Shown here: positions 1 to 64,000 of the stretch, one piece after another
How the letters are laid out: the number at the start of each line of letters is the position of its first letter
How positions within the stretch are numbered: position 1 is the first letter of the stretch
Assembly (NCBI GenBank): GCA_964391345.1
Contig: CAYMKZ010000002.1
Location: 69-64,068 of the forward strand
Direction of reading: 5' to 3'
Length of the DNA stretch: 64,000 bases
Source of the DNA: an uncultured Alcanivorax sp.
GTDB lineage: Bacteria > Pseudomonadota > Gammaproteobacteria > Pseudomonadales > Alcanivoracaceae
Position numbers and translations under genes: made by a program
Notes under the pieces: model-generated
Seen by the model: only the letters and a program-made list of their open reading frames with translations
Databases searched by the model: none
What the model was told of the DNA's origin: nothing

Positions 1-563
1 GCTATCTGGCGACCCGTAACACGGCGGTGATATGGCGTGGCCCGAAAGCCAGCGGCGCGCTGACCCAACTGATGCAGCAGACCGCCTGGAAGGATCTGGA
101 CTATCTGATCGTCGATCTGCCGCCGGGCACCAGCGACATCCAGCTGACCCTGGCGCAGAAAATTCCGGTGGCGGGCGCGGTGATCGTCACCACGCCGCAG
201 GACATCGCTCTGCTGGACGCCGTCAAGGGCGTGGAAATGTTTCGCAAGGTGGACGTCCAGGTATTGGGCATCGTCGAGAACATGGCGGTGCACATCTGCT
301 CTCATTGCGGCCACGAAGAGCATGTGTTCGGCGAAGGCGGTGGCGAACTGATGAGCAAACGCTACCAGGCGCCGCTGCTCGGCTCTCTGCCGTTGTCACT
401 GCGGATTCGCGAGCAGGCGGACGGCGGCAGGCCCACCGTGCTGGCCGATCCCGACAGCGCCGAGGCGCAATTGTATCGCAAGGCGGCCCGGCGCATGGCG
501 GCTCAGCTCTCGCTGACCGCCGAGGGGCGGCGCGCCTTTCCCAAGATCGTCCAGCAGCAATAA
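1..563 (+). CDS. apbC: Mrp/ApbC iron-sulfur cluster carrier ATPase, 5' truncated by window edge
   Basis: Frame is open from position 3 (YLATRNTAVIWRGP); motifs WRGP, DYLIVDLPPGT, VTTPQDIAL, GIVENM, CSHCG; precedes dcd. Confidence 0.93.
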   Translation, partial: YLATRNTAVIWRGPKASGALTQLMQQTAWKDLDYLIVDLPPGTSDIQLTLAQKIPVAGAVIVTTPQDIALLDAVKGVEMFRKVDVQVLGIVENMAVHICSHCGHEEHVFGEGGGELMSKRYQAPLLGSLPLSLRIREQADGGRPTVLADPDSAEAQLYRKAARRMAAQLSLTAEGRRAFPKIVQQQ

Positions 564-575
564 AAAAGGATTACC

Positions 576-1145
576 ATGAGCATCAAATCCGACCGTTGGA
601 TCACTCGCATGGCGCTCGAGCACGGCATGATCGAGCCCTTTCAGGACGGCCAAGTACGTACCGGTTCCAGCGGTGAAAAGCTGATTTCCTATGGCGTGTC
701 CAGCTACGGCTACGACGTGCGCTGCGCCGACGAATTCAAGGTGTTCACCAACATCCATTCGGCCACCGTGGATCCGAAGCATTTCGATGAGAAGAGCTTT
801 GTCGACATCAAGGGGGATTACTGCACCATCCCGCCCAACTCCTTCGCCCTGGCGCGCACCGTGGAATATTTCCGCATTCCCCGCAATGTGCTGACCATCT
901 GCCTGGGCAAATCCACCTATGCGCGCTGCGGCATCATCGTCAACGTGACGCCTCTGGAGCCGGAGTGGGAAGGGCATGTCACGCTGGAATTTTCCAACAC
1001 CACCAACCTGCCGGCGCGCATCTACGCCAATGAAGGGGTGGCGCAGATGCTGTTTCTGGAATCCGACGAGGTGTGTCAGGTTTCCTACAAGGACCGTAAC
1101 GGCAAGTATCAGGGGCAGAAGGGCGTTACGCTGCCGCGCGCCTGA
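576..1145 (+). CDS. dcd: dCTP deaminase
   Basis: MSIKSDRWI start, [35 protein letters not shown]. Confidence 0.96.
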
Positions 1146-1173
1146 CAGCCTGTTATGGAATGGAAGGGCGCGC

Positions 1174-1890
1174 TTACTGCGCGGGCTTGGGGCCGTGGTA
1201 CTCGGTCATGATCAGTTCGCCGTGCAGCAGGGCGTTTTCCACATGGCGCGCCTTGACCACCATGTAGCCGACCTTCGGCGCTACCCAGAACAGCGTCTGG
1301 CGGTCGTTGTCCTTGTCCTTGTCGCGTTTTTTCTCCACCACCAGCGTATCCAGCTTGCCCAGCGGCGTGTCGATGGTCTCCCGGCCGACCACCGTGAACA
1401 GTGAGTGGCGGATGCGTTTTCCATAAACGCTGGTGGCCCGGTATTCCTTGTCGCCGCTGGCGAACACGCAGCGGGCGCGCAACAGCACGCTCAACTCGTC
1501 CATGGCGTCCGCGGGAATGTCGAAGGTGCGCTTTTCCTGATCCTCGGATTCGCTGGTGGCCTGGGGCGGCGACCAGTTGAACGTCATGTGGTAATAACGG
1601 TGCTGGCCGAATCCGTTGAATTCATGCACGTAACGCTGCGGGCGCGGGTGGCAGCCATTCCAGTGGAACCAGCTTTCTTCCTTGTTGTTCAGCAGCCAGG
1701 AATTGGCCTTGAACAGCATGTGGTATTGGTCGGTGCCTGACGCCGGCTCCAGCACCAGCGTGGCGGTGATCGGCATCGGAATCTTGTTCACGTAAATGCG
1801 GTATTGGGCCGAGAACGGCGCCAGCGCCGTATCGGCGCCGGCCAGTGAGGCCAGGCTCAGACACAGCAGCACCAGCAAAAGACGTTTCAT
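1174..1890 (-). CDS. DUF3108-family exported protein
   Basis: Signal peptide MKRLLLVLLCLSLASLA; C-terminal TPLGKLDTLVVEK...TLFWVAPKVGY pattern; lies downstream of purN as in related gammaproteobacteria. Confidence 0.75.
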   Translation of the reverse strand: MKRLLLVLLCLSLASLAGADTALAPFSAQYRIYVNKIPMPITATLVLEPASGTDQYHMLFKANSWLLNNKEESWFHWNGCHPRPQRYVHEFNGFGQHRYYHMTFNWSPPQATSESEDQEKRTFDIPADAMDELSVLLRARCVFASGDKEYRATSVYGKRIRHSLFTVVGRETIDTPLGKLDTLVVEKKRDKDKDNDRQTLFWVAPKVGYMVVKARHVENALLHGELIMTEYHGPKPAQ

Positions 1891-1929
1891 GACCACAACT
1901 CCCTGGCAGTCATCGTTGGGGAGATCGGC

Positions 1930-2574
1930 TCAGCCGTGCTGCTGATAACCTTCACTGGGCAGGACACGCCCATCCAGCTCCACTCCCTGGTTGGTCAGGC
2001 GCAGACGCTGTTCGGCGCGCCAGCGCAATACTTGCGGGTACAGTTCGTGTTCCTGCTCCTGCACCCGCTTGGACAGGCTGTCCACGTCATCGTTCTCCGC
2101 CACGGTGATTCGAGCCTGAGCGATCAGCGGCCCGCCGTCCAGCTCTTCGGTGACGAAATGCAAACTGCAACCGTGTTCGCGGTCGCCGGCTTCCAGGGCC
2201 CGCGCGTGGGTGTGCAGGCCAGGGTATTTCGGCAGCAGGGACGGGTGAATGTTGATCAGCCGCCCCTGGTAGTGCTGCACGAAGCCGGCACTGAGAATGC
2301 GCATGAAGCCGGCCAGCGCCACGGTGTCCGCTCCGGCCTGGTCGATGCGTTCGGCCATGGCCGCGTCGAAAGCCTCGCGGCTGGGGTAGTCGCGGTGATC
2401 GATCACCGCGGTGGGCACACCGGCCTTGTGCGCGCGCAGCAGACCACCCGCATCGGCCCGGTTGCTGAGCACCAGGGTGACTGCCGCGGGCAGCGTGCCT
2501 GCCGTGACGGCATCCAGCATGGCCTGAAGATTGGAGCCGGCGCCACTGATGAGAACGACCAGGCGGTGGCTCAT
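1930..2574 (-). CDS. purN: Phosphoribosylglycinamide formyltransferase
   Basis: [40 protein letters not shown]; overlaps purM stop. Confidence 0.96.
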
Positions 2575-3638
2575 TGGGCGCCTTCCAGCACCACCACCGG
2601 CTCACCGGAGCCTTGCTGGATTTCGCCGATCAGCCGCGCGTTTTCACCGGCCGCTTCCAGCAACGCCAGTGTCTGGTCCACGTGGGTGGCGGGCACCACC
2701 AGTACCATGCCGAGGCCGCAGTTGAAGGTGCGGTACATTTCCTGCTCCGGCACCTGGCCCTGCTCCTGCAGCCAGGTGAAGATTGGCGGCCACTGCCAGG
2801 CGCCGGTGTCGATCACGGCACGGGTATCGGCCGGCAGCACACGGGGCAGGTTTTCCGGCAGCCCACCGCCGGTGATGTGCGCCATGGCGTGGACCGGTAC
2901 CTGACGAATCAGCGTCAGCAGGGATTTCACGTAGATGCGGGTCGGTTCCAGCAGCAGCTCGATCACCGGCTGGCCGTCGATTTCGTTGCTGTCGGCCTGC
3001 TCCAGTATGCGGCGAATCAGGGAGTAGCCGTTGGAGTGAGGGCCGGATGAGGCCAGGCCGATGATACGGTCACCGGGCTGCACGGCGGAGCCGTCAATCA
3101 CGCCGTCGCGCTCCACCACGCCGACACAGAAGCCGGCAAGATCGTAGTCGCCACCCTGGTACATGCCGGGCATCTCGGCGGTTTCCCCGCCGATCAGCGC
3201 GCAACCCGCCTGCTCGCAGCCGGCGCCGATACCGGCCACTACCCGGGAGGCGGTATCCACGTCGAGCTTGCCGGTGGCGTAATAGTCGAGGAAGAACAGC
3301 GGCTCGGCACCGCCGACGATCAGATCGTTGACGCACATGGCCACCAGATCGATGCCGATATGGTCGTGCCGGTCGTGCTCCATGGCCAGCCGCAGTTTGG
3401 TGCCGACGCCGTCGGTGCCGGCCACCAGTACCGGGTTGCGGTAGCCTTCCGGCAACGCGCAGAGTGCGCCGAAGCCGCCCAGGCCGCCCAGCACTTCCGG
3501 CCGCCGGGTGCGTTTGGCCACCGGTTTGATGCGTTGCACCAGGGCATTGCCGGCATCGATGTCCACGCCGGCATCGCGGTAGGTCAGAGATTCTTTCTGG
3601 GCTCCCTTCTGATCAGAGGGGGGAGACTGTTTACTCAT
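2571..3638 (-). CDS. purM: Phosphoribosylformylglycinamidine cyclo-ligase (AIR synthetase)
   Basis: [47 protein letters not shown]. Confidence 0.97.
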
Positions 3639-3908
3639 GGTGAAGCTCCGTGAGGCGGCGGGCGGGTGTCGAGGCCGCGTATTCTAGCAACCGGGCGGGA
3701 GCCTGGGAAACTCCACAGGGGGTTATTCCGTGCTGGCCGACGGAATATTTGCCGGTGGCGGCATTGTGGTTCGCCAGCCGTGCCCGGATGGGTGATAATG
3801 CGCGCCAGTTTTCCCGCTCGCCACGGTTGCCCGGTCAGTTGACGGGGCCGGTGACGCGGCGCTCTCCCGGAGCTTGATTCGCACCTCGGAAAAAGGTGGT
3901 TTTTCCTT

Positions 3909-5063
3909 ATGTTTCGTCTGTTGATTGCAGCTTTTCTGGCGATCGCCGTGGCCTGCCCGGCACTGGCCGGGGATCTGGGGCAGGTTCAGGTGCCAATGCC
4001 GGACGGCAGCCAGGGTGACAGCACTGCGCGCCAGGCGGCGTTGCAGCAGGGCCTGGAGCAGGTCATCGCGCGCCTGACCGGCAAAAGCGTGGACCAGGTG
4101 AGCCACTTGCCGGGGGCCGCCCAGGCGCTGGCGGAACCGGACAAGTGGTTGTTGCGCTATGGTTATGAAAGCGGCGATCCGCCGGTCTTGCAGGCCCGCT
4201 TCGATGCCGATGCACTGGCCGGCTGGCTGGCGCAACAGGGCGTCGCCGTGTGGAGCGGCCCGCGCCCGCCGGTGCTGGTGTGGCTGGTGGCTGGCGGCAG
4301 CGGTCGCGGGCATATGGTCAGCGCCAATGATCCACTGGCGTCCGTCATCACCCAGGCGGCGGCACAGCAGGGTCTCACCGTGATCCTGCCGGCGTGGGAC
4401 CAGCAGGATCAGAGCGCGCTCACCGTCACCGATGTTCGCGGCCATTTCGACAGTCCGCTGTTGAAAGCCTCGAAGCGGTACGGCACGGACTGGATCGCCA
4501 CCGGCGTCATCTATCGTGGTACCGGGAATGGCGGTGCTCAGGCCACGGTGAACTGGCGCCTGCTGCACAACGGCAATGACATCGCCGACCAGCGTTTTTC
4601 CGCCGCCTCCGGAGAGGCCGCCGCGCAGGCCATGGTCGGTGGCATCGGCGATGCTCTGGTGGCCCGCTTCCGGGTCGTCGGCGGCGGTGGTGTCGACCGT
4701 GCCAATCCGGTGATCGTGCACGGCGTGGATACGTTGCAAAAGTGGGTGGATCTGAAAAAGGATCTGCTGGCGCTGGGCACCATCAGCGCCGTGGATCTGC
4801 GCCAGGCGGATGGCGACACGCTCAGGCTGGCGGTGGATTTCGCCGGCAGCCGTGACGAACTGGCGCAGACGCTCACCCGTCTGCCGACCTTGCAGGTCTG
4901 TGACCAATCCGGCGCCGTACCGCCGCGCGCAACCGCTGCTTCCGGCACCGACACGACGGGTCGCAGCACGGCGGCGCCCGATGCTTCTTCGGCGACGGCC
5001 GACGCGGCCCCGGCCACCGCCGCCAAACCGGCGCCGGCGGCCCTGGTCTTCTGCGAGCGCTGA
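3909..5063 (+). CDS. DUF2066-family exported protein
   Basis: Signal peptide; ARQAALQQGLEQV, RFDADAL, RPPVLVWL, PAWD; divergent from purM and upstream of hda, the usual context for this family. Confidence 0.8.
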   Translation: MFRLLIAAFLAIAVACPALAGDLGQVQVPMPDGSQGDSTARQAALQQGLEQVIARLTGKSVDQVSHLPGAAQALAEPDKWLLRYGYESGDPPVLQARFDADALAGWLAQQGVAVWSGPRPPVLVWLVAGGSGRGHMVSANDPLASVITQAAAQQGLTVILPAWDQQDQSALTVTDVRGHFDSPLLKASKRYGTDWIATGVIYRGTGNGGAQATVNWRLLHNGNDIADQRFSAASGEAAAQAMVGGIGDALVARFRVVGGGGVDRANPVIVHGVDTLQKWVDLKKDLLALGTISAVDLRQADGDTLRLAVDFAGSRDELAQTLTRLPTLQVCDQSGAVPPRATAASGTDTTGRSTAAPDASSATADAAPATAAKPAPAALVFCER

Positions 5064-5066
5064 TCG

Positions 5067-5756
5067 ATGGTTGCCCAACTGCCGCTGGCTCTGGAGTTGC
5101 GTGAAGGTCACGACCTGGACAACTTTCGTGCCGGCCCGAACGGGCTGGCCGTGGACCGGGTACGCGCCGCCGCCGAGGGCGAGGAACGTCAGGTGTTTCT
5201 GTGGGCCGGCCCGGGGCAGGGGCGCAGCCATCTGCTGGAAGGAGCGGTGCGTCATGCGCTGAGCCAGCAGCGTGATGCCTGCCTGCTGCCGGCCGGGGAA
5301 CTGCTGCCGCTGGCGCCGGCGGTGCTGGAATCCATGGAGCAGTTCGCGCTGCTGGCGATCGATGATGTGGACCGTTTCGCCGGCCACGCCGCGTGGGAGG
5401 AAGCGCTGTTTCACCTGTACAATCGGGTGATGGCCGAGGGCGGCACGCTGCTGTTCAGCGCCGCCGCCGCGCCGGGCGCCAACCACTGGCGGCTGGCGGA
5501 TCTGGCCACCCGCCTGGCGGCGGGGCCGGTGTTCCGGCTGCAACCGCTGGACGAGGACGAGCTGGCCGCCTTGCTGGTGGCGCGCGCCGCCGAGCGGGGG
5601 CTGAAAGTCAGTACCGAGGTGGCGCGCTACATGGCCATGCGCAGCGAGCGTCAGCCGGCGGCGCTGCTGGCGCGGCTCGGTGAGCTGGATCGCGTGGCGC
5701 TGGCGCGCCAGCGGGCGTTGACCATCCCCTTCATCAAGGACGTGTTTGGCTGGTAG
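5067..5756 (+). CDS. hda: DnaA regulatory inactivator Hda
   Basis: QLPLAL...DNF, GQGRSHLL, IDDVD, EEALFHLYN, DLATRL, RALTIPFIKDV. Confidence 0.93.
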   Translation: MVAQLPLALELREGHDLDNFRAGPNGLAVDRVRAAAEGEERQVFLWAGPGQGRSHLLEGAVRHALSQQRDACLLPAGELLPLAPAVLESMEQFALLAIDDVDRFAGHAAWEEALFHLYNRVMAEGGTLLFSAAAAPGANHWRLADLATRLAAGPVFRLQPLDEDELAALLVARAAERGLKVSTEVARYMAMRSERQPAALLARLGELDRVALARQRALTIPFIKDVFGW

Positions 5757-6072
5757 GGGTGGCGTTGCGCCGCCGGCGCGGCGTCCTCCAGCGCCGGCGG
5801 ATCCATTCCCAGACCAGGGCGCCGAGCACCATGCTGATCAGAATCACCACCAGCTTCGGCAGGCGTGCCGCGGTCCAGAACAGAATGTCGAGAGAGGTGG
5901 GTTCCAGGTTTTGCAGTACGATGATGGCCAGCAGGATGATCAGCACGATCTGCAAGGCGCCGAGCGGGTGGCGGCGCAGCCAGCCGCCACCGCCTTTGAC
6001 GGCGCGGTTGAGAGACGAACGTCTGGGTTTATCAGGCGTACCGACCGTGGTTTCATGGGGGTCCGTTTCCAT
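5734..6072 (-). CDS. Small LapA/DUF1049-like membrane protein
   Basis: ATG at 6072 (METDPHE); two hydrophobic helices with the IIVLQN...ILFW...LP pattern; basic tail; 23-nt convergent overlap with hda. Confidence 0.65.
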   Translation of the reverse strand: METDPHETTVGTPDKPRRSSLNRAVKGGGGWLRRHPLGALQIVLIILLAIIVLQNLEPTSLDILFWTAARLPKLVVILISMVLGALVWEWIRRRWRTPRRRRNATPTSQTRP

Positions 6073-6142
6073 TGGAGTCTCCGTGTCGATGGATCGCGTA
6101 CCCCCCAATCTTTCACAGTTCGACGTAAGGTAACAAGCGCTT

Positions 6143-7543
6143 ATGGATATCAGCTCGGGATGGGATCTGGTGATTCTCGGCAGCGGGCCGTCCGGTGAAG
6201 CGGCCGCCATGCAGGCGGCGAAAAGCGGCCTGCGGGTGGCGATGATCGATGCCGAGGGCCAGACCGGCGGCAATTGCACCCACTGGGGCACTATTCCTTC
6301 CAAGGCGTTGCGCCATCAGGTGCGCCAGGTGTTGCGCTCGCAGCGCAATCCGCTGCTGCGCGGCTTGATCAACCCGCGCCAGCTGCGCTGGCAGGATCTG
6401 ATCAAGCGTTCCATGGACGTGGTCGATGCGCAGGTGCATGTGCGCACCGATTTCTACGTGCGCAACCGGGTGCGCCTGTTCACCGGCCGGGGCTTCATCG
6501 AAGGGCCCGGCGAAGTGCGCGTCGATAACGCCGAAGGGCGCCAATGGCTGTTGCGCACCCGCAACATCCTCATCGCCACCGGTTCGCGCCCCTATCATCC
6601 CGAGGATGTGGATTTCAGCCATTCCCGTATTTACGACTCCGACGGCGTGCTGAACATGGACCATACGCCGCAGCATCTGATCATCTACGGCGCCGGGGTG
6701 ATCGGCTGCGAATACGCCTGCATTTTCAGCGGGCTGGGGGTGCGCGTCGATCTGGTCAACAGCCGCCGGCATCTGCTCGATTTCCTGGATACGGAAATCT
6801 CCGACGCGCTCAGCTATCACCTGCGTGACCAGGGCGCCACCATTCGCCACGGCGAACTGTACTCACGGGTCAGCGCGGATGAGGACAGCGTCACGCTGGA
6901 ACTGGAATCCGGCAAGCGGCTGCGCGCGGATGCCCTGCTGTGGAGCAACGGCCGTTCCGGCAATACCCAGAATATCGGGCTGGAAAATCTCGGCCTGCAG
7001 GCCAACAGCCGTGGCCAGCTCAGCGTCGATGAGCGCTATCAGACGGCGGCGGAAGGGGTTTATGCGGTGGGCGACGTGGTGGGCTGGCCGTCACTGGCCA
7101 GCGCCTCCTACGACCAGGGGCGCTTCTGCGCCGCCGGTATCGTCAGCGGCGGGCCGGTCAAGCAGGTCACCGATGTGCCTACCGGCATCTACACCATTCC
7201 CGGTATCAGCTCGGTGGGCCGTACCGAGCAGGAACTGACCGAGTCGCGAGTGCCTTACGAAGTGGGGCAGGCGTTTTTCAAGAACCTGGCGCGCGCGCAA
7301 ATCACCGGTGAGCAGGTGGGCATGCTGAAGATCCTCTTCCATCGGGACAGCCTGGAAGTGCTCGGCATTCACTGCTTCGGTTATCAGTCCATGGAGATCG
7401 TCCACGTCGGGCAAGCGGTGATGCGCCAGCCGGCGCCCAACAACACGATCCGCTATTTCGTCGATACCACGTTCAACTATCCGACCATGGCGGAAGCGTA
7501 TCGGGTGGCGGCGATCAACGGCCTTAACCGCGTCGAGCGTTGA
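6143..7543 (+). CDS. sthA: Soluble pyridine nucleotide transhydrogenase
   Basis: GSGPSG FAD motif, [48 protein letters not shown]. Confidence 0.95.
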
Positions 7544-7571
7544 CCCCGGCCCGTAGCGGCTGGCACGGGCG

Positions 7572-8165
7572 TTATCGCTGAACGCGGCTGCGTTCGTGAA
7601 AGAACTCCCGGTTCCTCTGTTTCGCCTCGCTGTTCTTGCGCAGCAGCACCAGGGTGACGCCGGTACCGCCCTGGTTGGGCGGGGCGCTGTGAAAGGCCAG
7701 CACCTGATCGAACTCTTCCAGCCAGTGCAGTACATAGCTTTTCAGCAAGCCCGGCCGCTCGCTGTGCCAACCTTTGCCGTGGCTGATCAGTACGGTGCGC
7801 AATCCGTGTTCCTGGGCTTCGCGGACGAACAGATAGACCTGATCGCGGGCGTCCAGCAGGCGTACCCGGTGCAGATCCAGGCGCGCCTGCACCTCGTATT
7901 TGCCGAGCCGCAGCTTGCGATAGACCCCTTCCTGCACGCCGTTCTTCTTCAGGCCGACGATATCGTGCGGCCCGGCCTGTGGTACCTGTTCGGGCACCGT
8001 CAGCGGGTTGGGGTCCTGGCCGGGGCGGGCGATGGCGGAAGCCCTGCGCAGGCGCTGTGCCAGCGACGGGCTGCGACGCGCCGCGGCGGGGATGCGATCA
8101 TCCGGCTTGAGGGGCGCCACGCCACTCATTTCGCGCTGGAACAGGTCGTTGTCGTCATCGGCCAT
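7572..8165 (-). CDS. smrA: Smr-domain DNA endonuclease (SmrA-like)
   Basis: LFQREMSGVAPL, GVQEGVYRKLRLGKY, LDLH, SHGKG, GGTGVTLVLL. Confidence 0.88.
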   Translation of the reverse strand: MADDDNDLFQREMSGVAPLKPDDRIPAAARRSPSLAQRLRRASAIARPGQDPNPLTVPEQVPQAGPHDIVGLKKNGVQEGVYRKLRLGKYEVQARLDLHRVRLLDARDQVYLFVREAQEHGLRTVLISHGKGWHSERPGLLKSYVLHWLEEFDQVLAFHSAPPNQGGTGVTLVLLRKNSEAKQRNREFFHERSRVQR

Positions 8166-8396
8166 GGCGCCTCTCCTTGAAACGGCAGTTCACTGCTCAT
8201 GGTACACAAATGTCGTCGGGGATCGCAGCAAAACCGGCCGGCACGGAAACCGGCCTCCCGGAAGCGCGCAGCACCATCCGGGAGTCGGTGTCAGCCCTCG
8301 GGCACCGGAAACAGAAGACAGCACTGGCCCCGGACAACGCCGTTGACCTTGCTGGATACCATGATGACGCGGGTGAACGAATGACCCGACGGGGAG

Positions 8397-8573
8397 TTAG
8401 TGAGGTTGTCGGTTCGGACGCGGCCTGCCGTTGCTGTTGTCGGTATCGGCCTCATCTTCGTCGAGATGATGGCGCTGTTTTTTGGCATCCCGCTTGCGGC
8501 GTTCCTTGCCCACCCGTTCGTTTTCCTCTTCCCATTCGCGGGCGTCGTAGTCATCAAATTGGCGACGACTCAT
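8397..8573 (-). CDS. Candidate 58-aa highly charged small protein (not in ORF track)
   Basis: Manual translation MSRRQFDDYDAREWEEENERVGKERRKRDAKKQRHHLDEDEADTDNSNGRPRPNRQPH-stop; GAGAG 8 nt before the ATG; same strand as downstream smrA. Confidence 0.6.
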   Translation of the reverse strand: MSRRQFDDYDAREWEEENERVGKERRKRDAKKQRHHLDEDEADTDNSNGRPRPNRQPH

Positions 8574-8899
8574 GATCGATACTCTCTACTCAATGATGTC
8601 TACTCTAATGATGTTGCGGTCGAGTCAGGTTGATGTTGCGCCATCCGGCGGGTGTTTGACCGCCCCGCTCCGAATGACCCGGAAATGCGGCAAGAGCCCC
8701 GCATTTCTGACCCTATATAGCACTGAAACCGGGCTTCGAGAAGAGTGTAGTGCGAATAGTTGGAGACCGCTGCCGGATGGGGTCCGGCGCGGACGGCGGA
8801 TGCGGGACAGGAGGGTGGATGAAATGGGCTTGGCAGTTTTTGCAGGGTGGGTGCTATTATCAGTCATTAGTCTTGGACAAGACACGGGGAACCAGAAAA

Positions 8900-10912
8900 A
8901 TGAATGGCATTCGCAGACCCATCAATATAACTATAATGGTGCTCGCCGTGGTGCTGGGCCTGGCCATGGCCACACTTTCCTATGCCGCCCCCGCGGATAA
9001 TGCCGCCCCCGCGGAGGATGCCGACTCCGGAATCTACTCGCGCTGGGCGTGGCTCAAGGACACCTACTGGATCGTCCCGCAGAGTGGAATCTATTCGATC
9101 TACCATACCGGTCCCGACCAGTTCGATGTCGCCAGGGGGCAGACGGTCTTCCATATCACCGACTATTACAACGGTTACTGGACCGGTGTGGTGAAGGTCG
9201 ATGTCACCGCCTTGGGCCTTCCCAGCTGCCAGTATGTGATGGGGCAAGTGACGCCCGAAGGTCGGGTGCACATGACCATGTACCACACCGACGACGGCGA
9301 TGTGGTCAACTATCCGATCGGCACCATGGTTTACAAGGACGACCAATGGACCATGGTCAACGAGATGACCTCGCTGACGCAGACCAGTGGCACGCTCAGC
9401 CACTGGGCTTACATGGTGCAGACCAGAGAAGGCGATGCGACCTGGGACGATTTGCCCTTCGCCAATGAATCCGTCGAGGATTTCATGGCCACCTGCCCTG
9501 GTGGTCCGCCGATTCTCCACAAGCCGTCGCCGACACCCTTGCTGTCCCCGATGGCGTTGCTGACGACGGGGGCGAGCCTGGCGAAGGACAATCCTTCGCC
9601 GGTGATTGCTCCCAAGACGCTGGCCGCGCCGAAAGCCGATGTCGTGGACGATTCCGGGGTGTACAAGAAATGGTCCTGGCTCAAGGACACGTACTGGATC
9701 GTGCCACAGACGGGCATCTATTCGATTTACCATTCCGGCACCGACCAGTTTGTCGTCGCCAAGGGGCAGACGGTGTTCCACATCACCGACTACTTCAACG
9801 GCTACTGGACCGGCGTGGTGAAGGTGGCCGTCACCCGGGGGCAGATTCCCAGTTGCCAGTACGTGATGGGGCAGGTGACGCCGGAGGGCCGGGTACACAT
9901 GACCATGTACCACACCGACAGCGGAGAGGTGGTCAATTATCCGATTGGAACCATGGTCTACAAGGACGATCAGTGGACCATGGTCAACGAGATGACCTCG
10001 CTGACACAGAGCGGCGGCACCCTGAGTCACTGGGCCTACATGGTTCAGTCCAAGGAGGGTGACGCGAGCTGGAATGACCTGCCTTTTGTTCATCAGTCCA
10101 TAGCGGATTTCATGGCCACCTGTCCCGCCGGCCCGCCGATTGGCCACAAACCCACCGGGCTGTCATTGTCCTTGACGATGCCGACGACCGTGGCGGGCGA
10201 TGGCGCGCAGGACGAATCTATTGAGGATGTTTCCGCCAAGGCGCTGACCGGCAGTGATACCGGCACGGGTACTTCAGATGATGACGCCGACGCCGGGGTG
10301 TACAAGCAGTGGGCCTGGTTCAAGGACAGCTACTGGATCGTTCCGCAGGCGGGAATCTATTCGATTTATCACACCGGCGCTGACAAATTCGCGGTATCCC
10401 AGGGGCAGACGGTTTTCCACATCACCGATTATTTCAACGGCTACTGGACCGGCGTGGTGAAGGTGGATATCACCGACGCCGACATTCCCAGTTGCCAGTA
10501 CGTGCTGGGCCAGGTGACGCCCGAAGGCAAGGTACACATGACCATGTACCGCACCGACACCGGCGAGGTGGTCAACTATCCGATCGGTACCATGGTACAG
10601 CAATCCGGGCAATGGACCATGGTCAACGAGATGACCTCGGTGACTCAGAATGGCGGCACTCTAAGCCACTGGGCCTACATGGTGCAATCCGACGAGAACG
10701 CTCCGACCTGGAATGATCTTCCCTTCGTGCACGAGACCGTTCCGGCGTTCATGGCCACTTGCCCGGATGGGCCGATGATTCTCCACAAGCCGGGGCTGGA
10801 CGAGGACGACGACAATGGCGGCGGCGGTGCGCTCGGCTGGCCGGCGCTGATCCTGCTGCTTGGTTTCGCCGCCGGTGGCTGGCTGGTCCGGCGGCGCGCT
10901 CAGCGGGCGTAG
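8900..10912 (+). CDS. Secreted triple-repeat protein with C-terminal GlyGly-CTERM anchor; function unknown
   Basis: Signal peptide (MNGIRRP...ATLSYA); three 168-aa repeats; ends DDDDNGGGGALGWPALILLLGFAAGGWLVRRRAQRA. Confidence 0.85.
   Translation: MNGIRRPINITIMVLAVVLGLAMATLSYAAPADNAAPAEDADSGIYSRWAWLKDTYWIVPQSGIYSIYHTGPDQFDVARGQTVFHITDYYNGYWTGVVKVDVTALGLPSCQYVMGQVTPEGRVHMTMYHTDDGDVVNYPIGTMVYKDDQWTMVNEMTSLTQTSGTLSHWAYMVQTREGDATWDDLPFANESVEDFMATCPGGPPILHKPSPTPLLSPMALLTTGASLAKDNPSPVIAPKTLAAPKADVVDDSGVYKKWSWLKDTYWIVPQTGIYSIYHSGTDQFVVAKGQTVFHITDYFNGYWTGVVKVAVTRGQIPSCQYVMGQVTPEGRVHMTMYHTDSGEVVNYPIGTMVYKDDQWTMVNEMTSLTQSGGTLSHWAYMVQSKEGDASWNDLPFVHQSIADFMATCPAGPPIGHKPTGLSLSLTMPTTVAGDGAQDESIEDVSAKALTGSDTGTGTSDDDADAGVYKQWAWFKDSYWIVPQAGIYSIYHTGADKFAVSQGQTVFHITDYFNGYWTGVVKVDITDADIPSCQYVLGQVTPEGKVHMTMYRTDTGEVVNYPIGTMVQQSGQWTMVNEMTSVTQNGGTLSHWAYMVQSDENAPTWNDLPFVHETVPAFMATCPDGPMILHKPGLDEDDDNGGGGALGWPALILLLGFAAGGWLVRRRAQRA
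9023..10792 (+). repeat. Three intragenic 504-bp domain repeats (9023-9526, 9650-10153, 10289-10792)
   Basis: Each runs from D(S/A)G(I/V)Y to HKP with identical length; shared blocks such as GQTVFHITDY, NGYWTGVVKV, GQVTPEG, WTMVNEMTS, LSHWAYMVQ. Confidence 0.95.
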
Positions 10913-11655
10913 GTCGCCTCCAGATAGTCGATGATCCTTTGTGAGTCGAACAGCTCCGTTCCGCTGTTGGGATCGATCAGATAGGGCACGGCCACCCGGC
11001 CGGCCTGCTCCAGCAGCTCCTGCCGGTGGCGCTGGCTGGGGTGATACTCGATGCCCAGTGCCTCGCGGACTGGCGGCAGCACCCAGTCCTGCCACTGGTC
11101 GCGGCCGCACTGGCGCAGTTCGTAAGGGAGCTGCAATTCCGTCAGTCGTTCGCGCACCAGCCGTGCGAACGGGCTGGCCTCGAAGGAATAGAGAATCAGC
11201 GCCTGATCCGCGGCGGCGCTGTTGCGGCTGCGAATGCCCCGCCCGCGGCCGGGCAGGGAGGCAAACAGGGAGGCCGGCGTATGGATGACCTTGAGCCGCC
11301 AGCGGGCCGGCGCCGCCCGTTCGCCGTACTGCCGGTACAGGTAGTCGATGATGTCGGCGGACTCATACAGGTCGCTACCGGTATTGGGGTCCATCAGATA
11401 GGGAAACAGGGCCTTGCCGCCGAGTTTTTCCACCAATGGCCGGTAGCGGTCGCCACCCTTCGGGCAGGGGTAGATCATCGCGTCCAGGTCCAGATCGGTC
11501 AGTGCTTCGCGCACCAGCCGGCAGAACGGGCAGCCTTCCATGTCATAGAGTTCAAGCAGTTCTTCGGGTTGGGACGCAGCGGGGCGTGTGGCAATGCCCC
11601 GGCCTTGCTGGGCGACGGTGGCAGCCAGTGAACGGACGACTTCCAGGGGACGCAT
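10900..11655 (-). CDS. Glutathione S-transferase N-terminal (thioredoxin-like) double-domain protein
   Basis: LELYDMEGCPFCRLVRE...FPYLMDPN...ESADIIDYL, then LILYSFEASPFARLVRE...VPYLIDPN...DSQRIIDYL; start MRPLEV follows GGAGA. Confidence 0.85.
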   Translation of the reverse strand: MRPLEVVRSLAATVAQQGRGIATRPAASQPEELLELYDMEGCPFCRLVREALTDLDLDAMIYPCPKGGDRYRPLVEKLGGKALFPYLMDPNTGSDLYESADIIDYLYRQYGERAAPARWRLKVIHTPASLFASLPGRGRGIRSRNSAAADQALILYSFEASPFARLVRERLTELQLPYELRQCGRDQWQDWVLPPVREALGIEYHPSQRHRQELLEQAGRVAVPYLIDPNSGTELFDSQRIIDYLEATYAR

Positions 11656-11927
11656 GAGAGTATTCTCCTTTTCACGAACGCCTACCATGGCGCGCTCAGC
11701 GGCGTACGGCAATGGCCGTTGAGCCCTGGTGTGGCGGATGGCGGGCGGTCCAGGGTAATGGATGAACGGTGACGGTATCGATGTTGCCAGCCGGTGCGTT
11801 GTCTTTTCTGATCAAAATGGGTGATCGGTTCCGTCATTGTTGCCCCCTGGCTCCTCAGGCACCCTGTGGCGCGTATGTTCCATCGATGCCGGCCTGTCGG
11901 CCGGTGCTCCCGTGAGAGGAAGGTTCA

Positions 11928-13139
<1,212 letters not shown>

Positions 13140-13153
13140 CCCGGAGAAAGACA

Positions 13154-15337
13154 ATGAGTGAAAAAGCCATGGGAAAAGCCCTTGATGCCGGAGAAAACGT
13201 GATTCGCTGGGAACAGGACGCGGACAACATCGTCACGCTGGTTCTGGACGACCCTCAGCAATCCGCCAACACCATGAACGAGCGCTACATGCGTTCCATG
13301 GAAGCGATGGTAACCCGACTGGAAAACGAGAAAGACGATATTGCCGGCGTGATCATCACTTCCGCCAAAAGCACCTTTTTCGCCGGTGGCGATCTGCGTG
13401 ATCTGGTCAGGGTGAGCAAGGAAAACGCCGCCGAGTTCGCCGCCGGCGTGGAAGCCGGCAAGGCGCAACTGCGCCGCCTGGAAACCCTCGGCAAGCCGGT
13501 GGTGGCGGCGCTCAACGGCACCGCCCTGGGTGGTGGTCTGGAAATCGCGCTGGCCTGCCACCACCGCGTGGCGCTGAACAATCCGAAGGCGCAGTTCGGT
13601 TTCCCGGAAGTCACTCTCGGGCTGCTGCCGGGTGCCGGCGGCGTGGTGCGCAGCGTGCGCATGCTCGGCATCCAGAACGCCCTGATGCAGGTGCTGATGC
13701 AGGGCCAGCGGCTGAAAGTGGCCAAGGCCAAATCGGTAGGCATCATCGACGATATCGCCGAAACCGGCGAGGAGATGCTCGACAAGGCGCGGCAGTGGAT
13801 CAAAGCCAACCCGAAAGCCAGACAGCCCTGGGACGAGAAAGGCTACAAGATCCCCGGCGGCACCCCCAGCGTACCGGCGTTCGCGCAGACCCTGCCGGCT
13901 TTCCCCGCCAACCTCAAGAAGCAGCTCAAGGGCGCCAATTACCCGGCGCCGCGCAATATCATGGCCGCCGCCGTGGAAGGCGCGCAGGTGGGCTTTGATG
14001 ATGCGCTGACCATCGAAGGCCGCTACTTCGTCGAACTGGCGTGCAGCCAGGTGGCGAAGAACATGATCACCGCCTTCTTCTTCAACCTGCAAGCCATCAA
14101 CGCTGGCGCCAGCCGTCCGAAAGACGTGCCGCGCTACAAGGCCGAGAAAGTGGCGGTGCTGGGCGCCGGCATGATGGGCGCGGGCATTGCCTACGTGACC
14201 GCCCGCTCCGGGGCGCGGGTGGTGCTCAAGGACGTATCGCTGGAAAACGCCGAGAAAGGCAAGGCGTACTCCGCGAAGCTGCTCGACAAGGAAGTGTCGA
14301 AGGGCCGCCTGAGCGAAGAGAAGAAGGAAGCGATTCTGGCCCGCATCACGCCGACCGCGGACGCGAAAGATCTGCAAGGCGTGGATTTCATCGTCGAAGC
14401 GGTGTTCGAAAATACCGCCCTGAAGCACAAGGTGTTCCAGGAAATCGAGGAGGTGGTCAACGCCGATGCGGTGCTCGGCTCCAATACCTCCACGCTGCCG
14501 ATCACCGGGCTCGCCGAGGGGGTCAGAAAGCAGCAAAACTTCATCGGCATCCACTTTTTCAGTCCGGTGGAAAAGATGCCGCTGGTGGAAATCATTCGCG
14601 GCAAGAACACCAGCGACGAGGTGCTGGCCAAGGCGTTCGATTACGCCTTGCAGATCAAGAAAACGCCGATCGTGGTGCACGACTCCCGGGGCTTTTTCAC
14701 CAGCCGCGTGATCGGCACTTTCATCAATGAAGCCATCGCCATGGTCGGTGAAGGGCAGAACGCCAACTCCATCGAGCAGGCTGCCACCCAGGCCGGCTAC
14801 CCGGTGGGCGCGCTCAAGCTGATCGACGAGATCAACATGAAGCTGTCGCTGAAGATCGCCGGTGAATACCAGCAGGCGGCGGGCGATGCCGCTCGCAATC
14901 ATCCGGCGCTGGCGGTGATGGAAAAGATGGTCAACGAACTGGGCCGCCCCGGCAAACTGGACGGGCAGGGTTTCTACGATTACCCAGATGGTGGCAAGGC
15001 GCACCTGTGGGCGGGTCTGGCCGAGCAATTCCCGCCGCAGCCGGCGATTCCGTTCCAGGACATGCAGGAGCGCATGCTGTTCGCCGAGGCCATCGAAACC
15101 GTCAAATGCTTCGAGGAAGGCGTCATCGACTCGGTGGGCGACACCAACATCGGCTCCATCTTCGGTATCGGTTTCCCGGCCTGGAGCGGCGGTGTGGTGC
15201 AATACATGAACCAGTATCAGGGCGGCCTGCGCGGCTTCGTGGCGCGCGCCCGCGAGCTGGCCGAGCGTTACGGTGAACGCTTCAATCCGCCAGCGTTGCT
15301 GCTGGAGAAAGCGGAGCGGGAGGAAATCTTCCAGTAG
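13154..15337 (+). CDS. Multifunctional enoyl-CoA hydratase / 3-hydroxyacyl-CoA dehydrogenase (FadB/FadJ-like)
   Basis: FFAGGDL, GTALGGGLEIALAC, GFPEVTLGLLPG, GAGMMGAGIA, VEAVFE, SNTSTL, HFFSPV; GGAGA RBS before 13154. Confidence 0.94.
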   Translation: MSEKAMGKALDAGENVIRWEQDADNIVTLVLDDPQQSANTMNERYMRSMEAMVTRLENEKDDIAGVIITSAKSTFFAGGDLRDLVRVSKENAAEFAAGVEAGKAQLRRLETLGKPVVAALNGTALGGGLEIALACHHRVALNNPKAQFGFPEVTLGLLPGAGGVVRSVRMLGIQNALMQVLMQGQRLKVAKAKSVGIIDDIAETGEEMLDKARQWIKANPKARQPWDEKGYKIPGGTPSVPAFAQTLPAFPANLKKQLKGANYPAPRNIMAAAVEGAQVGFDDALTIEGRYFVELACSQVAKNMITAFFFNLQAINAGASRPKDVPRYKAEKVAVLGAGMMGAGIAYVTARSGARVVLKDVSLENAEKGKAYSAKLLDKEVSKGRLSEEKKEAILARITPTADAKDLQGVDFIVEAVFENTALKHKVFQEIEEVVNADAVLGSNTSTLPITGLAEGVRKQQNFIGIHFFSPVEKMPLVEIIRGKNTSDEVLAKAFDYALQIKKTPIVVHDSRGFFTSRVIGTFINEAIAMVGEGQNANSIEQAATQAGYPVGALKLIDEINMKLSLKIAGEYQQAAGDAARNHPALAVMEKMVNELGRPGKLDGQGFYDYPDGGKAHLWAGLAEQFPPQPAIPFQDMQERMLFAEAIETVKCFEEGVIDSVGDTNIGSIFGIGFPAWSGGVVQYMNQYQGGLRGFVARARELAERYGERFNPPALLLEKAEREEIFQ

Positions 15338-15496
15338 GTCACGGGCGAGACTCTATCCATGGGCGAGACTGTATCACGGAGCTCGTCGCTTCCCTTTCCG
15401 CCGCCGTCCGGTGGCGGAGCCTCGCGTCAGGCTGGCCAATCCACCCTGGATTGGCCATTCTTTCCCTTTCTGTCACAGGACGCCAAGGAAGCGAAT

Positions 15497-15913
15497 ATGG
15501 CCGAGTTCGAGCGTGTCGCCAAACTGATGAATCCCCCCTTCATGAATCTGCTCGGCATCGAAGCCGTTTCCATTGCGGCGGGGCGGGTAGTTACCCGGGT
15601 TGTGGTACGCGATGAGCTGCGACAGCAGGATGGTTTCGTGCATGCCGGCGTGGCGGCAACCATGGCCGATCACAGCGCCGGTGGGGCCGCCGCCACTCTG
15701 ATGAGGGAAGACCAGACGCCGTTGACGGTGGAGTTCAAGCTCAATCTGTTGCGCCCAGCGGTGGGGCGGGCGCTGGTCTGCGAATCCGAGGTGCTCAAGG
15801 CCGGCAAGACCCTCAGCGTGGCGGAATCCGCGGTGTTCGCCGAAGACGATCAAGGCGACCGCAAGCTGATTGCCAAGGCCATCGTCACCCTGGCGGTGGT
15901 GGTACTGCCCTAG
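15497..15913 (+). CDS. PaaI-family hot-dog fold thioesterase
   Basis: QQDGFVHAGVAATMADHSAG, TVEFKLNLLRPA; AAGGA before the ATG. Confidence 0.9.
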   Translation: MAEFERVAKLMNPPFMNLLGIEAVSIAAGRVVTRVVVRDELRQQDGFVHAGVAATMADHSAGGAAATLMREDQTPLTVEFKLNLLRPAVGRALVCESEVLKAGKTLSVAESAVFAEDDQGDRKLIAKAIVTLAVVVLP

Positions 15914-16008
15914 CAGGCGGCTGGTGCCCAAAGTGGGCGGATTTCTTTATCATGGGCCGCTGGCTTCGATCGGGGAGTCGGTGAATTCGCCTTGGCCCAG
16001 AGATCACC

Positions 16009-17034
16009 GTGACACAGCAGCAGACGATCAACATACGGCGCTTGATGAAGATGCTTCAGGGCGCGGCACGCAGCGGCGTTGACCTGCCGTCCGTGCTGGC
16101 GCAGTGCGGTGTCGCGCCGTCTTTGCTGAACGCCCCCGATGCCAGGGTCGAGCCGGAGGTGTTCGTGCGGCTGATGTCGAGAATCATGGAGCAGACTCAG
16201 GACGAGTTTCTGGGCCTGGGCCAAGGTCGCCGGTCCAAGCCGGGCACCTTTTCGATGATGGCCCAGTCGGTGATCCATTGTCCCGACCTGCAATCGGCGG
16301 TGGAGCGGGGCATTCGCTTTTATGATCTGTTCGATCTGAGTGTGGGCAGCCGCCTGCTGCGCCAGGGGAAAGCCGCCCGGCTGATGGTCCATGCCGACCC
16401 CAGGCTGGATTTTCGTGACGTGATCGTGGAGGCCGTGCTGCTTCTGTCGGTGCGTTTCATGGGCTGGCTGATCGGCAAGCGGATCGAGCTTGACGCCGTG
16501 CACCTGGATTACCCGCCACAACGCGGCGACGAGGAATATCATTCCCTGTTCGGCTGTGCCGTGACATGCCGCTCGGAGTTCAACGGGTTGATCTTTGCCA
16601 GCGGCTATCTGGAGCTGCCGTTGTTGCAGGACGAGCTGTCACTGTCCGCCTTTCTGCCCGACGCGCTGGCGCGGCTGTTCGACGGCAACGCGCACGATGT
16701 GGGCCTGCCGGCGCGGATACGCGCCATCATAGGCGACTGGGGCGGCCCTCATTTTCCCGCCTTCGACGAAGTCTGCGAGGCGCTGCACATGACGCCTCCC
16801 ACTTTGCGCAGACGCTTGCGGGACAGCAACAGCAGCTACCGGGAGATCGTCGATGCCATCCGCAAGGACAGGGCCCTGCACTATCTGTCGACGACGCAGC
16901 TGGGTATCGCGGAGGTGGCGCTGCTGACCGGCTTCAGTGAAACCAGTTCTTTTTATCGGGCGTTCCGCAAGTGGACGCAACAGACGCCGACCGCCTATCG
17001 GCGTGAGCATTGCGGTTTGGCGCCGGAGGGATGA
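16009..17034 (+). CDS. AraC-family transcriptional regulator with N-terminal ligand-binding domain
   Basis: C-terminal LHMTPPTLRRRL and IAEVALLTGFSETSSFYRAFRKWT helix-turn-helix. Confidence 0.9.
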   Translation: MTQQQTINIRRLMKMLQGAARSGVDLPSVLAQCGVAPSLLNAPDARVEPEVFVRLMSRIMEQTQDEFLGLGQGRRSKPGTFSMMAQSVIHCPDLQSAVERGIRFYDLFDLSVGSRLLRQGKAARLMVHADPRLDFRDVIVEAVLLLSVRFMGWLIGKRIELDAVHLDYPPQRGDEEYHSLFGCAVTCRSEFNGLIFASGYLELPLLQDELSLSAFLPDALARLFDGNAHDVGLPARIRAIIGDWGGPHFPAFDEVCEALHMTPPTLRRRLRDSNSSYREIVDAIRKDRALHYLSTTQLGIAEVALLTGFSETSSFYRAFRKWTQQTPTAYRREHCGLAPEG

Positions 17035-17035
17035 C

Positions 17036-17911
17036 GTGACCGACAACATGCAAACCACTACCGCGAGGCTGCTGGTGGTGTGCCCGGACCAGCCGGGCAT
17101 CATCAGCGCCGTTGCCACCTTTCTGTACCGGCATGGCGCCAACATCACCGATTTCGACCAGCATTCCAGCCACCGTCAGGAAGGCACCTTTTTCCTGCGC
17201 CTGGAATTCCAGACCGGCGGGGCGGATGGCCACCGGCAGGCGCTGGAAGACGGGTTTCGCGAGCAGGTGGCGCGGCACTATGACATGCAATGGCACATCA
17301 GCTACGCCGAGGAGAAAAAGCGCATGGCGATCATGGTGTCCCGCCATGACCATGTGCTGATGGATCTGCTGTGGCGGGTATCGCGGCAGGATTTGCCGGC
17401 CACCATCGCCATGGTGATCAGCAATCACGAAGATCTGCGCAGCGAAGTGGAGCGCTTTGGCATCACCTACCACCACATTCCGATGAGCGCGGACAACAAG
17501 GCCGAAGCCGAGGCCCGGGCCTTGAGTCTGCTCGACGGTCAGGCGGACCTGATCGTGCTGGCCCGCTACATGCAGATTCTCAGCCCGCGGTTCGTGGCCC
17601 GCCATCCGCAGCGCATCATCAACATTCACCATTCGTTTCTGCCCGCTTTCGCCGGCGCCGACCCTTACCAGCAGGCCCACGACCGAGGCGTCAAACTGAT
17701 TGGCGCCACCAGCCACTATGTCACTGCGGAGCTGGACCAAGGGCCGATCATCGAACAGAACGTGCAGCGTGTGTCGCACCGCCATTCCGCCGCCGATCTG
17801 CGCCGTCTGGGGCAGGATGTGGAGCGCCAGGTGATGCAGCGCGCGGTGCGCTGGCATCTGGAAGACCGCATCATCGTCGATGGCAACAAAACCGTGGTGT
17901 TCATCAAGTAG
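17036..17911 (+). CDS. purU: Formyltetrahydrofolate deformylase
   Basis: ACT domain CPDQPGII; [38 protein letters not shown]; GTG start after GGAGG (ATG 17048 is an alternative). Confidence 0.94.
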
Positions 17912-17951
17912 CTCTTTTGAAGGTAATGGCCGACCCGGTGCTGGAGCCGTC

Positions 17952-18986
17952 ATGAATCAGGAAATTTTTCTCGCCCTGTGCCGCCCTGGCTTCGAGCCGG
18001 ATCTGGCCGCTGAACTCAATGACCGCGCCGTGGATCTCGGCGTGGCCGGCTATCCGCGCACGGCTCGCAACGACGGGCTGGTGCTGTGGTACAGCCAGCA
18101 GAAAACCATGGCCCCCTTGCTGGAAAGCGGCTTGATCTTCGCCCGCACGCTGTATCCCTGTGTCGCCGAATTTGAGGCGTTGCCGGAAAGCGACCGGATC
18201 GGCGCTCTGTGGCCCACATTGCAGCCGCTGGGGCCTTTTTCGGCGCTCTATCTGGAGCATGCGGACACCAACCAGGGCCGCGAGCTGGCCCGTTTTCTGC
18301 GCGGTTTCCGCAAGGCGCTGGAACCGCGCCTGCGCCAGGCGGGGCTGCTGAAGGCCGGCGCCAGGCAGCGCCTGCACCTGTTTTTTCAGGACTCCCGTCA
18401 CGGCTTCATCGGTCTCAGCCCGAGCAGCGTGGCCCTGCCGGAAGGCGGCATCACGCGCCTGCGCATGGCCCCGGAAGCGCCCAGCCGCTCGGCGCTGAAG
18501 CTGGAAGAAGCGTTGCTACGGTTCGTCGGCCGGGGCCGGCCGGACGGTGTGCATACGGCGGTGGACCTGGGCGCCGCGCCGGGGGGCTGGAGCTGGCAAC
18601 TGGCCCGTCTGGGCATCAAGGTCACGGGCGTGGATCACGGGCGGCTGGCGCCGGCGCTGGTGGATGAGTATCCGGTACGGCACGTCTCCGCGGACGCCTT
18701 CACCTGGCGCCCCGAGCGGCCGGTGGATCTGGTGGTCTGTGATGTGGTCGACAAACCGGCCCGTACCCAGGATCTGATGCAGCGCTGGCTGGTGCAGGGC
18801 TGGGCGAAAGCGGCGCTGTTCAACCTCAAGCTGCCAATGGCGCAGCGTTACCGGCAAAGCCGCGATTTGCTGGAGCGGCTCGGCGACGGGCTGGAAAAAC
18901 AGGGTATCCGGGCGCGCCTCCATGCCGCCCATCTCTACCACGACCGCGAGGAGATCACCGTCTGGGTGGACAGTCGCGGTTCCTGA
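17952..18986 (+). CDS. rlmM: 23S rRNA C2498 2'-O-methyltransferase
   Basis: [51 protein letters not shown]. Confidence 0.93.
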
Positions 18987-19056
18987 GTGGCAGGCCGGCG
19001 GCTATAATCGCCGCTCGCCGTTTCTTTCCTTCAATGCAACCCGAGCGGTTTTTGCC

Positions 19057-19299
19057 ATGACCGACGCCCCACAGGCTCAACATCATCTCGACGCCACCGG
19101 CCTGCTGTGTCCGGAACCGGTGATGCTGCTGCACAGCAAAGTGCGCGACATGGCGGCGGGCGAGGTGCTCGAAGTGCGCGCCACCGACCCCTCCACCGAG
19201 CGGGATATTCCCCGCTTCTGTCAATTTCTCGGCCACACGCTGATCGACCAGCAACGTGATGACGCGCTGTTTCTGTACTGGATCAGAAAGAAGGGCTGA
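19057..19299 (+). CDS. tusA: Sulfur carrier protein TusA
   Basis: [27 protein letters not shown]. Confidence 0.93.
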
Positions 19300-19358
19300 T
19301 CAAAAGGCTGACCAGTCGCAGGGAGCAGGACACGAAAAGGCGGATCAGTATTTCTGTC

Positions 19359-19380
19359 ATTCCGCGCGCAGTCGCGGAAT
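19359..19380. terminator. Possible bidirectional hairpin between convergent tusA and the amidase gene
   Basis: ATTCCGCG / CGCGGAAT 8-bp stem with a 6-nt loop; no clear U-tract. Confidence 0.35.
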
Positions 19381-19416
19381 CCATGGGCGATAGTCGATAG
19401 ACGCCGCCACTGAGTT

Positions 19417-20310
19417 TCAGTCCCGGTAACGCTTGACCAGATCCTGATAAGCATCGATGCGGCGGTCGCGCAGATAGGGCCAGATGCGCCGTACCGTTTC
19501 CGAACGCCGCTTGTTGATGTCGGCGATCAGCACGGTTTCGTCATCGCAGCTCGCCTGCGCCAGGAATTCGCCCTGTGGGCCGCTGATGAAGCTGTTGCCC
19601 CAGAACTGAATGCCGTCGTCGCCGTCCGGCGCTGCTTCGAAGCCGGTACGGTTGGCGACCAGCACCGGCAGCCCGTTGGCGATGCCGTGCGCGCGCTGGA
19701 TGGTGATCCAGGCGTCCTGCTGGCGTTGCTGTTCCGCCGGGTCGTCGTTGCGATCCCAGCCGATGGCGGTGGGGTAGAGCAGCAGTTCGGCGCCGGCCAG
19801 CGCCATCAGCCGGGCGGCCTCCGGATACCACTGGTCCCAGCACACCAGCACACCGAGCCGGCCGACGCTGGTGTCGATCGGCGAGAAACCGCTGCGCTGG
19901 TCGTTGCGCGGGGCGTCTCCCGGTGTGAAATAGAAGTTTTCGTAGAAGCCCGGATCGTCCGGGGTGTGCATCTTGCGGTAAATGCCCGCCAGGGTGCCGT
20001 CCTTTTCCAGCACCACGGCGGTGTTGTGATAGAGCCCCGGCGCGCGTTTCTCGAACAGGCTGCCGACGATCACCACCCCCAGTTCCCGGGCCAGCGCGCC
20101 GAGGGTGTCGGTGCTGGGGCCGGGGATGGTTTCCGCCAGATCGAATACCTCGGTGTCCTCGTTCTGGCAGAAATACAGGCTGCGATGCAGCTCCTGCAGC
20201 AGGACCAGCTCGGCCCCCTGGCCGGCAGCCTGACGGATCTGCGTCAGCGAGTGCGCCAGGTTGGCGTCCAGGTCGCTGCTGTTGCGTTGTTGAATCACGG
20301 CCACGCGCAT
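19417..20310 (-). CDS. Carbon-nitrogen hydrolase, N-carbamoylputrescine amidase (AguB)-like
   Basis: Nitrilase triad: LLQELH (E), YRKMH (K), VCWDQW (C); YPTAIGW; paired with an agmatine deiminase gene. Confidence 0.88.
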   Translation of the reverse strand: MRVAVIQQRNSSDLDANLAHSLTQIRQAAGQGAELVLLQELHRSLYFCQNEDTEVFDLAETIPGPSTDTLGALARELGVVIVGSLFEKRAPGLYHNTAVVLEKDGTLAGIYRKMHTPDDPGFYENFYFTPGDAPRNDQRSGFSPIDTSVGRLGVLVCWDQWYPEAARLMALAGAELLLYPTAIGWDRNDDPAEQQRQQDAWITIQRAHGIANGLPVLVANRTGFEAAPDGDDGIQFWGNSFISGPQGEFLAQASCDDETVLIADINKRRSETVRRIWPYLRDRRIDAYQDLVKRYRD

Positions 20311-20312
20311 GG

Positions 20313-21329
20313 TCAGTTTTCCTCCAGGGCCCCTTGCGGCAACTGCATGGTGACACAATGCAGGCTGCCGTGCTGCTCGATGAGTACCCGGCAGGGAATG
20401 CCCTGCACTTGGCGCGGGCCGGCCACGCTGGCCAGTGCCTGGATGGCGAGTTGGTCGGCGGGGCAGCCGTAAGTGGGCACCAGGATGGCCTGATTGGTGA
20501 TCAGGAAGTTGGCATAGGTTGCCGGCAACCGCTCGCCTTCATGGCTGTATTGGGGCTCGGCCATGGGTAGCGGCAGCAGGGTCAGATCGTGACGTTGCGC
20601 CAGCGCTTGCAATTCAGCCTCCATGGCCGCCAGCGCCGGGTAGTGGCTGTCGCCGCTGTCGCGGCACTGCACGTAGGCAAGGGTGGTGGGATTGACGAAA
20701 CGCGCCAGCGTGTCCACATGAGCGTCGGTGTCATCCCCTTCCAGGTGGCCGTGGTCCAGCCACCAGATGCGTTGCACTCCGAGCTGCTTCTTGAGCAACG
20801 CTTCCAGTTCCGCTTCATTGAGCGCCGGGTTGCGGTTCGGGTTGCGCAGGCACTGGCGGGTGGTCAGCAGCGTGCCCTGACCATCGGTGTCGATGGCGCC
20901 GCCTTCCAGCACCAGATCCACGGTTTCCAGCGGCACGCGCCAGGGCAGGGCGGCGTTCAGCGCGTTGTCGCGCGCCGCCGGAAACTTGTTGCCCCAGCCG
21001 GTGAAGTGGAAATCCAGCAGCCTGAACGTGCCATCCTGCTGCACGGCGATGGGGCCGAAATCACGGGCCCAGGTGTCGTCGTAGTCCGCTTCGACGATGC
21101 GCAGGTGGGTGGTGCGCGCGCCGGCTTCCCGCAGCCGCTGCCGGGCCTCGCCGGCCTGTTCGCTGTCGCGGCACACCAGCAGCACCCGTTCATGTTCGAG
21201 GATGGCGGTGATCAGTGCCAGATAGCAACGCTGCGCTTCATCCAGGCGCGCGGCCCAGTCGGTTCGGCAATCCGGCCAGGCCAGCAGGATGCCCCATTGA
21301 GGGTGCCATTCGGGTAGCAGATGACGCAT
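20313..21329 (-). CDS. Agmatine deiminase / peptidylarginine deiminase family protein
   Basis: PEWHPQ, DDTWARDFGP, LEGGAIDTDG, DDTDAHVD, PATYANF, GSLHCVT catalytic Cys. Confidence 0.92.
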   Translation of the reverse strand: MRHLLPEWHPQWGILLAWPDCRTDWAARLDEAQRCYLALITAILEHERVLLVCRDSEQAGEARQRLREAGARTTHLRIVEADYDDTWARDFGPIAVQQDGTFRLLDFHFTGWGNKFPAARDNALNAALPWRVPLETVDLVLEGGAIDTDGQGTLLTTRQCLRNPNRNPALNEAELEALLKKQLGVQRIWWLDHGHLEGDDTDAHVDTLARFVNPTTLAYVQCRDSGDSHYPALAAMEAELQALAQRHDLTLLPLPMAEPQYSHEGERLPATYANFLITNQAILVPTYGCPADQLAIQALASVAGPRQVQGIPCRVLIEQHGSLHCVTMQLPQGALEEN

Positions 21330-21574
21330 CGGACTTCGGGTTCCATTGGCGAAAAAACGTCAGTGGGTGGGCCGCCGTGATGCTGGCGGGCGTTAGCAGC
21401 CTGTTAACGGCGCGATTGTGTTCCCGGTCCATGGCAGCGTCAACCGCCGTGGACGATGAACCGGCTGCGAAAACGATAGAGGAACCGAACCGCTCTGGCC
21501 GTTGTCTTTGCTGGGTCGTCATTTTTAGCGGAATGATTGGCAGCCACAGCAACTTTAATGATTAAATGCGCGCC

Positions 21575-22810
21575 ATGTTTCGACCTTTTGCTCTGTTCGT
21601 GGGGCTGCGCTATACCGGCGCCCGCTCGCGCAACAGTTTCATCTCCGTGATCACTCTGATCTCCGCTCTGGGCCTGATGCTCGGCGTGGCGATATTGATC
21701 ACCGTATTGTCGGTGATGAACGGTTTCGACCGTGAGTTGCAAACCCGCATTCTCGGCATGGTGACGCATTTGTCCGTGCATGGCCGCGAGCCGATACACG
21801 ACTGGCATGCACTGGCGGACAAGGTGAAAAGCCAGCCCGGCGTGGAGGCGGTGGCGCCGTTCCGGCAGATGGAAGGTATGCTCACCTATCGCGGCAACGT
21901 GGCGGGGGGGCTGATCAATGGCATCGATCCGGCCGCCGAGCGCAAGGTTTCCATTGTCGGCGATGTGATGTGGCGCGGCAGTCTCGATGCGCTCAGCCCC
22001 GGTTCTTTCAATATCGTGCTGGGCTATGGTGTGGCGCGCAAGCTGGGGGCCAGCGTCGGCGACAAGGTGACGCTGGTGCTGCCCGAGGCGACCATTTCGC
22101 CAGCCGGCGTCATGCCGCGCTTCAAGCGCTTCACCGTGGCGGGCATCTTCCGCGCCCGCGCCCAGGTGGATTCGCTCTATTCCTACGTGAACGTGGACGA
22201 CGCCGCGCGCCTGCAACATCAGCCCGGTACCGTGGAAGGCGTGCATCTGCGCCTCAAGGATCTGTTCAAGGCGCCGGAGATCGGCTGGCGGCTGGAGCAG
22301 CAACTGGGCGACGGCTATTACACCACGGACTGGACACGCACCCAGGGCAATCTGTTCCAGGCCATCAAGATGGAAAAGACCATGATGACGCTGCTGCTCA
22401 GCTTCATCGTCGCGGTGGCCGCCTTCAACATCATTTCCAGCCAGGTGATGCTGGTCACCGAGAAACGCGGCAATATTGCCGTGATGCGCGCCCTGGGCGC
22501 CTCTCCGGGCACCATCATGCGCATCTTCATGGTGCAGGGTACGCTGATCGGCGTGGCCGGCACGCTGGCCGGCACCGCTTTGGGGGTACTGCTGGCGCTC
22601 AATGTCAGCGATCTGGCCGGCTGGATACAGAACACCTTCGACGCCAACCTGTTTTCCGCCTATTTTGTCAATTATCTGCCGTCGCAACTGGAATGGGGCG
22701 ATGTCGGCGTGATCGTGCTGATCGCGCTGCTGATCAGTTTCTCGGCGACGCTTTACCCCTCCTGGCGGGCAAGCCGGGTGCGGCCGGCGGAGGCCTTACG
22801 TTATGAGTGA
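21575..22810 (+). CDS. lolC: Lipoprotein-releasing ABC transporter permease LolC/LolE
   Basis: [38 protein letters not shown]; alternative start 21566. Confidence 0.92.
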
Positions 22811-23507
22811 TGTGGTGTTGGCCGCCCGTGGCTTGCGCAAGGTGTACAAGCAGGGCCACAGCGAGCTGGAAGTGCTGGCGGGCGTGGAGTTCACGGTAAG
22901 GCGCGGCGACATGGCGGCGATCATCGGCTCTTCCGGGTCGGGCAAATCGACGCTGCTCAACCTGCTGGGCGGACTGGACGCGCCCAGCTCCGGCAGCGTC
23001 GAAATCGGCGGCCAGCCGCTGGACGGGCTCAACGAACGCGCGCTGGGGCGCATGCGCAACCGCTACCTGGGATTCGTCTACCAGTTTCACCATCTGCTGC
23101 CGGAGTTCACGGCGCTGGAAAACGTGGCGACCCCGCTGCTGATCCGTGGCCTGAAGCCCGCCCTTGCCGCCGAACGCGCCGAGCATCTGTTGGCGCAGGT
23201 GGGTCTGGGGCAGCGTTTGCAGCACAAATACGCCGCCCTCAGTGGTGGCGAACGCCAGCGGGTGGCCATTGCCCGGGCACTGGTGACCGACCCGGCGCTG
23301 GTGCTGGCCGACGAACCCACCGGCAATCTGGATGAGCGTACCGCTGCGCAGGTGCAGGATCTGATGCTGGAACTCAACCAGCGGCTGGGTACGGCGTTTC
23401 TGGTGGTGACTCACGACCATCGCGTGGCGGCGCGCTGCCAAAGCTGCCATGAGCTGCACGAGGGTCATCTGCGTGCGGTGGCCATTGCTGAACAGGCGCC
23501 GGCCTGA
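22803..23507 (+). CDS. lolD: Lipoprotein-releasing ABC transporter ATPase
   Basis: [50 protein letters not shown]. Confidence 0.94.
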
Positions 23508-23602
23508 AGCGGTAATTTCTTCCTTTCTTTGTACGTTATTTCCTACGGCAACCGTCTCTTTCGGCGGACCACCCTCCTTCCCGGTTTACGGCATTATCCC
23601 GT

Positions 23603-24124
23603 TCAGGGGTGCTCGCTGTTTGAGCGCCGCCGCTGACGTGCCCGGCGGCGCCAGCCGATCACCACCGACAGCCGCCACAACAGCCGCACCGCCAGCCAGG
23701 CGCAGAGCCCACCGAGCAGCCCGGTGACCAGGGAACCGACCCACAGCGGCTCCAATTGTTCGACCAGCCAGCGGATGTCGATGCCGTCGGGTGGGTAGGG
23801 CGGCAACCCCAGTATCCAGGCGCCCACCCGGTAGTTGGCGTAGCACAGGGGCACGAAGGTCAGCGGGTTGGACAGCCACACCAGGGCGGCCGACAGGGGC
23901 AGATTGCAGCGCAGACGGATGGCCAGGATGGCGGCCACCGCCATCTGCATGGGCATCGGCAGCATGCTGCTGAATACGCCGATGAAGGCGGCGCCGGACA
24001 GCGATCGCCGGTTCAGATGCCAGAGGTTCGCATCGCCCAGCCAGCGGTGCAGAAAACGCAATGATTTCTGCTCGCGGATACGCTCCGGCGATGGCAGATA
24101 ACGACGAAAGAACCGCTTGGACAT
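23603..24124 (-). CDS. DUF2062-family membrane protein
   Basis: LWHLNRRSLSGAAFIG, NLPLS, WLSNPLT; usual neighbour of lolD and comEC. Confidence 0.88.
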   Translation of the reverse strand: MSKRFFRRYLPSPERIREQKSLRFLHRWLGDANLWHLNRRSLSGAAFIGVFSSMLPMPMQMAVAAILAIRLRCNLPLSAALVWLSNPLTFVPLCYANYRVGAWILGLPPYPPDGIDIRWLVEQLEPLWVGSLVTGLLGGLCAWLAVRLLWRLSVVIGWRRRARQRRRSNSEHP

Positions 24125-24212
24125 GGCTTGGCCGCGATCGGGCGACGGCCGCTGCGGACGCCGCGAATCAGAACGTCGCCCATGGATGGTGAGCGACCCG
24201 GTGAGGGAGGCG

Positions 24213-26513
24213 ATGATAACAATAATAGGGCCGGCGATGCGATGCTGGGCGGCGGCAGCGGTGATCAGCCTGGCGGTGTGGAGTGGCGCGCGCTGGCCGC
24301 TGTTACTGATGACGCCGTTACTGGTGACTCGCTGGCGACGGCCCGCATCGCTGCTGGGCTTGTTGTATCTGGCGGGATTGCTGGCCCTGCATCAGGGGCT
24401 GGCGGCGCGCTTGCCGGAGTCGCTCAATGGTGTGACTTTGACGGTCACTGGCCGCGTGCTGTCGTTGCCGGAGGTGGAGACGGCGTGGCGATACGGTCAA
24501 CAGCAACAGCACCAGAAGCTGGTCGCCAGCGTGCGTCTGGCTGGCGATGATTCGCGCTGGCCGGGCGAGCACCGGGTGCGCCTGTCCGCCTGGGGGGATA
24601 TGACGGTGCTGCACGCCGGGGACCGGTTTCGTGGGCAGGTGCGGCTGTATTTTCCCCACGGGCTGTACAACCAGAGCGGGCCGGACTGGGCGCGTATCGG
24701 CCTGAGCCACCATATCGACGGCCATGGCAGCCTGCGCCGGATCGACCAGCGGCGCGGGCGTCCCTACAGCCTGGCGGCCTGGCGGCAGTACCTCGCCGCC
24801 CGCCTTCATCGGTTGCTGGCCGGCAGTCCTCTGGGGCAAGCGGTGATCCCCGCTTTGGTGGTCAGTGATCTGCGCGGCCTGGACGAGCCGCTGTGGACGC
24901 TGTTCCGCGATTGCGGCACCGTGCATCTGCTGTCCATCTCGGGGTTGCATCTGACCCTGGTGGCCGGGCTGTTCTGGTGGGCCGGGCGTTGGGCGGTGGC
25001 CCTGCTGCGGACGGTTTGCGGTGGGCTCGGGCGCGCCACCGACCAGCAATGGGGCTGGCTTTTCGCATTGGCCGGTTCCGCCGTGTACGCCGCGCTGGCG
25101 GGTTTCAATTTGCCGGTGTCACGGGCCTTGCTGATGGTGACAGTGCTGGCACTGTGCGGCTGGACACGCCGGCCCGCGGAGCTGGGACGCAGCCTGGGCG
25201 TGGCGCTGGTGGTGGTGCTGCTCCAGGATCCGCTGGCGGCGCTGTCGGCGAGCCTGTGGCTGTCGTTCACCGCCGTGGCGATGATCGCATTGGTCGGCGA
25301 GCATCGTGGCTGGCCACTCAGCCTGACGCTGCCGCCGGGCATGGCGGTGATGGGCTCCTGGCTTTTCCATACCTGGGCCTGGTGGAGCCCGTTGGCCAAC
25401 CTGCTGCTGGTGCCTCTGTACAGCTTTCTGGTGGTGCCGCTGGGGCTGCTGGGGGCTTTCAGCGGCTGGCAGGTTCCGTTGACCGCCGCCGCCACGGGGG
25501 TGGAGGCGTCGGTGGCGGTCATGCAATGGATCGATGATCTGCCGGTGCCGCCACTGGGCTCGCCTTACGGTCTGGCCGGCCTGCTGTTGCTCGGCGCGGC
25601 GCTATTGGCGGTGATGCCGGGCCGTCCTTGGCCGCGCCTGCTGCTTTGGCTGTGGCTGTTGCCCTGGTTATGGCCTGCTTCCCCGGCACCTGGCATCGGG
25701 CGTGTGGACATGGTGATTTTCGAGGTGGGTCAGGGGCAGGCGGTGGCCTTGCGCACCGCCCACCATCTGGTGCTCTATGACCTGGGGCCGCGCTGGCCGG
25801 GGGGCAATGCAGCCTCCCAGACGCTGATCCCCTGGCTGAAGCGGTTCCAACTGACGCCGGATCTGACTATCGTCAGCCACGGCGACGATGACCACGCCGG
25901 CGGCCTGCCGGCGCTGTCCGAGACTGGACGGCTGCTGAGCGGAGAGCCGGATCGGGTGCCGGGTTCCGCGCCTTGCCGCGCCGGGCAGCACTGGCGGTTC
26001 GATGGTGTTGATTTCACCATCCTCTGGCCTCATGACCCTCTCCGCTTGCCAGACACCGACAGACCCACCGGCAATAGCGCCAGCTGCGTGTTGCGGGTGC
26101 AGGCCGGCGCACAAAGCGCCCTGCTGACCGGAGACATCCCCCGGCAGGTGGAGTACCGGCTGCTTGGCTCGGTGGCGCCGGTCACTGTTTTGCTGTTGTC
26201 TCATCATGGCAGCAACAGCGCCACCTCGGCGGCCTGGCTGCGGGCCCTGCGGCCGCGCTGGGCAGTGGCCTCCGCCGGTTATGCCAACCCGTTTGGCCAT
26301 CCGCATCCGGCGGTGCTGGCGCGTTTGCAGCGGGCCGGGGTGCGGGTTTTGCAGACCGCCCGCAGTGGCATGATTGTGTTTCGACTGGGTGGCCCGGATA
26401 ATGCGGCGCTAGTGACCCGCTGGCGCAGGGCGCATCCAAGGCCTTGGCAGACAGTGAAAGCCCGGGACGCGGACGGTGATCTTCAGCCACCGGGCAGTGC
26501 CGCATCTGACTGA
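24213..26513 (+). CDS. comEC: DNA internalization competence protein ComEC/Rec2 (start uncertain, 24213 or 24237)
   Basis: HLLSISGLH competence motif; SASLWLSF; MBL domain VGQGQA, YDLG, SHGDDDHAGG, SHHGS, NPFGHPHP. Confidence 0.9.
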   Translation: MITIIGPAMRCWAAAAVISLAVWSGARWPLLLMTPLLVTRWRRPASLLGLLYLAGLLALHQGLAARLPESLNGVTLTVTGRVLSLPEVETAWRYGQQQQHQKLVASVRLAGDDSRWPGEHRVRLSAWGDMTVLHAGDRFRGQVRLYFPHGLYNQSGPDWARIGLSHHIDGHGSLRRIDQRRGRPYSLAAWRQYLAARLHRLLAGSPLGQAVIPALVVSDLRGLDEPLWTLFRDCGTVHLLSISGLHLTLVAGLFWWAGRWAVALLRTVCGGLGRATDQQWGWLFALAGSAVYAALAGFNLPVSRALLMVTVLALCGWTRRPAELGRSLGVALVVVLLQDPLAALSASLWLSFTAVAMIALVGEHRGWPLSLTLPPGMAVMGSWLFHTWAWWSPLANLLLVPLYSFLVVPLGLLGAFSGWQVPLTAAATGVEASVAVMQWIDDLPVPPLGSPYGLAGLLLLGAALLAVMPGRPWPRLLLWLWLLPWLWPASPAPGIGRVDMVIFEVGQGQAVALRTAHHLVLYDLGPRWPGGNAASQTLIPWLKRFQLTPDLTIVSHGDDDHAGGLPALSETGRLLSGEPDRVPGSAPCRAGQHWRFDGVDFTILWPHDPLRLPDTDRPTGNSASCVLRVQAGAQSALLTGDIPRQVEYRLLGSVAPVTVLLLSHHGSNSATSAAWLRALRPRWAVASAGYANPFGHPHPAVLARLQRAGVRVLQTARSGMIVFRLGGPDNAALVTRWRRAHPRPWQTVKARDADGDLQPPGSAASD

Positions 26514-26565
26514 ACAACACTTTGCTGAACAGCACCGATTTCAACAAAGCCACTGATGAGGGCGA

Positions 26566-28317
26566 ATGAGCCAACTACCGGATGACTCCTGGCAGACCTA
26601 CAAACGTCTTCTCGGATATGTGAAACCCCACTGGCTGTTTCTTGTCGCCAGTATCGTCGGCTATGGCATTTACGCCGCCACGCAGGCGGCGGCCGCGCAA
26701 CTGGCCGGCTATCTGGGTGAAACCATCATCAACCCCACCAATTTCCGTGTGCTGGTGGTTTCGGTGGCGCCGTTCGTGATTGCGCTGGTGCAGGGCATCG
26801 GCCAGTTTCTCGGCAGCTATTCGCTGACCTGGGTGTCCCAGGAAGTGGTCTACCGGTTGCGCAATGACGTGTTTGGCCATGTCTTGCGGTTGCCGCAATC
26901 GGAGTACAGCAACAACGCTTCCGGACGCATCATGTCGAAGATCATCTTCGACGCCCAGCAGGTGACCAGCGCCGGCACCGACGCGATCATGATCGTGGTC
27001 CGCGAGGGCTTCACGGTGATCGGGCTGGTCGGCTTTCTGCTCTGGCAGAACTGGAAGCTGACCTTGATATTGCTGATCGTCGGCCCGGTCATCGGTTTGA
27101 TCGTCAATACCACCAGCCGCCGTTTCCGGCGCATCAGCCGGCGGATTCAGGCCTCCATGGGCAACATCACGCAGTTTCTCGGCGAAGCCATCGAGGGCAA
27201 TCAGGCGGTGAAAATTTTCGGCGGCCAGGCTCAGGAAGCCAACCGCTTTCATGCGGTCAGCCGCCGTTTCGCCAAGCAGAACACCAAGCTCAATGCCAGC
27301 AAGATCGCCGCCACTGTGGGTGTGCAGCTGTTCGTCGCCATCGGTATCGGCGTGATCACCTATCTGTACATCAAACTGATGGGTGAACAACTGACGGTGG
27401 GCGGCTTTCTTTCCTATATCGCCGCGGCGGGCATGGTGCAAAAGCCGCTCAAGCAGCTGACCAACGTCAACGTGAAAATCCAGCGTGGCCTGACCGGCGC
27501 GGCGTCACTGTTCGAGCTGATGGACCGGCCCGCGGAGGTCGATGAAGGGACGCGCGAGCTGCCGCGTGCCCGTGGTGATATCGAGTTCCGCAATGTCACT
27601 TTTGGTTATGACCCGCAAAAACCGGTGCTCACGGACCTGAGTTTCTCGGTCAAAAGTGGCGAGACGGTGGCGCTGGTGGGGCGCTCCGGCGCCGGCAAGA
27701 GCACCATTTCGGCGATGATTCCGCGCTTCTTCGATCCCGATCAGGGACAGGTACTGCTGGATGGCGTGCCGGTGCCGGAGTACCAGCTTGCCCATCTGCG
27801 CCGCCAGATTTCCATGGTCAGCCAGAAAGTGGTGCTGTTCAACGACTCGGTTCGTCACAACATCGCCTATGGCGAAATGCGCGACGCCAGTGAGGAACAG
27901 ATAGAAGAAGCCGCGCGCCGCGCCTACGCCTGGGATTTCATCGAAGGTCTGGAGCAGGGGCTGGACACCGAAGTGGGGCAGGACGGCTCCCAACTTTCCG
28001 GCGGTCAACGCCAGCGGGTGGCGATTGCGCGCGCGTTGTTGAAGGACTCCCCGGTACTGATTCTCGACGAGGCCACCAGCGCCCTGGATACCGAGTCCGA
28101 GCATCACATCCAGCAGGCGCTGGAACGGCTGATGAAAGGCCGCACCACGCTGGTCATCGCGCACCGCTTGTCGACCATCGAGAAAGCGGATCGCATTCTG
28201 GTGCTGGATCAGGGGCGGCTGGTGGAACAGGGCACGCACGCGCAGTTGCTGGAGAAGAACGGGCTTTATACGCAGCTGCACAGCATGAATTTCGCCGATA
28301 GTGGCAGCCATGGCTGA
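26566..28317 (+). CDS. msbA: Lipid A export ABC transporter MsbA
   Basis: TM domain plus GRSGAGKST, LSGGQRQR, ILDEATSALD; upstream of lpxK. Confidence 0.92.
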   Translation: MSQLPDDSWQTYKRLLGYVKPHWLFLVASIVGYGIYAATQAAAAQLAGYLGETIINPTNFRVLVVSVAPFVIALVQGIGQFLGSYSLTWVSQEVVYRLRNDVFGHVLRLPQSEYSNNASGRIMSKIIFDAQQVTSAGTDAIMIVVREGFTVIGLVGFLLWQNWKLTLILLIVGPVIGLIVNTTSRRFRRISRRIQASMGNITQFLGEAIEGNQAVKIFGGQAQEANRFHAVSRRFAKQNTKLNASKIAATVGVQLFVAIGIGVITYLYIKLMGEQLTVGGFLSYIAAAGMVQKPLKQLTNVNVKIQRGLTGAASLFELMDRPAEVDEGTRELPRARGDIEFRNVTFGYDPQKPVLTDLSFSVKSGETVALVGRSGAGKSTISAMIPRFFDPDQGQVLLDGVPVPEYQLAHLRRQISMVSQKVVLFNDSVRHNIAYGEMRDASEEQIEEAARRAYAWDFIEGLEQGLDTEVGQDGSQLSGGQRQRVAIARALLKDSPVLILDEATSALDTESEHHIQQALERLMKGRTTLVIAHRLSTIEKADRILVLDQGRLVEQGTHAQLLEKNGLYTQLHSMNFADSGSHG

Positions 28318-29302
28318 CTGGCAGCGCTGTGTGGAACGGGCCTGGTATCAGGACAGTGCCTGGCTGACCCCATTGCGGCCGCTGGGCTGGCTGATTGGGC
28401 GAGTGGCCAGTGGCCGGCTGCGCCGCTTTCGTGAGTTGGCGGCCAGGCCGCCGGTGCCGGTGCTGGTGGTTGGCAACGTCACCGTCGGTGGCACCGGCAA
28501 GACGCCGCTGGTGATCGCGCTGGCGCGGCGCGCCCGCGAGCGTAGCCTGAATGTGGTAGTGATTTCCCGGGGTTATGGTGGTAAAACCGACGGCCATCCG
28601 CTGGTGGTGGCGGCGGAGGATGATGCCGGCCGGGTGGGGGATGAGCCGCTGCTGATCGCCCGGCGCGCTGGCGTGCCGGTGATCGTCGATCCGCAACGGG
28701 CGCGCGCGCTGGACAAGGCGGTGGCCGATTTCCGGCCTGATCTGGTGATCAGCGACGATGGTTTGCAGCATTACGCGCTGCCGCGCAGCGCCGAAGTAGC
28801 GGTGATCGATGGCCGCCGTGGCCTGGGCAACGGGCGTTGCCTGCCCGCCGGTCCCTTGCGCGAACCGGCAAAACGGCTCGATCTGGTGGATTTCGTGGTG
28901 GTCAACGGCGGTCATTGGCCGGGCGCCGTTACGCTGCGCCTGTTGCCGGATGAGCTGGTGCGGCTAAGCGATGGCGTACGCCTGGATGCCGCCACCTTTG
29001 CCCGGCGCCATGGTTCGGTGCATGGCGTCGCCGGCATCGGCAATCCGCAGCGTTTCTTTCACACGCTGACGGAACTGGGGCTGACGGTGACCACCCACGC
29101 TTTTCCCGATCACCATGTTTTCCGGGAGAGCGAACTGGGTTTCGCCGATGGCCGGCCGGTCATCATGACGGAAAAGGATGCGGTAAAATGCCGCGCCTTC
29201 AATAATGCGCGCCTGTGGACATTACCAGTGCGGGCCAGCCTGCCGGAAGGTGCCGTGGACAGCATGATTGATCGGGCCCTGGCCGGCCACGCTGATTGTT
29301 GA
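28310..29302 (+). CDS. lpxK: Tetraacyldisaccharide 4'-kinase
   Basis: [48 protein letters not shown]. Confidence 0.95.
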
Positions 29303-29315
29303 TCGAGGAATGCAC

Positions 29316-30071
29316 ATGAGTTTCCTAGTGGTGATCCCCGCCCGCTATACCTCAACCCGGCTGCCTGGCAAGCCGTTGGCCGACCTGGCGGGGGCGCCGA
29401 TGGTGGTGAGAGTGGCGCAGCGCTGCGCGATGAGCAGTGCCGCCAGGGTGCTGGTGGCCACCGATGATGCCCGCGTGGCGGCGGCGGCAGGGGAGGCCGC
29501 CGAAGTGGTGATGACCCGTGACGATCATCTCTCGGGCACAGACCGTATTCAGGAAGTGGCTAATCAGCTTGGCCTGGCGGATGACGACATCGTGGTCAAC
29601 GTGCAGGGCGATGAGCCGCTGATTCCCCCGGCGGTGATCGACCAGGTGGCGCACAATCTCGCCGCCAACCCGGATTGCCGCATGGCGACGCTGTGCGAGC
29701 CGATCGAGCGTGCCGAGGATTTGTTCAACCCGAACATCTGCAAGGTGGTCTTTGCCGTCGATGGCCGGGCGCTGTATTTCTCGCGCGCGCCGATCCCCTG
29801 GCACCGTGACGCTTTCGCCAGCGAGCGGAGCCGGCTTGATGGCGGCCGCTGGTGGCGGCACATCGGCATTTACGCCTATCGCGCCGGCTTTTTGCATGAA
29901 TTCGTGCGCTGGGCGCCGGCGCCGCTGGAAAAACTGGAATCCCTGGAACAACTGCGGGCGCTGGCCAACGGCGCCGCGGTACATGTGGCGCCGGCCTGCG
30001 AGCCGGTTCCCGGTGGGGTGGATACGGAGGAGGATCTGCAACGCATGCGTCGGCTAATGGAGACCAAATAA
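29316..30071 (+). CDS. kdsB: CMP-KDO synthetase
   Basis: [51 protein letters not shown]. Confidence 0.95.
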
Positions 30072-30568
30072 TGATAGAAAAAGAAACACCGATAGCCATT
30101 CTGTTCGTCTGTCTTGGCAACATCTGCCGCTCGCCGATGGCCGAGGCGGTATTCCGCGCGCGCGCGCGCAAGCGCGGGCTGGCTGGCCGCATCAGGATCG
30201 ACAGCGCCGGCACCGGCGACTGGCATATCGGCCAGCCGCCCGACCAGCGTGCTCAACTGGCGGCGACCAAACACGGTTACCGCTTGAGTGATCTGCGCGC
30301 GCGCCAGGTCAGCGCCAAGGATTTCGCCCGCTTCGATTACATTCTCGCCATGGACAATACCAATCTGGCGGACTTGCGTGCGCTCAATCCCGGAGGCGGC
30401 GGTGCCAAGCTGGTACGCTTTCTGGACGTCATGGAGCAGGGGCCCGAGGAGGTGCCTGATCCCTACCATGGCGAGGCGGACAACTTCGACCGCGTGCTCG
30501 ACCTGATCGAGCAGGGCTGCGACCGCTGGCTGGACCGCCTCGCCGGTCGGCGGAACGACGGCCGATGA
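30071..30568 (+). CDS. Low-molecular-weight protein-tyrosine phosphatase
   Basis: CLGNICRS P-loop, DSAGT, VPDPYH. Confidence 0.93.
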   Translation: MIEKETPIAILFVCLGNICRSPMAEAVFRARARKRGLAGRIRIDSAGTGDWHIGQPPDQRAQLAATKHGYRLSDLRARQVSAKDFARFDYILAMDNTNLADLRALNPGGGGAKLVRFLDVMEQGPEEVPDPYHGEADNFDRVLDLIEQGCDRWLDRLAGRRNDGR

Positions 30569-31575
30569 TCGAGCGGAACGTCGATCTGTCCCGGCGCAAC
30601 ACGCTGGCGTTGCCGGCCCGCGCACAGCGGCTGGCGCGGCCAGCGTCCGTCGCGGAACTGGTGACCGTACTGCGTGAGCGTGACGCCGACGAGCCGCTGT
30701 TCGTGCTCGGCGGCGGCAGCAACGTGGTGTTGCAGGACGACCTGCCGGGGCTGACGGTGATCCCGGATCTGCACGAAATCGAGTGTGTCGGCGAGGACGA
30801 TCGGCAGGTGCGGATACGCGCCGGCGCCGGGGTGATCTGGGACCAGTTGGTGGCGGAAACCGTGGCCCGCGGCTGGTACGGCCTGGAGAATCTGGCGCTG
30901 ATTCCCGGCAGCGCCGGCGCCGCGCCGGTACAGAACATCGGCGCCTATGGCGTGGAGCTGGCGGACGTTCTGGAATCCGTGGAGGCGGTATCGGTGGCGA
31001 GCGGCGAGGTACTGCGTTTTGCCGCCGGGGAGTGCGAGTTCCGCTATCGTGACAGCCTGTTCAAAAGCCGCTGCCGCGGCCAGTTCGTGATTACCCATAT
31101 CACTCTGGCCCTGAGAAAAACCGGACAGTGCAGGATCGGCTACCGGGCCCTGGCCGAATGTTTCGAAGGGGCCAGCCTGGAACAGATACATCCGGCTGCC
31201 GTGCGGCGGGCGGTGATGCAACTGCGGCAAAGCAAGCTGCCGGACCCGCGCACCCTGGCCAATGCCGGGTCGTTTTTCAAGAACCCGCTGGTGACCGTTG
31301 AACACCACCAGCGGTTGCAGGCCGACTTTCCGCAACTGGTGGCCTATCCTCAGCAGGATGGCGTCAAACTGGCCGCCGGCTGGCTGATCGAACAGGCCGG
31401 CTGGAAAGGGCGCAGTATCGGCCCGGTGGGGATGCACCGCCAGCAGGCGCTGGTGCTGGTCAACCATGGTGGCGCCTCCGCGCAACAGGTGCTGCAACTG
31501 GCGGCGGCGGTGCGCGCGGATGTGGAGCGTCTGTTTGCCGTGACGCTGGAGCAGGAGCCCGTCCTGTTGCCGTAA
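30565..31575 (+). CDS. murB: UDP-N-acetylmuramate dehydrogenase
   Basis: LGGGSNV, GLENLALIPGSAGAAPVQNIGAYG, NAGSFFKNP, QALVLVNHG, LEQEP. Confidence 0.95.
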   Translation: MIERNVDLSRRNTLALPARAQRLARPASVAELVTVLRERDADEPLFVLGGGSNVVLQDDLPGLTVIPDLHEIECVGEDDRQVRIRAGAGVIWDQLVAETVARGWYGLENLALIPGSAGAAPVQNIGAYGVELADVLESVEAVSVASGEVLRFAAGECEFRYRDSLFKSRCRGQFVITHITLALRKTGQCRIGYRALAECFEGASLEQIHPAAVRRAVMQLRQSKLPDPRTLANAGSFFKNPLVTVEHHQRLQADFPQLVAYPQQDGVKLAAGWLIEQAGWKGRSIGPVGMHRQQALVLVNHGGASAQQVLQLAAAVRADVERLFAVTLEQEPVLLP

Positions 31576-31636
31576 AAGGCTACCGTCTGGCCGTCTGGCC
31601 AGCGTTGTTTCATACCGAGTTTCCAGATACAGAACG

Positions 31637-31668
31637 CAAAACGGCCCGGATTGCTCCGGGCCGTTTTG
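31637..31668. terminator. Bidirectional intrinsic terminator between convergent murB and rne
   Basis: CAAAACGGCCCGGA-TTGC-TCCGGGCCGTTTTG perfect stem with A/T tracts on both sides. Confidence 0.85.
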
Positions 31669-31692
31669 TTTAGGGAGGACTTCCTGGGTCAA

Positions 31693-34600
31693 TCAGGCAC
31701 TCTGATTGACGTCCTGGTTGTCCTGCCCATCCGCCTGGCGGCGACGCTGGCGCGGGTCGTTGCCGGCCCGGCCTTGCGGTTGCTCGGCGGCCGCACGGGT
31801 ACGGCGCGGCGGCGTGTAGCTGCCGGTGGGCGCCTGTTGCTGTGTCTCGGCAGGGCGGGCGGGCTCCGGCCGCGCACGCTGAGGCTGGCGGGGCTGAACC
31901 CCGGATCGCCGCAGGCGGGGATCGTTGGCGGCACGGGTGTTGTCACCCTGCTCGGCAGCGGTTGCCTGCGGCTGGTGCTCGGCTGACGGCGGTTGCCTCT
32001 CGCCGGCTTGCGCCTCTTTATCGCTCGCTTGGGCGGAGCCACCGGCGTCGTCGGCTTGCGGGCTGGCCGGCTGTTGGGGAGCGGCCGTGGTGCTGCTTTC
32101 CGATTGATCCGCTGCTTTCACGGTTTCTGGCGCAACACTTGCTCCGCTCGGCTGATGGCTTTCCACCTTGTCTGGCTGATGGCTTTCTGCCTTGCTCGGC
32201 TGATGGCTCTCTACCTCGCTTTGCTGATGGCTTTCTACCTCGCTTTGCTGATGGCTTTCTACCTCGCTTTGCTGATGGCTCTTCACCTCACTTTGCTGAG
32301 GACTTTCCATCGCGTTTTGCTGAGGGTTCTCCGACTCACGCGGCTGAGCGGCTTTCTCCGCGCTGGGTTCGCCGGGCTGAGAGTCTTTTGCTTCGTTGGG
32401 CTGATGGCTCTCTACCTCGCTCTGCTGATGGCTCTCTACCTCGCTCTGCTGAGGGCTCTTCACATCGCCAGGCTGAGGGCTCTCTGTTTCCCGGTTGGTG
32501 GGGACAGTCCCTTCCGGGCGAGCGGTTTGCGGCTGGCTGGCTTCCGGTTGAGTCACCTGCGCAGCGGGCTTCCGCTCTTCCGTGGCCGGTTGGGCCGTGT
32601 GGTCGGTTTGTCCGTGTTGCTGTTGGCCACGGGGAGGCCTGCCGCCGCGTCGTCGGTTGCCGTTGGCTTCCGCATCATCGGTGTCGGTAGGCTCGGCGGG
32701 TACCAGCTTGGCTTTCGGGTGACGATTATCACCGTGCTCCTGATCACGTCCGGGGGTGTTGTCCTCGGAAGTCATGCGTGGCGTGCTGCTTTGTTCCTCG
32801 GGTGTGCTGGCGTCCTGGGAAGCGGCAGTCTGTGACTCATGGCGAAGCTGTGCTTCCGGTTGTTGCGCTGCTGCCTGCTGGTCCCGTGATTGCTGCGCCG
32901 GTGACTGTTGCGTTGATTGCACCGCCGCCGCCTCGGCGGGGCGCTGACGCTCTCTCAATGGGCGGTCGTCCTTGGCTTCGGTGCGCCGTGATGCTTTGGC
33001 GCCCTCGTCACGGCCTTCCTTGCGTGGCGCCCGTTCGTTCCGGTCGCCTTTGCCGCGATGGTCGGCCTTGCTGTCCTGCTGCTGCTGATCACCGCTGGCG
33101 GCGTTGCTGGTTTGCGGGTTATCCGCGGCGTTGTTGTTGCGGCCACGTCCGCCACGGCGGTTGCGGGTGCGGCGGTTGCCCGTGCCGTTGTCGTTTCTGG
33201 TGTCGTTCTGCTCGTTGTTGCCGTCGCGATTGTCGCGGTTGTTTCTGGCAGCCTTGCCGTCGTTGCGGCTGTCGCCACGGTTATCGCCACGACTGTCACT
33301 ACGGTTGTCATCGCGGCTGCGGGCATTGCGCTTGTTGTCGGCGCGGCCGCGCTCGTCCTGGCGACGCTGGCCGTTGCCGCCACGGCCACGGCGGTCGTTA
33401 CCGGCTTTGCTGCGACCGTCATTGCGGTTGCGCGCATTGTGCTCGGGTCGAGACTCGGTCTGCTCTGCATCCGCGCCGAACAGTTTTGCCAGCCATTGGA
33501 AGAAGCGGGTCAGAACGCCGATACGGGCCGCGGACTCGGCGGCCGTGGCGGGAGCCGGAGCCGTGGCGGGGGCCGCCGGCTTGGGTTTGTGGGGCGGCGG
33601 CGCGGTATCCGGCGCCACTACCTTGACCGCGGGTTCCTGGGGCTTGGGTGCATTGTCCTGGTTGCCGAGGCCGTTCTGTTCCTGGTGGGCGGGCAGCAGC
33701 TCCACTTCGTGGCTGACCTGGGTCTTGGTCTGGTCTTCACGAATGCGCTCGACCTGGAAATGCGGCGTTTCCAGGTGCGGGTTGGGGATGATCAGCACCC
33801 GTACATGGTGGCCGGCTTCGATCTCGCGCAGGATCTGGCGCTTTTCGTTGAGCAGGAAGGTGGCCACGGCGACCGGTACCTGCGCCTGGATCTCGCCGGT
33901 ACGCTCCTTCATCACCTCTTCTTCGATCAGACGCAGGATGCTCAGCGCCAGGGAGCGCACGTCGCGGATCCGGCCGAGGCCGTCACAACGCGGGCAGACG
34001 ATGCTGGAGGTTTCCCCGAGGCTGGGGCGCAGCCGCTGGCGGGACAGCTCCAGCAGGCCGAAGCGGGAGATGCGGCCGAGCTGAATGCGCGCCCGGTCGG
34101 CTTCCAGCGCTTCGCGCATGCGGTTTTCCACCTCACGCTGATTGCGCGCCGGCCCCATGTCGATGAAGTCCACCACGATCAGCCCGCCAATGTCGCGCAG
34201 GCGCAGTTGCCGGGCGATTTCGTCGGCTGCTTCCAGGTTGGTTTGCAGGGCGGTTTCCTCGATGTCCGCGCCCTTGGTGGCGCGAGACGAGTTGATGTCG
34301 ATGGAAACCAGTGCTTCGGTGGGGTCGATGACGATGGCGCCGCCGGAGGGCAGCTTCACTTCACGCTCGAACGCCGTCTCGATCTGCGATTCGATCTGAT
34401 AGCGGGAGAACAGCGGGGTGTCGTCGCTGTACAGCTTGATCTTGTGCTGGAAGTCGGTCATCACCTGCTGCACGAACGCCTGGGCTTCGTCGTAGACCTT
34501 CTGGGAGTCGATCAGGACTTCGCCGATATCCTTGCGCAGGTAATCGCGGATGGCACGAATGATGACGTTGGATTCCTGATAGATCAGGAACGGCGCCTTG

Positions 34601-35205
34601 CGGGTGCCGGAAGCCTCGTCGATGGAGTTCCACAGCTTGAGCAGGTAATTCAGGTCCCACTGCAACTCCTCGGCGCTGCGGCCGAGGCCGGCGGTGCGCA
34701 CGATGACGCCCATTTCACCGGGGATTTCCAGCTTGCTCAGCGCTTCCTTGAGCTGTTGCCGCTCTTCGCCCTCGATGCGGCGGGAAATACCGCCGGCGCG
34801 CGGGTTGTTGGGCATCAGCACCAGGTAACGGCCGGCCAGGCTGATGAAGGTGGTTAGGGCGGCGCCCTTGTTGCCACGTTCTTCCTTGTCCACCTGGACG
34901 ATCATTTCCTGACCTTCGCGGATCACATCCTTGATGTTGATGCGGCCCTGAATGTCCTTGGGGTCTTTCTGGAAGTATTGGCGGGAAATTTCCTTGAGCG
35001 GCAGAAAGCCGTGGCGCTCGGCGCCGAAGTCGACGAACGCGGCTTCCAAGGAAGGCTCGACGCGAGTGACTTTGCCTTTGTAGATGTTGGCTTTTTTCTG
35101 CACGCGGGAACGGTGCTCGATGTCCAGATCGTAAAGTCTCTGGCCATCCACCAAAGCCACCCGAACCTCTTCAGGGTGGGCGGCGTTGATCAACATACGT
35201 TTCAT
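31693..35205 (-). CDS. rne: Ribonuclease E
   Basis: MKRMLINA start, [35 protein letters not shown], Zn-link CPRCDG; long disordered C-terminal region with two NDPR motifs. Confidence 0.97.
32146..32485 (-). repeat. 24-nt (8-aa) tandem repeat within the rne C-terminal region, about 14 units
   Basis: GCTGA anchors at 32151, 32175, 32199, 32223, 32247, 32271, 32295, 32319, 32343, then 32376, 32400, 32424, 32448, 32472; encodes ESHQQSEV-like units. Confidence 0.93.
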
Positions 35206-35560
35206 TTGGCTACCACAAATTTTTTGTGGCGGCATGCGAAGGGTCAGTTTCAATACAGGGAACAGACTTGCGTCCGTAACGCCAGCAGTGGCCGGCCATG
35301 GGGTAAGCTGCTGATCGGGTGTCGGGCGTTTCGGTGGGCGGAAATAGCCTGTCCTTGACGCTTTTCTTCCGGTCTTCTGCAACCGCCCACTTTCGCCTGG
35401 CGAATCTCTGACAACGGATCGCTGGCGGGGCGCTCGGGTGATTACCCGAAAGGTGCTGCTTGGCGTTGTGCCCGGCGCGTAATCGGCGTCGGGACGGATA
35501 ATTTCAGTCTGTACACCATTCAGGCCACCGCTCGGGTGCCAGCCCGTTCAGAGTCGGTCA
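35206..35560 (-). promoter_or_regulatory. Probable long structured rne 5' leader (extent uncertain)
   Basis: No credible ORF; rne genes characteristically have long autoregulatory leaders; CCACAAA/TTTGTGG hairpin at 35213-35229 next to the start codon. Confidence 0.45.
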
Positions 35561-36007
35561 AACCAGCCAGGAGGGAGCGGTGTTGGCCACCGCTGCTACC
35601 AGTCTGCCCACGCGCCACCGCTTGTAGCGGAAAGGTTCAGCGCGCCGGGGGCTTGGTTTGCTGTATCGAATCAACCGTACTCTGTGTCGGGCCTGCGACT
35701 GCCGTCGTCGGCCTGGATCATCTTCGACCTGCTTCGCAGACCGCCAATCATTGGTTGTCGGTCCGCCGCGGCCGGTATGCCGGCGGCGATTGATGCAGTA
35801 TCTGGGCCGTTGGGCCCTCGTAACTGTTCGGCAGGCTGGCGGGTACATGTCGAACTGACGGCGAATGGTCGCTGCGCGTCGCCGTTGGCCAGCCTCGGCC
35901 GAAATCACATCATAGCAGCAAAACTGTAACTGAATCAATCAGTTGGGATATTCTCGCGGCATCCGTGACAATATTCACTCAATGGGGTTCGTACGAGGAG
36001 GATGCGC

Positions 36008-37579
36008 ATGGCCCAGGGAAGTTTCAGAAAATCATTGAGCCTGCTCGACCTTACCCTGCTGGGGGTGGGCAGCATGATCGGCTCGGGCTGGCTGTATGCC
36101 GCCCGCGACAGCGCCGCCATCGCCGGGCCTCACGCCTGGATGTCGTGGCTGCTGGGTTCGGTGGTGATCATTCTGATCGGCCTGGTGTATGCGGAGTTGA
36201 GCGCGGCCTTGCCCCGTGCCGGCGGCTTCGTTCGCTATCCCGACTACTCGCACGGTTCGCTGGTGGGATTCATGATCGGTTTCGCCGCGCTGCTGGCCTA
36301 TACCAGCGTCACCGCCGTCGAGGTGGAAGCGGTGCGGCAATATGCCCATTACTGGTGGCCGGAGCTGGGGCATGCCGACGGTAGCCCGACGCTGCTGGGG
36401 TTCGCGGTGCAGATTGCCTTGCTGGTGCTGTTCTTCCTGATCAATTACTGGAGTGTCAACGTCTTCGGCAAGTTCAACAGCCTGCTGACGCTGTTCAAGT
36501 TCGTCGTGCCCTTGCTGGTGGTGGTCTGTCTGTTGACGTTTTTTGATACCCGCAACCTGAGCGTGGCGGCCAGTCCGGGTGGCGCGCATGGGGTGTTTCA
36601 GGCGGTGGCCGGCGCCGGTGTGGTGTTTTCGCTGCTGGGTTTCCGGCAGGCGGTGGATTTCGCCAGCGAGGCGAAGCATCCGCAGCGCGACGTGCCGCTG
36701 GCGATCATTTATTCGGTGTTGATCAGCCTGGTGGTGTATCTGCTGTTGCAGTTTGCTTTCGTCGGCGCGGTGCCGCATCAGATGCTCGCCGATCACGGCT
36801 GGGGCGGGCTGGCCACCGGCGACCTGCTGAAGTCCCCTTATGCGGATCTGGCCAAGATCCTGGGGCTGGCCTGGTTGCTGAACATCGTTCTGCTGGACGC
36901 GGCCATTTCTCCCGCCGGTACCGGCAACATTTTCCTTTCGGGCGCCGCCCGCGTGCTGTTCGCCTGGGCCCGCAACGGCCATTTGTTCAATATTTTCCAG
37001 CGCCTGGACCCGCGCACCGGGGTGCCGCGCGGTGCTTTGTGGCTGTCGCTGGCGCTGTCGATCGCCTGGACGCTCCCGGACCAGTTCCAGATGTGGAGCG
37101 GTCTGGTGAAGGCGGTCACTTCCGCCTTCGTGCTGACTTACATGGTGGGACCGGTGAGCGCCGGGACCTTCCGTTTCAGCGCCGCCGATCTGCCGCGCCC
37201 GTTCCGTCTCAGGGGGTTGTCCGTGATCGGCCCGCTGGCTTTCATTGCCGCTACTTTCATTGCCTACTGGTGCGGCTGGCAGGTCAATCAGCTGCTGCTG
37301 GTGCTGATTCTGGCGGCCGGTGTGGTTTATCTGCTGGTGGCGCGCGGCAAAGGCACCCTTGCGGAAGACCTGCGCGCCGGCTGGTGGCTGATCGCCTATT
37401 ACATCGCCCTGGGCGTGCTGTCCTGGCTGGGTACCTACGGTGGCCTGGGCGTGATCCCGGCGCCGCTGGACAGCATTCTGGTAATCGCCATGGCGCTGGT
37501 GGCCTACCACTGGGGCGTGCGCAGCGGCTTGCCGCGGGCGCGCATCACCGACGAGGAAACGGAAGCGGCGGGCGCCTGA
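36008..37579 (+). CDS. APC-family amino acid permease
   Basis: LGVGSMIGSGWL, YAELSAALPRAGG, GFRQAVDFASE; many TM segments; GAGGAG RBS. Confidence 0.92.
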   Translation: MAQGSFRKSLSLLDLTLLGVGSMIGSGWLYAARDSAAIAGPHAWMSWLLGSVVIILIGLVYAELSAALPRAGGFVRYPDYSHGSLVGFMIGFAALLAYTSVTAVEVEAVRQYAHYWWPELGHADGSPTLLGFAVQIALLVLFFLINYWSVNVFGKFNSLLTLFKFVVPLLVVVCLLTFFDTRNLSVAASPGGAHGVFQAVAGAGVVFSLLGFRQAVDFASEAKHPQRDVPLAIIYSVLISLVVYLLLQFAFVGAVPHQMLADHGWGGLATGDLLKSPYADLAKILGLAWLLNIVLLDAAISPAGTGNIFLSGAARVLFAWARNGHLFNIFQRLDPRTGVPRGALWLSLALSIAWTLPDQFQMWSGLVKAVTSAFVLTYMVGPVSAGTFRFSAADLPRPFRLRGLSVIGPLAFIAATFIAYWCGWQVNQLLLVLILAAGVVYLLVARGKGTLAEDLRAGWWLIAYYIALGVLSWLGTYGGLGVIPAPLDSILVIAMALVAYHWGVRSGLPRARITDEETEAAGA

Positions 37580-37629
37580 ACGGTCGCCTGACGGTGGCGT
37601 GATCGCGGCGCCTTGGCTAGAATCGCCGC

Positions 37630-38625
37630 ATGTCCGATACCCCCACTTCCAGCCGCGTGACCTTCGTTACCATCGACGAGGGTCACGATGGTCAGCGCCT
37701 CGACAATTACCTGATCACTCACCTGAAAGGGGTGCCACGCTCGCGTATCTACCGGCTCATCCGTTCCGGCGAGGTGCGGGTGAACAAGAAACGCGCCAAG
37801 CAGACCACCCGGCTGGCGGCCAGCGATGTGCTGCGTATCCCGCCGGTGCGTACCGCGGAATCGCCGGAGCCGCCGGTGGTCAGCGCCAGCCTGGCCGAGC
37901 GGCTGTCCCGCTCGCTGCTGTACGAGGACCCGCGCCTGTTCATCTTCAACAAGCCGGCGGGGCTGGCGGTGCATGGCGGCAGCGGTGTCAGTCTCGGGCT
38001 GATCGAGGCGCTGCGGGTGCTTTATCCCGAAGAGACGCAACTGGAGCTGGTGCACCGGCTGGATCGCGACACCAGCGGCTGCATCATGGTGGCGCGCCAT
38101 CGCGGTTTCCTGCGGCGTTTGCAGAAGCTCATGCAGAATGGTGGCGTGGACAAGCGCTACTGGCTGATCTGCCGGGGGTTCAAGGGCGCCGAGCGGCGTA
38201 TCGAAGCGCCGCTGCTGAAACTGATGCAGGGCAATGAGCGCATCGTGCGGGTGTCCCGTGACGGCAAGCCGTCGGTGACTGATTTCCGCTTGCTGGAGCG
38301 GCTTGGCGACAGCGCCTTGCTGGAAGCCAGGCTGGGCACCGGGCGTACCCATCAGATTCGTGTGCACAGCCAGTTCGGCGGTTTTCCGCTGCTGGGCGAT
38401 GACAAGTACGGAAACGAGCAGGGCGACGCCACGTTGCAGCCCATCGGCGTGCGCCGTCTTTGCCTGCATGCGCGCAGCTTGCGCCTGCGCCATCCCGACA
38501 GCGGCGAGACGATTTCGGTGACGGCGCCGCTTGATGACGACTTCGAGGCGATTCTGGCGGCACTGCGTTCCGCACCGGGCAAGGCTGGGCATCAATCCCC
38601 GCAAAAAAGTGGCGCCAACAGATAA
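37630..38625 (+). CDS. rluC: 23S rRNA pseudouridine synthase RluC
   Basis: S4 domain GQRLDNYL...GEVRVNK; NKPAGLAVHGG, HRLDRDTSG, TGRTHQIRVH. Confidence 0.94.
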   Translation: MSDTPTSSRVTFVTIDEGHDGQRLDNYLITHLKGVPRSRIYRLIRSGEVRVNKKRAKQTTRLAASDVLRIPPVRTAESPEPPVVSASLAERLSRSLLYEDPRLFIFNKPAGLAVHGGSGVSLGLIEALRVLYPEETQLELVHRLDRDTSGCIMVARHRGFLRRLQKLMQNGGVDKRYWLICRGFKGAERRIEAPLLKLMQGNERIVRVSRDGKPSVTDFRLLERLGDSALLEARLGTGRTHQIRVHSQFGGFPLLGDDKYGNEQGDATLQPIGVRRLCLHARSLRLRHPDSGETISVTAPLDDDFEAILAALRSAPGKAGHQSPQKSGANR

Positions 38626-38650
38626 CACTCACAAACCAGGGAGACGGCAG

Positions 38651-39646
38651 GTGAACGACAATGGTGAGATTTCCACGGGTTCCGGGAACAGCGCCGGGCC
38701 GTCCGCCCGCGAGTGGCAACTGATCGAGAAGCTGCTCGGCGAAGCCCAGCTGGAGCAGCGCCGCCGTCGCCGCTGGGGCATTTTCTTCAAGGCGCTGGTG
38801 CTGATTTACCTGTTTCTGGTGCTGGGGCTGGTGTTTTCGGAGCAGTCCGGCGACAGCATCGGGGCCACCGGGCCCCATGTGGCGGTGGTGGATGTCACCG
38901 GTGAAATTGCCGCAGACAAGCCGGCCAACGCGCAATTGCTGATCGCCAGCCTGCGCGACGCCTTCAGCGCGCCGAACGCCAAGGCGGTGATGCTGCGCAT
39001 CAACAGCCCCGGTGGCTCGCCGGTGCAGGCCGACTACGTCTATAACGAGATTCGCCGGCTGCGCAAGCAGTACCCGGACAAGAAAGTCTATGCGGTGATC
39101 ACCGACGTGGGGGCGTCCGGTGCCTATTATATAGCCTCCGCGGCGGACGACATTTACGCCGCCCCGGCCAGCATCGTCGGCTCGATCGGCGTCATCATGG
39201 CCGGCTTCGGGCTGGAAAAGGCCGCTGAAAAGCTCGGTGTGGAGCGTCGTGTGTACACGGCGGGCGACAACAAGGACATGCTCGACCCGTTCGCTCCGGT
39301 GCGCCCGCAGGACCGCCAGTACGTGCAGCACATGCTGGATGAAGTGCACCAGCAGTTCATCGATGCCGTCAAGCAGGGGCGCGGCAAGCGCTTGAAAATC
39401 GCCGGTCATCCGGAGTTGTTCTCCGGTCTGTTCTGGACCGGGCAGCGGGCGCTGCAACTGGGGCTGATTGATGGCCTCAAGAGCCCGGATCAGGTGGCGC
39501 GCGACGTGGTCGGCGTCGACAAGCTGGTGGACTACACCGTCAGCGAGTCGACGGTGGACCGCCTGCTGAAGCAGTTCGGGACCTCGGTGGGCGCTGGCGT
39601 CAGCCATGCGCTGGGGCTGAACGCGGCGGTGCCGGCGCTGCGCTGA
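38651..39646 (+). CDS. sppA: S49-family signal peptide peptidase (SppA-like)
   Basis: INSPGGSP, ASGAYYIA, SIVGSIGV; GTG start. Confidence 0.9.
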   Translation: MNDNGEISTGSGNSAGPSAREWQLIEKLLGEAQLEQRRRRRWGIFFKALVLIYLFLVLGLVFSEQSGDSIGATGPHVAVVDVTGEIAADKPANAQLLIASLRDAFSAPNAKAVMLRINSPGGSPVQADYVYNEIRRLRKQYPDKKVYAVITDVGASGAYYIASAADDIYAAPASIVGSIGVIMAGFGLEKAAEKLGVERRVYTAGDNKDMLDPFAPVRPQDRQYVQHMLDEVHQQFIDAVKQGRGKRLKIAGHPELFSGLFWTGQRALQLGLIDGLKSPDQVARDVVGVDKLVDYTVSESTVDRLLKQFGTSVGAGVSHALGLNAAVPALR

Positions 39647-39699
39647 ACGCCTGCCGCTATCAGGGCAGCGGCACTCACTCTTTCAGGGCCGCAGCGCTT

Positions 39700-40296
39700 T
39701 CAGGGCAACGGTACTCCTTCGGCACGGAGGAAGTCGGTCAGCATGATCAGCGGCAGACCGATCAGGGCGTTGGGGTCGCGGCCTTGCAGGCTTTTGAACA
39801 GCGTGATGCCCAATCCTTCGGATTTGAAGCTGCCGGCGCAGTTGAACGGTTGCTCGGCGTCCACGTAGCGTTCGATGGCGTCATCGCCGAGTGTACGAAA
39901 GTGCACCTGGAAGGGTTCGCAGCCACTCTGATGGCGGCCGCTGTGGCTGTTGTACAGGCACAGGCCGGTGAGAAAAGTCACCGTGCGACCGCTGGCCTGG
40001 CGCAGTTGCGCGATGGCGTTGCTACGATTGCCGGGCTTGCCGGCGATGTTGCCGTCCAGCAGGGCCACCTGGTCCGAACCGATGATCAGTGCCCCGGTGT
40101 GGCTCTCGGCGGCCTTGAGCGCCTTCTGCCGGGCCAGCCGCAGCACCAGTTCCGAGGGTGATTCGCCGGGCTGGGGCGTTTCGTCGATGTCCGGGCTGAG
40201 ATGATCGAAGTGCAGGCCGAGGCGCCCGAGCAGCTCCCGGCGAAACGGCGAAGAAGAGGCCAGTATCAGGGGCAGGGGGGACGCTTCGCTGCTCAT
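39700..40296 (-). CDS. yceF: Maf-family nucleotide pyrophosphatase (YceF-like)
   Basis: LILASSSPFRRELL, IDETP, IIGSDQV, CAGSFKSEGLG, LIGLPL. Confidence 0.9.
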   Translation of the reverse strand: MSSEASPLPLILASSSPFRRELLGRLGLHFDHLSPDIDETPQPGESPSELVLRLARQKALKAAESHTGALIIGSDQVALLDGNIAGKPGNRSNAIAQLRQASGRTVTFLTGLCLYNSHSGRHQSGCEPFQVHFRTLGDDAIERYVDAEQPFNCAGSFKSEGLGITLFKSLQGRDPNALIGLPLIMLTDFLRAEGVPLP

Positions 40297-40468
40297 GGCG
40301 CACTCCGTGTCGGTGGTTTCCGGGGTCGGTGGTTGCCGGCGGTTTCAGGGCGGCGCAAAGTGTACCGGCGGAGCCGGGGCAATGCACGGAAATTCCCGTC
40401 TGGAGAGGCGCTTTCGGGGCCATTTTCACTTTGACACGGAACCGGCCCGCGCCTAGAATTGCGCGCTT

Positions 40469-40984
40469 ATGTTTTCAGGGCAATTGCTGCCGTACCTGGA
40501 TTTGCGGAAATTTTCCGACCAGGAACGGGTCATCGAAGGCGAAGCCCGGGTCGAGGATTTTCCACGGCTGCGGGAGTATCGCGAAAGCCTGGACCGTCCG
40601 GTCCGGGTGGCGCTGGCTTTTCGCCGCGATGATGACGGCCGGCGGCGGCTCCAGGGGTGCATCGAAACCCGGCTTCTGCTGGTGTGCCAACGTTGCCTGG
40701 AGCCGGTAGAGCAGGACATCCGCGCCACGGTGGATCTGGTGCTGGTGTGGAGCGAGGAGCAGGCCAAGGCCTTGCCGTCCGATCTGGACCCGTTGCTGGC
40801 CCGTGACGATCGCCTGCCGCTGGCCGATCTGGTGGAAGAAGAACTGCTGCTGGCCATGCCGCTGGTGGCTTTGCATGATCAATGCCCGCATTCACTGCCG
40901 AATCAGTCCGGCGAGCCGGATGCGGGCACCAATGCGGATAATCCGTTTGCCGTGCTGGCCGACTTGAAAGGCCGCCGCAAGTAA
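40469..40984 (+). CDS. yceD: YceD/DUF177 family protein
   Basis: CQRCLEP, VEEELLLAMP, NPFAVLADLK; upstream of rpmF. Confidence 0.92.
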   Translation: MFSGQLLPYLDLRKFSDQERVIEGEARVEDFPRLREYRESLDRPVRVALAFRRDDDGRRRLQGCIETRLLLVCQRCLEPVEQDIRATVDLVLVWSEEQAKALPSDLDPLLARDDRLPLADLVEEELLLAMPLVALHDQCPHSLPNQSGEPDAGTNADNPFAVLADLKGRRK

Positions 40985-41002
40985 CACGCCGAGGAGCATG
41001 AA

Positions 41003-41197
41003 ATGGCTGTTCAACAGAATCGCAAAACCCGTTCCAAGCGCGGCATGCGTCGTTCCCACGATGCCCTGACCGCCGCCGCCATCAGCGAAGATTCCAACAC
41101 CGGCGAAGTGCATCGCCGCCACCACATCTCTCCGGACGGCATGTATCGTGGCCGTCAGGTGATCCGCACCGACGACACGGATAACGACGACGAATAA
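41003..41197 (+). CDS. rpmF: 50S ribosomal protein L32
   Basis: [39 protein letters not shown]. Confidence 0.97.
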
Positions 41198-41371
41198 GTC
41201 GCTCCGTATCATTCAGTTCGCCACCGGCAATAGCGGCGCGAACATGAGCGGTCTTCTGTATGTGACGGGAGCCTTGGTGGCTCCCGTTTCCTTGTTTGCA
41301 TATGGAATATTCACAGCCGCGGTTCGCCGCCCGTATCATGAACGCGCTTTCGTCAACCAGGATGATTTGCC

Positions 41372-42397
41372 ATGTCAGCGGTTGTGACATTGGCCGTGGA
41401 CGCCATGGGCGGCGACCACGGTTTGCAGATAACCGTGCCCGCCGTGGCACGGGTACTGGCGCGCCACTCCGACCTTCGGGTATTGCTGGTCGGTGATCCG
41501 GACGCGCTGGCACTGGCGCTCGGCAAGGAAGGGCTGCGCGGGCATGAGCGTGTCACCGTGGTAGCCGCTTCGCAGGTGGTGACCATGGACGATTCCGTGG
41601 CCGTGGCCCTGCGCAACAAGAAAGACTCGTCAATGCGGGTGGCCATCAACCAGCTCAAGGAAGGGCACGCCCAGGCGGCGGTCAGCGCCGGCAACACCGG
41701 GGCGTTGATGGCCATCAGCCGCTTCGTGCTGAAAACCCTGCCGGGGGTGGACCGCCCCGCCATCTGCACCGCCATTCCCACCGCCACGGGGCATTGTCAC
41801 ATGCTCGATCTGGGCGCCAATGTGGATTCCGGCGCCAGCCATCTGTTGCAGTTCGCGATGATGGGGCAGGCCGTGGTGCGCGCCGTGGACGGCAACAAGA
41901 CGCCGAAGGTGGCGTTGCTGAACATCGGCGAGGAAGACATCAAGGGCAACGAACAGATCAAGGAAGCGGCGGCGCTGCTGCACCAGGCCGCGGATCTCAA
42001 TTATGTCGGTTTCGTGGAGGGCAACGGCATCTTCCTTGGCGAGGTGGATGTGGTGGTCTGCGACGGGTTTGTCGGCAATGTGTCGCTGAAAACCATGGAA
42101 GGCGTGGCCAAGATGATCGCTGGCATGATCCGCGAGGAAACCCGCCGTTCTCCGCTGCGGCTGCTCAGCGGCCTGTTCGCGCTGCCGCTGCTGGGCGGCC
42201 TGAAAAAGCGCATGGACCCGGACGGCTACAACGGCGCCAGCCTGGTGGGGCTCGATGGCGTGGTGGTGAAAAGCCACGGCGGCACCAGCGTCAATGGCTT
42301 TGCCTGCGCCCTGGAAGTGGCCTTGCTGGAAGCGCGCCGCAATGTGCCGGCGCTGATCCGCGACGCCCTGGCGCCTGCCGCCCAGGCGGTGTCGTAA
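41372..42397 (+). CDS. plsX: Phosphate acyltransferase PlsX
   Basis: AVDAMGGD, SAGNTGA, DLGANV, LLNIGEEDIKG, VVCDGFVGN, VKSHG. Confidence 0.95.
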   Translation: MSAVVTLAVDAMGGDHGLQITVPAVARVLARHSDLRVLLVGDPDALALALGKEGLRGHERVTVVAASQVVTMDDSVAVALRNKKDSSMRVAINQLKEGHAQAAVSAGNTGALMAISRFVLKTLPGVDRPAICTAIPTATGHCHMLDLGANVDSGASHLLQFAMMGQAVVRAVDGNKTPKVALLNIGEEDIKGNEQIKEAAALLHQAADLNYVGFVEGNGIFLGEVDVVVCDGFVGNVSLKTMEGVAKMIAGMIREETRRSPLRLLSGLFALPLLGGLKKRMDPDGYNGASLVGLDGVVVKSHGGTSVNGFACALEVALLEARRNVPALIRDALAPAAQAVS

Positions 42398-42521
42398 GCG
42401 GCCTGGCCACATGACGATGGCTGGCCGGTCATTCATAATTTGTTGCACGGGTGGGCGGACTTTGCCTGGGCTTGAGGGCATACTGCGCGCTTTCCCCAGC
42501 AGACACCAATGAGGACAACGC

Positions 42522-43451
42522 ATGTCGAAAACCGCTTTCGTGTTTCCCGGTCAGGGCTCCCAGAGCCTGGGTATGCTGGCTGATTTCGCCGAACAGACAC
42601 CGGTACGCCAGGCTTTCCAGGAAGCCTCCGGCGCTCTCGACCTGGATCTCTGGGCGCTGGCGCAAAACGGGCCGGATGCCGAGCTGAACCGCACCGAAAA
42701 CACCCAGCCGTTGCTGCTCACCGCCGGCGTGGCGCTGTGGAAACTGTGGGAACAGAGCGGCGGCGCGCGACCGGCGCTGCTGGCCGGCCACAGTCTTGGC
42801 GAATACACCGCGCTGGCCTGTGCCGGGGTGCTGTCTCTGGGTGACGCGGTACGGCTGGTGCGCAGCCGTGGCCGGCTGATGCAGTCCGCGGTGGCCGAAG
42901 GCGAGGGCGGCATGGCGGCGATCCTCGGTCTGGATGACGATCAGGTCCGTGAAGCCTGCGCCACGGCGGCGGGTGATGGGGTGGTCGAGGCGGTCAATTT
43001 CAATGCTCCCGGACAGGTGGTCATCGCCGGCGGCAGCGCAGCGGTTGAGCGCGCCATCGAAGCCTGCAAGAATGCCGGCGCCAAACGCGCCCTCGGCTTG
43101 CCGGTGAGCGTGCCGTCGCACTGTGCGCTGATGCTGCCGGCGGCGGAAAAACTGTCCGAGGAGCTGCAGAACGTGCGCTTTCATGCGCCGGAGCTGCCGG
43201 TGATCAACAATGTGGACGTGGCCCGGGAAAGCGATCCAGAACGCATCCGTGATGCGCTGGTGCGGCAACTGCATTCTCCGGTACGCTGGGTGGAAACCGT
43301 GCAGGCACTGGCCGCCGAGGGCGTGGAAACGCTTTATGAATGCGGGCCTGGCAAGGTATTGTGTGGTCTGGCCAAGCGTATCGACCGCTCCCTGGCGGCC
43401 CGGCCGCTGGAGAGCGGCGCGGCTTTTGAGGCGGCACTGAGCGGGGAATGA
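42522..43451 (+). CDS. fabD: Malonyl-CoA:ACP transacylase
   Basis: FPGQGSQ, GHSLGEY, VNFNAPGQVVIAG, VSVPSH. Confidence 0.96.
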   Translation: MSKTAFVFPGQGSQSLGMLADFAEQTPVRQAFQEASGALDLDLWALAQNGPDAELNRTENTQPLLLTAGVALWKLWEQSGGARPALLAGHSLGEYTALACAGVLSLGDAVRLVRSRGRLMQSAVAEGEGGMAAILGLDDDQVREACATAAGDGVVEAVNFNAPGQVVIAGGSAAVERAIEACKNAGAKRALGLPVSVPSHCALMLPAAEKLSEELQNVRFHAPELPVINNVDVARESDPERIRDALVRQLHSPVRWVETVQALAAEGVETLYECGPGKVLCGLAKRIDRSLAARPLESGAAFEAALSGE

Positions 43452-43473
43452 CCGCGTTGGGTGAGGAAAAAGG

Positions 43474-44208
43474 ATGAGTGAAGACAAGAAAGTGGCGCTG
43501 GTGACCGGCGCCACTCGGGGCATCGGCCGCGCCATTGCCGAGCAACTGGCCGCCGACGGTTTCTTCGTGGTCGGCACCGCCACCAGTGAAGCCGGCGCCC
43601 GCAGCATCAGCGAGCACCTGGGTGCGAACGGCAGCGGCGTGGTGTTGAACGTGGCCGACGATCAATCCGTGGAGGACACCCTCAAGGCGGTGATCGCCGA
43701 GCAGGGCGCCCCTCTGGTGCTGGTCAACAACGCCGGCATCACCCGCGACAACATCATGCTGCGGATGAAGGCCGATGAATGGCAGGACGTCATCAACACC
43801 AACCTGAATTCCCTGTACCGGGTTTCCAAGGCCTGCCTGAAGGGCATGACCAAGGCCCGCTGGGGCCGGATCATCAACATCAGTTCCGTGGTGGGCACCA
43901 TGGGCAACGCCGGGCAGGCCAATTACGCCGCCGCCAAAGGTGGCGTGGAAGGGTTTACCCGCGCCCTGGCCAGGGAACTGGGTTCGCGCAACATTACTGT
44001 CAATTCGGTGGCGCCGGGTTTCATCCGCACCGACATGACGGATGCATTACCGGAAAGCCAGCGTGACGCTCTGCTGGGCGAAATCCCGCTGGGGCGCTTG
44101 GGCACGCCGGCGGAAGTGGCCAGCGCGGTGGCCTGGCTGGCCAGCGACGGCGGCGCCTACGTGACCGGTACAACAGTGCACGTCAACGGTGGCATGTTCA
44201 CCGGCTGA
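43474..44208 (+). CDS. fabG: 3-oxoacyl-ACP reductase
   Basis: TGATRGIG, NNAGITRD, NYAAAK, VNGGM. Confidence 0.95.
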   Translation: MSEDKKVALVTGATRGIGRAIAEQLAADGFFVVGTATSEAGARSISEHLGANGSGVVLNVADDQSVEDTLKAVIAEQGAPLVLVNNAGITRDNIMLRMKADEWQDVINTNLNSLYRVSKACLKGMTKARWGRIINISSVVGTMGNAGQANYAAAKGGVEGFTRALARELGSRNITVNSVAPGFIRTDMTDALPESQRDALLGEIPLGRLGTPAEVASAVAWLASDGGAYVTGTTVHVNGGMFTG

Positions 44209-44362
44209 CCTGTCGAGGACGAGTGAGGGCGGAGGATTCAGCCGTCCATCGTAAACATTTGAAACCTATGACCGCGGTAGCCGCTTGCATGCGCGAACGG
44301 CGTTCCCATAGAATAGCCGCTCATAGGTGCTTGCACACCATCAACAGGAGAGTAATAAGATC

Positions 44363-44596
44363 ATGAGCAGCATCGAAGAACGGGTCCAGAAGATCATCGT
44401 TGAGCAACTCGGCGTCAAACCCGAAGATGTCAAGTCCGAGGCTTCCTTTGTTGAAGACCTGGGTGCGGATTCCCTGGATACCGTTGAGCTGGTAATGGCC
44501 CTCGAAGAAGAGTTCGAGACCGAAATCCCGGATGAGGAAGCCGAGAAGATCAGCACCGTTCAAGCTGCCGTGGACTACATCAAGTCTCACAGCTAA
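44363..44596 (+). CDS. acpP: Acyl carrier protein
   Basis: [20 protein letters not shown]. Confidence 0.97.
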
Positions 44597-44632
44597 TTCG
44601 CGGTCGCAGCCAACGCAGAACCGTATAAAAAG

Positions 44633-44664
44633 ACCGCAGGCTCTTCGGGCTTGCGGTTTTTTTT
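44633..44664 (+). terminator. Intrinsic terminator after acpP
   Basis: ACCGCAGGCT-CTTCG-GGCTTGCGGT stem (two G.T pairs) ending in a T8 tract. Confidence 0.85.
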
Positions 44665-44743
44665 GCCACTTCGAGCTGGCGGACGCCTGATCGCCCGGCA
44701 TCGGCTTTTGCTTTGCGGTTCCTGAACTCGGGAGGGAATACAG

Positions 44744-45982
44744 GTGACACGACGTCGTGTAGTTATCACCGGTCTTGGCATGTTGAGCCCGCTGGGCGCT
44801 GACGTGGCCAGCACCTGGGAAGGCATCAAAGCCGGGCGCAGCGGTATCCGCGCCATCGACCATTTCGATACCGAAGGCTTTGGTACCCGCTTTGCCGGAC
44901 TGGTGCCGGAATTCGATCTCTCGCCTTATCTCAGCAGCAAGGACGCCCGCAAGATGGACCTGTTCGTCCAGTACGGCATGGTCGCGGCGATCCAGGCGAT
45001 AGGGGATTCCGGGCTGGAAATGGACAGCGAGGACGGCGAGCGCATGGGGGCCGCGTTCGGCTCCGGCATCGGCGGCCTGACCAACATCGAAGAGAACCAC
45101 CGCAAGCTGCTGGAAGGCGGCCCGCGCAAGCTGTCGCCGTTCTTCGTACCGAGCACCATCATCAACATGATTTCCGGCAACCTGGCGATCCTGTACGGGC
45201 TGAAAGGGCCCAATTTCGCCACGGTCACCGCTTGCACCTCGGGCACCCACAACATCGGTTTCGCCGCCCAGCAGATCCAGCTCGACAATGCCGACATCAT
45301 GATCGCCGGCGGCGCCGAGAAAGGCTCCACGCCGCTGGGCATGGGTGGCTTTGGCGCCGCCCGGGCATTGTCCACGCGCAATGACGACCCGCAGGGCGCC
45401 AGCCGTCCCTGGGATCGCGACCGCGATGGTTTCGTGCTGGCGGACGGCGCCGGCGCCGCGGGGGTGGTCGCGTACGAACCCGCGCGCGCGCGCGGCGCCC
45501 ACAGCTACGGTGAGCTGGGCGGCGTCGGGCGCAGCGACGACGCCTATCACATGACGGCCCCGTCCGAAGACGGCGCCGGCGCGGCGCTGTCCATGCGCAA
45601 TGCTTTCCGCAATGCCGGTATCGATCCGGCGGTGGTGGATTACGTCAACGCCCACGCCACCTCGACCAAGGTCGGCGATCTCATCGAGATTCGCGCGGTG
45701 AAGAGCGTTTTCGGCGAGCAGGCGAACAAGCTGGCGATGAGTTCCACCAAATCCATGGTCGGCCATCTGCTCGGTGCCGCCGGCGCCGTGGAGGCCATCT
45801 TCACGCTGCTGGCCATGCGCGATTCCGTTGCCCCGCCGACCATCAACCTGGATAACCCGGATGAAGGCTGCGATCTGAACCTGGTGGCCAATCAGGCCCA
45901 GCAGCGCACCATCGACGTGGCCATCTCCAATTCCTTCGGTTTTGGCGGCACCAACGGCACGCTGATTTTCCGCAAAGTGTGA
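44744..45982 (+). CDS. fabF: 3-oxoacyl-ACP synthase II
   Basis: Catalytic C (TACTSG), H (NAHATST), H (GHLLGAAG), [10 protein letters not shown]; anomalous segment at 45458-45532. Confidence 0.95.
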
Positions 45983-46764
45983 ATCAGCGGCTGACGGACA
46001 GCGATCGCGGCCTTGCCTACGGCGACGGCCTGTTCGAGACGGTGCGGGTCGATGCCGGAGGGCGAGCGCCGCTGTGGCCACGGCACCGTGCGCGCTTGCT
46101 GGCCGGCGCTGCCCGTCTCGGCATCCCTTTGGAGGCCGCCGCCGTGGAGCGCTGTCTTGAGGACGCTCTGCGTGGCCAGCGGCAGGCCGGAGTGGCCAAA
46201 CTCATCCTTACCAGAGGGCAGGGCGGCCGTGGCTATCTGCCCCCCGCCCAGCCTTCACCAACTCTGATTGGCCGTTTCGGGCCGGCCCCGCAATGGCCGG
46301 ATTCCCTGCGCCACGAGGGCCTGGATATCGGCCTTTGTGATACGCCGCTCGGCGATGATCCACTGGCCGGCCTCAAGCATCTGAACCGGTTGCCGCAAGT
46401 GCTGGCGCGCGCCGAGGTGGAACGGCACGGCTGGCATGAAGGATTGTTGCTGAATGCCCGCCGCCAGCCGGTGGAGGCCACCGCCATGAATCTGTTCGCA
46501 GTGTTCGGCAACGTGCTGTGGACGCCCTCGCTGCAACGGGCCGGCGTGGCGGGAGTGGCGCGCGCCTGGCTGTTGCAGCATGCCGCCGGCCAGGGTCTGC
46601 TGCCGCGCATCGAGATGCTGCCGTTGTCCCGTTTGCGCCAGGCCGACGGCGTCTTTCTCGCCAACAGTGTTGTCGGTGTGCTGCCAGTGCGTAAACTGGC
46701 GCAATGGGTCTGGCCTGTGCCGGCGCCAGTACGACAAATCCAGCAACACCTGCAGAGTTTGTAA
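45979..46764 (+). CDS. pabC: Aminodeoxychorismate lyase
   Basis: [35 protein letters not shown]. Confidence 0.9.
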
Positions 46765-48507
<1,743 letters not shown>

Positions 48508-48522
<15 letters not shown>

Positions 48523-49506
48523 CCTATCCAGGCACCCTGTCCCTGGCACCAGGAAGAGATGCGCTTGCGTCTGCAACAGTTCCAGCAGGGACGGTTGCCC
48601 CATGCCTTGCTGTTCAGCGGCGCTCCCGGTATCGGCAAGTTCCGGCTGGCGGAGTCCTTCGCGCAACTGCTGCTCTGCGCGCAGCCGGTAGGCGGGCTGC
48701 CCTGCGGCGAGTGCGACGGCTGTCACCTCAGCACCGCCGGCACTCATCCTGATTATCATGCGCTGTCACCGGAGGCCGGCAGTCATGTGATCAAGATCGA
48801 TCAGGTGCGCCGGCTGGTGGAATTCTGTGCGCGTACCGCGCATCACGGCGGCGCCAGGGTGGCGCTGATCGCGCCCGCGGAGGCGCTCAACCGGAACGCC
48901 CAGAACGCCTTGCTGAAAACCCTGGAAGAACCGGGAGATGGTCTGCTGCTGCTGCTGGTCAGCCATCAGCCGAGCCTGTTGTTGCCGACCATCCGCAGCC
49001 GCTGCCAGCATCGGCGCCTGCCGTTGCCGGCCACGGAGGCCGCGTTGAGCTGGCTGAAGCCGCAAGTGGGCGAGCACGCCAGCGCCTTGCTGGCCGCCGC
49101 CAGGGGCGCGCCTCTGGCGGCGCTGAGCCTGGAGGACGCGGACTGGTTCGTGCGCCGTGAGCAGTTGGTAGCGGAGTTGCTGGCGGTGGCTCAGGGACGG
49201 GTATCGCCGAGCCAGGGCGCGCGTCTGCTGACCGGCTTCGAGCCTCGCGTCATGGCCGCCGCGTTGTACGGCTGGCTGGCGCGGGCGGCGCATCTGGCGG
49301 CGCTGGGCGATGCGCCGGCGCCGCCGACGGCGGTCAGCGACCCGCAGGTGGAGCCTGTTCTGCGCCAACTGGCCGCCTCCGTGCCGCCGGCACGGCTGCT
49401 GCGTAGCACCCAGCAGGTGATGACCGGCTATCGCAACCTGCTGGCCGGCGCCAACCCCAACAAGGAACTGCTGGTGGAGCAGTGGCTGCTGTCGCTGATC
49501 CGTTGA
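48508..49506 (+). CDS. holB: DNA polymerase III delta' subunit
   Basis: HALLFSGAPGIGK, CGECDGC, HPDY, IKIDQVR, AQNALLKTLEEP, TIRSRC. Confidence 0.94.
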
Positions 49507-49535
49507 CCCGCGTCGCCACCGCTCCCCGGCTTCGA

Positions 49536-51038
49536 TCAATTCACCACGTCTTCCGGCTTGATGTCGAGCAGACCGGGCCTGGCGTCCTGCTGTTTCGGCA
49601 GCACCAGGTTCAGTGCCAGCACCACCAGCAGATTGACGATCAACGCATAAACGGCGGCATAGGCGGAGAAAGTGTGGCCGAACACATGCAGCGGATAGAT
49701 GGCGCTGAAACCCTGGCTCATGGCCATCAGCGTGCCCGCTATCATGCCGGCCAGCCAGCCCGCGATCAGGGCACTCTTGTGCAGTCGTTTCACATAAAGA
49801 CCGACCAGCAGTGACGGCAGTGTCTGGATGATCCAGATGCCGCCCAGAAGCTGCAACTGGATGGCGAACTTCTGCGGCAGCAGCAGGATGAAGGCCAGCG
49901 CCCCCAGTTTCACCACCAGCGAGATGTTTTTCGCCATGCGGGCCTCCGCCGCGGGACTGGCGCCCGGCTTGAGATATTCCTTGTAGATATTGCGCGTGAA
50001 CAGGTTGGCGGCGGCGATCGACATGATGGCCGCCGGTACCAGCGCGCCGATGGCGATGGCCGCCATGGCCACGCCCACGAACCAGCCCGGGAAGTAGTTG
50101 AGAAACAGGGCCGGTACGGTGTAGCTGGGGCCGAACTGCTTGAAGCCTTCGGCGAAGGCCGGGTTGTCGGCCACACCGGAAACCACCGCCATGAAGCCGA
50201 GCAAGGAGATCAGTGCCAGCAACAGCGAGTAGATCGGCAGCAACGCCGTGTTGCGCTTGATGGTGTTCTCGCTGCTGGCGCTCAACAGGCCGGTGAAGGC
50301 GTGGGGGTACAGGAACAATGCCAGTGCCGACCCCAAAGCGAGGGTGGCGTAGGCGCCGGCGGTCTTGCTGTCGAGCAGCAGTTTGGAGGGCTCGATGCTG
50401 GCGAACAGCTTGTCGTAACCGCCCAGGTGCGAGGGAATGACGACCACGGCGGCGATGATGGTGACGTAGATCAGCAGATCCTTGACCACCGCCACCAGTG
50501 CCGGCGCGCGCAGGCCGCTGGTATAGGTGTAGGCGGCGAGGATGGCGAAGGCGATGATCAGCGGCCATTCGCCGTGCAGACCCAGCGCGCCGATCACCAC
50601 TTCGATGCCCACCAGTTGCAGGGCGATGTAGGGCATGGTGGCGAGGATGCCGGTGAGTGCCACCAGCAGCGCCAGGGTAGGGCTGGCGTAGCGTTCGCGC
50701 ACGAAATCGCTGCCGGTGATGTAGCCTTGCTGCTTGGAGATGCGCCACAGGCGCGGGAACAGCAGAAACACCACGCAGAAAGCGACCAGCGTATAGGGCG
50801 TGGCGAAAAAGCCGATGGCACCCATGCCGAACACCATCGCCGGTACGGCGATGAAGGTATAGGCGGTATAGAGGTCGCCGCCGAGCAGGAACCAGGTGAC
50901 GACGGTGCCGAAACGGCGCCCGCCCAGCCCCCATTCGTCGAGATGGTTGAGATCGGCGCGGCGCCAGTTGGCGGCGACGAAACCGAGGATGGTAACCAGA
51001 ACAAACAGGCCGATGAAGACCCACAGTGCAGCGGACAT
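49536..51038 (-). CDS. Sodium:solute symporter, MctP-like
   Basis: DEWGLGGRRFGT, GGDLYTAYTFIAVP, PYIALQLVGI, ALFLYPH, LFTRNIY; GGAG before the ATG. Confidence 0.9.
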   Translation of the reverse strand: MSAALWVFIGLFVLVTILGFVAANWRRADLNHLDEWGLGGRRFGTVVTWFLLGGDLYTAYTFIAVPAMVFGMGAIGFFATPYTLVAFCVVFLLFPRLWRISKQQGYITGSDFVRERYASPTLALLVALTGILATMPYIALQLVGIEVVIGALGLHGEWPLIIAFAILAAYTYTSGLRAPALVAVVKDLLIYVTIIAAVVVIPSHLGGYDKLFASIEPSKLLLDSKTAGAYATLALGSALALFLYPHAFTGLLSASSENTIKRNTALLPIYSLLLALISLLGFMAVVSGVADNPAFAEGFKQFGPSYTVPALFLNYFPGWFVGVAMAAIAIGALVPAAIMSIAAANLFTRNIYKEYLKPGASPAAEARMAKNISLVVKLGALAFILLLPQKFAIQLQLLGGIWIIQTLPSLLVGLYVKRLHKSALIAGWLAGMIAGTLMAMSQGFSAIYPLHVFGHTFSAYAAVYALIVNLLVVLALNLVLPKQQDARPGLLDIKPEDVVN

Positions 51039-51052
51039 GATGGCTCCTTGAG

Positions 51053-51247
51053 TCAGATGCGGGCCTTGTAGGCGAAGAAGGTAACGACGGCGCTGACGAT
51101 CACCCAGCAGAACTGGAACCAGTAGAAGAAGGGAATGCCGGCGAGCTTGGGATCGATCCGGTTGTAGAGCGGCACCCAAAGGGCGATCAGACAGATCAGC
51201 AGGATGGCGCAGACCCAAAACAGGCGTTTGCGAGTGGAAATGGACAT
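51053..51247 (-). CDS. DUF3311-family small membrane protein (SSS partner)
   Basis: LWVPLYNRIDPKLAGIPFFYWFQ; directly upstream of the symporter. Confidence 0.88.
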   Translation of the reverse strand: MSISTRKRLFWVCAILLICLIALWVPLYNRIDPKLAGIPFFYWFQFCWVIVSAVVTFFAYKARI

Positions 51248-51394
51248 GGCGTTCTCTCTGTGCTTTCGTTGAATTCTGTTGTGCGTATTGTTGTTTGGAG
51301 GGGGATTTTGCCGTAATTTTCACGCGCCGTCAGCGCCCGGAGAAAGTTTGCTTGGGCCGACGTTCCCCGATGCATTGTGGAGATGAGCTGTTTC

Positions 51395-52189
51395 ATGACT
51401 GAAAGCGTACTGGAGTTGGTGGATTCTCACTGCCATCTGGATCGTCTCGACCTGGATGCCTACGACGGCGATTTCCAGGCATTGCTGGCAGCCACTCGCG
51501 CGGACGGAATTTCCCACATGCTGTGCATCGGCGTGGATCTGGAAACCTTTCCCCGCGTTCGTCAGCTGGCCGAACAGCATCCGGACATTCACGCCACCGT
51601 GGGCGTTCATCCCCTCTACAGAGAATCACGGGAGCCCGACGCCGGAGAGCTGGCGCGCCTGGCGGCCCACCCCAGAGTGGTGGCCATTGGTGAAACCGGT
51701 CTGGATTACTTCTACGCCAGGGACGATCACGACTGGCAGACGGCCCGTTTCATCGAGCATATCCGCGCCGCGCGCCTGACCGGGCTGCCGCTGGTGATCC
51801 ATACCCGTGGCGCCAAGGAAGATACGCTGGCCCTGCTGCGCCGCGAGGGCGGCGGCGAAGTCGCCGGCGTATTGCACTGTTTCACCGAAGATCTGGATAT
51901 GGCCCGGCAAGCCATGGAGCTGGGCTTTTATATTTCCATCTCCGGCATCGTCACTTTTCGTAATGCCGAAGCACTGCGGGAAACGGTACGCCAACTGCCG
52001 CTGGAACGGCTGCTGATCGAGACTGATTCTCCCTGGCTGGCGCCCATTCCGTATCGGGGCAAGCCCAATGAGCCGCGCTATGTGGCCAGAGTGGCGGAGT
52101 GTGTGGCGCAATTGAAAGGCGTCTCCGTGGCCGAGCTGGCGCGGGTCACCCGCGACAATTTTTATGCCCTGTTCAGCAAGGCCGGATAA
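51395..52189 (+). CDS. TatD-family hydrolase (YcfH-like)
   Basis: DSHCHL, GVHP, IGETGLDY, IHTR, LHCF, ETDSP. Confidence 0.93.
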   Translation: MTESVLELVDSHCHLDRLDLDAYDGDFQALLAATRADGISHMLCIGVDLETFPRVRQLAEQHPDIHATVGVHPLYRESREPDAGELARLAAHPRVVAIGETGLDYFYARDDHDWQTARFIEHIRAARLTGLPLVIHTRGAKEDTLALLRREGGGEVAGVLHCFTEDLDMARQAMELGFYISISGIVTFRNAEALRETVRQLPLERLLIETDSPWLAPIPYRGKPNEPRYVARVAECVAQLKGVSVAELARVTRDNFYALFSKAG

Positions 52190-52394
52190 CGGCAACAGGC
52201 GGCGCCGGCGGAACAACCGCGACATTCCGGAGTCTCAATCAGCGGTTGCGAAAACACCCTCGCCGGGGGGCGATCTCCACTGATTGAACAGAAGCCGCGA
52301 CAAGCGCGGCCTGGAACAACGGCGGTCTTTCCATTAGCTTGGATAGAGTCACCGGCTTCGGCGGGTACAGAAATCCATGGCAAGGAGGACAGAC

Positions 52395-54059
52395 ATGTCG
52401 GGTTCCACTTCCGGATTGGCACGTTTTGGCGCACTACTGGCGGTTTGGGTTTTGACCGTAATCGCCGTGATCTCCTTGTTCTTTTACTCGGGACGGATCT
52501 GGTTGTGGGTGGTGACGGTACTGCTGGTGTTGCTGGCGGCGCGCGGACTCTACGACTTGCTGCAAACCCGCCACACGCTGCTGCGCAATTATCCGCTGCT
52601 GGGCCACATTCGCTGGGCCTTCGAGTTTCTACGGCCTTTCCTGCGCCAGTACATCGTCGAAAGCGACCTGGAACAGAACCCGTACAGCCGCGAGATGCGC
52701 TCGCTGATCTATCAGCGCGCCAAGGACGTGATGGACGCCAAACCTTTCGGTACCGATCTGGACGTCTACGACAACGAATACCAGTTGCTCACCCATTCCA
52801 TGGCGGCGCATGAAAAACCGAATCCGAATTTCCGCGTCACCATCGGCAATGAGCAGTGCTCCAAACCCTACCAGGCCTCGGTGCTCAATGTGTCGGCGAT
52901 GAGTTTCGGCGCGCTCAGTGCACCGGCCATCGAGGCGCTCAACCTTGGCGCGCGCAACGGCGGCTTCTACCACGATACCGGAGAGGGCGGCATCAGCCCG
53001 TACCACCGCAAGCACGGTGGTGATCTGGTCTGGGAAATCGGCAGTGGCTATTTCGGCTGCCGCGACCAGGATGGCCGCTTCGACCGCGAACTGTTCAAGG
53101 AGCAGGCTACCCGCGATCAGGTGAAGATGATCGAGATCAAGCTGAGCCAGGGCGCCAAACCAGGCCACGGCGGCGTGCTGCCGGCGGCCAAGGTGACCCG
53201 GGAAATCGCCGCCACACGCAAGATCCCGCTGGCCCAGGATTGCGTCTCACCTTCCTACCATACGGCTTTCTCTTCGCCACGGGGCATGATCGAGTGGGCC
53301 GATTCGCTACGCCGTGATTCCGGCGGCAAACCGGTGGGCATCAAATTGTGCGTGGGCCATCCCTGGGAGGTATTCGCGGTTTGCAAGGCGATGCTGGAAA
53401 CCGGCATCTATCTGGATTTCATTGTCGTCGATGGCGCCGAAGGAGGCACCGGCGCGGCACCGGAGGAATTCTCCAATCACATCGGCGTGCCGTTGCGTGA
53501 AGGGTTGCTGCTGGTGCGCAATGCCCTGGTGGGCACCGGCCTGCGCAAGCACGTGCGGCTGGGCGCCAGCGGCAAGGTGTACAGCGCCTACACCATGGCG
53601 ATGAACATGGCGATCGGCGCGGACTGGTGCAACGCGGCGCGCGCTTTCATGCTCACGCTGGGCTGTCTGCAAACCAAGAAATGCCATACCGATCGCTGCC
53701 CGACCGGTGTCGCCACCCAGAATCCCAATCGTCAGCGTGGCCTGGTGGTGGCGGACAAGGCCCCCAGAGTGGCCAACTTTCACCGCAACACACTGGACCA
53801 TCTGGCGGAAGTGATCGCCGCGGCGGGGCTCGATCATCCCGGGGAACTGCGTCCGCACCATCTGATGCACCGCCCGGAAAGCACGCAACTGATATCGCTC
53901 GACAAGATCTATCCTTTCCTGGAAGAGAACAGTTTGCTCGACGATCCGGACGCCACCCCCTACGCCAGCTGGTGGCACGCGGCGGACGCGGACAGCTTCC
54001 TGCCCAAAGAGGTGATACAACCGGGGCCGCACAATGGCGAGGCGGCCCTTTCGCATTGA
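52395..54059 (+). CDS. FMN-binding glutamate synthase family protein with N-terminal TM helices
   Basis: SAMSFGALS, TGEGG, EIKLSQGAKPGHGG, DGAEGGTGAAP, CLQTKKCHTDRCPTG; AAGGAGG RBS. Confidence 0.9.
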   Translation: MSGSTSGLARFGALLAVWVLTVIAVISLFFYSGRIWLWVVTVLLVLLAARGLYDLLQTRHTLLRNYPLLGHIRWAFEFLRPFLRQYIVESDLEQNPYSREMRSLIYQRAKDVMDAKPFGTDLDVYDNEYQLLTHSMAAHEKPNPNFRVTIGNEQCSKPYQASVLNVSAMSFGALSAPAIEALNLGARNGGFYHDTGEGGISPYHRKHGGDLVWEIGSGYFGCRDQDGRFDRELFKEQATRDQVKMIEIKLSQGAKPGHGGVLPAAKVTREIAATRKIPLAQDCVSPSYHTAFSSPRGMIEWADSLRRDSGGKPVGIKLCVGHPWEVFAVCKAMLETGIYLDFIVVDGAEGGTGAAPEEFSNHIGVPLREGLLLVRNALVGTGLRKHVRLGASGKVYSAYTMAMNMAIGADWCNAARAFMLTLGCLQTKKCHTDRCPTGVATQNPNRQRGLVVADKAPRVANFHRNTLDHLAEVIAAAGLDHPGELRPHHLMHRPESTQLISLDKIYPFLEENSLLDDPDATPYASWWHAADADSFLPKEVIQPGPHNGEAALSH

Positions 54060-54065
54060 CCGTCG

Positions 54066-55535
54066 CTACGGGCCGGGTGGCGGGCTGTCTTCCTGCCGTT
54101 CGTGAAATTCGGCCACCAGTTCCCGGGCCTCGGCGCGGGATTCCGCTGCTGGAGGGGAGCCTTCCAGCGGTAGCCGGGCGCTCTCGCTGACCTTGCAAAT
54201 GGCGATGAAGCCGACCACCGAAGCCAGCATCAGATAAAACGCCGGCATGTAATGGTTGCCGGTCTTGTCCACCAGCCAGGTGGCCAGCAGTGGGGCGGTA
54301 CCGCCAAACAGCGACGTCGATACGTTGTAGGCGATGGCCATGCCGCCGTAGCGGATGGCGGTGGGGAACAGCGCCGGCAGAGTCGATGCGACGATGCTCA
54401 GCAGGCACACCAGCAGGATGCCCAGCACCAGCATGCCGAGGAACACGTTCAGCAGGCTGCCGCTGCCGATCAGCATGAAGCAGGGCACCGACAGAAAGAA
54501 GAAGCCGATGCAGCTTGCCATCCACACCGGGCGCCGGCCGATGCGATCCGACACCAGCCCCATCAGCGGGGTGATGCACATCATGCAGATCATCGCCACC
54601 ACTACCACCAGCAGACCGGAGGTGGAGCTGTAGCCCAGCGTCGCGGTGAGATAGGTGGGCATGTAGGAAAGCAGCATGTAGTCGGCGATGTTGAGCATGA
54701 ACACCAGCCCCAGACACAGCAGCATGGCGCTCAGGTTGCGGGCAATGATGTCGCCGAACTGTTCGCGGATACTGGTTTCCTGCTCGCCGTCGTTTTCTTC
54801 CAGTTGTTTCTGGAAAGCCGGCGTCTCTTCCAGCTTCAAGCGCAGATACAAGCCGATGAAACCCAGCGGCCCGGCGATCAGGAAGGGAATGCGCCAGCCC
54901 CATTCCAGCATGCCGGCGTCTCCGATCGCCCAGGTGAGGCCGTTGACCAGCCCGGCGCCCAGCGTGAAGCCGCCCAGGGTGCCCACTTCCAGCCAACTGC
55001 CGAGGAAGCCGCGACGGCGATCCGGGGCGTATTCGGCGATGAAGGTGGCGGCGCCGCCGTATTCCCCGCCGGTGGAGAAGCCCTGCACCAGACGCGCCAC
55101 CAGCAGCAGTATCGGCGCCCAGATACCGATGCTGCTGTGGCTGGGTATCAGCCCGATGGCGAAGGTACCCAGCGCCATCATGATCATGGTGGCGGCCAGC
55201 ACCTTCTGGCGACCCACGCGGTCACCGAGCGGGCCGAAGAACACGCCGCCCAGGGGGCGCACCAGAAAGGCGACGGCGAAGGCGCCGAAACTGTACAGCA
55301 ACTGCACGCTGGTACTTTGCGAGGGGAAGAAAACCTGGCCGAGGGTGGCGGCCAGGTAGCCGTAGACGCCGAAGTCGAACCACTCCATGGCGTTGCCCAG
55401 CGCGGCGGCCCCCACGGCCCGTTTCAGTAAGTTGTTGTCGACGATGGTGACGTCATCAACGGTGAGACGATGACGTTTCAGCGACCGGGTCAGCCGTGAA
55501 GAAGCGTGGCGCCCGGCGTGCGAAGAAGAATCCAT
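54066..55535 (-). CDS. MFS metabolite:H+ symporter, ProP-like proline/glycine betaine transporter
   Basis: GNAMEWFDFGVY, GDRVGRQK, GFSTGGEYGGA, WGWRIPF, RYGGMAIAYN. Confidence 0.88.
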   Translation of the reverse strand: MDSSSHAGRHASSRLTRSLKRHRLTVDDVTIVDNNLLKRAVGAAALGNAMEWFDFGVYGYLAATLGQVFFPSQSTSVQLLYSFGAFAVAFLVRPLGGVFFGPLGDRVGRQKVLAATMIMMALGTFAIGLIPSHSSIGIWAPILLLVARLVQGFSTGGEYGGAATFIAEYAPDRRRGFLGSWLEVGTLGGFTLGAGLVNGLTWAIGDAGMLEWGWRIPFLIAGPLGFIGLYLRLKLEETPAFQKQLEENDGEQETSIREQFGDIIARNLSAMLLCLGLVFMLNIADYMLLSYMPTYLTATLGYSSTSGLLVVVVAMICMMCITPLMGLVSDRIGRRPVWMASCIGFFFLSVPCFMLIGSGSLLNVFLGMLVLGILLVCLLSIVASTLPALFPTAIRYGGMAIAYNVSTSLFGGTAPLLATWLVDKTGNHYMPAFYLMLASVVGFIAICKVSESARLPLEGSPPAAESRAEARELVAEFHERQEDSPPPGP

Positions 55536-55684
55536 GCGGTGGTCCCGTCCAGCCCGAAAAACCGTCCCGCGATGCCGAAAGCGTCCCCGGGACTCAGGCA
55601 GGGATACCTGTTATGGGATGATATGGCAAGTTCGCGGCCGTTTTGGTGGCGTCCGATTTTGCTTCGTCAGCGGCGAAAAACGGC

Positions 55685-56506
55685 TCAATCGACCAGCGAC
55701 AGATGGCGCGGCGGCTCCACGGAAAGGGCGGCGGCGTTGCCTTTCCAGGGTGTCGCATTGAAGCCCTTGGGGATGGACGGCAGCAAGTAGGGAATCTTGA
55801 TGATGTCGAAATAGGGGGACTGGTCGAAATCCGCCGCATGGAACACCCGTGGCTGCAGGCGCAACAGACGGGTGCCGGCGCTGGATTCCTTGACCAGCGG
55901 GTGCACCGGATACTGGATGAAGGCGAAGGCCTCGCCAATCACCGAGCCGGTAATCACGCACAGCAGATCGTTGGCCCAGCGATTGAACAGGCGCCCGCGA
56001 CGCCGGCCCAGCAATCGCCAGGGCACCAGCCACAGCAGCAGCAGCGCGCTCCACGAGCAGCGGGTGCCGGCGCTCAGGCGGCTGATGGCGAAACGCAGGG
56101 CGTCCTGGCGTTCCTGTTCGGAAAGGTTCTGGGCGCGGCATACGCGCAGAGACAGGCCGTCCAACTGGGTCAGATGCCGCACCCGCAGCCCGCGCTCCAG
56201 ACAGGCGTCCAGCACCAGTTGCGTGTCCGGCTCGCAGGGCAGGTAATCCGCCAGCAGGCTGCGCAATGCCGGGTCCGCCACATTGTGGGGGCGCCCGATA
56301 TACAGGGCGACACGGGAAAAGCGACTGCCGGTCAGTCCTCTCAGCCGGCGGTCCAGGGCGCTATCACCACTCACCAGGAGCACGTCACCCGGTTGCAGCC
56401 GAGAACGCTGGGTGGCCGGATCGCCCAGCGGCCACTCGCTTTTCTCCGGGCCGCGTTGCAGCCGTTCACAGAGTCGCTGGTAGAGTCGCTGAGAGTGCAT
56501 TGCCAT
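55685..56506 (-). CDS. Permuted papain-like (YiiX/YaeF-type NlpC/P60) family protein, apparently lacking catalytic residues
   Basis: LQPGDVLLVSG...FSRVALYIG N-terminal block; IGEAF...YP and DFDQSPYFDIIK C-terminal blocks; alignment to the family is from memory. Confidence 0.6.
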   Translation of the reverse strand: MAMHSQRLYQRLCERLQRGPEKSEWPLGDPATQRSRLQPGDVLLVSGDSALDRRLRGLTGSRFSRVALYIGRPHNVADPALRSLLADYLPCEPDTQLVLDACLERGLRVRHLTQLDGLSLRVCRAQNLSEQERQDALRFAISRLSAGTRCSWSALLLLWLVPWRLLGRRRGRLFNRWANDLLCVITGSVIGEAFAFIQYPVHPLVKESSAGTRLLRLQPRVFHAADFDQSPYFDIIKIPYLLPSIPKGFNATPWKGNAAALSVEPPRHLSLVD

Positions 56507-56776
56507 ATCGTCACGCAGTTGTCCCGATCATGCTGTTATCGGGACGCTAAAATTAGCATTCTGGTCGGCACCAATTTTACAGTACTATCGGCGTCCGGTC
56601 GATGACCAGGTAGTCGGTATGGTTCCGCCCTGGTCCGACTATCATCCTGTTTCGGGTCTGATACTATTTGGTTACCTCCCTGAAAGATGGCGGCGAGATG
56701 GTAGACTGGGCAGTCATCGGTGTGCCGGAGGGTGAATGCCGAAGGGTGAAGTGTGCCCGTGGATGAGGAGAGCACG

Positions 56777-57409
56777 ATGGGAGATTTGGAAAAAGCCACC
56801 CGCAAGGCGCAGGAATTCCGCCAGCGGGAGCAGCAGATTCTCGATGCTGCCTTGCAGTTGTTTCTGGACCTGGGGGAAGACCGGGTAACGGTGGAAATGA
56901 TCGCCGACCGCGTGGGAATCGGCAAAGGCACCATCTACAAGCACTTCGAGACCAAGAACGAGATCTACCTGCTGCTGATGCTGCGTTATGAAGAGGATCT
57001 TGGAGAATTGTTCGCCAGCATTTCCGAGCATGACGACAAGGAGCGGCTGGCACGCGAGTACTTCCGCTTCCGCATCAGCGATCCGGCCCGCTATCAGTTG
57101 TTTGACCGCCTTGAAAACAAGGTCATCAAGGATCATGTCGTCCCTGAGCTGGTGGAGCAGTTGCATCAGATTCGGGCGGCCAACTTCGATCGCCTCAACA
57201 GCATCGTGCAGGCGCGCGTCGATGAGGGCTCCCTGGAGCCGGTGCCGTCGATCTACCATATCTGCTCCGCCTGGGCGCTGGCCCACGGGGCGGTGGCGCT
57301 GATGCAGTCGCCGTTCTATCAGCGGCTGATCGACGACAAGGAGGATTTCCTCGATTTCCTCGTCGAGATCGGCATCCGCATGGGCAATCGCGGGCAGCGC
57401 GGCCGGTAA
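56777..57409 (+). CDS. TetR/AcrR-family transcriptional regulator
   Basis: ILDAALQLF...TVEMIADRVGIGKGTIYKHF helix-turn-helix; GAGGAG RBS. Confidence 0.93.
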   Translation: MGDLEKATRKAQEFRQREQQILDAALQLFLDLGEDRVTVEMIADRVGIGKGTIYKHFETKNEIYLLLMLRYEEDLGELFASISEHDDKERLAREYFRFRISDPARYQLFDRLENKVIKDHVVPELVEQLHQIRAANFDRLNSIVQARVDEGSLEPVPSIYHICSAWALAHGAVALMQSPFYQRLIDDKEDFLDFLVEIGIRMGNRGQRGR

Positions 57410-57474
57410 CCGTATCAACAGGTGGTGCATCAACAGACGAGAGCGCACCAACGTGGACCAGGACGGGGTGACAA

Positions 57475-58026
57475 ATGACTTCCAGGACCGAAGAACTGCT
57501 GGCGTTGCTGGAGAAGGCGGAACAGGACCAGCAGGGCCTGCCGCCGGTGCACCGGTGGCATCCTGAGCGTCACGCTGATATCGACATGCGCATTGCCCGC
57601 GACGGCACCTGGTTCTATCTGGGCTCGCCGATCGAGCGCCAGCGCATGGTGCGGTTGTTTTCCACCATCCTGTTACGTGAGGGCGATGATTATTTCCTGA
57701 TCACGCCGGTGGAGAAGCTGCGTATTCAGGTGGAGGATGCGCCTTTCGTGGCCATCGGTGTTGAACGGGTGGATGACAAGCTGGTGTTTCTGACCAATGT
57801 GGACAGCCATGTGGTGGCGGGTGCCGAGCATCCGGTGCATGTGGTGACGGATGCGCGCAGTGGTGAGCCGAGCCCTTATGTGTTGGTGCGTGACAATCTG
57901 CATGCACTGATTTCGCGCAGTGTTTTTTATCAGTTGGTGGATTGGGGGCGTCAGGAGGAGGACGACGCCGGGAGCCGGTTGGTGATCCACAGTGCGGGGG
58001 AGACTTTCGAGTTGGGGCGTCTCTGA
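57475..58026 (+). CDS. DUF1285-family protein
   Basis: PPVHRWHP, DMRIARDGTWFYLGSPI, LITPVEK, VEDAPF, PYVLVR. Confidence 0.88.
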   Translation: MTSRTEELLALLEKAEQDQQGLPPVHRWHPERHADIDMRIARDGTWFYLGSPIERQRMVRLFSTILLREGDDYFLITPVEKLRIQVEDAPFVAIGVERVDDKLVFLTNVDSHVVAGAEHPVHVVTDARSGEPSPYVLVRDNLHALISRSVFYQLVDWGRQEEDDAGSRLVIHSAGETFELGRL

Positions 58027-58031
58027 TTCAA

Positions 58032-58056
58032 GTGCTTGGTGCTTGGTGCTTGGTGC
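58032..58056 (+). repeat. Heptamer tandem repeat (GTGCTTG)x3.5
   Basis: GTGCTTG GTGCTTG GTGCTTG GTGC; an inverted partial copy GCACCAAGC lies at 58416-58424. Confidence 0.85.
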
Positions 58057-58065
58057 ACGGAAACC

Positions 58066-58177
58066 GTGCGTTCCCCGGACAGGGCTTTCCAGGACACGCC
58101 GTGAACCCGTCCCTGGGGGCTCGTTTCAGACATCCTTGTCTTCAACGGTCCTGGAAAGCCCTGTCCGGGGAACGCAC
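58066..58177 (+). repeat. 112-bp hairpin element, copy A
   Basis: Perfect 30-bp inverted arms (58066-58095 / 58148-58177) around a 52-nt loop. Confidence 0.92.
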
Positions 58178-58294
58178 TCCCTTTGGTGCGTACTTCACTT
58201 CCTTCCGCTTCGAGTCTCTGTGCGGCTCCGCTTCGAGCGGGATTCAATGTTTTACCATCCGGTCGGTAAAAACAGCAAATACGCACTGAAGTGA

Positions 58295-58406
58295 GTGTGT
58301 CCCCAAGCCAGGGCCTGCCGGGACCGTTGAAGACAGGGATGTCTGAAACGAGCCCCCAGGGATGGGTTCACGGCGTGTCCCGGCAGGCCCTGGCTTGGGG
58401 ACGCAC
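58295..58406 (-). repeat. 112-bp hairpin element, copy B, inverted relative to A
   Basis: 30-bp arms (58295-58324 / 58377-58406) with one G.T mismatch; loop is the reverse complement of loop A with 2 substitutions. Confidence 0.92.
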
Positions 58407-58442
58407 GGTTCGAGAGCACCAAGCCTCAAAGCCGGGCACAAC

Positions 58443-58457
58443 GCCCGGCAACAGGGC
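58443..58457. promoter_or_regulatory. Possible enhancer-binding protein (NtrC-type) site
   Basis: GCCC-N7-GGGC palindrome about 65 nt upstream of the -24 element; weak match to the NtrC consensus. Confidence 0.25.
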
Positions 58458-58520
58458 AGCAATGCGCCAGGTTGCTCAAACAAGTCATAAGAAACCCCAT
58501 AAAAAGCCCAGTCGAAAAAA

Positions 58521-58536
58521 TGGCACGGCTCTTGCT
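58521..58536 (+). promoter_or_regulatory. Sigma54 (-24/-12) promoter of the nirB operon
   Basis: TGGCACGGCTCTTGCT matches TGGCACG-N4-TTGCW exactly; 40 nt upstream of the nirB ATG. Confidence 0.82.
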
Positions 58537-58575
58537 TTACAAGCGATAACCCATCGCCAAAGGAGCAAGGCCAAG

Positions 58576-61122
58576 ATGATCCGTTGCAAACAGAAGCTGC
58601 TGTTGATCGGCCACGGCATGGTAGGGCAGCGTTTTCTGGAAGCCCTGGTTGCCCGTGGCGGGCTGGAGGCTTTCGAGGTCACGGTGCTGTGCGGCGAGCC
58701 GCGCCCGGCCTATGACCGGGTCGGCCTGACCCGCTATTTCAAGGAGCGGGATGCGGCGGCGTTGTCGCTGTTGCCGGAAGGTTTTCTGGCCGAGCACGGC
58801 ATCAAGCTGGAGTTGAATACCCGCGCCATCGCCATCGATCGTGCCGCCAAAACCGTTACCGCGGTAACTGCCGGAGAAAGCCGCAGTTACGCCTACCATA
58901 AGCTGGTGCTGGCCACCGGCTCCTTTCCCTTCGTGCCGCCGATTCCCGGCCATGATCGCCCCGGCTGTTTCGTCTACCGCACCATTGAGGATCTGGATGC
59001 CATCATCGGCGCCGCTGAAAAGGCCCGTGTAGGCGCGGTGGTGGGCGGCGGGCTGCTGGGGCTGGAAGCGGCCAAGGCGCTGCACGATCTCGAACTGGAA
59101 ACCCATGTGGTGGAGTTCGCGCCGCGCCTGATGGCGGCGCAGGTGGACGAGGCCGGCGGGGCGTTGCTGGGTGACAAGATCCGTGAACTGGGGGTTGGCG
59201 TGCATACGGGCACCGGCACGCGGGCCATCGTCGATGGAGCGCAACACGCGCACCGCATGGTATTTGCCGATGACGCCTTTCTGGAAACCGATCTGATCGT
59301 GTTTTCCGCCGGCATTCGCCCCGAGGATGCCCTGGCGCGTGAATGCGGTCTGGCCGTGGGTGAGCGTGGTGGAGTAGTGGTGGACGATCACTGCCGCACC
59401 GGGGATGACGACATTTATGCCATCGGCGAGGTGGCGTTGTGGTGCGGGCGGCTGTTCGGGCTGGTGGCGCCGGGTTATCAGATGGCAGAGGCGGCGGCCG
59501 GACATCTGTGCGGTGACGATGGCGCGGCGTTCCAGGGCGCGGACATGAGCACCAAACTGAAATTGATGGGCGTGGATGTGGCGTCCATCGGTGATGCCCA
59601 CGCCGTCACCGCCGGAGCGCGCAGCACGGTGTTCATGGACCAGCGCGCGGGCGTCTACAAGAAGGCGGTGGTCAGCGAGAGCGGCGACAAGCTGCTGGGT
59701 GCGGTGCTGGTGGGCGACACCGCCGATTACGGCACGCTGTTGCAGTTGTGTCTGAACAGCATGAAGTTGCCCGGCGACGCTGCGGCCCTGGTGGCGCCGG
59801 CGGCTTCCGGGGCGCCGCTGCTGGGCGCCGATGCGCTGCCGGCAAGTGCACAGATCTGTTCCTGCAACAACGTTTCCAAGGGCGACCTGTGCAGCGCCAT
59901 AGAGCAGGGCTGCCACAGCATTGCCGACCTCAAGGCACGGACCCGGGCCGGGACCACCTGTGGCGGCTGCGCGGCGCTGGTCAAGCAGGTACTGGACAGC
60001 GAGCTGGAAAAACGCGGGCTGGAGGTGAGCAACCATCTTTGCGAGCACTTCGCCCATTCCCGTCAGGAGCTGTATCACCTGGTGCGGGTGAAGCGCCTCA
60101 GGAGCTTTGCTGATCTGCTGGCGCGGCACGGTGAAGGTCACGGCTGTGATATCTGCAAGCCGGCGGTGGCGTCGATCCTGGCGTCCTGCTGGAACGATCA
60201 CGTACTGGAGCCGGAGCTGGCCGGTTTGCAGGATACCAACGACTACTTCATGGCCAACATGCAGCGCGATGGCAGCTATTCGGTGGTGCCGCGTGTGCCC
60301 GGTGGCGAGATCACGCCGGACAAGCTGATCGTGCTCGGTGAGGTGGCGAAGAAGTACGACCTCTATACCAAGATCACCGGTGGCCAGCGCGTTGACCTGT
60401 TCGGCGCCCGTGTCGATCAGTTGCCGGCTATCTGGCGCGAGCTGGTGGACGCCGGTTTCGAGTCCGGCCATGCCTATGGCAAGTCCATGCGCACGGTGAA
60501 ATCCTGCGTCGGCTCCACCTGGTGCCGCTATGGCGTGCAGGATTCGGTGGCCATGGCAATCCTTCTGGAGAACCGCTATCGCGGCCTGCGCAGCCCGCAC
60601 AAGATCAAGCTCGGCGTCAGCGGCTGCACCCGCGAATGTGCGGAGGCGCAGGGCAAGGATGTCGGCGTGATCGCCACCGAGAAGGGCTGGAACCTTTATG
60701 TGTGCGGCAATGGCGGCATGCGCCCGCGCCACGCGGAACTGCTGGCCGCCGATCTGGACGATCAGCAACTGATCCGCACCATCGACCGTTTTCTGATGTT
60801 CTACATTCGCACCGCCGACCGGCTGCAACGCACCAGCGTGTGGCGGGAGAGCCTGCAAGGCGGCCTCGATTACCTGCGCGAGGTGATCCTCGACGACAGT
60901 CTTGGCCTGGCGGCGGAGCTGGACAGCCAGATGGCGCACATCGTCGATACCTACCAGTGCGAATGGAAAGCCACGCTGGACGACCCGGAGAAACTCAAAC
61001 GCTTCCGGCATTTCGTCAACGATCCGTCGCCGGACGACAGCCTCGCCTATGTGCGCGAGCGCGGCCAGCGCCGTCCGGCTTACCCGCACGAACGCATCCG
61101 GCTTGTGGAATCAGTTCAGTAA
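58576..61122 (+). CDS. nirB: NAD(P)H-dependent nitrite reductase, large subunit
   Basis: GHGMVG, GGGLLGLEAA, CSCNNV..AGTTCGGC, CEHF..CDIC, CVGSTWCRYG, GCTRECAE; AGGAG RBS; about 848 aa. Confidence 0.95.
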   Translation: MIRCKQKLLLIGHGMVGQRFLEALVARGGLEAFEVTVLCGEPRPAYDRVGLTRYFKERDAAALSLLPEGFLAEHGIKLELNTRAIAIDRAAKTVTAVTAGESRSYAYHKLVLATGSFPFVPPIPGHDRPGCFVYRTIEDLDAIIGAAEKARVGAVVGGGLLGLEAAKALHDLELETHVVEFAPRLMAAQVDEAGGALLGDKIRELGVGVHTGTGTRAIVDGAQHAHRMVFADDAFLETDLIVFSAGIRPEDALARECGLAVGERGGVVVDDHCRTGDDDIYAIGEVALWCGRLFGLVAPGYQMAEAAAGHLCGDDGAAFQGADMSTKLKLMGVDVASIGDAHAVTAGARSTVFMDQRAGVYKKAVVSESGDKLLGAVLVGDTADYGTLLQLCLNSMKLPGDAAALVAPAASGAPLLGADALPASAQICSCNNVSKGDLCSAIEQGCHSIADLKARTRAGTTCGGCAALVKQVLDSELEKRGLEVSNHLCEHFAHSRQELYHLVRVKRLRSFADLLARHGEGHGCDICKPAVASILASCWNDHVLEPELAGLQDTNDYFMANMQRDGSYSVVPRVPGGEITPDKLIVLGEVAKKYDLYTKITGGQRVDLFGARVDQLPAIWRELVDAGFESGHAYGKSMRTVKSCVGSTWCRYGVQDSVAMAILLENRYRGLRSPHKIKLGVSGCTRECAEAQGKDVGVIATEKGWNLYVCGNGGMRPRHAELLAADLDDQQLIRTIDRFLMFYIRTADRLQRTSVWRESLQGGLDYLREVILDDSLGLAAELDSQMAHIVDTYQCEWKATLDDPEKLKRFRHFVNDPSPDDSLAYVRERGQRRPAYPHERIRLVESVQ

Positions 61123-61138
61123 CTCACGGAGAAATGGC

Positions 61139-61495
61139 ATGCAAGCTCAACACAGCAGCTACTGGCACCCGGTGTGCCGCCTTGAGGACATCACCCCGGA
61201 AACCGGCGTCGGCGTCCGTCTCGATGGTCGTCAGATAGCGTTGTTCCGGACCCGCGACGACGGTCTGTTTGCCCTCGATAACCACGACCCGTTCAGCCGC
61301 GCCAATGTGCTGGCGCGGGGCCTGCTCGGCTCGCTGCAAGGGCGCCGGGTGGTGGCTTCGCCGATCTACAAGCAGCACTTCTGTCTGGATACCGGCGAAT
61401 GTCTGGAGGACGGCGAGGTCCGCCTGGCGGTGTATCCGGTGCGCCTGAGCCGAGGCCAGGTGGAGCTGGCCGGGCCGGCGCTGGCGGGAGGCTGA
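61139..61495 (+). CDS. nirD: Nitrite reductase small (Rieske-type) subunit
   Basis: QIALFR, DNHDPFSRANVLARG, VASPIYKQHF. Confidence 0.94.
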   Translation: MQAQHSSYWHPVCRLEDITPETGVGVRLDGRQIALFRTRDDGLFALDNHDPFSRANVLARGLLGSLQGRRVVASPIYKQHFCLDTGECLEDGEVRLAVYPVRLSRGQVELAGPALAGG

Positions 61496-61499
61496 CGCC

Positions 61500-62735
61500 A
61501 TGCTCAACGACGAAGGGGGTGTCCGGCGGCTGGTCGTGGTCGGCAACGGCATGGCCACAGCGCGTCTGCTCGAAGAACTGTTGCGCCTGGCGCCGGAGCG
61601 TTACCGGATCACCGTGGTCGGCGAGGAACCGGGTGGCAGCTACAACCGGGTGATGCTGTCGCCGCTGCTGGCCGGCGATACCGACGAGCACACCGTCATC
61701 ACCCACCCGCCAAGCTGGTACCGGGAGCGTGGCATCCGCCTGATCAGCGGTACTCCGGCGGTGGCGGTGCACCGACACGCCCGGCGGGTGCTCACCGCCG
61801 CCGGCCATCATCTGGACTACGATCGTCTGGTGCTGGCCACCGGCGCCGAGCCCCGGGCTCTGCCGGTCCCCGGCAGTCGCCTGGCCGGCGTGATGAGCTT
61901 CCGTGATCTGCGCGATACCCGCCTGCTGCTGGCCCTGGAGCCGGCGCGGGTGGTGGTGGTCGGCGGCGGCTTTCTCGGTCTGGAAGCGGCGGAGGCGCTG
62001 CTGCGCCGTGGCCATCGGGTGACGCTGGTACATGGCCATCATTACCCGCTCAATCAGCAACTGGACAGCGCCGCCGGCCAGCGGCTGCGGGCGGATCTGG
62101 AGCAGCGCGGCCTGCATTTCGTGCTGGGCCAGCGGCCGGCGGCCATCGAAGAGAAGAATGGAAATGGCCGGGTGGCCGCCGTGCGGCTGGAAAACGGTCA
62201 GCGGCTGCGCTGTGATCTGCTGGTGCAGGCCATCGGCATTCGTCCACGCACCTCGCTGGCGCGTGATTGCGGTCTGGCGCTGGGCGGCAGCGGCATTCGT
62301 GTGGACGATACCCTGCAAACCTTCGATCCGCGTATCTATGCCATCGGCGAATGTGTGGAGCATCGCGGACGCACCTTCGGCCTGATCGCACCGCTGCACG
62401 AGCAGGCCAGAGTGTGCGCCTCCCATCTGGCGGAGCAGGGTATCCGCCGCTACCGCTTCAGCCAGTCCGTGACGCGCCTGAAAATCGCCGGCATCGACCT
62501 GCTTTCCGCCGGTGATTTCGTCGGCGAGGGCGAGGTCATCACCGCCCAGGATCCCCAAGGCGGCTATCGGCGTCTGGTACTGCGCGACCAGCGTCTCGTC
62601 GGCCTGGTGCTGTATGGCGATATCAGTGATGGTCCCTTCTATGAGCGGCTCTGGCGCGAAGGCATCGATCTCGCCCAATGGCGCATGCAACTGCCGTTTG
62701 GCGAGGCCGCCTGTACGGCGGCGAAGGCGGCATGA
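61500..62735 (+). CDS. NAD(P)/FAD oxidoreductase, assimilatory nitrate reductase electron-transfer subunit (NasC/NasB-like)
   Basis: VVGNGMA, YNRVMLS, GGGFLGLEAA, AIGECVEH, TRLKIAG; lies between nirD and nasA. Confidence 0.85.
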   Translation: MLNDEGGVRRLVVVGNGMATARLLEELLRLAPERYRITVVGEEPGGSYNRVMLSPLLAGDTDEHTVITHPPSWYRERGIRLISGTPAVAVHRHARRVLTAAGHHLDYDRLVLATGAEPRALPVPGSRLAGVMSFRDLRDTRLLLALEPARVVVVGGGFLGLEAAEALLRRGHRVTLVHGHHYPLNQQLDSAAGQRLRADLEQRGLHFVLGQRPAAIEEKNGNGRVAAVRLENGQRLRCDLLVQAIGIRPRTSLARDCGLALGGSGIRVDDTLQTFDPRIYAIGECVEHRGRTFGLIAPLHEQARVCASHLAEQGIRRYRFSQSVTRLKIAGIDLLSAGDFVGEGEVITAQDPQGGYRRLVLRDQRLVGLVLYGDISDGPFYERLWREGIDLAQWRMQLPFGEAACTAAKAA

Positions 62736-64000
62736 CCGCGACCCGCACCACCTGTCCCTATTGTGGCGTGGGCTGCGGGCTGCTGGTCGGCGATGCCGGT
62801 TTGCGCGGCGATCCGCACCACCCGGCCAACCAGGGGCGGGTCTGCGTGAAAGGCGCCAGCGTGCTGGAAACGCTGGGCGATCACGGCCGTCTGACCCACC
62901 CGCGGGTCGGTGCTGTGACGGTCAGTTGGGAACAGGCGCTGGATGAAGTGGCGGCGCGCTTCCGGCGAGTACTCGACGAACACGGCCCGGAAGCGCTGGC
63001 GTTTTACGTCTCCGGCCAGTTGCTCACCGAAGATTATTATGTCGCGAACAAGCTGATCAAAGGCTTCATCGGCAGCGCCAATATCGACACCAATTCGCGG
63101 CTGTGCATGAGCAGTGCGGTAATGGCCCACAAACGGGCCTTCGGCGAGGATGTGGTGCCCGGCTGTTACGAGGATCTGGAACTGGCGGATTTGCTGGTAT
63201 TGACCGGCTCCAATACCGCCTGGGCCCACCCGGTGCTGTACCAGCGCATCGCAGCGGCGAAGAGTCGCAGGCCGGCCATGAAAGTGGTGGTGATCGACCC
63301 TCGTCACACCGCTACCTGTGACCTTGCCGATCTGCATCTGCCGATCCGTCCCGGTCAGGACGTGGCGCTGTTCAACGGCCTGCTGCGCTGGCTGCATGAA
63401 AAGCGGGCGCTGGACCGGGCCTACATCGCGGCCCATACCCTGGGCTTCGAACAGGCCGTGCAGGCTGCCTGCCGGCCGGCCCAGTCGTGGCCGGAACTGG
63501 CCGGCCAGTTGGGGCTGGCGCCCGAGGATCTGCTGCTTTTCTACCGCTGGTTTGCCGATACGCCACGTACCGTCACGGTTTTCTCCCAGGGCATCAACCA
63601 GGCGCGCAACGGCACCGACCAGGGCAACGCCATCATCAATGCCCACCTGGCCACCGGCCGGGTCGGGCGGCCCGGCGCCAGTCCGTTTTCCGTCACCGGG
63701 CAGCCCAATGCCATGGGCGGCCGGGAGGTGGGCGGGCTGTGCAATCAACTGGCGGTGCATCTGGATCTGGATAATCCGCACCACCATCAGGCGGTGGCAG
63801 AATTCTGGCGCGCCCCGGCGCTGACCAGGCGCGCCGGACTGCCGGCGGTGGAGCTGTTCCGTGCCCTGCGGGCGGGGCGCATCAAGGCGATCTGGATACT
63901 GGGCACCAATCCGGTGGATTCATTGCCCGAGGCTGATCAGGTGTGCGCCGCGCTACAGGCCTGCGACACGGTGGTGGTATCCGATTGCGTGGCCCACAAC
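62732..64000 (+). CDS. nasA: Assimilatory nitrate reductase catalytic (molybdopterin) subunit, 3' truncated by window edge
   Basis: Manual translation MTATRTTCPYCGVGCG...HPANQGRVCVKG; SGQLLTEDYYVANKLIKG; NIDTNSRLCMSSA; TGQPNAMGGREVGG; start overlaps the upstream stop (ATGA). Confidence 0.93.
   Translation, partial: MTATRTTCPYCGVGCGLLVGDAGLRGDPHHPANQGRVCVKGASVLETLGDHGRLTHPRVGAVTVSWEQALDEVAARFRRVLDEHGPEALAFYVSGQLLTEDYYVANKLIKGFIGSANIDTNSRLCMSSAVMAHKRAFGEDVVPGCYEDLELADLLVLTGSNTAWAHPVLYQRIAAAKSRRPAMKVVVIDPRHTATCDLADLHLPIRPGQDVALFNGLLRWLHEKRALDRAYIAAHTLGFEQAVQAACRPAQSWPELAGQLGLAPEDLLLFYRWFADTPRTVTVFSQGINQARNGTDQGNAIINAHLATGRVGRPGASPFSVTGQPNAMGGREVGGLCNQLAVHLDLDNPHHHQAVAEFWRAPALTRRAGLPAVELFRALRAGRIKAIWILGTNPVDSLPEADQVCAALQACDTVVVSDCVAHN

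Follow-up and report, generated by a model that had tools for sequence, protein, structure and literature searches.

Described barrel modules and C-terminal sorting systems

Lipocalins, avidins and nitrobindin have in common a closed up-and-down antiparallel barrel, an architecture that is also predicted for the domain described here. Some lipocalin-fold proteins are enzymes, and lipocalins typically have a disulfide between their C-terminal extension and their fourth long strand. Nitrobindin is a ten-stranded barrel in which haem is held by one proximal histidine (His155 in the human protein). In CusF, a Cu(I)/Ag(I) site is formed by a His, a Met-x-Met and a capping Trp that lie on adjacent strands of a small barrel.

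Proteins that carry a GlyGly-CTERM signal are recognized by a Gly-Gly motif, a transmembrane helix and a basic cluster that is followed by 0–5 trailing residues (PMC3237569). The helices of these signals are rich in Leu (34%), Gly (13%), and Ala (10%), and the model for the class, TIGR03501, misses true members according to its own authors (PMC3237569). Alcanivorax is among the rhombosortase-positive genera listed, and TIGR03501 members are found in Alcanivorax, three of them in A. borkumensis SK2 (PMC3237569). VesB of Vibrio cholerae is cut by rhombosortase and linked to lipid, and it needs type II secretion to reach the surface (PMC6219818). A different solution to surface display is found in the NEAT-domain haem receptors of Firmicutes (PMC7815599). 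These receptors resemble the protein described here in having repeated small beta-rich modules, linkers, and a C-terminal sorting signal. However, the NEAT domain is an immunoglobulin-like sandwich and its receptors depend on sortase/LPXTG, whereas the present domain is a predicted barrel for which haem binding is a candidate function.

Here, we focus on a single gene in a 64-kb window, by which we mean the whole 64,000-nucleotide stretch of DNA that was analysed. The host is placed in Alcanivoracaceae and is an Alcanivorax-like bacterium from soil. We give about an even chance to the reading that the gene product is exported, tethered at its C-terminus and displays three copies of a calycin-like barrel binding module, and that this module belongs to an undescribed family.

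Organization of the gene

The gene starts with an ATG codon at 8900, and its product of 670 aa consists of a signal peptide, three 169-aa repeats and a C-terminal tail. The features are as follows.

8900..10912, + strand: whole gene, 670 codons and a TAG stop (open reading frame and translation)
8900..8986, + strand: signal peptide, aa 1-29; RR in the n-region, then a very hydrophobic core, ending in an SYA of cleavage type
8982..9023, + strand: tandem repeat with an 18-nt unit, 2.3 copies, separating the signal peptide from domain 1 (Tandem Repeats Finder)
9020..9526, + strand: predicted barrel domain 1, aa 41-209 (repeat alignment, AlphaFold2 model, Foldseek); Cys110/Cys199, His168, Met156/Met172
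9527..9646, + strand: linker 1, aa 210-249, Pro/Ala/Thr/Ser-rich, outside the repeat unit
9647..10153, + strand: predicted barrel domain 2, aa 250-418, ungapped and 80% identical to domain 1; Cys319/Cys408, His377, Met365/Met381
10154..10285, + strand: linker 2, aa 419-462, acidic and Thr/Gly/Ser-rich
10286..10792, + strand: predicted barrel domain 3, aa 463-631, ungapped and 73% identical to domain 1; Cys532/Cys621, His590, Met578/Met594
10793..10909, + strand: C-terminal tripartite sorting-type tail (sequence, hydropathy, TIGR03501 scores)
10793-10816, + strand: acidic spacer of the tail, GLDEDDDN
10817-10828, + strand: GGGG of the tail
10829-10888, + strand: hydrophobic helix of the tail, ALGWPALILLLGFAAGGWLV
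10889-10909, + strand: basic end of the tail, RRRAQRA

The signal peptide (MNGIRRPINITIMVLAVVLGLAMATLSYA) contains the hydropathy peak of the whole protein, and an orthologue on contig L070 is called from the same Met, which bears out the signal peptide proposed in the first-pass annotation. Hydropathy exceeds 1.6 over 19 residues only at aa 8-26 and aa 645-663, which belong to the signal peptide and the tail, and the scan of the whole protein found no membrane segment between the two. The 18-nt tandem repeat encodes APADNA/APAEDA; the corresponding region is shorter in the L070 orthologue (AAPAEDADSG, as against AAPADNAAPAEDADSG in the window).

The three repeats align over 169 aa (507 nt) without any gap, at 73–80% identity in protein and 79–80% in DNA, and their starts lie 627 and 639 nt apart. 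The linkers that separate them, 40 and 44 aa long, are unrelated to each other in sequence. Each repeat contains 7 W and 12 Y in its 169 aa and has two Cys, which lie in PSCQY and ATCP. The first-pass annotation had described three exact 168-aa, Trp/Tyr-rich copies in 504-nt repeats without indels, each with two Cys in SCQY and ATCP. The number of copies, their gap-free register, the aromatic richness, and the two Cys are all found as described, but the copies are not exact and the unit measures 507 nt.

The gene is real, as seen from the dN/dS between repeats, the syntenic orthologue, and two metagenome runs. It is under purifying selection: dN/dS is 0.03–0.09 against the L070 orthologue, which is syntenic with the window, and 0.11–0.25 from repeat to repeat (dS 0.65–1.0), with 0.107 for domain 2 against domain 1 and 0.18–0.25 for domain 3. 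GC3 is 0.78, like that of the neighbouring genes. Contigs from two independent metagenome runs tile all three repeats, at a depth of ~15–25x in run X1 and ~5–8x in run X2 that is higher only in bins with overlapping contigs. The three-repeat architecture is far beyond chance and an assembly artefact is excluded. The sole RNA run, in which 6% of the sampled words are present, yields no evidence of expression.

Predicted fold of the repeat

The models predict, with high confidence, that the domain forms an antiparallel up-and-down beta-barrel. The AlphaFold2 model of domain 1 has a pLDDT of 91.5 and a pTM of 0.86, and a second, independent AlphaFold2 model (pLDDT 89.2) has the same order of helix and strands. 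In the models the barrel has ~8–10 strands, with a short helix before it and a helical extension after it. Both Foldseek searches gave high-probability matches (probability near 1), the great majority of which are barrels of the closed up-and-down type. They comprise nitrobindin, lipocalins that bind retinol or odorants, siderocalin, avidins, and designed 8-strand barrels. The E-value is lowest for a designed barrel (9.9e-4); among natural proteins the best match reaches 2.4e-3, at a query-normalised TM-score of 0.33–0.45, and the query-normalised TM-scores of the matches range from 0.3 to 0.45. These matches are weak, and they therefore speak for a resemblance in fold class and not for membership in a family. 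The earlier suggestion of a disulfide-stabilised small beta-barrel, perhaps calycin/avidin-like, thus survives as a predicted barrel whose only structural neighbours are of the calycin type, but not as an assignment to any of these families.

Several details recall the calycin barrels with which the domain was compared, that is lipocalins (retinol-binding protein, bacterial Blc, YxeF), avidins (shwanavidin, rhizavidin), and nitrobindin (2a13, 2fr2). The Trp of G-T-Y-W-Y-V in the first short strand recalls the G-x-W motif of lipocalins, and a near-invariant His in the last strand is reminiscent of nitrobindin's proximal His. The putative disulfide would lie between the C-terminal extension and the fourth long strand, as in lipocalins. 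Of the 118 non-redundant relatives, 57 have both Cys and most of the rest have neither, so that the pair co-occurs in the manner of disulfide partners, as had been proposed. On the other hand, the domain differs from the calycin families in having no sequence-profile match to them, motifs of its own, and a Met-rich presumed inner face.

A rare family of exported proteins

The repeat defines, at the level of sequence, a rare and previously undescribed family. A single repeat has no match in Pfam, NCBIfam or PDB sequences, including profile searches, which were carried to E = 10 for Pfam and NCBIfam; the domain is unrecognised, as first reported. Relatives were recovered only by profile and pattern searches. 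A word-indexed search with the whole protein returned only the protein itself, and an exact look-up of the whole product returned no contig. Among 1.84 billion proteins, the family comprises 208 clusters at 50% identity; clustered at 90% identity, it comprises 382. No Pfam domain is present in the 120 clusters listed of these 382, and their source names, where given, are only 'hypothetical' or 'Lipoprotein'. A few sub-threshold Pfam and NCBIfam matches of the gene product (DUF4309 at 19.3 bits, HxsA, DLW-39, and JDVT-CTERM) were judged spurious, because they fall on the linkers or the hydrophobic tail and do not recur in relatives. Literature searches that covered lipocalin-like copper binders, surface calycins and 8t1m/8t0b, entries of the type 'novel DUF solved with AlphaFold', turned up no described equivalent. 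The family has near-invariant motifs of its own, namely (D/G)QTV, GSVTPEG, QWTMxNQM, and HWAYM.

Relatives leave the cytoplasm in different ways. Their leaders are Sec-like in 78 cases, lipoboxes in 20, and Tat-like in 13, and other relatives carry RTX repeats, an autotransporter beta-domain, FG-GAP repeats or a planctomycete extracellular motif. It follows from this variety of export signals that the domain works outside the cytoplasm, which is compatible with the surface role first proposed for the gene product. Most relatives are single proteins of 190–250 aa without an anchor, and the triplicated, C-terminally anchored form is seen only in the window.

The neighbourhoods of the family hold little that recurs. 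All-against-all clustering of the neighbours at 65 loci found no partner gene common across lineages; the only recurring neighbourhood is in an Aestuariivirga group, whose nine loci share local synteny. Nine Pfam-annotated contexts gave no functional clue from gene neighbours, and Rfam finds nothing credible in the 730-nt gap upstream of the gene in the window.

Conserved residues and candidate ligands

Conservation was computed on 118 non-redundant domains, and residues are numbered by their position within the repeat. Met132 is conserved in 100% of the domains, His128, Gln41 and Thr42 in 98%, Trp129 and Trp17 in 97%, and Met116 in 88%, while positions 103 and 112 are mostly Met. Three positions set apart the clade of this gene: position 40 is Asp in 90% of the family and Gly in the whole clade, position 115 is Gln in 93% and Glu in the clade, and position 114 is Met in 45% and Asn in the clade. 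With Gly40 and Glu115, the site may therefore differ in this clade. By hydrophobic periodicity, one face of the last hairpin would be formed by Trp110, Met112, residue 114, Met116, Leu126, His128, Ala130, and Met132. It is from this strand periodicity only that we infer a cavity and an inward orientation of the His and Met residues. The first-pass annotation did not mention the most informative of the conserved residues, namely the nearly invariant His and the several Met residues on this presumed inner face.

Each barrel would most likely bind one small ligand at a predicted site lined by His128, Met132, Met116, Met103, Met/Phe112, Trp110, and Gln41/Thr42. For the ligand, the first-pass annotation had put forward a small aromatic or hydrophobic molecule as a candidate. 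The chance that the ligand is a hydrophobic or amphipathic organic molecule is put somewhat short of even. A tetrapyrrole, for example haem bound through His128 and perhaps Met132 as well, appears doubtful, and a soft metal such as Cu(I) somewhat more doubtful still.

A specific version of this binder model is that the domain is a metal or haem capture module, with a CusF-type Cu(I)/Ag(I) site or nitrobindin-like haem, and that the protein acts as a trivalent surface scavenger or buffer; we regard it as possible, though on balance unlikely. Invariance of Met at the level seen for Met132, accompanied by His128 and Met116, is unusual for a plain hydrophobic core, and the Met at position 114 in part of the family and at positions 103 and 112 in most of it point the same way. 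About half of the family has His128 facing Met114-x-Met116 of the neighbouring strand with a Trp nearby, as in CusF; however, the fold of CusF is different, it has no sequence match to the family, and the clade of this gene has Asn114 instead. A single Cu(I) would also be hard to accommodate between His128 and Met132, since both lie on one strand at a distance of four residues. For haem, the case is that nitrobindin is the most recurrent natural Foldseek match. The capture module in general is also favoured by the Tat-like leaders of some relatives, which are typical of exported proteins that bear a cofactor. The models for nitrobindin (THAP4 haem-binding), CusF, CopC, and PCuAC all fail to match in sequence. 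Two HupE/UreJ metal permease genes are found ~1.2 kb downstream of the domain gene in Microbaculum, but genes for metal or haem are not a recurrent feature of the neighbourhoods.

The same conserved positions bear on the idea of an extracytoplasmic barrel enzyme in which His128, Gln41/Thr42 and, in most of the family, Asp40 would be catalytic. Asp40, Gln41, Thr42, and His128 do form a near-invariant polar set. However, Asp40 is the very position that is replaced by Gly throughout the clade of this gene, the sequence matches neither a known catalytic motif nor an enzyme family, and it would be unusual for three catalytic domains of the same kind to stand in tandem. Catalysis is accordingly considered the least probable of the functions discussed here, and very improbable in itself.

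Conserved aromatic residues raise another possibility, that the protein is an adhesin or spacer array whose exposed Trp and Tyr bind a macromolecule or a surface (polysaccharide, cell, or oil-water interface). Trp9 and Trp11 are conserved in the N-terminal helix, tandem domains with flexible linkers and a cell anchor are the usual design of adhesins, relatives are fused to FG-GAP repeats, RTX repeats or an autotransporter, and the host family consists of hydrocarbon degraders. This possibility is nevertheless judged improbable: the best-conserved residues lie on the presumed inward face of the strands and not in variable loops, most relatives are single unanchored proteins, and there is no match to a carbohydrate-binding or adhesin family.

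The C-terminal tail and the probable route to the envelope

The protein is probably tethered to the cell envelope. Its aa 640-670 comprise GGGG, a 20-aa helix, RRR, and then four residues, AQRA, which is the tripartite design of GlyGly-CTERM proteins, and like these the product has a signal peptide and no other membrane segment. The helix contains 6 Leu, 4 Gly, 4 Ala, 1 Ile, and 1 Val in its 20 residues. The design of the tail is also kept in a relative, L079/P0198, whose tail scores 14.5 bits with TIGR03501. The single-domain contig L079 may be real or a collapsed assembly, and no joint was seen in four low-depth runs.

The first-pass annotation took the tail as an established GlyGly-CTERM signal. 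The design agrees with that assignment, but the score is borderline: against a TIGR03501 cut-off of 15.5 bits, the full protein scores 7.2, a 44-aa tail 11.7, and only a 35-aa tail exceeds it, at 15.8. The alignment spans model positions 1–17 of 22, and the helix of the tail is ~5 residues longer than that of the model. As regards the accompanying machinery, which the annotation had proposed to look for in the genome, a Pfam scan of the open reading frames found no rhombosortase or type II secretion gene in the 64-kb window, nor was any rhomboid-sized polytopic open reading frame found there.

Two other sorting signals were rejected. PEP-CTERM (TIGR02595) scores equally on the isolated 35-mer at its own cut-off, but the tail contains no PEP and the 15.2–16.0 bits cover only model positions 4–23, that is the helix and the basic end. 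MYXO-CTERM (TIGR03901) reaches 13.4–14.4 bits where at least 20 are needed, and there is no Cys in aa 632-670.

Compared with GlyGly-CTERM substrates such as VesB, the product thus shares the signal peptide, the lack of an internal membrane segment, the Gly-rich motif, the Leu/Gly/Ala-rich helix, the Arg cluster, and no more than five trailing residues, and its host family is reported to carry the system. It differs in a TIGR03501 score at or below the curated cut-off, in a cargo that would be a non-enzymatic barrel array in place of a protease or nuclease, and in having no rhombosortase or type II secretion seen on its side, where only 64 kb were examined. Processing by rhombosortase is probable, because the design and composition of the tail are GlyGly-CTERM-like and the host family uses the system.

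If the tail were never cleaved, the protein would remain in the inner membrane by an uncleaved anchor, and the barrels would therefore work in the periplasm, where they may hold a lipid, cofactor or metal, for example. A signal peptide and a single C-terminal helix with a cytoplasmic RRR give precisely that topology before processing, and both the TIGR03501 score of the full protein and the lack of rhombosortase or type II secretion genes in the window are in keeping with it. Even so, we rate it as unlikely. The tail has the Gly4, the short basic end, and a helix rich in Leu/Gly/Ala and poor in Val/Ile, all as published for GlyGly-CTERM, and in the relative, at ~90% DNA identity, the tail design is kept while the core of the helix diverges. 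The host family has the GlyGly-CTERM system, and elsewhere the same domain leaves the cell by RTX or autotransporter routes.

Proposed model

Based on these features, the trivalent, tethered barrel array would be assembled as follows. The chain would cross the inner membrane by means of its N-terminal signal peptide, and each 169-aa unit is predicted to fold into an up-and-down antiparallel barrel, with a Trp-rich N-terminal helix and a C-terminal extension that may be pinned to the barrel by a Cys70-Cys159 disulfide, as the co-occurrence of the two Cys suggests. The C-terminal helix and its RRR end would retain the protein in the inner membrane. By analogy with VesB, a cut by rhombosortase, linkage to lipid, and type II secretion to the surface would probably follow. 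Three copies on flexible linkers of 40–44 aa would raise capacity or avidity.

Significance

A bolder reading is that the domain founds a new class of extracellular barrel modules, in which an invariant His-Met set captures a redox-active cofactor (Cu(I), or haem or another tetrapyrrole) in many phyla, each with its own secretion route, and which was horizontally acquired, triplicated, and given a rhombosortase tail in an Alcanivorax-like lineage as a trivalent surface scavenger. We offer this as a speculation that is unlikely to hold in full.

If the main reading is true, an uncatalogued and structurally well-defined extracytoplasmic family with an unusual conserved His/Met interior would be added to the calycin-like barrels. 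This family would move between phyla at 57–67% identity and use five or more different routes of export or anchoring. Most known substrates of the rhombosortase pathway are hydrolases; the gene product would give this pathway a cargo that is not an enzyme, and it would provide a compact natural scaffold for trivalent display. A domain model would let several hundred 'hypothetical proteins' be grouped.

Architecture of the barrel gene

The barrel gene, so called from the predicted fold of its repeat units, encodes a protein with a signal peptide, three such units and a C-terminal tail.

Features of the barrel gene and its protein (window coordinates)
8900-10912, plus strand: barrel gene ORF, 670 aa, from translation
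First 29 aa of the protein, plus strand: signal peptide
Next 11 aa, plus strand: spacer, overlapping the 18-nt tandem repeat
8982-9023: 18-nt tandem repeat, 2.3 copies, coding for APADNA/APAEDA directly after the signal peptide
9020-9526, plus strand: repeat unit 1, 169 aa
9647-10153, plus strand: repeat unit 2, 169 aa
10286-10792, plus strand: repeat unit 3, 169 aa
Between the units: two low-complexity linkers of 40 and 44 aa, unrelated to each other
C-terminal tail, 39 aa: GLDEDDDN-GGGG-ALGWPALILLLGFAAGGWLV-RRRAQRA

The first-pass annotation described three exact copies, but identity between the units is only 73-80% at the protein level and 79-80% at the DNA level. They do align with one another without gaps, each with two Cys, seven Trp and twelve Tyr, and the other features it listed (indel-free repeats, paired Cys, signal peptide, and a tail of acidic run, GGGG, helix and RRR) are all present. 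Hydropathy is sufficient for a membrane span only in the signal peptide and the tail. The orthologue in a close relative (metagenome contig L070) has a shorter N-terminal spacer (AAPAEDADSG); spacer length thus differs among strains.

The barrel gene is real. All three repeats are tiled by contigs from two independent soil-metagenome runs at depths of ~15-25x (X1) and ~5-8x (X2), greater only in contig-overlap bins, and codon-position GC resembles that of neighbouring genes. In L070 the gene follows the same Smr gene and is called from the identical start Met; this contig stops within repeat 2, and dN/dS of the window's gene against it is 0.03-0.09. Between repeats, dN/dS is 0.11-0.25 at dS 0.65-1.0, so the triplication is old and selection maintains all three copies.

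Distribution and origin

The first-pass annotation called the domain unrecognised, and it remains so: neither a single repeat, the whole protein nor the relatives have an above-threshold match in Pfam, NCBIfam or PDB sequences (Pfam was scanned with 20 relatives singly, PDB sequences with a profile built from these 20). Profile searches gave 208 clusters at E up to 1e-3 among 1.84 billion representative proteins, searched exhaustively, and 382 among 5.8 billion proteins. None of the best 120 of these 382 contains a Pfam domain, and their source names, where given, are 'hypothetical protein' or 'Lipoprotein'. The repeat defines an uncatalogued domain family.

Scanning one genome per species gave 65 loci, spread over Actinomycetota, Alphaproteobacteria (Microbaculum, Aestuariivirga, Azospirillum), Planctomycetota, Methylococcales, Rhodocyclaceae and others. 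Nearly all encode single-domain products of roughly 190-350 aa, with a few fragments or tandem pairs; the triplicated, C-terminally anchored form was observed only in the window and the two related contigs. The closest genomic homologues (L001-L015) belong to Actinomycetota, Alphaproteobacteria, Binatia and Rhodocyclaceae. Aestuariivirga litoralis carries one copy from each of two sequence clades (L015, 60%; L020, 43%). This pattern suggests that the family spread horizontally and comprises two functional subtypes. A Rhodocyclaceae contig (L067 5001-8591) carries adjacent paralogues, a 217-aa lipoprotein and a 196-aa secreted protein, preceded by genes for a lipoprotein of 524 aa and a secreted protein of 197 aa that have no Pfam match; these genes may form a small operon of uncharacterised extracytoplasmic proteins.

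An Alloalcanivorax-like contig (L075) has the order Smr, small ORF, GST-like gene, SodB, DUF2753 and FadA/FadB with no barrel gene, which in the window separates the small ORF from the GST-like gene. Together with nearest genomic relatives (57-67% identity to window 9020-9526) that lie outside Alcanivoracaceae, in other phyla and classes, this indicates that the gene was acquired horizontally and then triplicated internally. Identity among the repeats is 73-80%, against at most 67% with any outside genomic homologue.

Several observations concern the surroundings of the gene. The small ORF between Smr and the barrel gene (8397-8573, minus strand) encodes 58 highly charged residues (MSRRQFDDYDAREWEEENERVGKERRKRDAKKQRHHLDEDEADTDNSNGRPRPNRQPH), with two terminator-like hairpins 3' on the minus strand; its DNA is near-identical in L070, there a called gene, and L075 has a 55-aa gene at this position. 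In the long upstream gap, 8653-8697 is a local variation hot spot: run X1 has many substitutions and 1-2-base deletions, none of them found in X3 or X4, and X2 has the 8653 substitution only. By eye, this segment forms an imperfect hairpin (GAAATGCGG...CCCGCATTTC). Downstream, a convergent GST-like gene encodes two GST_N domains on the minus strand; its longest ORF (10900-11712) shares 13 nt with the stop region of the barrel gene (10900-10912). The two genes abut end to end, leaving no space for a terminator. The 1014-nt contig L079 (1-1014), from a relative at ~90% DNA identity, encodes a protein (P0198) with the same signal peptide and tail and shared flanks, but one barrel, its first two thirds resembling repeat 1 and its last third repeat 3; it would be a genuine recombinant allele with a single domain, or else the product of an assembly jump between repeats. 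Elsewhere in the window, a 606-aa ORF without a Pfam match (3723-5543, minus strand) lies opposite plus-strand ORFs 3909-5063 and 5067-5756, which are DUF2066 and Hda by synteny with contigs L070, L071 and L075; in all likelihood it is no more than a shadow ORF in this GC-rich DNA.

Predicted fold and conserved residues

AlphaFold2 models of repeat 1 (54 aligned sequences; pLDDT 91.5, pTM 0.86) and of a 36% identical relative, P0164 (pLDDT 89.2), agree in the sequence of their secondary structure: one helix at the N-terminus, then a short strand followed by eight long ones in antiparallel arrangement, and lastly a C-terminal extension with two short helices. Foldseek found no strong match in the PDB (best E 1e-3, query-normalised TM-scores 0.3-0.45). 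The high-probability matches are in overwhelming majority closed up-and-down barrels: nitrobindin (Arabidopsis, Mycobacterium), bacterial avidins, lipocalins (retinol-binding, odorant-binding, siderocalin) and designed eight-strand barrels (target-normalised TM-score up to 0.70). The models and these weak matches bear out the earlier guess of a calycin/avidin-like barrel, and we read the domain as a separate family inside the calycin-like fold class.

Conservation was assessed in 118 non-redundant domains (filtered below 70% identity). Met132 is present in 100%; Gly52, Gly56 and Pro146 in 99%; His128, Gln41, Thr42 and Gly101 in 98%; Trp17 and Trp129 in 97%; Gln115 in 93% (Glu in the barrel-gene clade); Asp40 in 90% (Gly in that clade); and Met116 in 88%. 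Both Cys occur in 57 of the 118 and neither in most others, a paired pattern that fits a putative disulfide linking the C-terminal extension with the beginning of the fourth long strand. When hydrophobic periodicity is overlaid on the predicted strands, one face of the ninth strand carries Trp110, Met/Phe112, Met/Asn114 and Met116, with the opposite face polar, and Leu126, His128, Ala130 and Met132 lie on the corresponding face of the last strand. The most conserved side chains would thus point into the barrel, where they probably form a Met-rich patch with one His.

Export and the C-terminal tail

Relatives with a classifiable N-terminus comprise 78 Sec-like leaders, 20 lipoboxes and 13 Tat-like twin-arginine leaders. 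Some begin with a planctomycete extracellular motif, and in others the domain is joined to RTX repeats (type I secretion), an autotransporter beta-domain or FG-GAP repeats. By these signals and fusions, the domain works consistently outside the cytoplasm, and often outside the cell.

The tail was earlier taken as an established GlyGly-CTERM signal. It does fit the published description, being tripartite, at the extreme C-terminus, with four residues after RRR and a Leu/Gly/Ala-rich, Val/Ile-poor helix. TIGR03501, however, gives 7.2 bits for the whole protein and 11.7 for a 44-aa tail, and passes its cut-off of 15.5 only with a 35-aa tail (15.8). The authors of the model note that it fails to detect some true members and that the system occurs in Alcanivorax (PMC3237569). 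The thiolase cluster of the window places the host in Alcanivoracaceae. The window, otherwise of housekeeping genes, contains no rhombosortase or type II secretion genes. Membership in the GlyGly-CTERM class is thus plausible, not proven. PEP-CTERM scores 15.2-16.0 bits (cut-off 16) and was rejected, since the PEP motif is absent and the alignment is confined to the helix; MYXO-CTERM was rejected for a score under its cut-off and a missing invariant Cys. The L079 tail keeps the GGGGALGWP...RRR design with a different helix core.

Possible functions

For VesB, surface display with rhombosortase processing has been shown (PMC6219818). By analogy, the barrel protein would be exported, held at its C-terminus, processed by rhombosortase and displayed at the surface as three independent putative binding barrels, the leading reading, to which we give an even chance. 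An uncleaved tail that anchors the protein in the inner membrane, with periplasmic barrels, has perhaps half that standing. Overlapping with this leading reading is capture of metal or haem, which is less likely than not; in view of the Met/His patch on the inferred inner face, haem or a soft metal deserves serious weight as a sub-hypothesis. Otherwise, the putative ligand would be a hydrophobic or amphipathic small molecule, the default of the calycin-like fold. An adhesin array is improbable, and an enzyme more improbable still.

The barrel protein combines known kinds of element, a predicted calycin-like barrel and a plausible C-terminal sorting signal, and is not a new kind of system. Its domain offers a clean target for solving a structure, finding a ligand and building a new domain model.

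Follow-up and report, generated by a model that had tools for sequence, protein, structure and literature searches.

The 64-kb window, by which we mean the whole stretch of DNA that was analysed, carries a composite inverted repeat between a gene for a DUF1285 protein and nirB, consisting of two hairpin units, A and B, of 112 nt each (Table 1). The DNA is from an uncultured relative of the Alcanivoracaceae living in soil, its DUF1285 protein having a best identity of ~74% to named Alcanivorax proteins. An earlier note on this DNA had described two 112-bp hairpin units of equal length in inverse orientation, and an inverted-repeat search recovered the same coordinates. Comparing the 5' arms of the two copies, 7 of 30 positions differ (7, 11, 12, 14, 21, 23 and 26), and, as had been claimed, every one of these differences, read off the sequence, is mirrored on the partner arm, the sole imperfect arm pair being a T.G of copy B. 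Between the inner parts, 2 of the 52 positions differ, one of them a T/C in the inner loop; while this count was right, the description of the inner part as a 52-nt loop was not, as it forms a structured three-way junction with two small hairpins. The similarity that had been seen to extend beyond the units takes the form of an outer inverted repeat around both copies, and the sigma54-type promoter motif of nirB, placed about 100 bp beyond the element, was measured at ~95 nt after the repeat. The chance expectation of the 28-nt loop motif in the window is 0, and each unit folds at -82 to -91 kcal/mol, with z about -10 to -11 against shuffles; the two copies are therefore not a product of chance. 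A search of the 64-kb window with a covariance model, with its filters off, found no third copy.

Table 1. Features of the composite repeat and its surroundings in the window
Feature	Position	Strand	Basis and remarks
Segment absent from the empty allele (composite pair plus ~100 nt of extra DNA)	58028..58514	.	Logan contig, run X8
Tandem heptamer (CTTGGTG)x3, outer flank of unit A	58036..58057	+	sequence; tandem scan: 3 exact copies, reverse complement
Composite inverted repeat, left arm (unit A plus ~20 nt of flank per side)	58043..58195	.	153 nt, 82% complementary to 58277-58429
Composite inverted repeat, right arm	58277..58429	.	inverted-repeat search
Unit A, folding ('GU') strand = minus	58066..58177	-	cmsearch 90.9 bits, E 1e-20, minus strand; fold -85.8 kcal/mol, complement strand -81.9
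Unit A P1	58148-58177 with 58066-58095	-	inverted-repeat search: arms 30 nt, 100% complementary, 52 nt enclosed
Unit A P2 hexaloop AAGGAT	reverse complement of 58132-58137	-	
Unit A P3 hexaloop AGGGAC	reverse complement of 58109-58114	-	closed by GGG 58115-58117 / CCC 58106-58108
Spacer between units	58178..58294	.	diverged, indels among strains
Unit B, folding strand = plus (nirB direction)	58295..58406	+	cmsearch 92.9 bits, E 4e-21; fold -91.2 kcal/mol
Unit B P1	58295-58324 with 58377-58406	+	inverted-repeat search: arms 30 nt, 97% complementary, 52 nt enclosed; junction C = 58325
Unit B P2	58326-58334 with 58341-58349	+	hexaloop AGGGAT 58335-58340
Unit B GAGCC	58350-58354	+	
Unit B P3	CCC 58355-58357 / GGG 58364-58366	+	hexaloop AGGGAT 58358-58363
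Unit B 3' junction strand TTCACGGCGT	58367-58376	+	
Extra segment, this window's allele only	58414..58514	+	absent from L124 and run X3 contig (joint 58412 to 58514); holds a small hairpin, GCCGGGC-ACAAC-GCCCGGC
nirB sigma54-type promoter motif TGGCAC-N5-TTGCT (context, outside the element)	58521..58536	+	sequence

On the strand that shows the core as GAGCCCCCAGGGANGGGUUCACGGCGU, the plan of the unit is 5'-P1-C-P2-GAGCC-P3-UUCACGGCGU-P1'-3', i.e. a conserved three-way junction closed by P1. P1 is a helix of 26-31 bp and of free sequence, P2 is a 9-bp stem, likewise of free sequence, with a hexaloop A-N-G-G-A-Y, and P3 is a 3-bp stem (CCC/GGG) with a hexaloop A-G-G-G-A-N, both P2 and P3 being capped by a C-ANGGAN-G hexaloop. 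Across 121 distinct copies the core is nearly invariant, and both hexaloops have an invariant GGA, an A as their first base and a C-G closing pair. The paired cells amount to 93.2% in these copies, as compared to 63.7% in column shuffles and at most 52% with slid partners; the alignment was fitted to the model and so favors structure, but the margin over both controls is still very large. All 12 modelled P1 pairs, which are the ones closest to the junction, and each of the 9 P2 pairs have changed on both sides, covariation is seen also in the two outer pairs of P3 (CG 108, UA 12 and GC 1 in one; CG 109 and AU 12 in the other), and the GAG/UUC pairs show only pairing-preserving changes. Other variants of P3 are CUC/GAG in pDCA, UCC/GGA at site A of a close relative of the window (L124) and UAC/GUA at two further loci (L017 and L060). 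Both expectations raised beforehand, that aligned copies would covary and that stem pairing and inner sequence would be kept separately, are thus borne out in every stem of this model-fitted alignment. The inner structure, the two GGA hexaloops, the breadth of the family and the link to ISXa1 did not figure in the earlier note.

Different drawings of the unit were considered and set aside. The 6-bp P3 with an 8-nt loop, as drawn by ViennaRNA, was rejected because column 93 is invariant and its proposed partner varies, while the 3-bp P3 with its hexaloop covaries; similarly, a 'CGU/ACG' extension of P1 was rejected because the first P2 pair covaries (GC 72, CG 26, UA 11, AU 3). We also considered whether the free stems might derive from the target as inverted copies of it, or whether palindromes that were already there might serve as insertion sites for the core. 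Neither idea holds, since the arms within lineages are related by descent and change in compensated steps, and since the 'short' allele in Stenotrophomonas is a deletion at a CACG microhomology.

The mismatches in P1 are distributed very unevenly between the two strands. Counted on the non-folding strand of 73 non-redundant stems, there are 65 A.C/C.A against 12 G.T/T.G mismatches (p = 6e-10), and 52 pyrimidine-pyrimidine against 9 purine-purine ones, such that on the folding strand the mismatches become G.U, G.A and G.G, the mildest kinds. The folding strand is also 4-8 kcal/mol more stable than its complement. From the mismatch asymmetry together with the better fold energy it follows that one strand was selected to fold, and selection to fold acts on this strand only. 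The earlier proposal that the element acts in single-stranded form agrees with this strongly strand-asymmetric spectrum. The asymmetry does not, however, prove that the strand is RNA, because a G.T wobble is tolerated in single-stranded DNA too; the asymmetry fits single-stranded DNA equally well, and G.T, G.A and G.G are the least destabilizing mismatches there as well. It can thus be hypothesized that the folded strand is single-stranded DNA, the junction of which a trans-acting transposase or recombinase (HUH/Y1-like or other) would recognize, with the GGA loops as protein contacts, a reading that we regard as possible and rather doubtful. Consistent with it, in pairs and in ISXa1 the folding strand runs 5' to 3' outward, its 3' end pointing to the terminus of the element.

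The units of the window belong to a large family. When genomes were scanned with the loop's 3' half, four loci came up, all in Alloalcanivorax or Alcanivorax, where the loop is identical and the stems are of wholly different sequence with pairing still perfect; this 3' half is specific to Alloalcanivorax. A scan of metagenomes with the 5' half, GTGAACCCNTCCCTGGGGGCTC, gave at least 119 stretches, the samples being of marine, freshwater, soil and wetland origin, so that the further copies anticipated from a loop search were found both in Alloalcanivorax/Alcanivorax and in metagenomes. With a covariance model, R1, built from 31 copies, we located 131 + 37 = 168 copies at ~140 of the retrieved loci, many of them without the exact 22-mer of the 5' loop half, in line with the view that the family is multi-copy and lacks its own transposase. 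Exact look-up of neighboring proteins named Marinobacter, Alloalcanivorax/Alcanivorax, Marinobacterium, Stenotrophomonas and Porticoccaceae as hosts, Gammaproteobacteria without exception; this taxonomic breadth rests on 20 such look-ups. A search of viral contigs gave no copy.

The earlier note had allowed that a match to a family already described would take away the novelty. Against Rfam 15, cmscan of 57000-59500 with E up to 1 gave only chance miRNA-like hits, of 24 bits as compared to gathering thresholds of 85-160, and literature searches by text and by sequence string found no description of the family. Searches for literature on CsrA together with REP or MITE elements, and on ISXa1, found nothing relevant. 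The unit family is large and apparently undescribed in Gammaproteobacteria; we class it with the REP/MITE kind, and not as a REP/REPIN, an ISAs1-derived MITE, an ANTAR target or an Rfam family.

In their genomic organization the copies resemble REP/BIME repeats. They are intergenic in 91 of the 91 cases checked against called genes, often just 3' of stop codons, and they are multi-copy, with the core at ~5 to 60 times the depth of the flanks and contigs breaking at the core (Logan assemblies, genome runs). Units occur singly, as divergent pairs and as alternating arrays. Among neighbors within 700 nt (n = 33), 27 were arranged as (-,+), 3 as (+,-), 3 as (-,-) and none as (+,+); in the common divergent (-,+) layout the two folding strands have their 5' ends towards each other. 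The spacer of a pair measures 50-284 nt, and ~42% of the units that could be judged are paired; one locus (L024) alternates as +,-,+,-,+ and another (L121) has three direct copies. Single units 3' of a gene are sense in 26 cases and antisense in 45, showing that orientation is independent of the neighboring genes, and thereby of transcription, as would suit a single-stranded DNA. In single units, the C-rich strand is the folding one in 34 cases to 15 (p = 0.009), a modest bias pointing in the same direction, although this GC-skew is weak and confounded with gene orientation. A palindromized variant (L082) and the deletions at microhomology are hairpin events at the DNA level, again in keeping with a single-stranded DNA form. 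Clustering of 2711 neighboring ORFs found no gene family shared beside copies beyond close relatives, and linkage to a transposase is absent for 166 of the 168 copies. The 3.3-kb interval between two units at one locus (L067), considered as a possible cargo or transposase region, holds ordinary genes.

An empty site, of the kind that the earlier note had proposed to compare with filled ones, was found in a related strain, where a contig lacks the whole pair. In this contig, from soil run X8, position 58027 is joined to 58515 with only CGGCCGCACCATTTTC between, a 16-mer that in the close relative L124 (DUF1285 97% identical) stands directly after copy B. The DUF1285/nirB gene pair, for which insulation from read-through had been suggested as a possible effect of the element, is thus present without the element in a related strain. 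As the X8 contig lacks it, the pair of units is a ~390-bp insertion relative to the X8 allele, although the empty allele may instead have lost the pair of units by a precise deletion and need not be ancestral. In L124, copy B is unchanged, while site A holds a different member of the family with other arms and a degenerate core, and the DNA corresponding to 58414-58514 of the window is lacking. Comparing the window to L124, there are 0 substitutions in the 120 positions of 58291-58410, as compared to ~3 per 40 nt (~7.5%) in the flanking genes; at a uniform divergence of 7.5%, the probability of such a result is about 1e-4. There are hence three alleles upstream of the nirB sigma54 promoter, viz. 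empty, with a heterologous pair (L124-type) and with a homologous pair (window-type); the sigma54-type motif is kept in L124 and adjoins the junction in the empty allele. The heptamer in the outer flank of unit A varies in copy number among strains, a contig from run X2 having one additional GTGCTTG. Comparison of the empty allele with L124 shows junctions that share at most T or TT and no target duplication of 8-10 bp at the window site, which would be in favor of a single-stranded DNA intermediate at this DUF1285/nirB insertion. A Stenotrophomonas pair has likewise turned over, a variant contig having lost both cores by deletion between CACG microhomologies. Being non-autonomous, with no transposase in the window, and polymorphic in presence among strains (empty in X8, another left unit in L124), the pair is a MITE in the general sense.

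One insertion sequence does carry the units. ISXa1, NCBI's name for transposases of the WP_172687271 type in the ISAs1 family, is found in plasmid pDCA (L131; Ancylobacter, Xanthobacter), where two divergent units flank an annotated ISAs1-family transposase gene and are both enclosed by 16-bp terminal repeats, CAGGGCAATCGCACTA, and by a 10-bp duplication, ACCCCAACCT. Since the units are inside the terminal repeats and the duplication, they moved as part of ISXa1. The layout is the same at a second locus (L132), with a transposase 87% identical to that of ISXa1, and positions 3341-3601 of a third (L023) hold a 260-bp derivative with CAGGGCAATCGCACTA repeats, one unit and a 7-bp duplication. These three loci would be explained if the pair were a classical MITE that arose from ISXa1 by loss of the transposase gene and is moved by that DDE transposase; as an account of the pair in the window, we consider this unlikely. 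Allowing up to 2 mismatches, 129 of 139 loci, the window among them, lack CAGGGCAATCGCACTA, which is present only in L023 and the IS loci, and the ISXa1 ends have the 32-nt core alone in common with other copies. The Alcanivorax copies end in a different terminus, CTGGAGAG, and the window has no duplication of 8-10 bp. Relatives of ISXa1 with transposases 59-75% identical keep the terminal repeats and are compact, without the unit, and no ISAs1 gene or remnant was found near any other copy. The link is thus not general, which makes ISXa1 one carrier and not the general mobilizer of the family; it is a plausible vehicle for horizontal spread of the unit.

The connection to RAYT genes and REPINs drawn in the earlier note found no support at the loci analysed. 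A regular expression for the HUH-Y motif and tblastn with 40 homologues found no HUH/Y1 ORF in the window or at 142 loci, and no Y1 transposase lies near any of the 168 copies. For the window itself, the note was correct in seeing no transposase or RAYT, as no ISAs1-type or RAYT-type gene was found there. REP sequences are defined as palindromes of 20-40 nt, one end of which bears a conserved tag, GTAG/GTGG or CGTC (PMC3733652). No conserved end tag is seen in 91 aligned copies, where the ends of P1 are free and the unit is ~112 nt long, placing it outside this definition. In S. maltophilia, self-complementary and closely paired TIR repeats flank a RAYT-like gene, Smlt1152 (Di Nocera et al. 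2013, PMC3733652), and the covariance model found no unit at three loci with Smlt1152 homologues. The lack of a Y1 or other transposase near the copies, and of the unit at these TIRYT loci, argues against a single-stranded DNA substrate as the form in which the unit acts, as does the close match of its loops to a known RNA-binding consensus, which would then go unexplained.

That consensus, obtained by SELEX for CsrA, is RUACARGGAUGU, in which ACA and GGA are invariant and the GGA is in a hairpin loop (PMC4347634). The P2 sequences of copies A and B in the window, AGACAAGGAUGU and AGACAGGGAUGU respectively, each agree with it at 11 of 12 positions, and with its two C-ANGGAN-G hexaloops the unit as a whole has the sequence features expected of a CsrA/RsmA-binding RNA, namely GGA in hairpin loops that match RUACARGGAUGU / CANGGANG and at least 2 sites per molecule. 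The spacing of ~23 nt between sites would suit one CsrA dimer, and CsrA/RsmA are common in Gammaproteobacteria. All things considered, the explanation that we put first, with about evenly balanced confidence, is that of a gene-less composite insertion of two inverted, diverged repeat units, the folding strand of which may be RNA. Our preferred guess at its role, which is tentative and held with distinctly less assurance, is that the folding strand is a CsrA/Rsm-binding RNA, going by the likeness of its loops to the known sites. The folding strand would act as RNA, with the two hexaloops, ~23 nt apart, as a two-site ligand for a CsrA/RsmA dimer, and outward transcripts through the unit would recruit or titrate CsrA/RsmA. 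Somewhat more doubtful still is the wider idea of the unit as an RNA module that is mobile, spreads horizontally and brings to each landing site a ready-folded binding structure for CsrA/RsmA, with two sites and high affinity. Contigs from RNA runs, which are unstranded, do span the spacer of a pair in Stenotrophomonas-like samples. However, Alphaproteobacteria mostly lack CsrA, and the guess is weakened by the occurrence of ISXa1 on their plasmids; it is further weakened by the orientation of the units, which is not tied to genes (26 sense, 45 antisense), and by the spacer, 58178..58294, in which a promoter scan found no sigma70-like promoter, outward-directed ones included. Moreover, the conserved junction strands, GAGCC and UUCACGGCGU, are not accounted for by CsrA binding alone.

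The two hexaloops of unit B, which reads towards nirB, also bring to mind an ANTAR/NasT antitermination signal for the nitrite reductase operon. ANTAR targets consist of two hairpins with hexaloops in which the first base is A and the fourth is G (PMC8934654), and in Pseudomonas NasT controls nirBD through dual-hexaloop antitermination (PMC10783516). Both loops fit A1 and G4, yet the unit lies upstream of the sigma54 promoter, the leader being only ~30 nt, and there is no terminator overlapping P3. In addition, G3 and A5 are invariant too, beyond what ANTAR requires, over 100 unrelated loci have the unit, in one orientation or the other, and a related strain has nirB without the element, all of which makes such a signal extremely improbable. 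A more modest alternative would be that the units are merely stabilizer, terminator or insulator hairpins, as REP elements are known to be, with a core that has no ligand of its own. The hairpins are indeed long, GC-rich and between genes, often just past stop codons, but a terminator scan found no intrinsic terminator (GC-rich hairpin with a U-tract) at either unit, and a plain hairpin would need neither a nearly invariant junction of ~40 nt nor two identical hexaloops and a covarying P3. We therefore consider this quite unlikely, though less so than the ANTAR signal.

Most REP/MITE repeats are recognized by their conserved ends and are species-specific. The unit family is the reverse, in that the 30-bp stem is free, whereas hardly a letter changes in the junction of ~45 nt, be it between several orders of Gammaproteobacteria or within an insertion sequence. 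A free stem around a conserved junction points to a ligand common to many hosts. If this ligand is CsrA, as we tentatively prefer, the target set of a global regulator would have been spread by mobile DNA, i.e. a transposable element would be rewiring a global post-transcriptional regulon, and dozens of copies per genome would bring new transcripts under Csr/Rsm control or form a genome-encoded sponge; the unit would then also be a compact, natural two-site ligand for CsrA studies. If the junction is instead a signal for transposition of single-stranded DNA, it would mark an undiscovered mobilizing enzyme. In either case, the covariance model could annotate many unexplained intergenic hairpins in Alcanivorax, Marinobacter and Stenotrophomonas, and the three alleles at the nirB promoter are a natural test of the effect of the element on nirB expression.

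Among the known systems, the hairpins of CsrB, RsmY and RsmZ have the same GGA in an ANGGAN hexaloop closed by C-G. The unit differs from them in not being a dedicated sRNA gene with a GacA-type promoter, in having no match to a Csr/Rsm family in Rfam, and in its dozens of dispersed copies, in both orientations, each inside a 30-bp helix. With the ANTAR motif it shares two adjacent hairpins with A1 and G4 in their hexaloops, but it has no overlapping terminator and no link to a regulated leader, and the conservation of its loops exceeds A1 and G4. The TIR repeats of the TIRYT in Stenotrophomonas maltophilia, a host of the unit as well, are self-complementary and closely paired, but their sequence, GGGGTCAGATCCC...GGGATCTGACCCC, is unlike that of the unit. 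In ISXa1, both of the long terminal inverted repeats contain a unit, the two being divergent like the gene-less pairs, whereas the window has neither a transposase nor the 16-bp terminal repeats, and the closest compact relatives of ISXa1 are without the unit.

Repeat elements of two further kinds are similar as well. The Correia/NEMIS elements of Neisseria and the ERIC/IRU elements of enterobacteria resemble the family as non-autonomous elements of 100-150 bp with inverted repeats, which are co-transcribed, form long hairpins and are polymorphic in presence and absence; in those elements the terminal repeats are kept and insertion duplicates the target, whereas in the unit the arms vary and the center is conserved, and the window has no duplication. 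REP, BIME and REPIN repeats are similarly intergenic, multi-copy and foldable, occur as singles, inverted dimers and alternating arrays, often past gene ends, and are thought to work in single-stranded form. The unit departs from them in its length, 110 nt rather than 20-40 nt, and in the absence of a GTAG or CGTC tag; REPs conserve the stem within one species, while in the unit the stem is free and the inner junction is conserved across orders. The best reading of the unit is that of a MITE/BIME-like structured repeat.

Of the 168 units, 8 have an exact tandem repeat with a period of 5-8 within 130 nt on their outer side, i.e. the 3' side of the folding strand, and 1 has such a repeat on its inner side, against a background of 0.23% of random 130-nt windows. 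At the pair itself, the outer flank of unit A carries the heptamer CTTGGTG three times (window 58036-58057), compared with four copies at the same place in a related strain.

The surroundings of the pair carry further small features (Table), and the heptamer GTCTCTG is found at two sites, the stop of the DUF1285 gene (58019-58025) and the spacer between the units (58216-58222). Together with the direct repeat in the spacer, this twofold GTCTCTG may represent scars of past insertion or replacement events. The spacer palindrome is not conserved in the contig of a close relative in which unit B is unchanged. Beyond unit B, about 100 nt (window 58414-58514) are unique to the window allele and stand in place of most of the 16-mer CGGCCGCACTATTTTC of the relatives; a stretch within this segment, CAGGGCAGCAATGCGCC, bears a loose likeness to the terminal repeat of the insertion sequence ISXa1. 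On the nirB side, the length of the leader is insufficient for antitermination of the NalA/NasT type. In the empty allele, which lacks the whole pair, any upstream activator site for nirB would lie within the 3'-terminal part of the DUF1285 coding region.

Table. Coordinates of small features around the pair and of ISXa1
Feature	Coordinates	Location
Direct repeat TCCGCTTCGAG, two copies 12 nt apart	window 58206-58238	spacer between units
Small palindrome TGTTTTACC-N8-GGTAAAAACA	window 58247-58273	spacer between units
Small hairpin GCCGGGC-ACAAC-GCCCGGC	inside window 58414-58514	
Sigma54-type motif TGGCACGGCTCTTGCT	window 58521-58536	~40 nt ahead of nirB start codon (58577)
ISXa1	L131 2437-4008	plasmid pDCA, NZ_KU922118.1 21367-22938

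Other repeats were met near the units or compared with them. At three Alloalcanivorax loci (L001 190-260, L002 1860-1900 and L004 6540-6580), classical REP-like sequences (GTAGGAGCGGCTTCAGCCGCGAT) adjoin units, so that at least two repeat families occur together there. At the S. maltophilia loci L140-L142 (3115-3155), the self-complementary repeat GGGGTCAGATCCC-N-GGGATCTGACCCC overlaps the Smlt1152-type tyrosine transposase gene at the 3' end of the latter; this repeat represents the TIR family described by Di Nocera et al. and has no relationship to the hairpin unit.

In ISXa1, which adjoins the haloalkane dehalogenase gene of plasmid pDCA, hairpin units are embedded in terminal inverted repeats ~170-240 bp long, whereas the nearest relatives of this element have terminal repeats of 16 bp only, with the transposase stop codon inside the right one. 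A palindromised variant of the unit is seen at another locus (L082 86-186), where the 5' core is doubled in inverse to give a perfect palindrome without the normal 3' half; such a structure suggests that template switching took place on DNA. Finally, units also occur in series, as five with alternating orientations and spacings of ~200 and 266 nt (L024 3829-4823) and as three in direct orientation, ~270 nt apart (L121 5629-6249), and both the five-unit array and the direct triplet are alike to BIME clusters.
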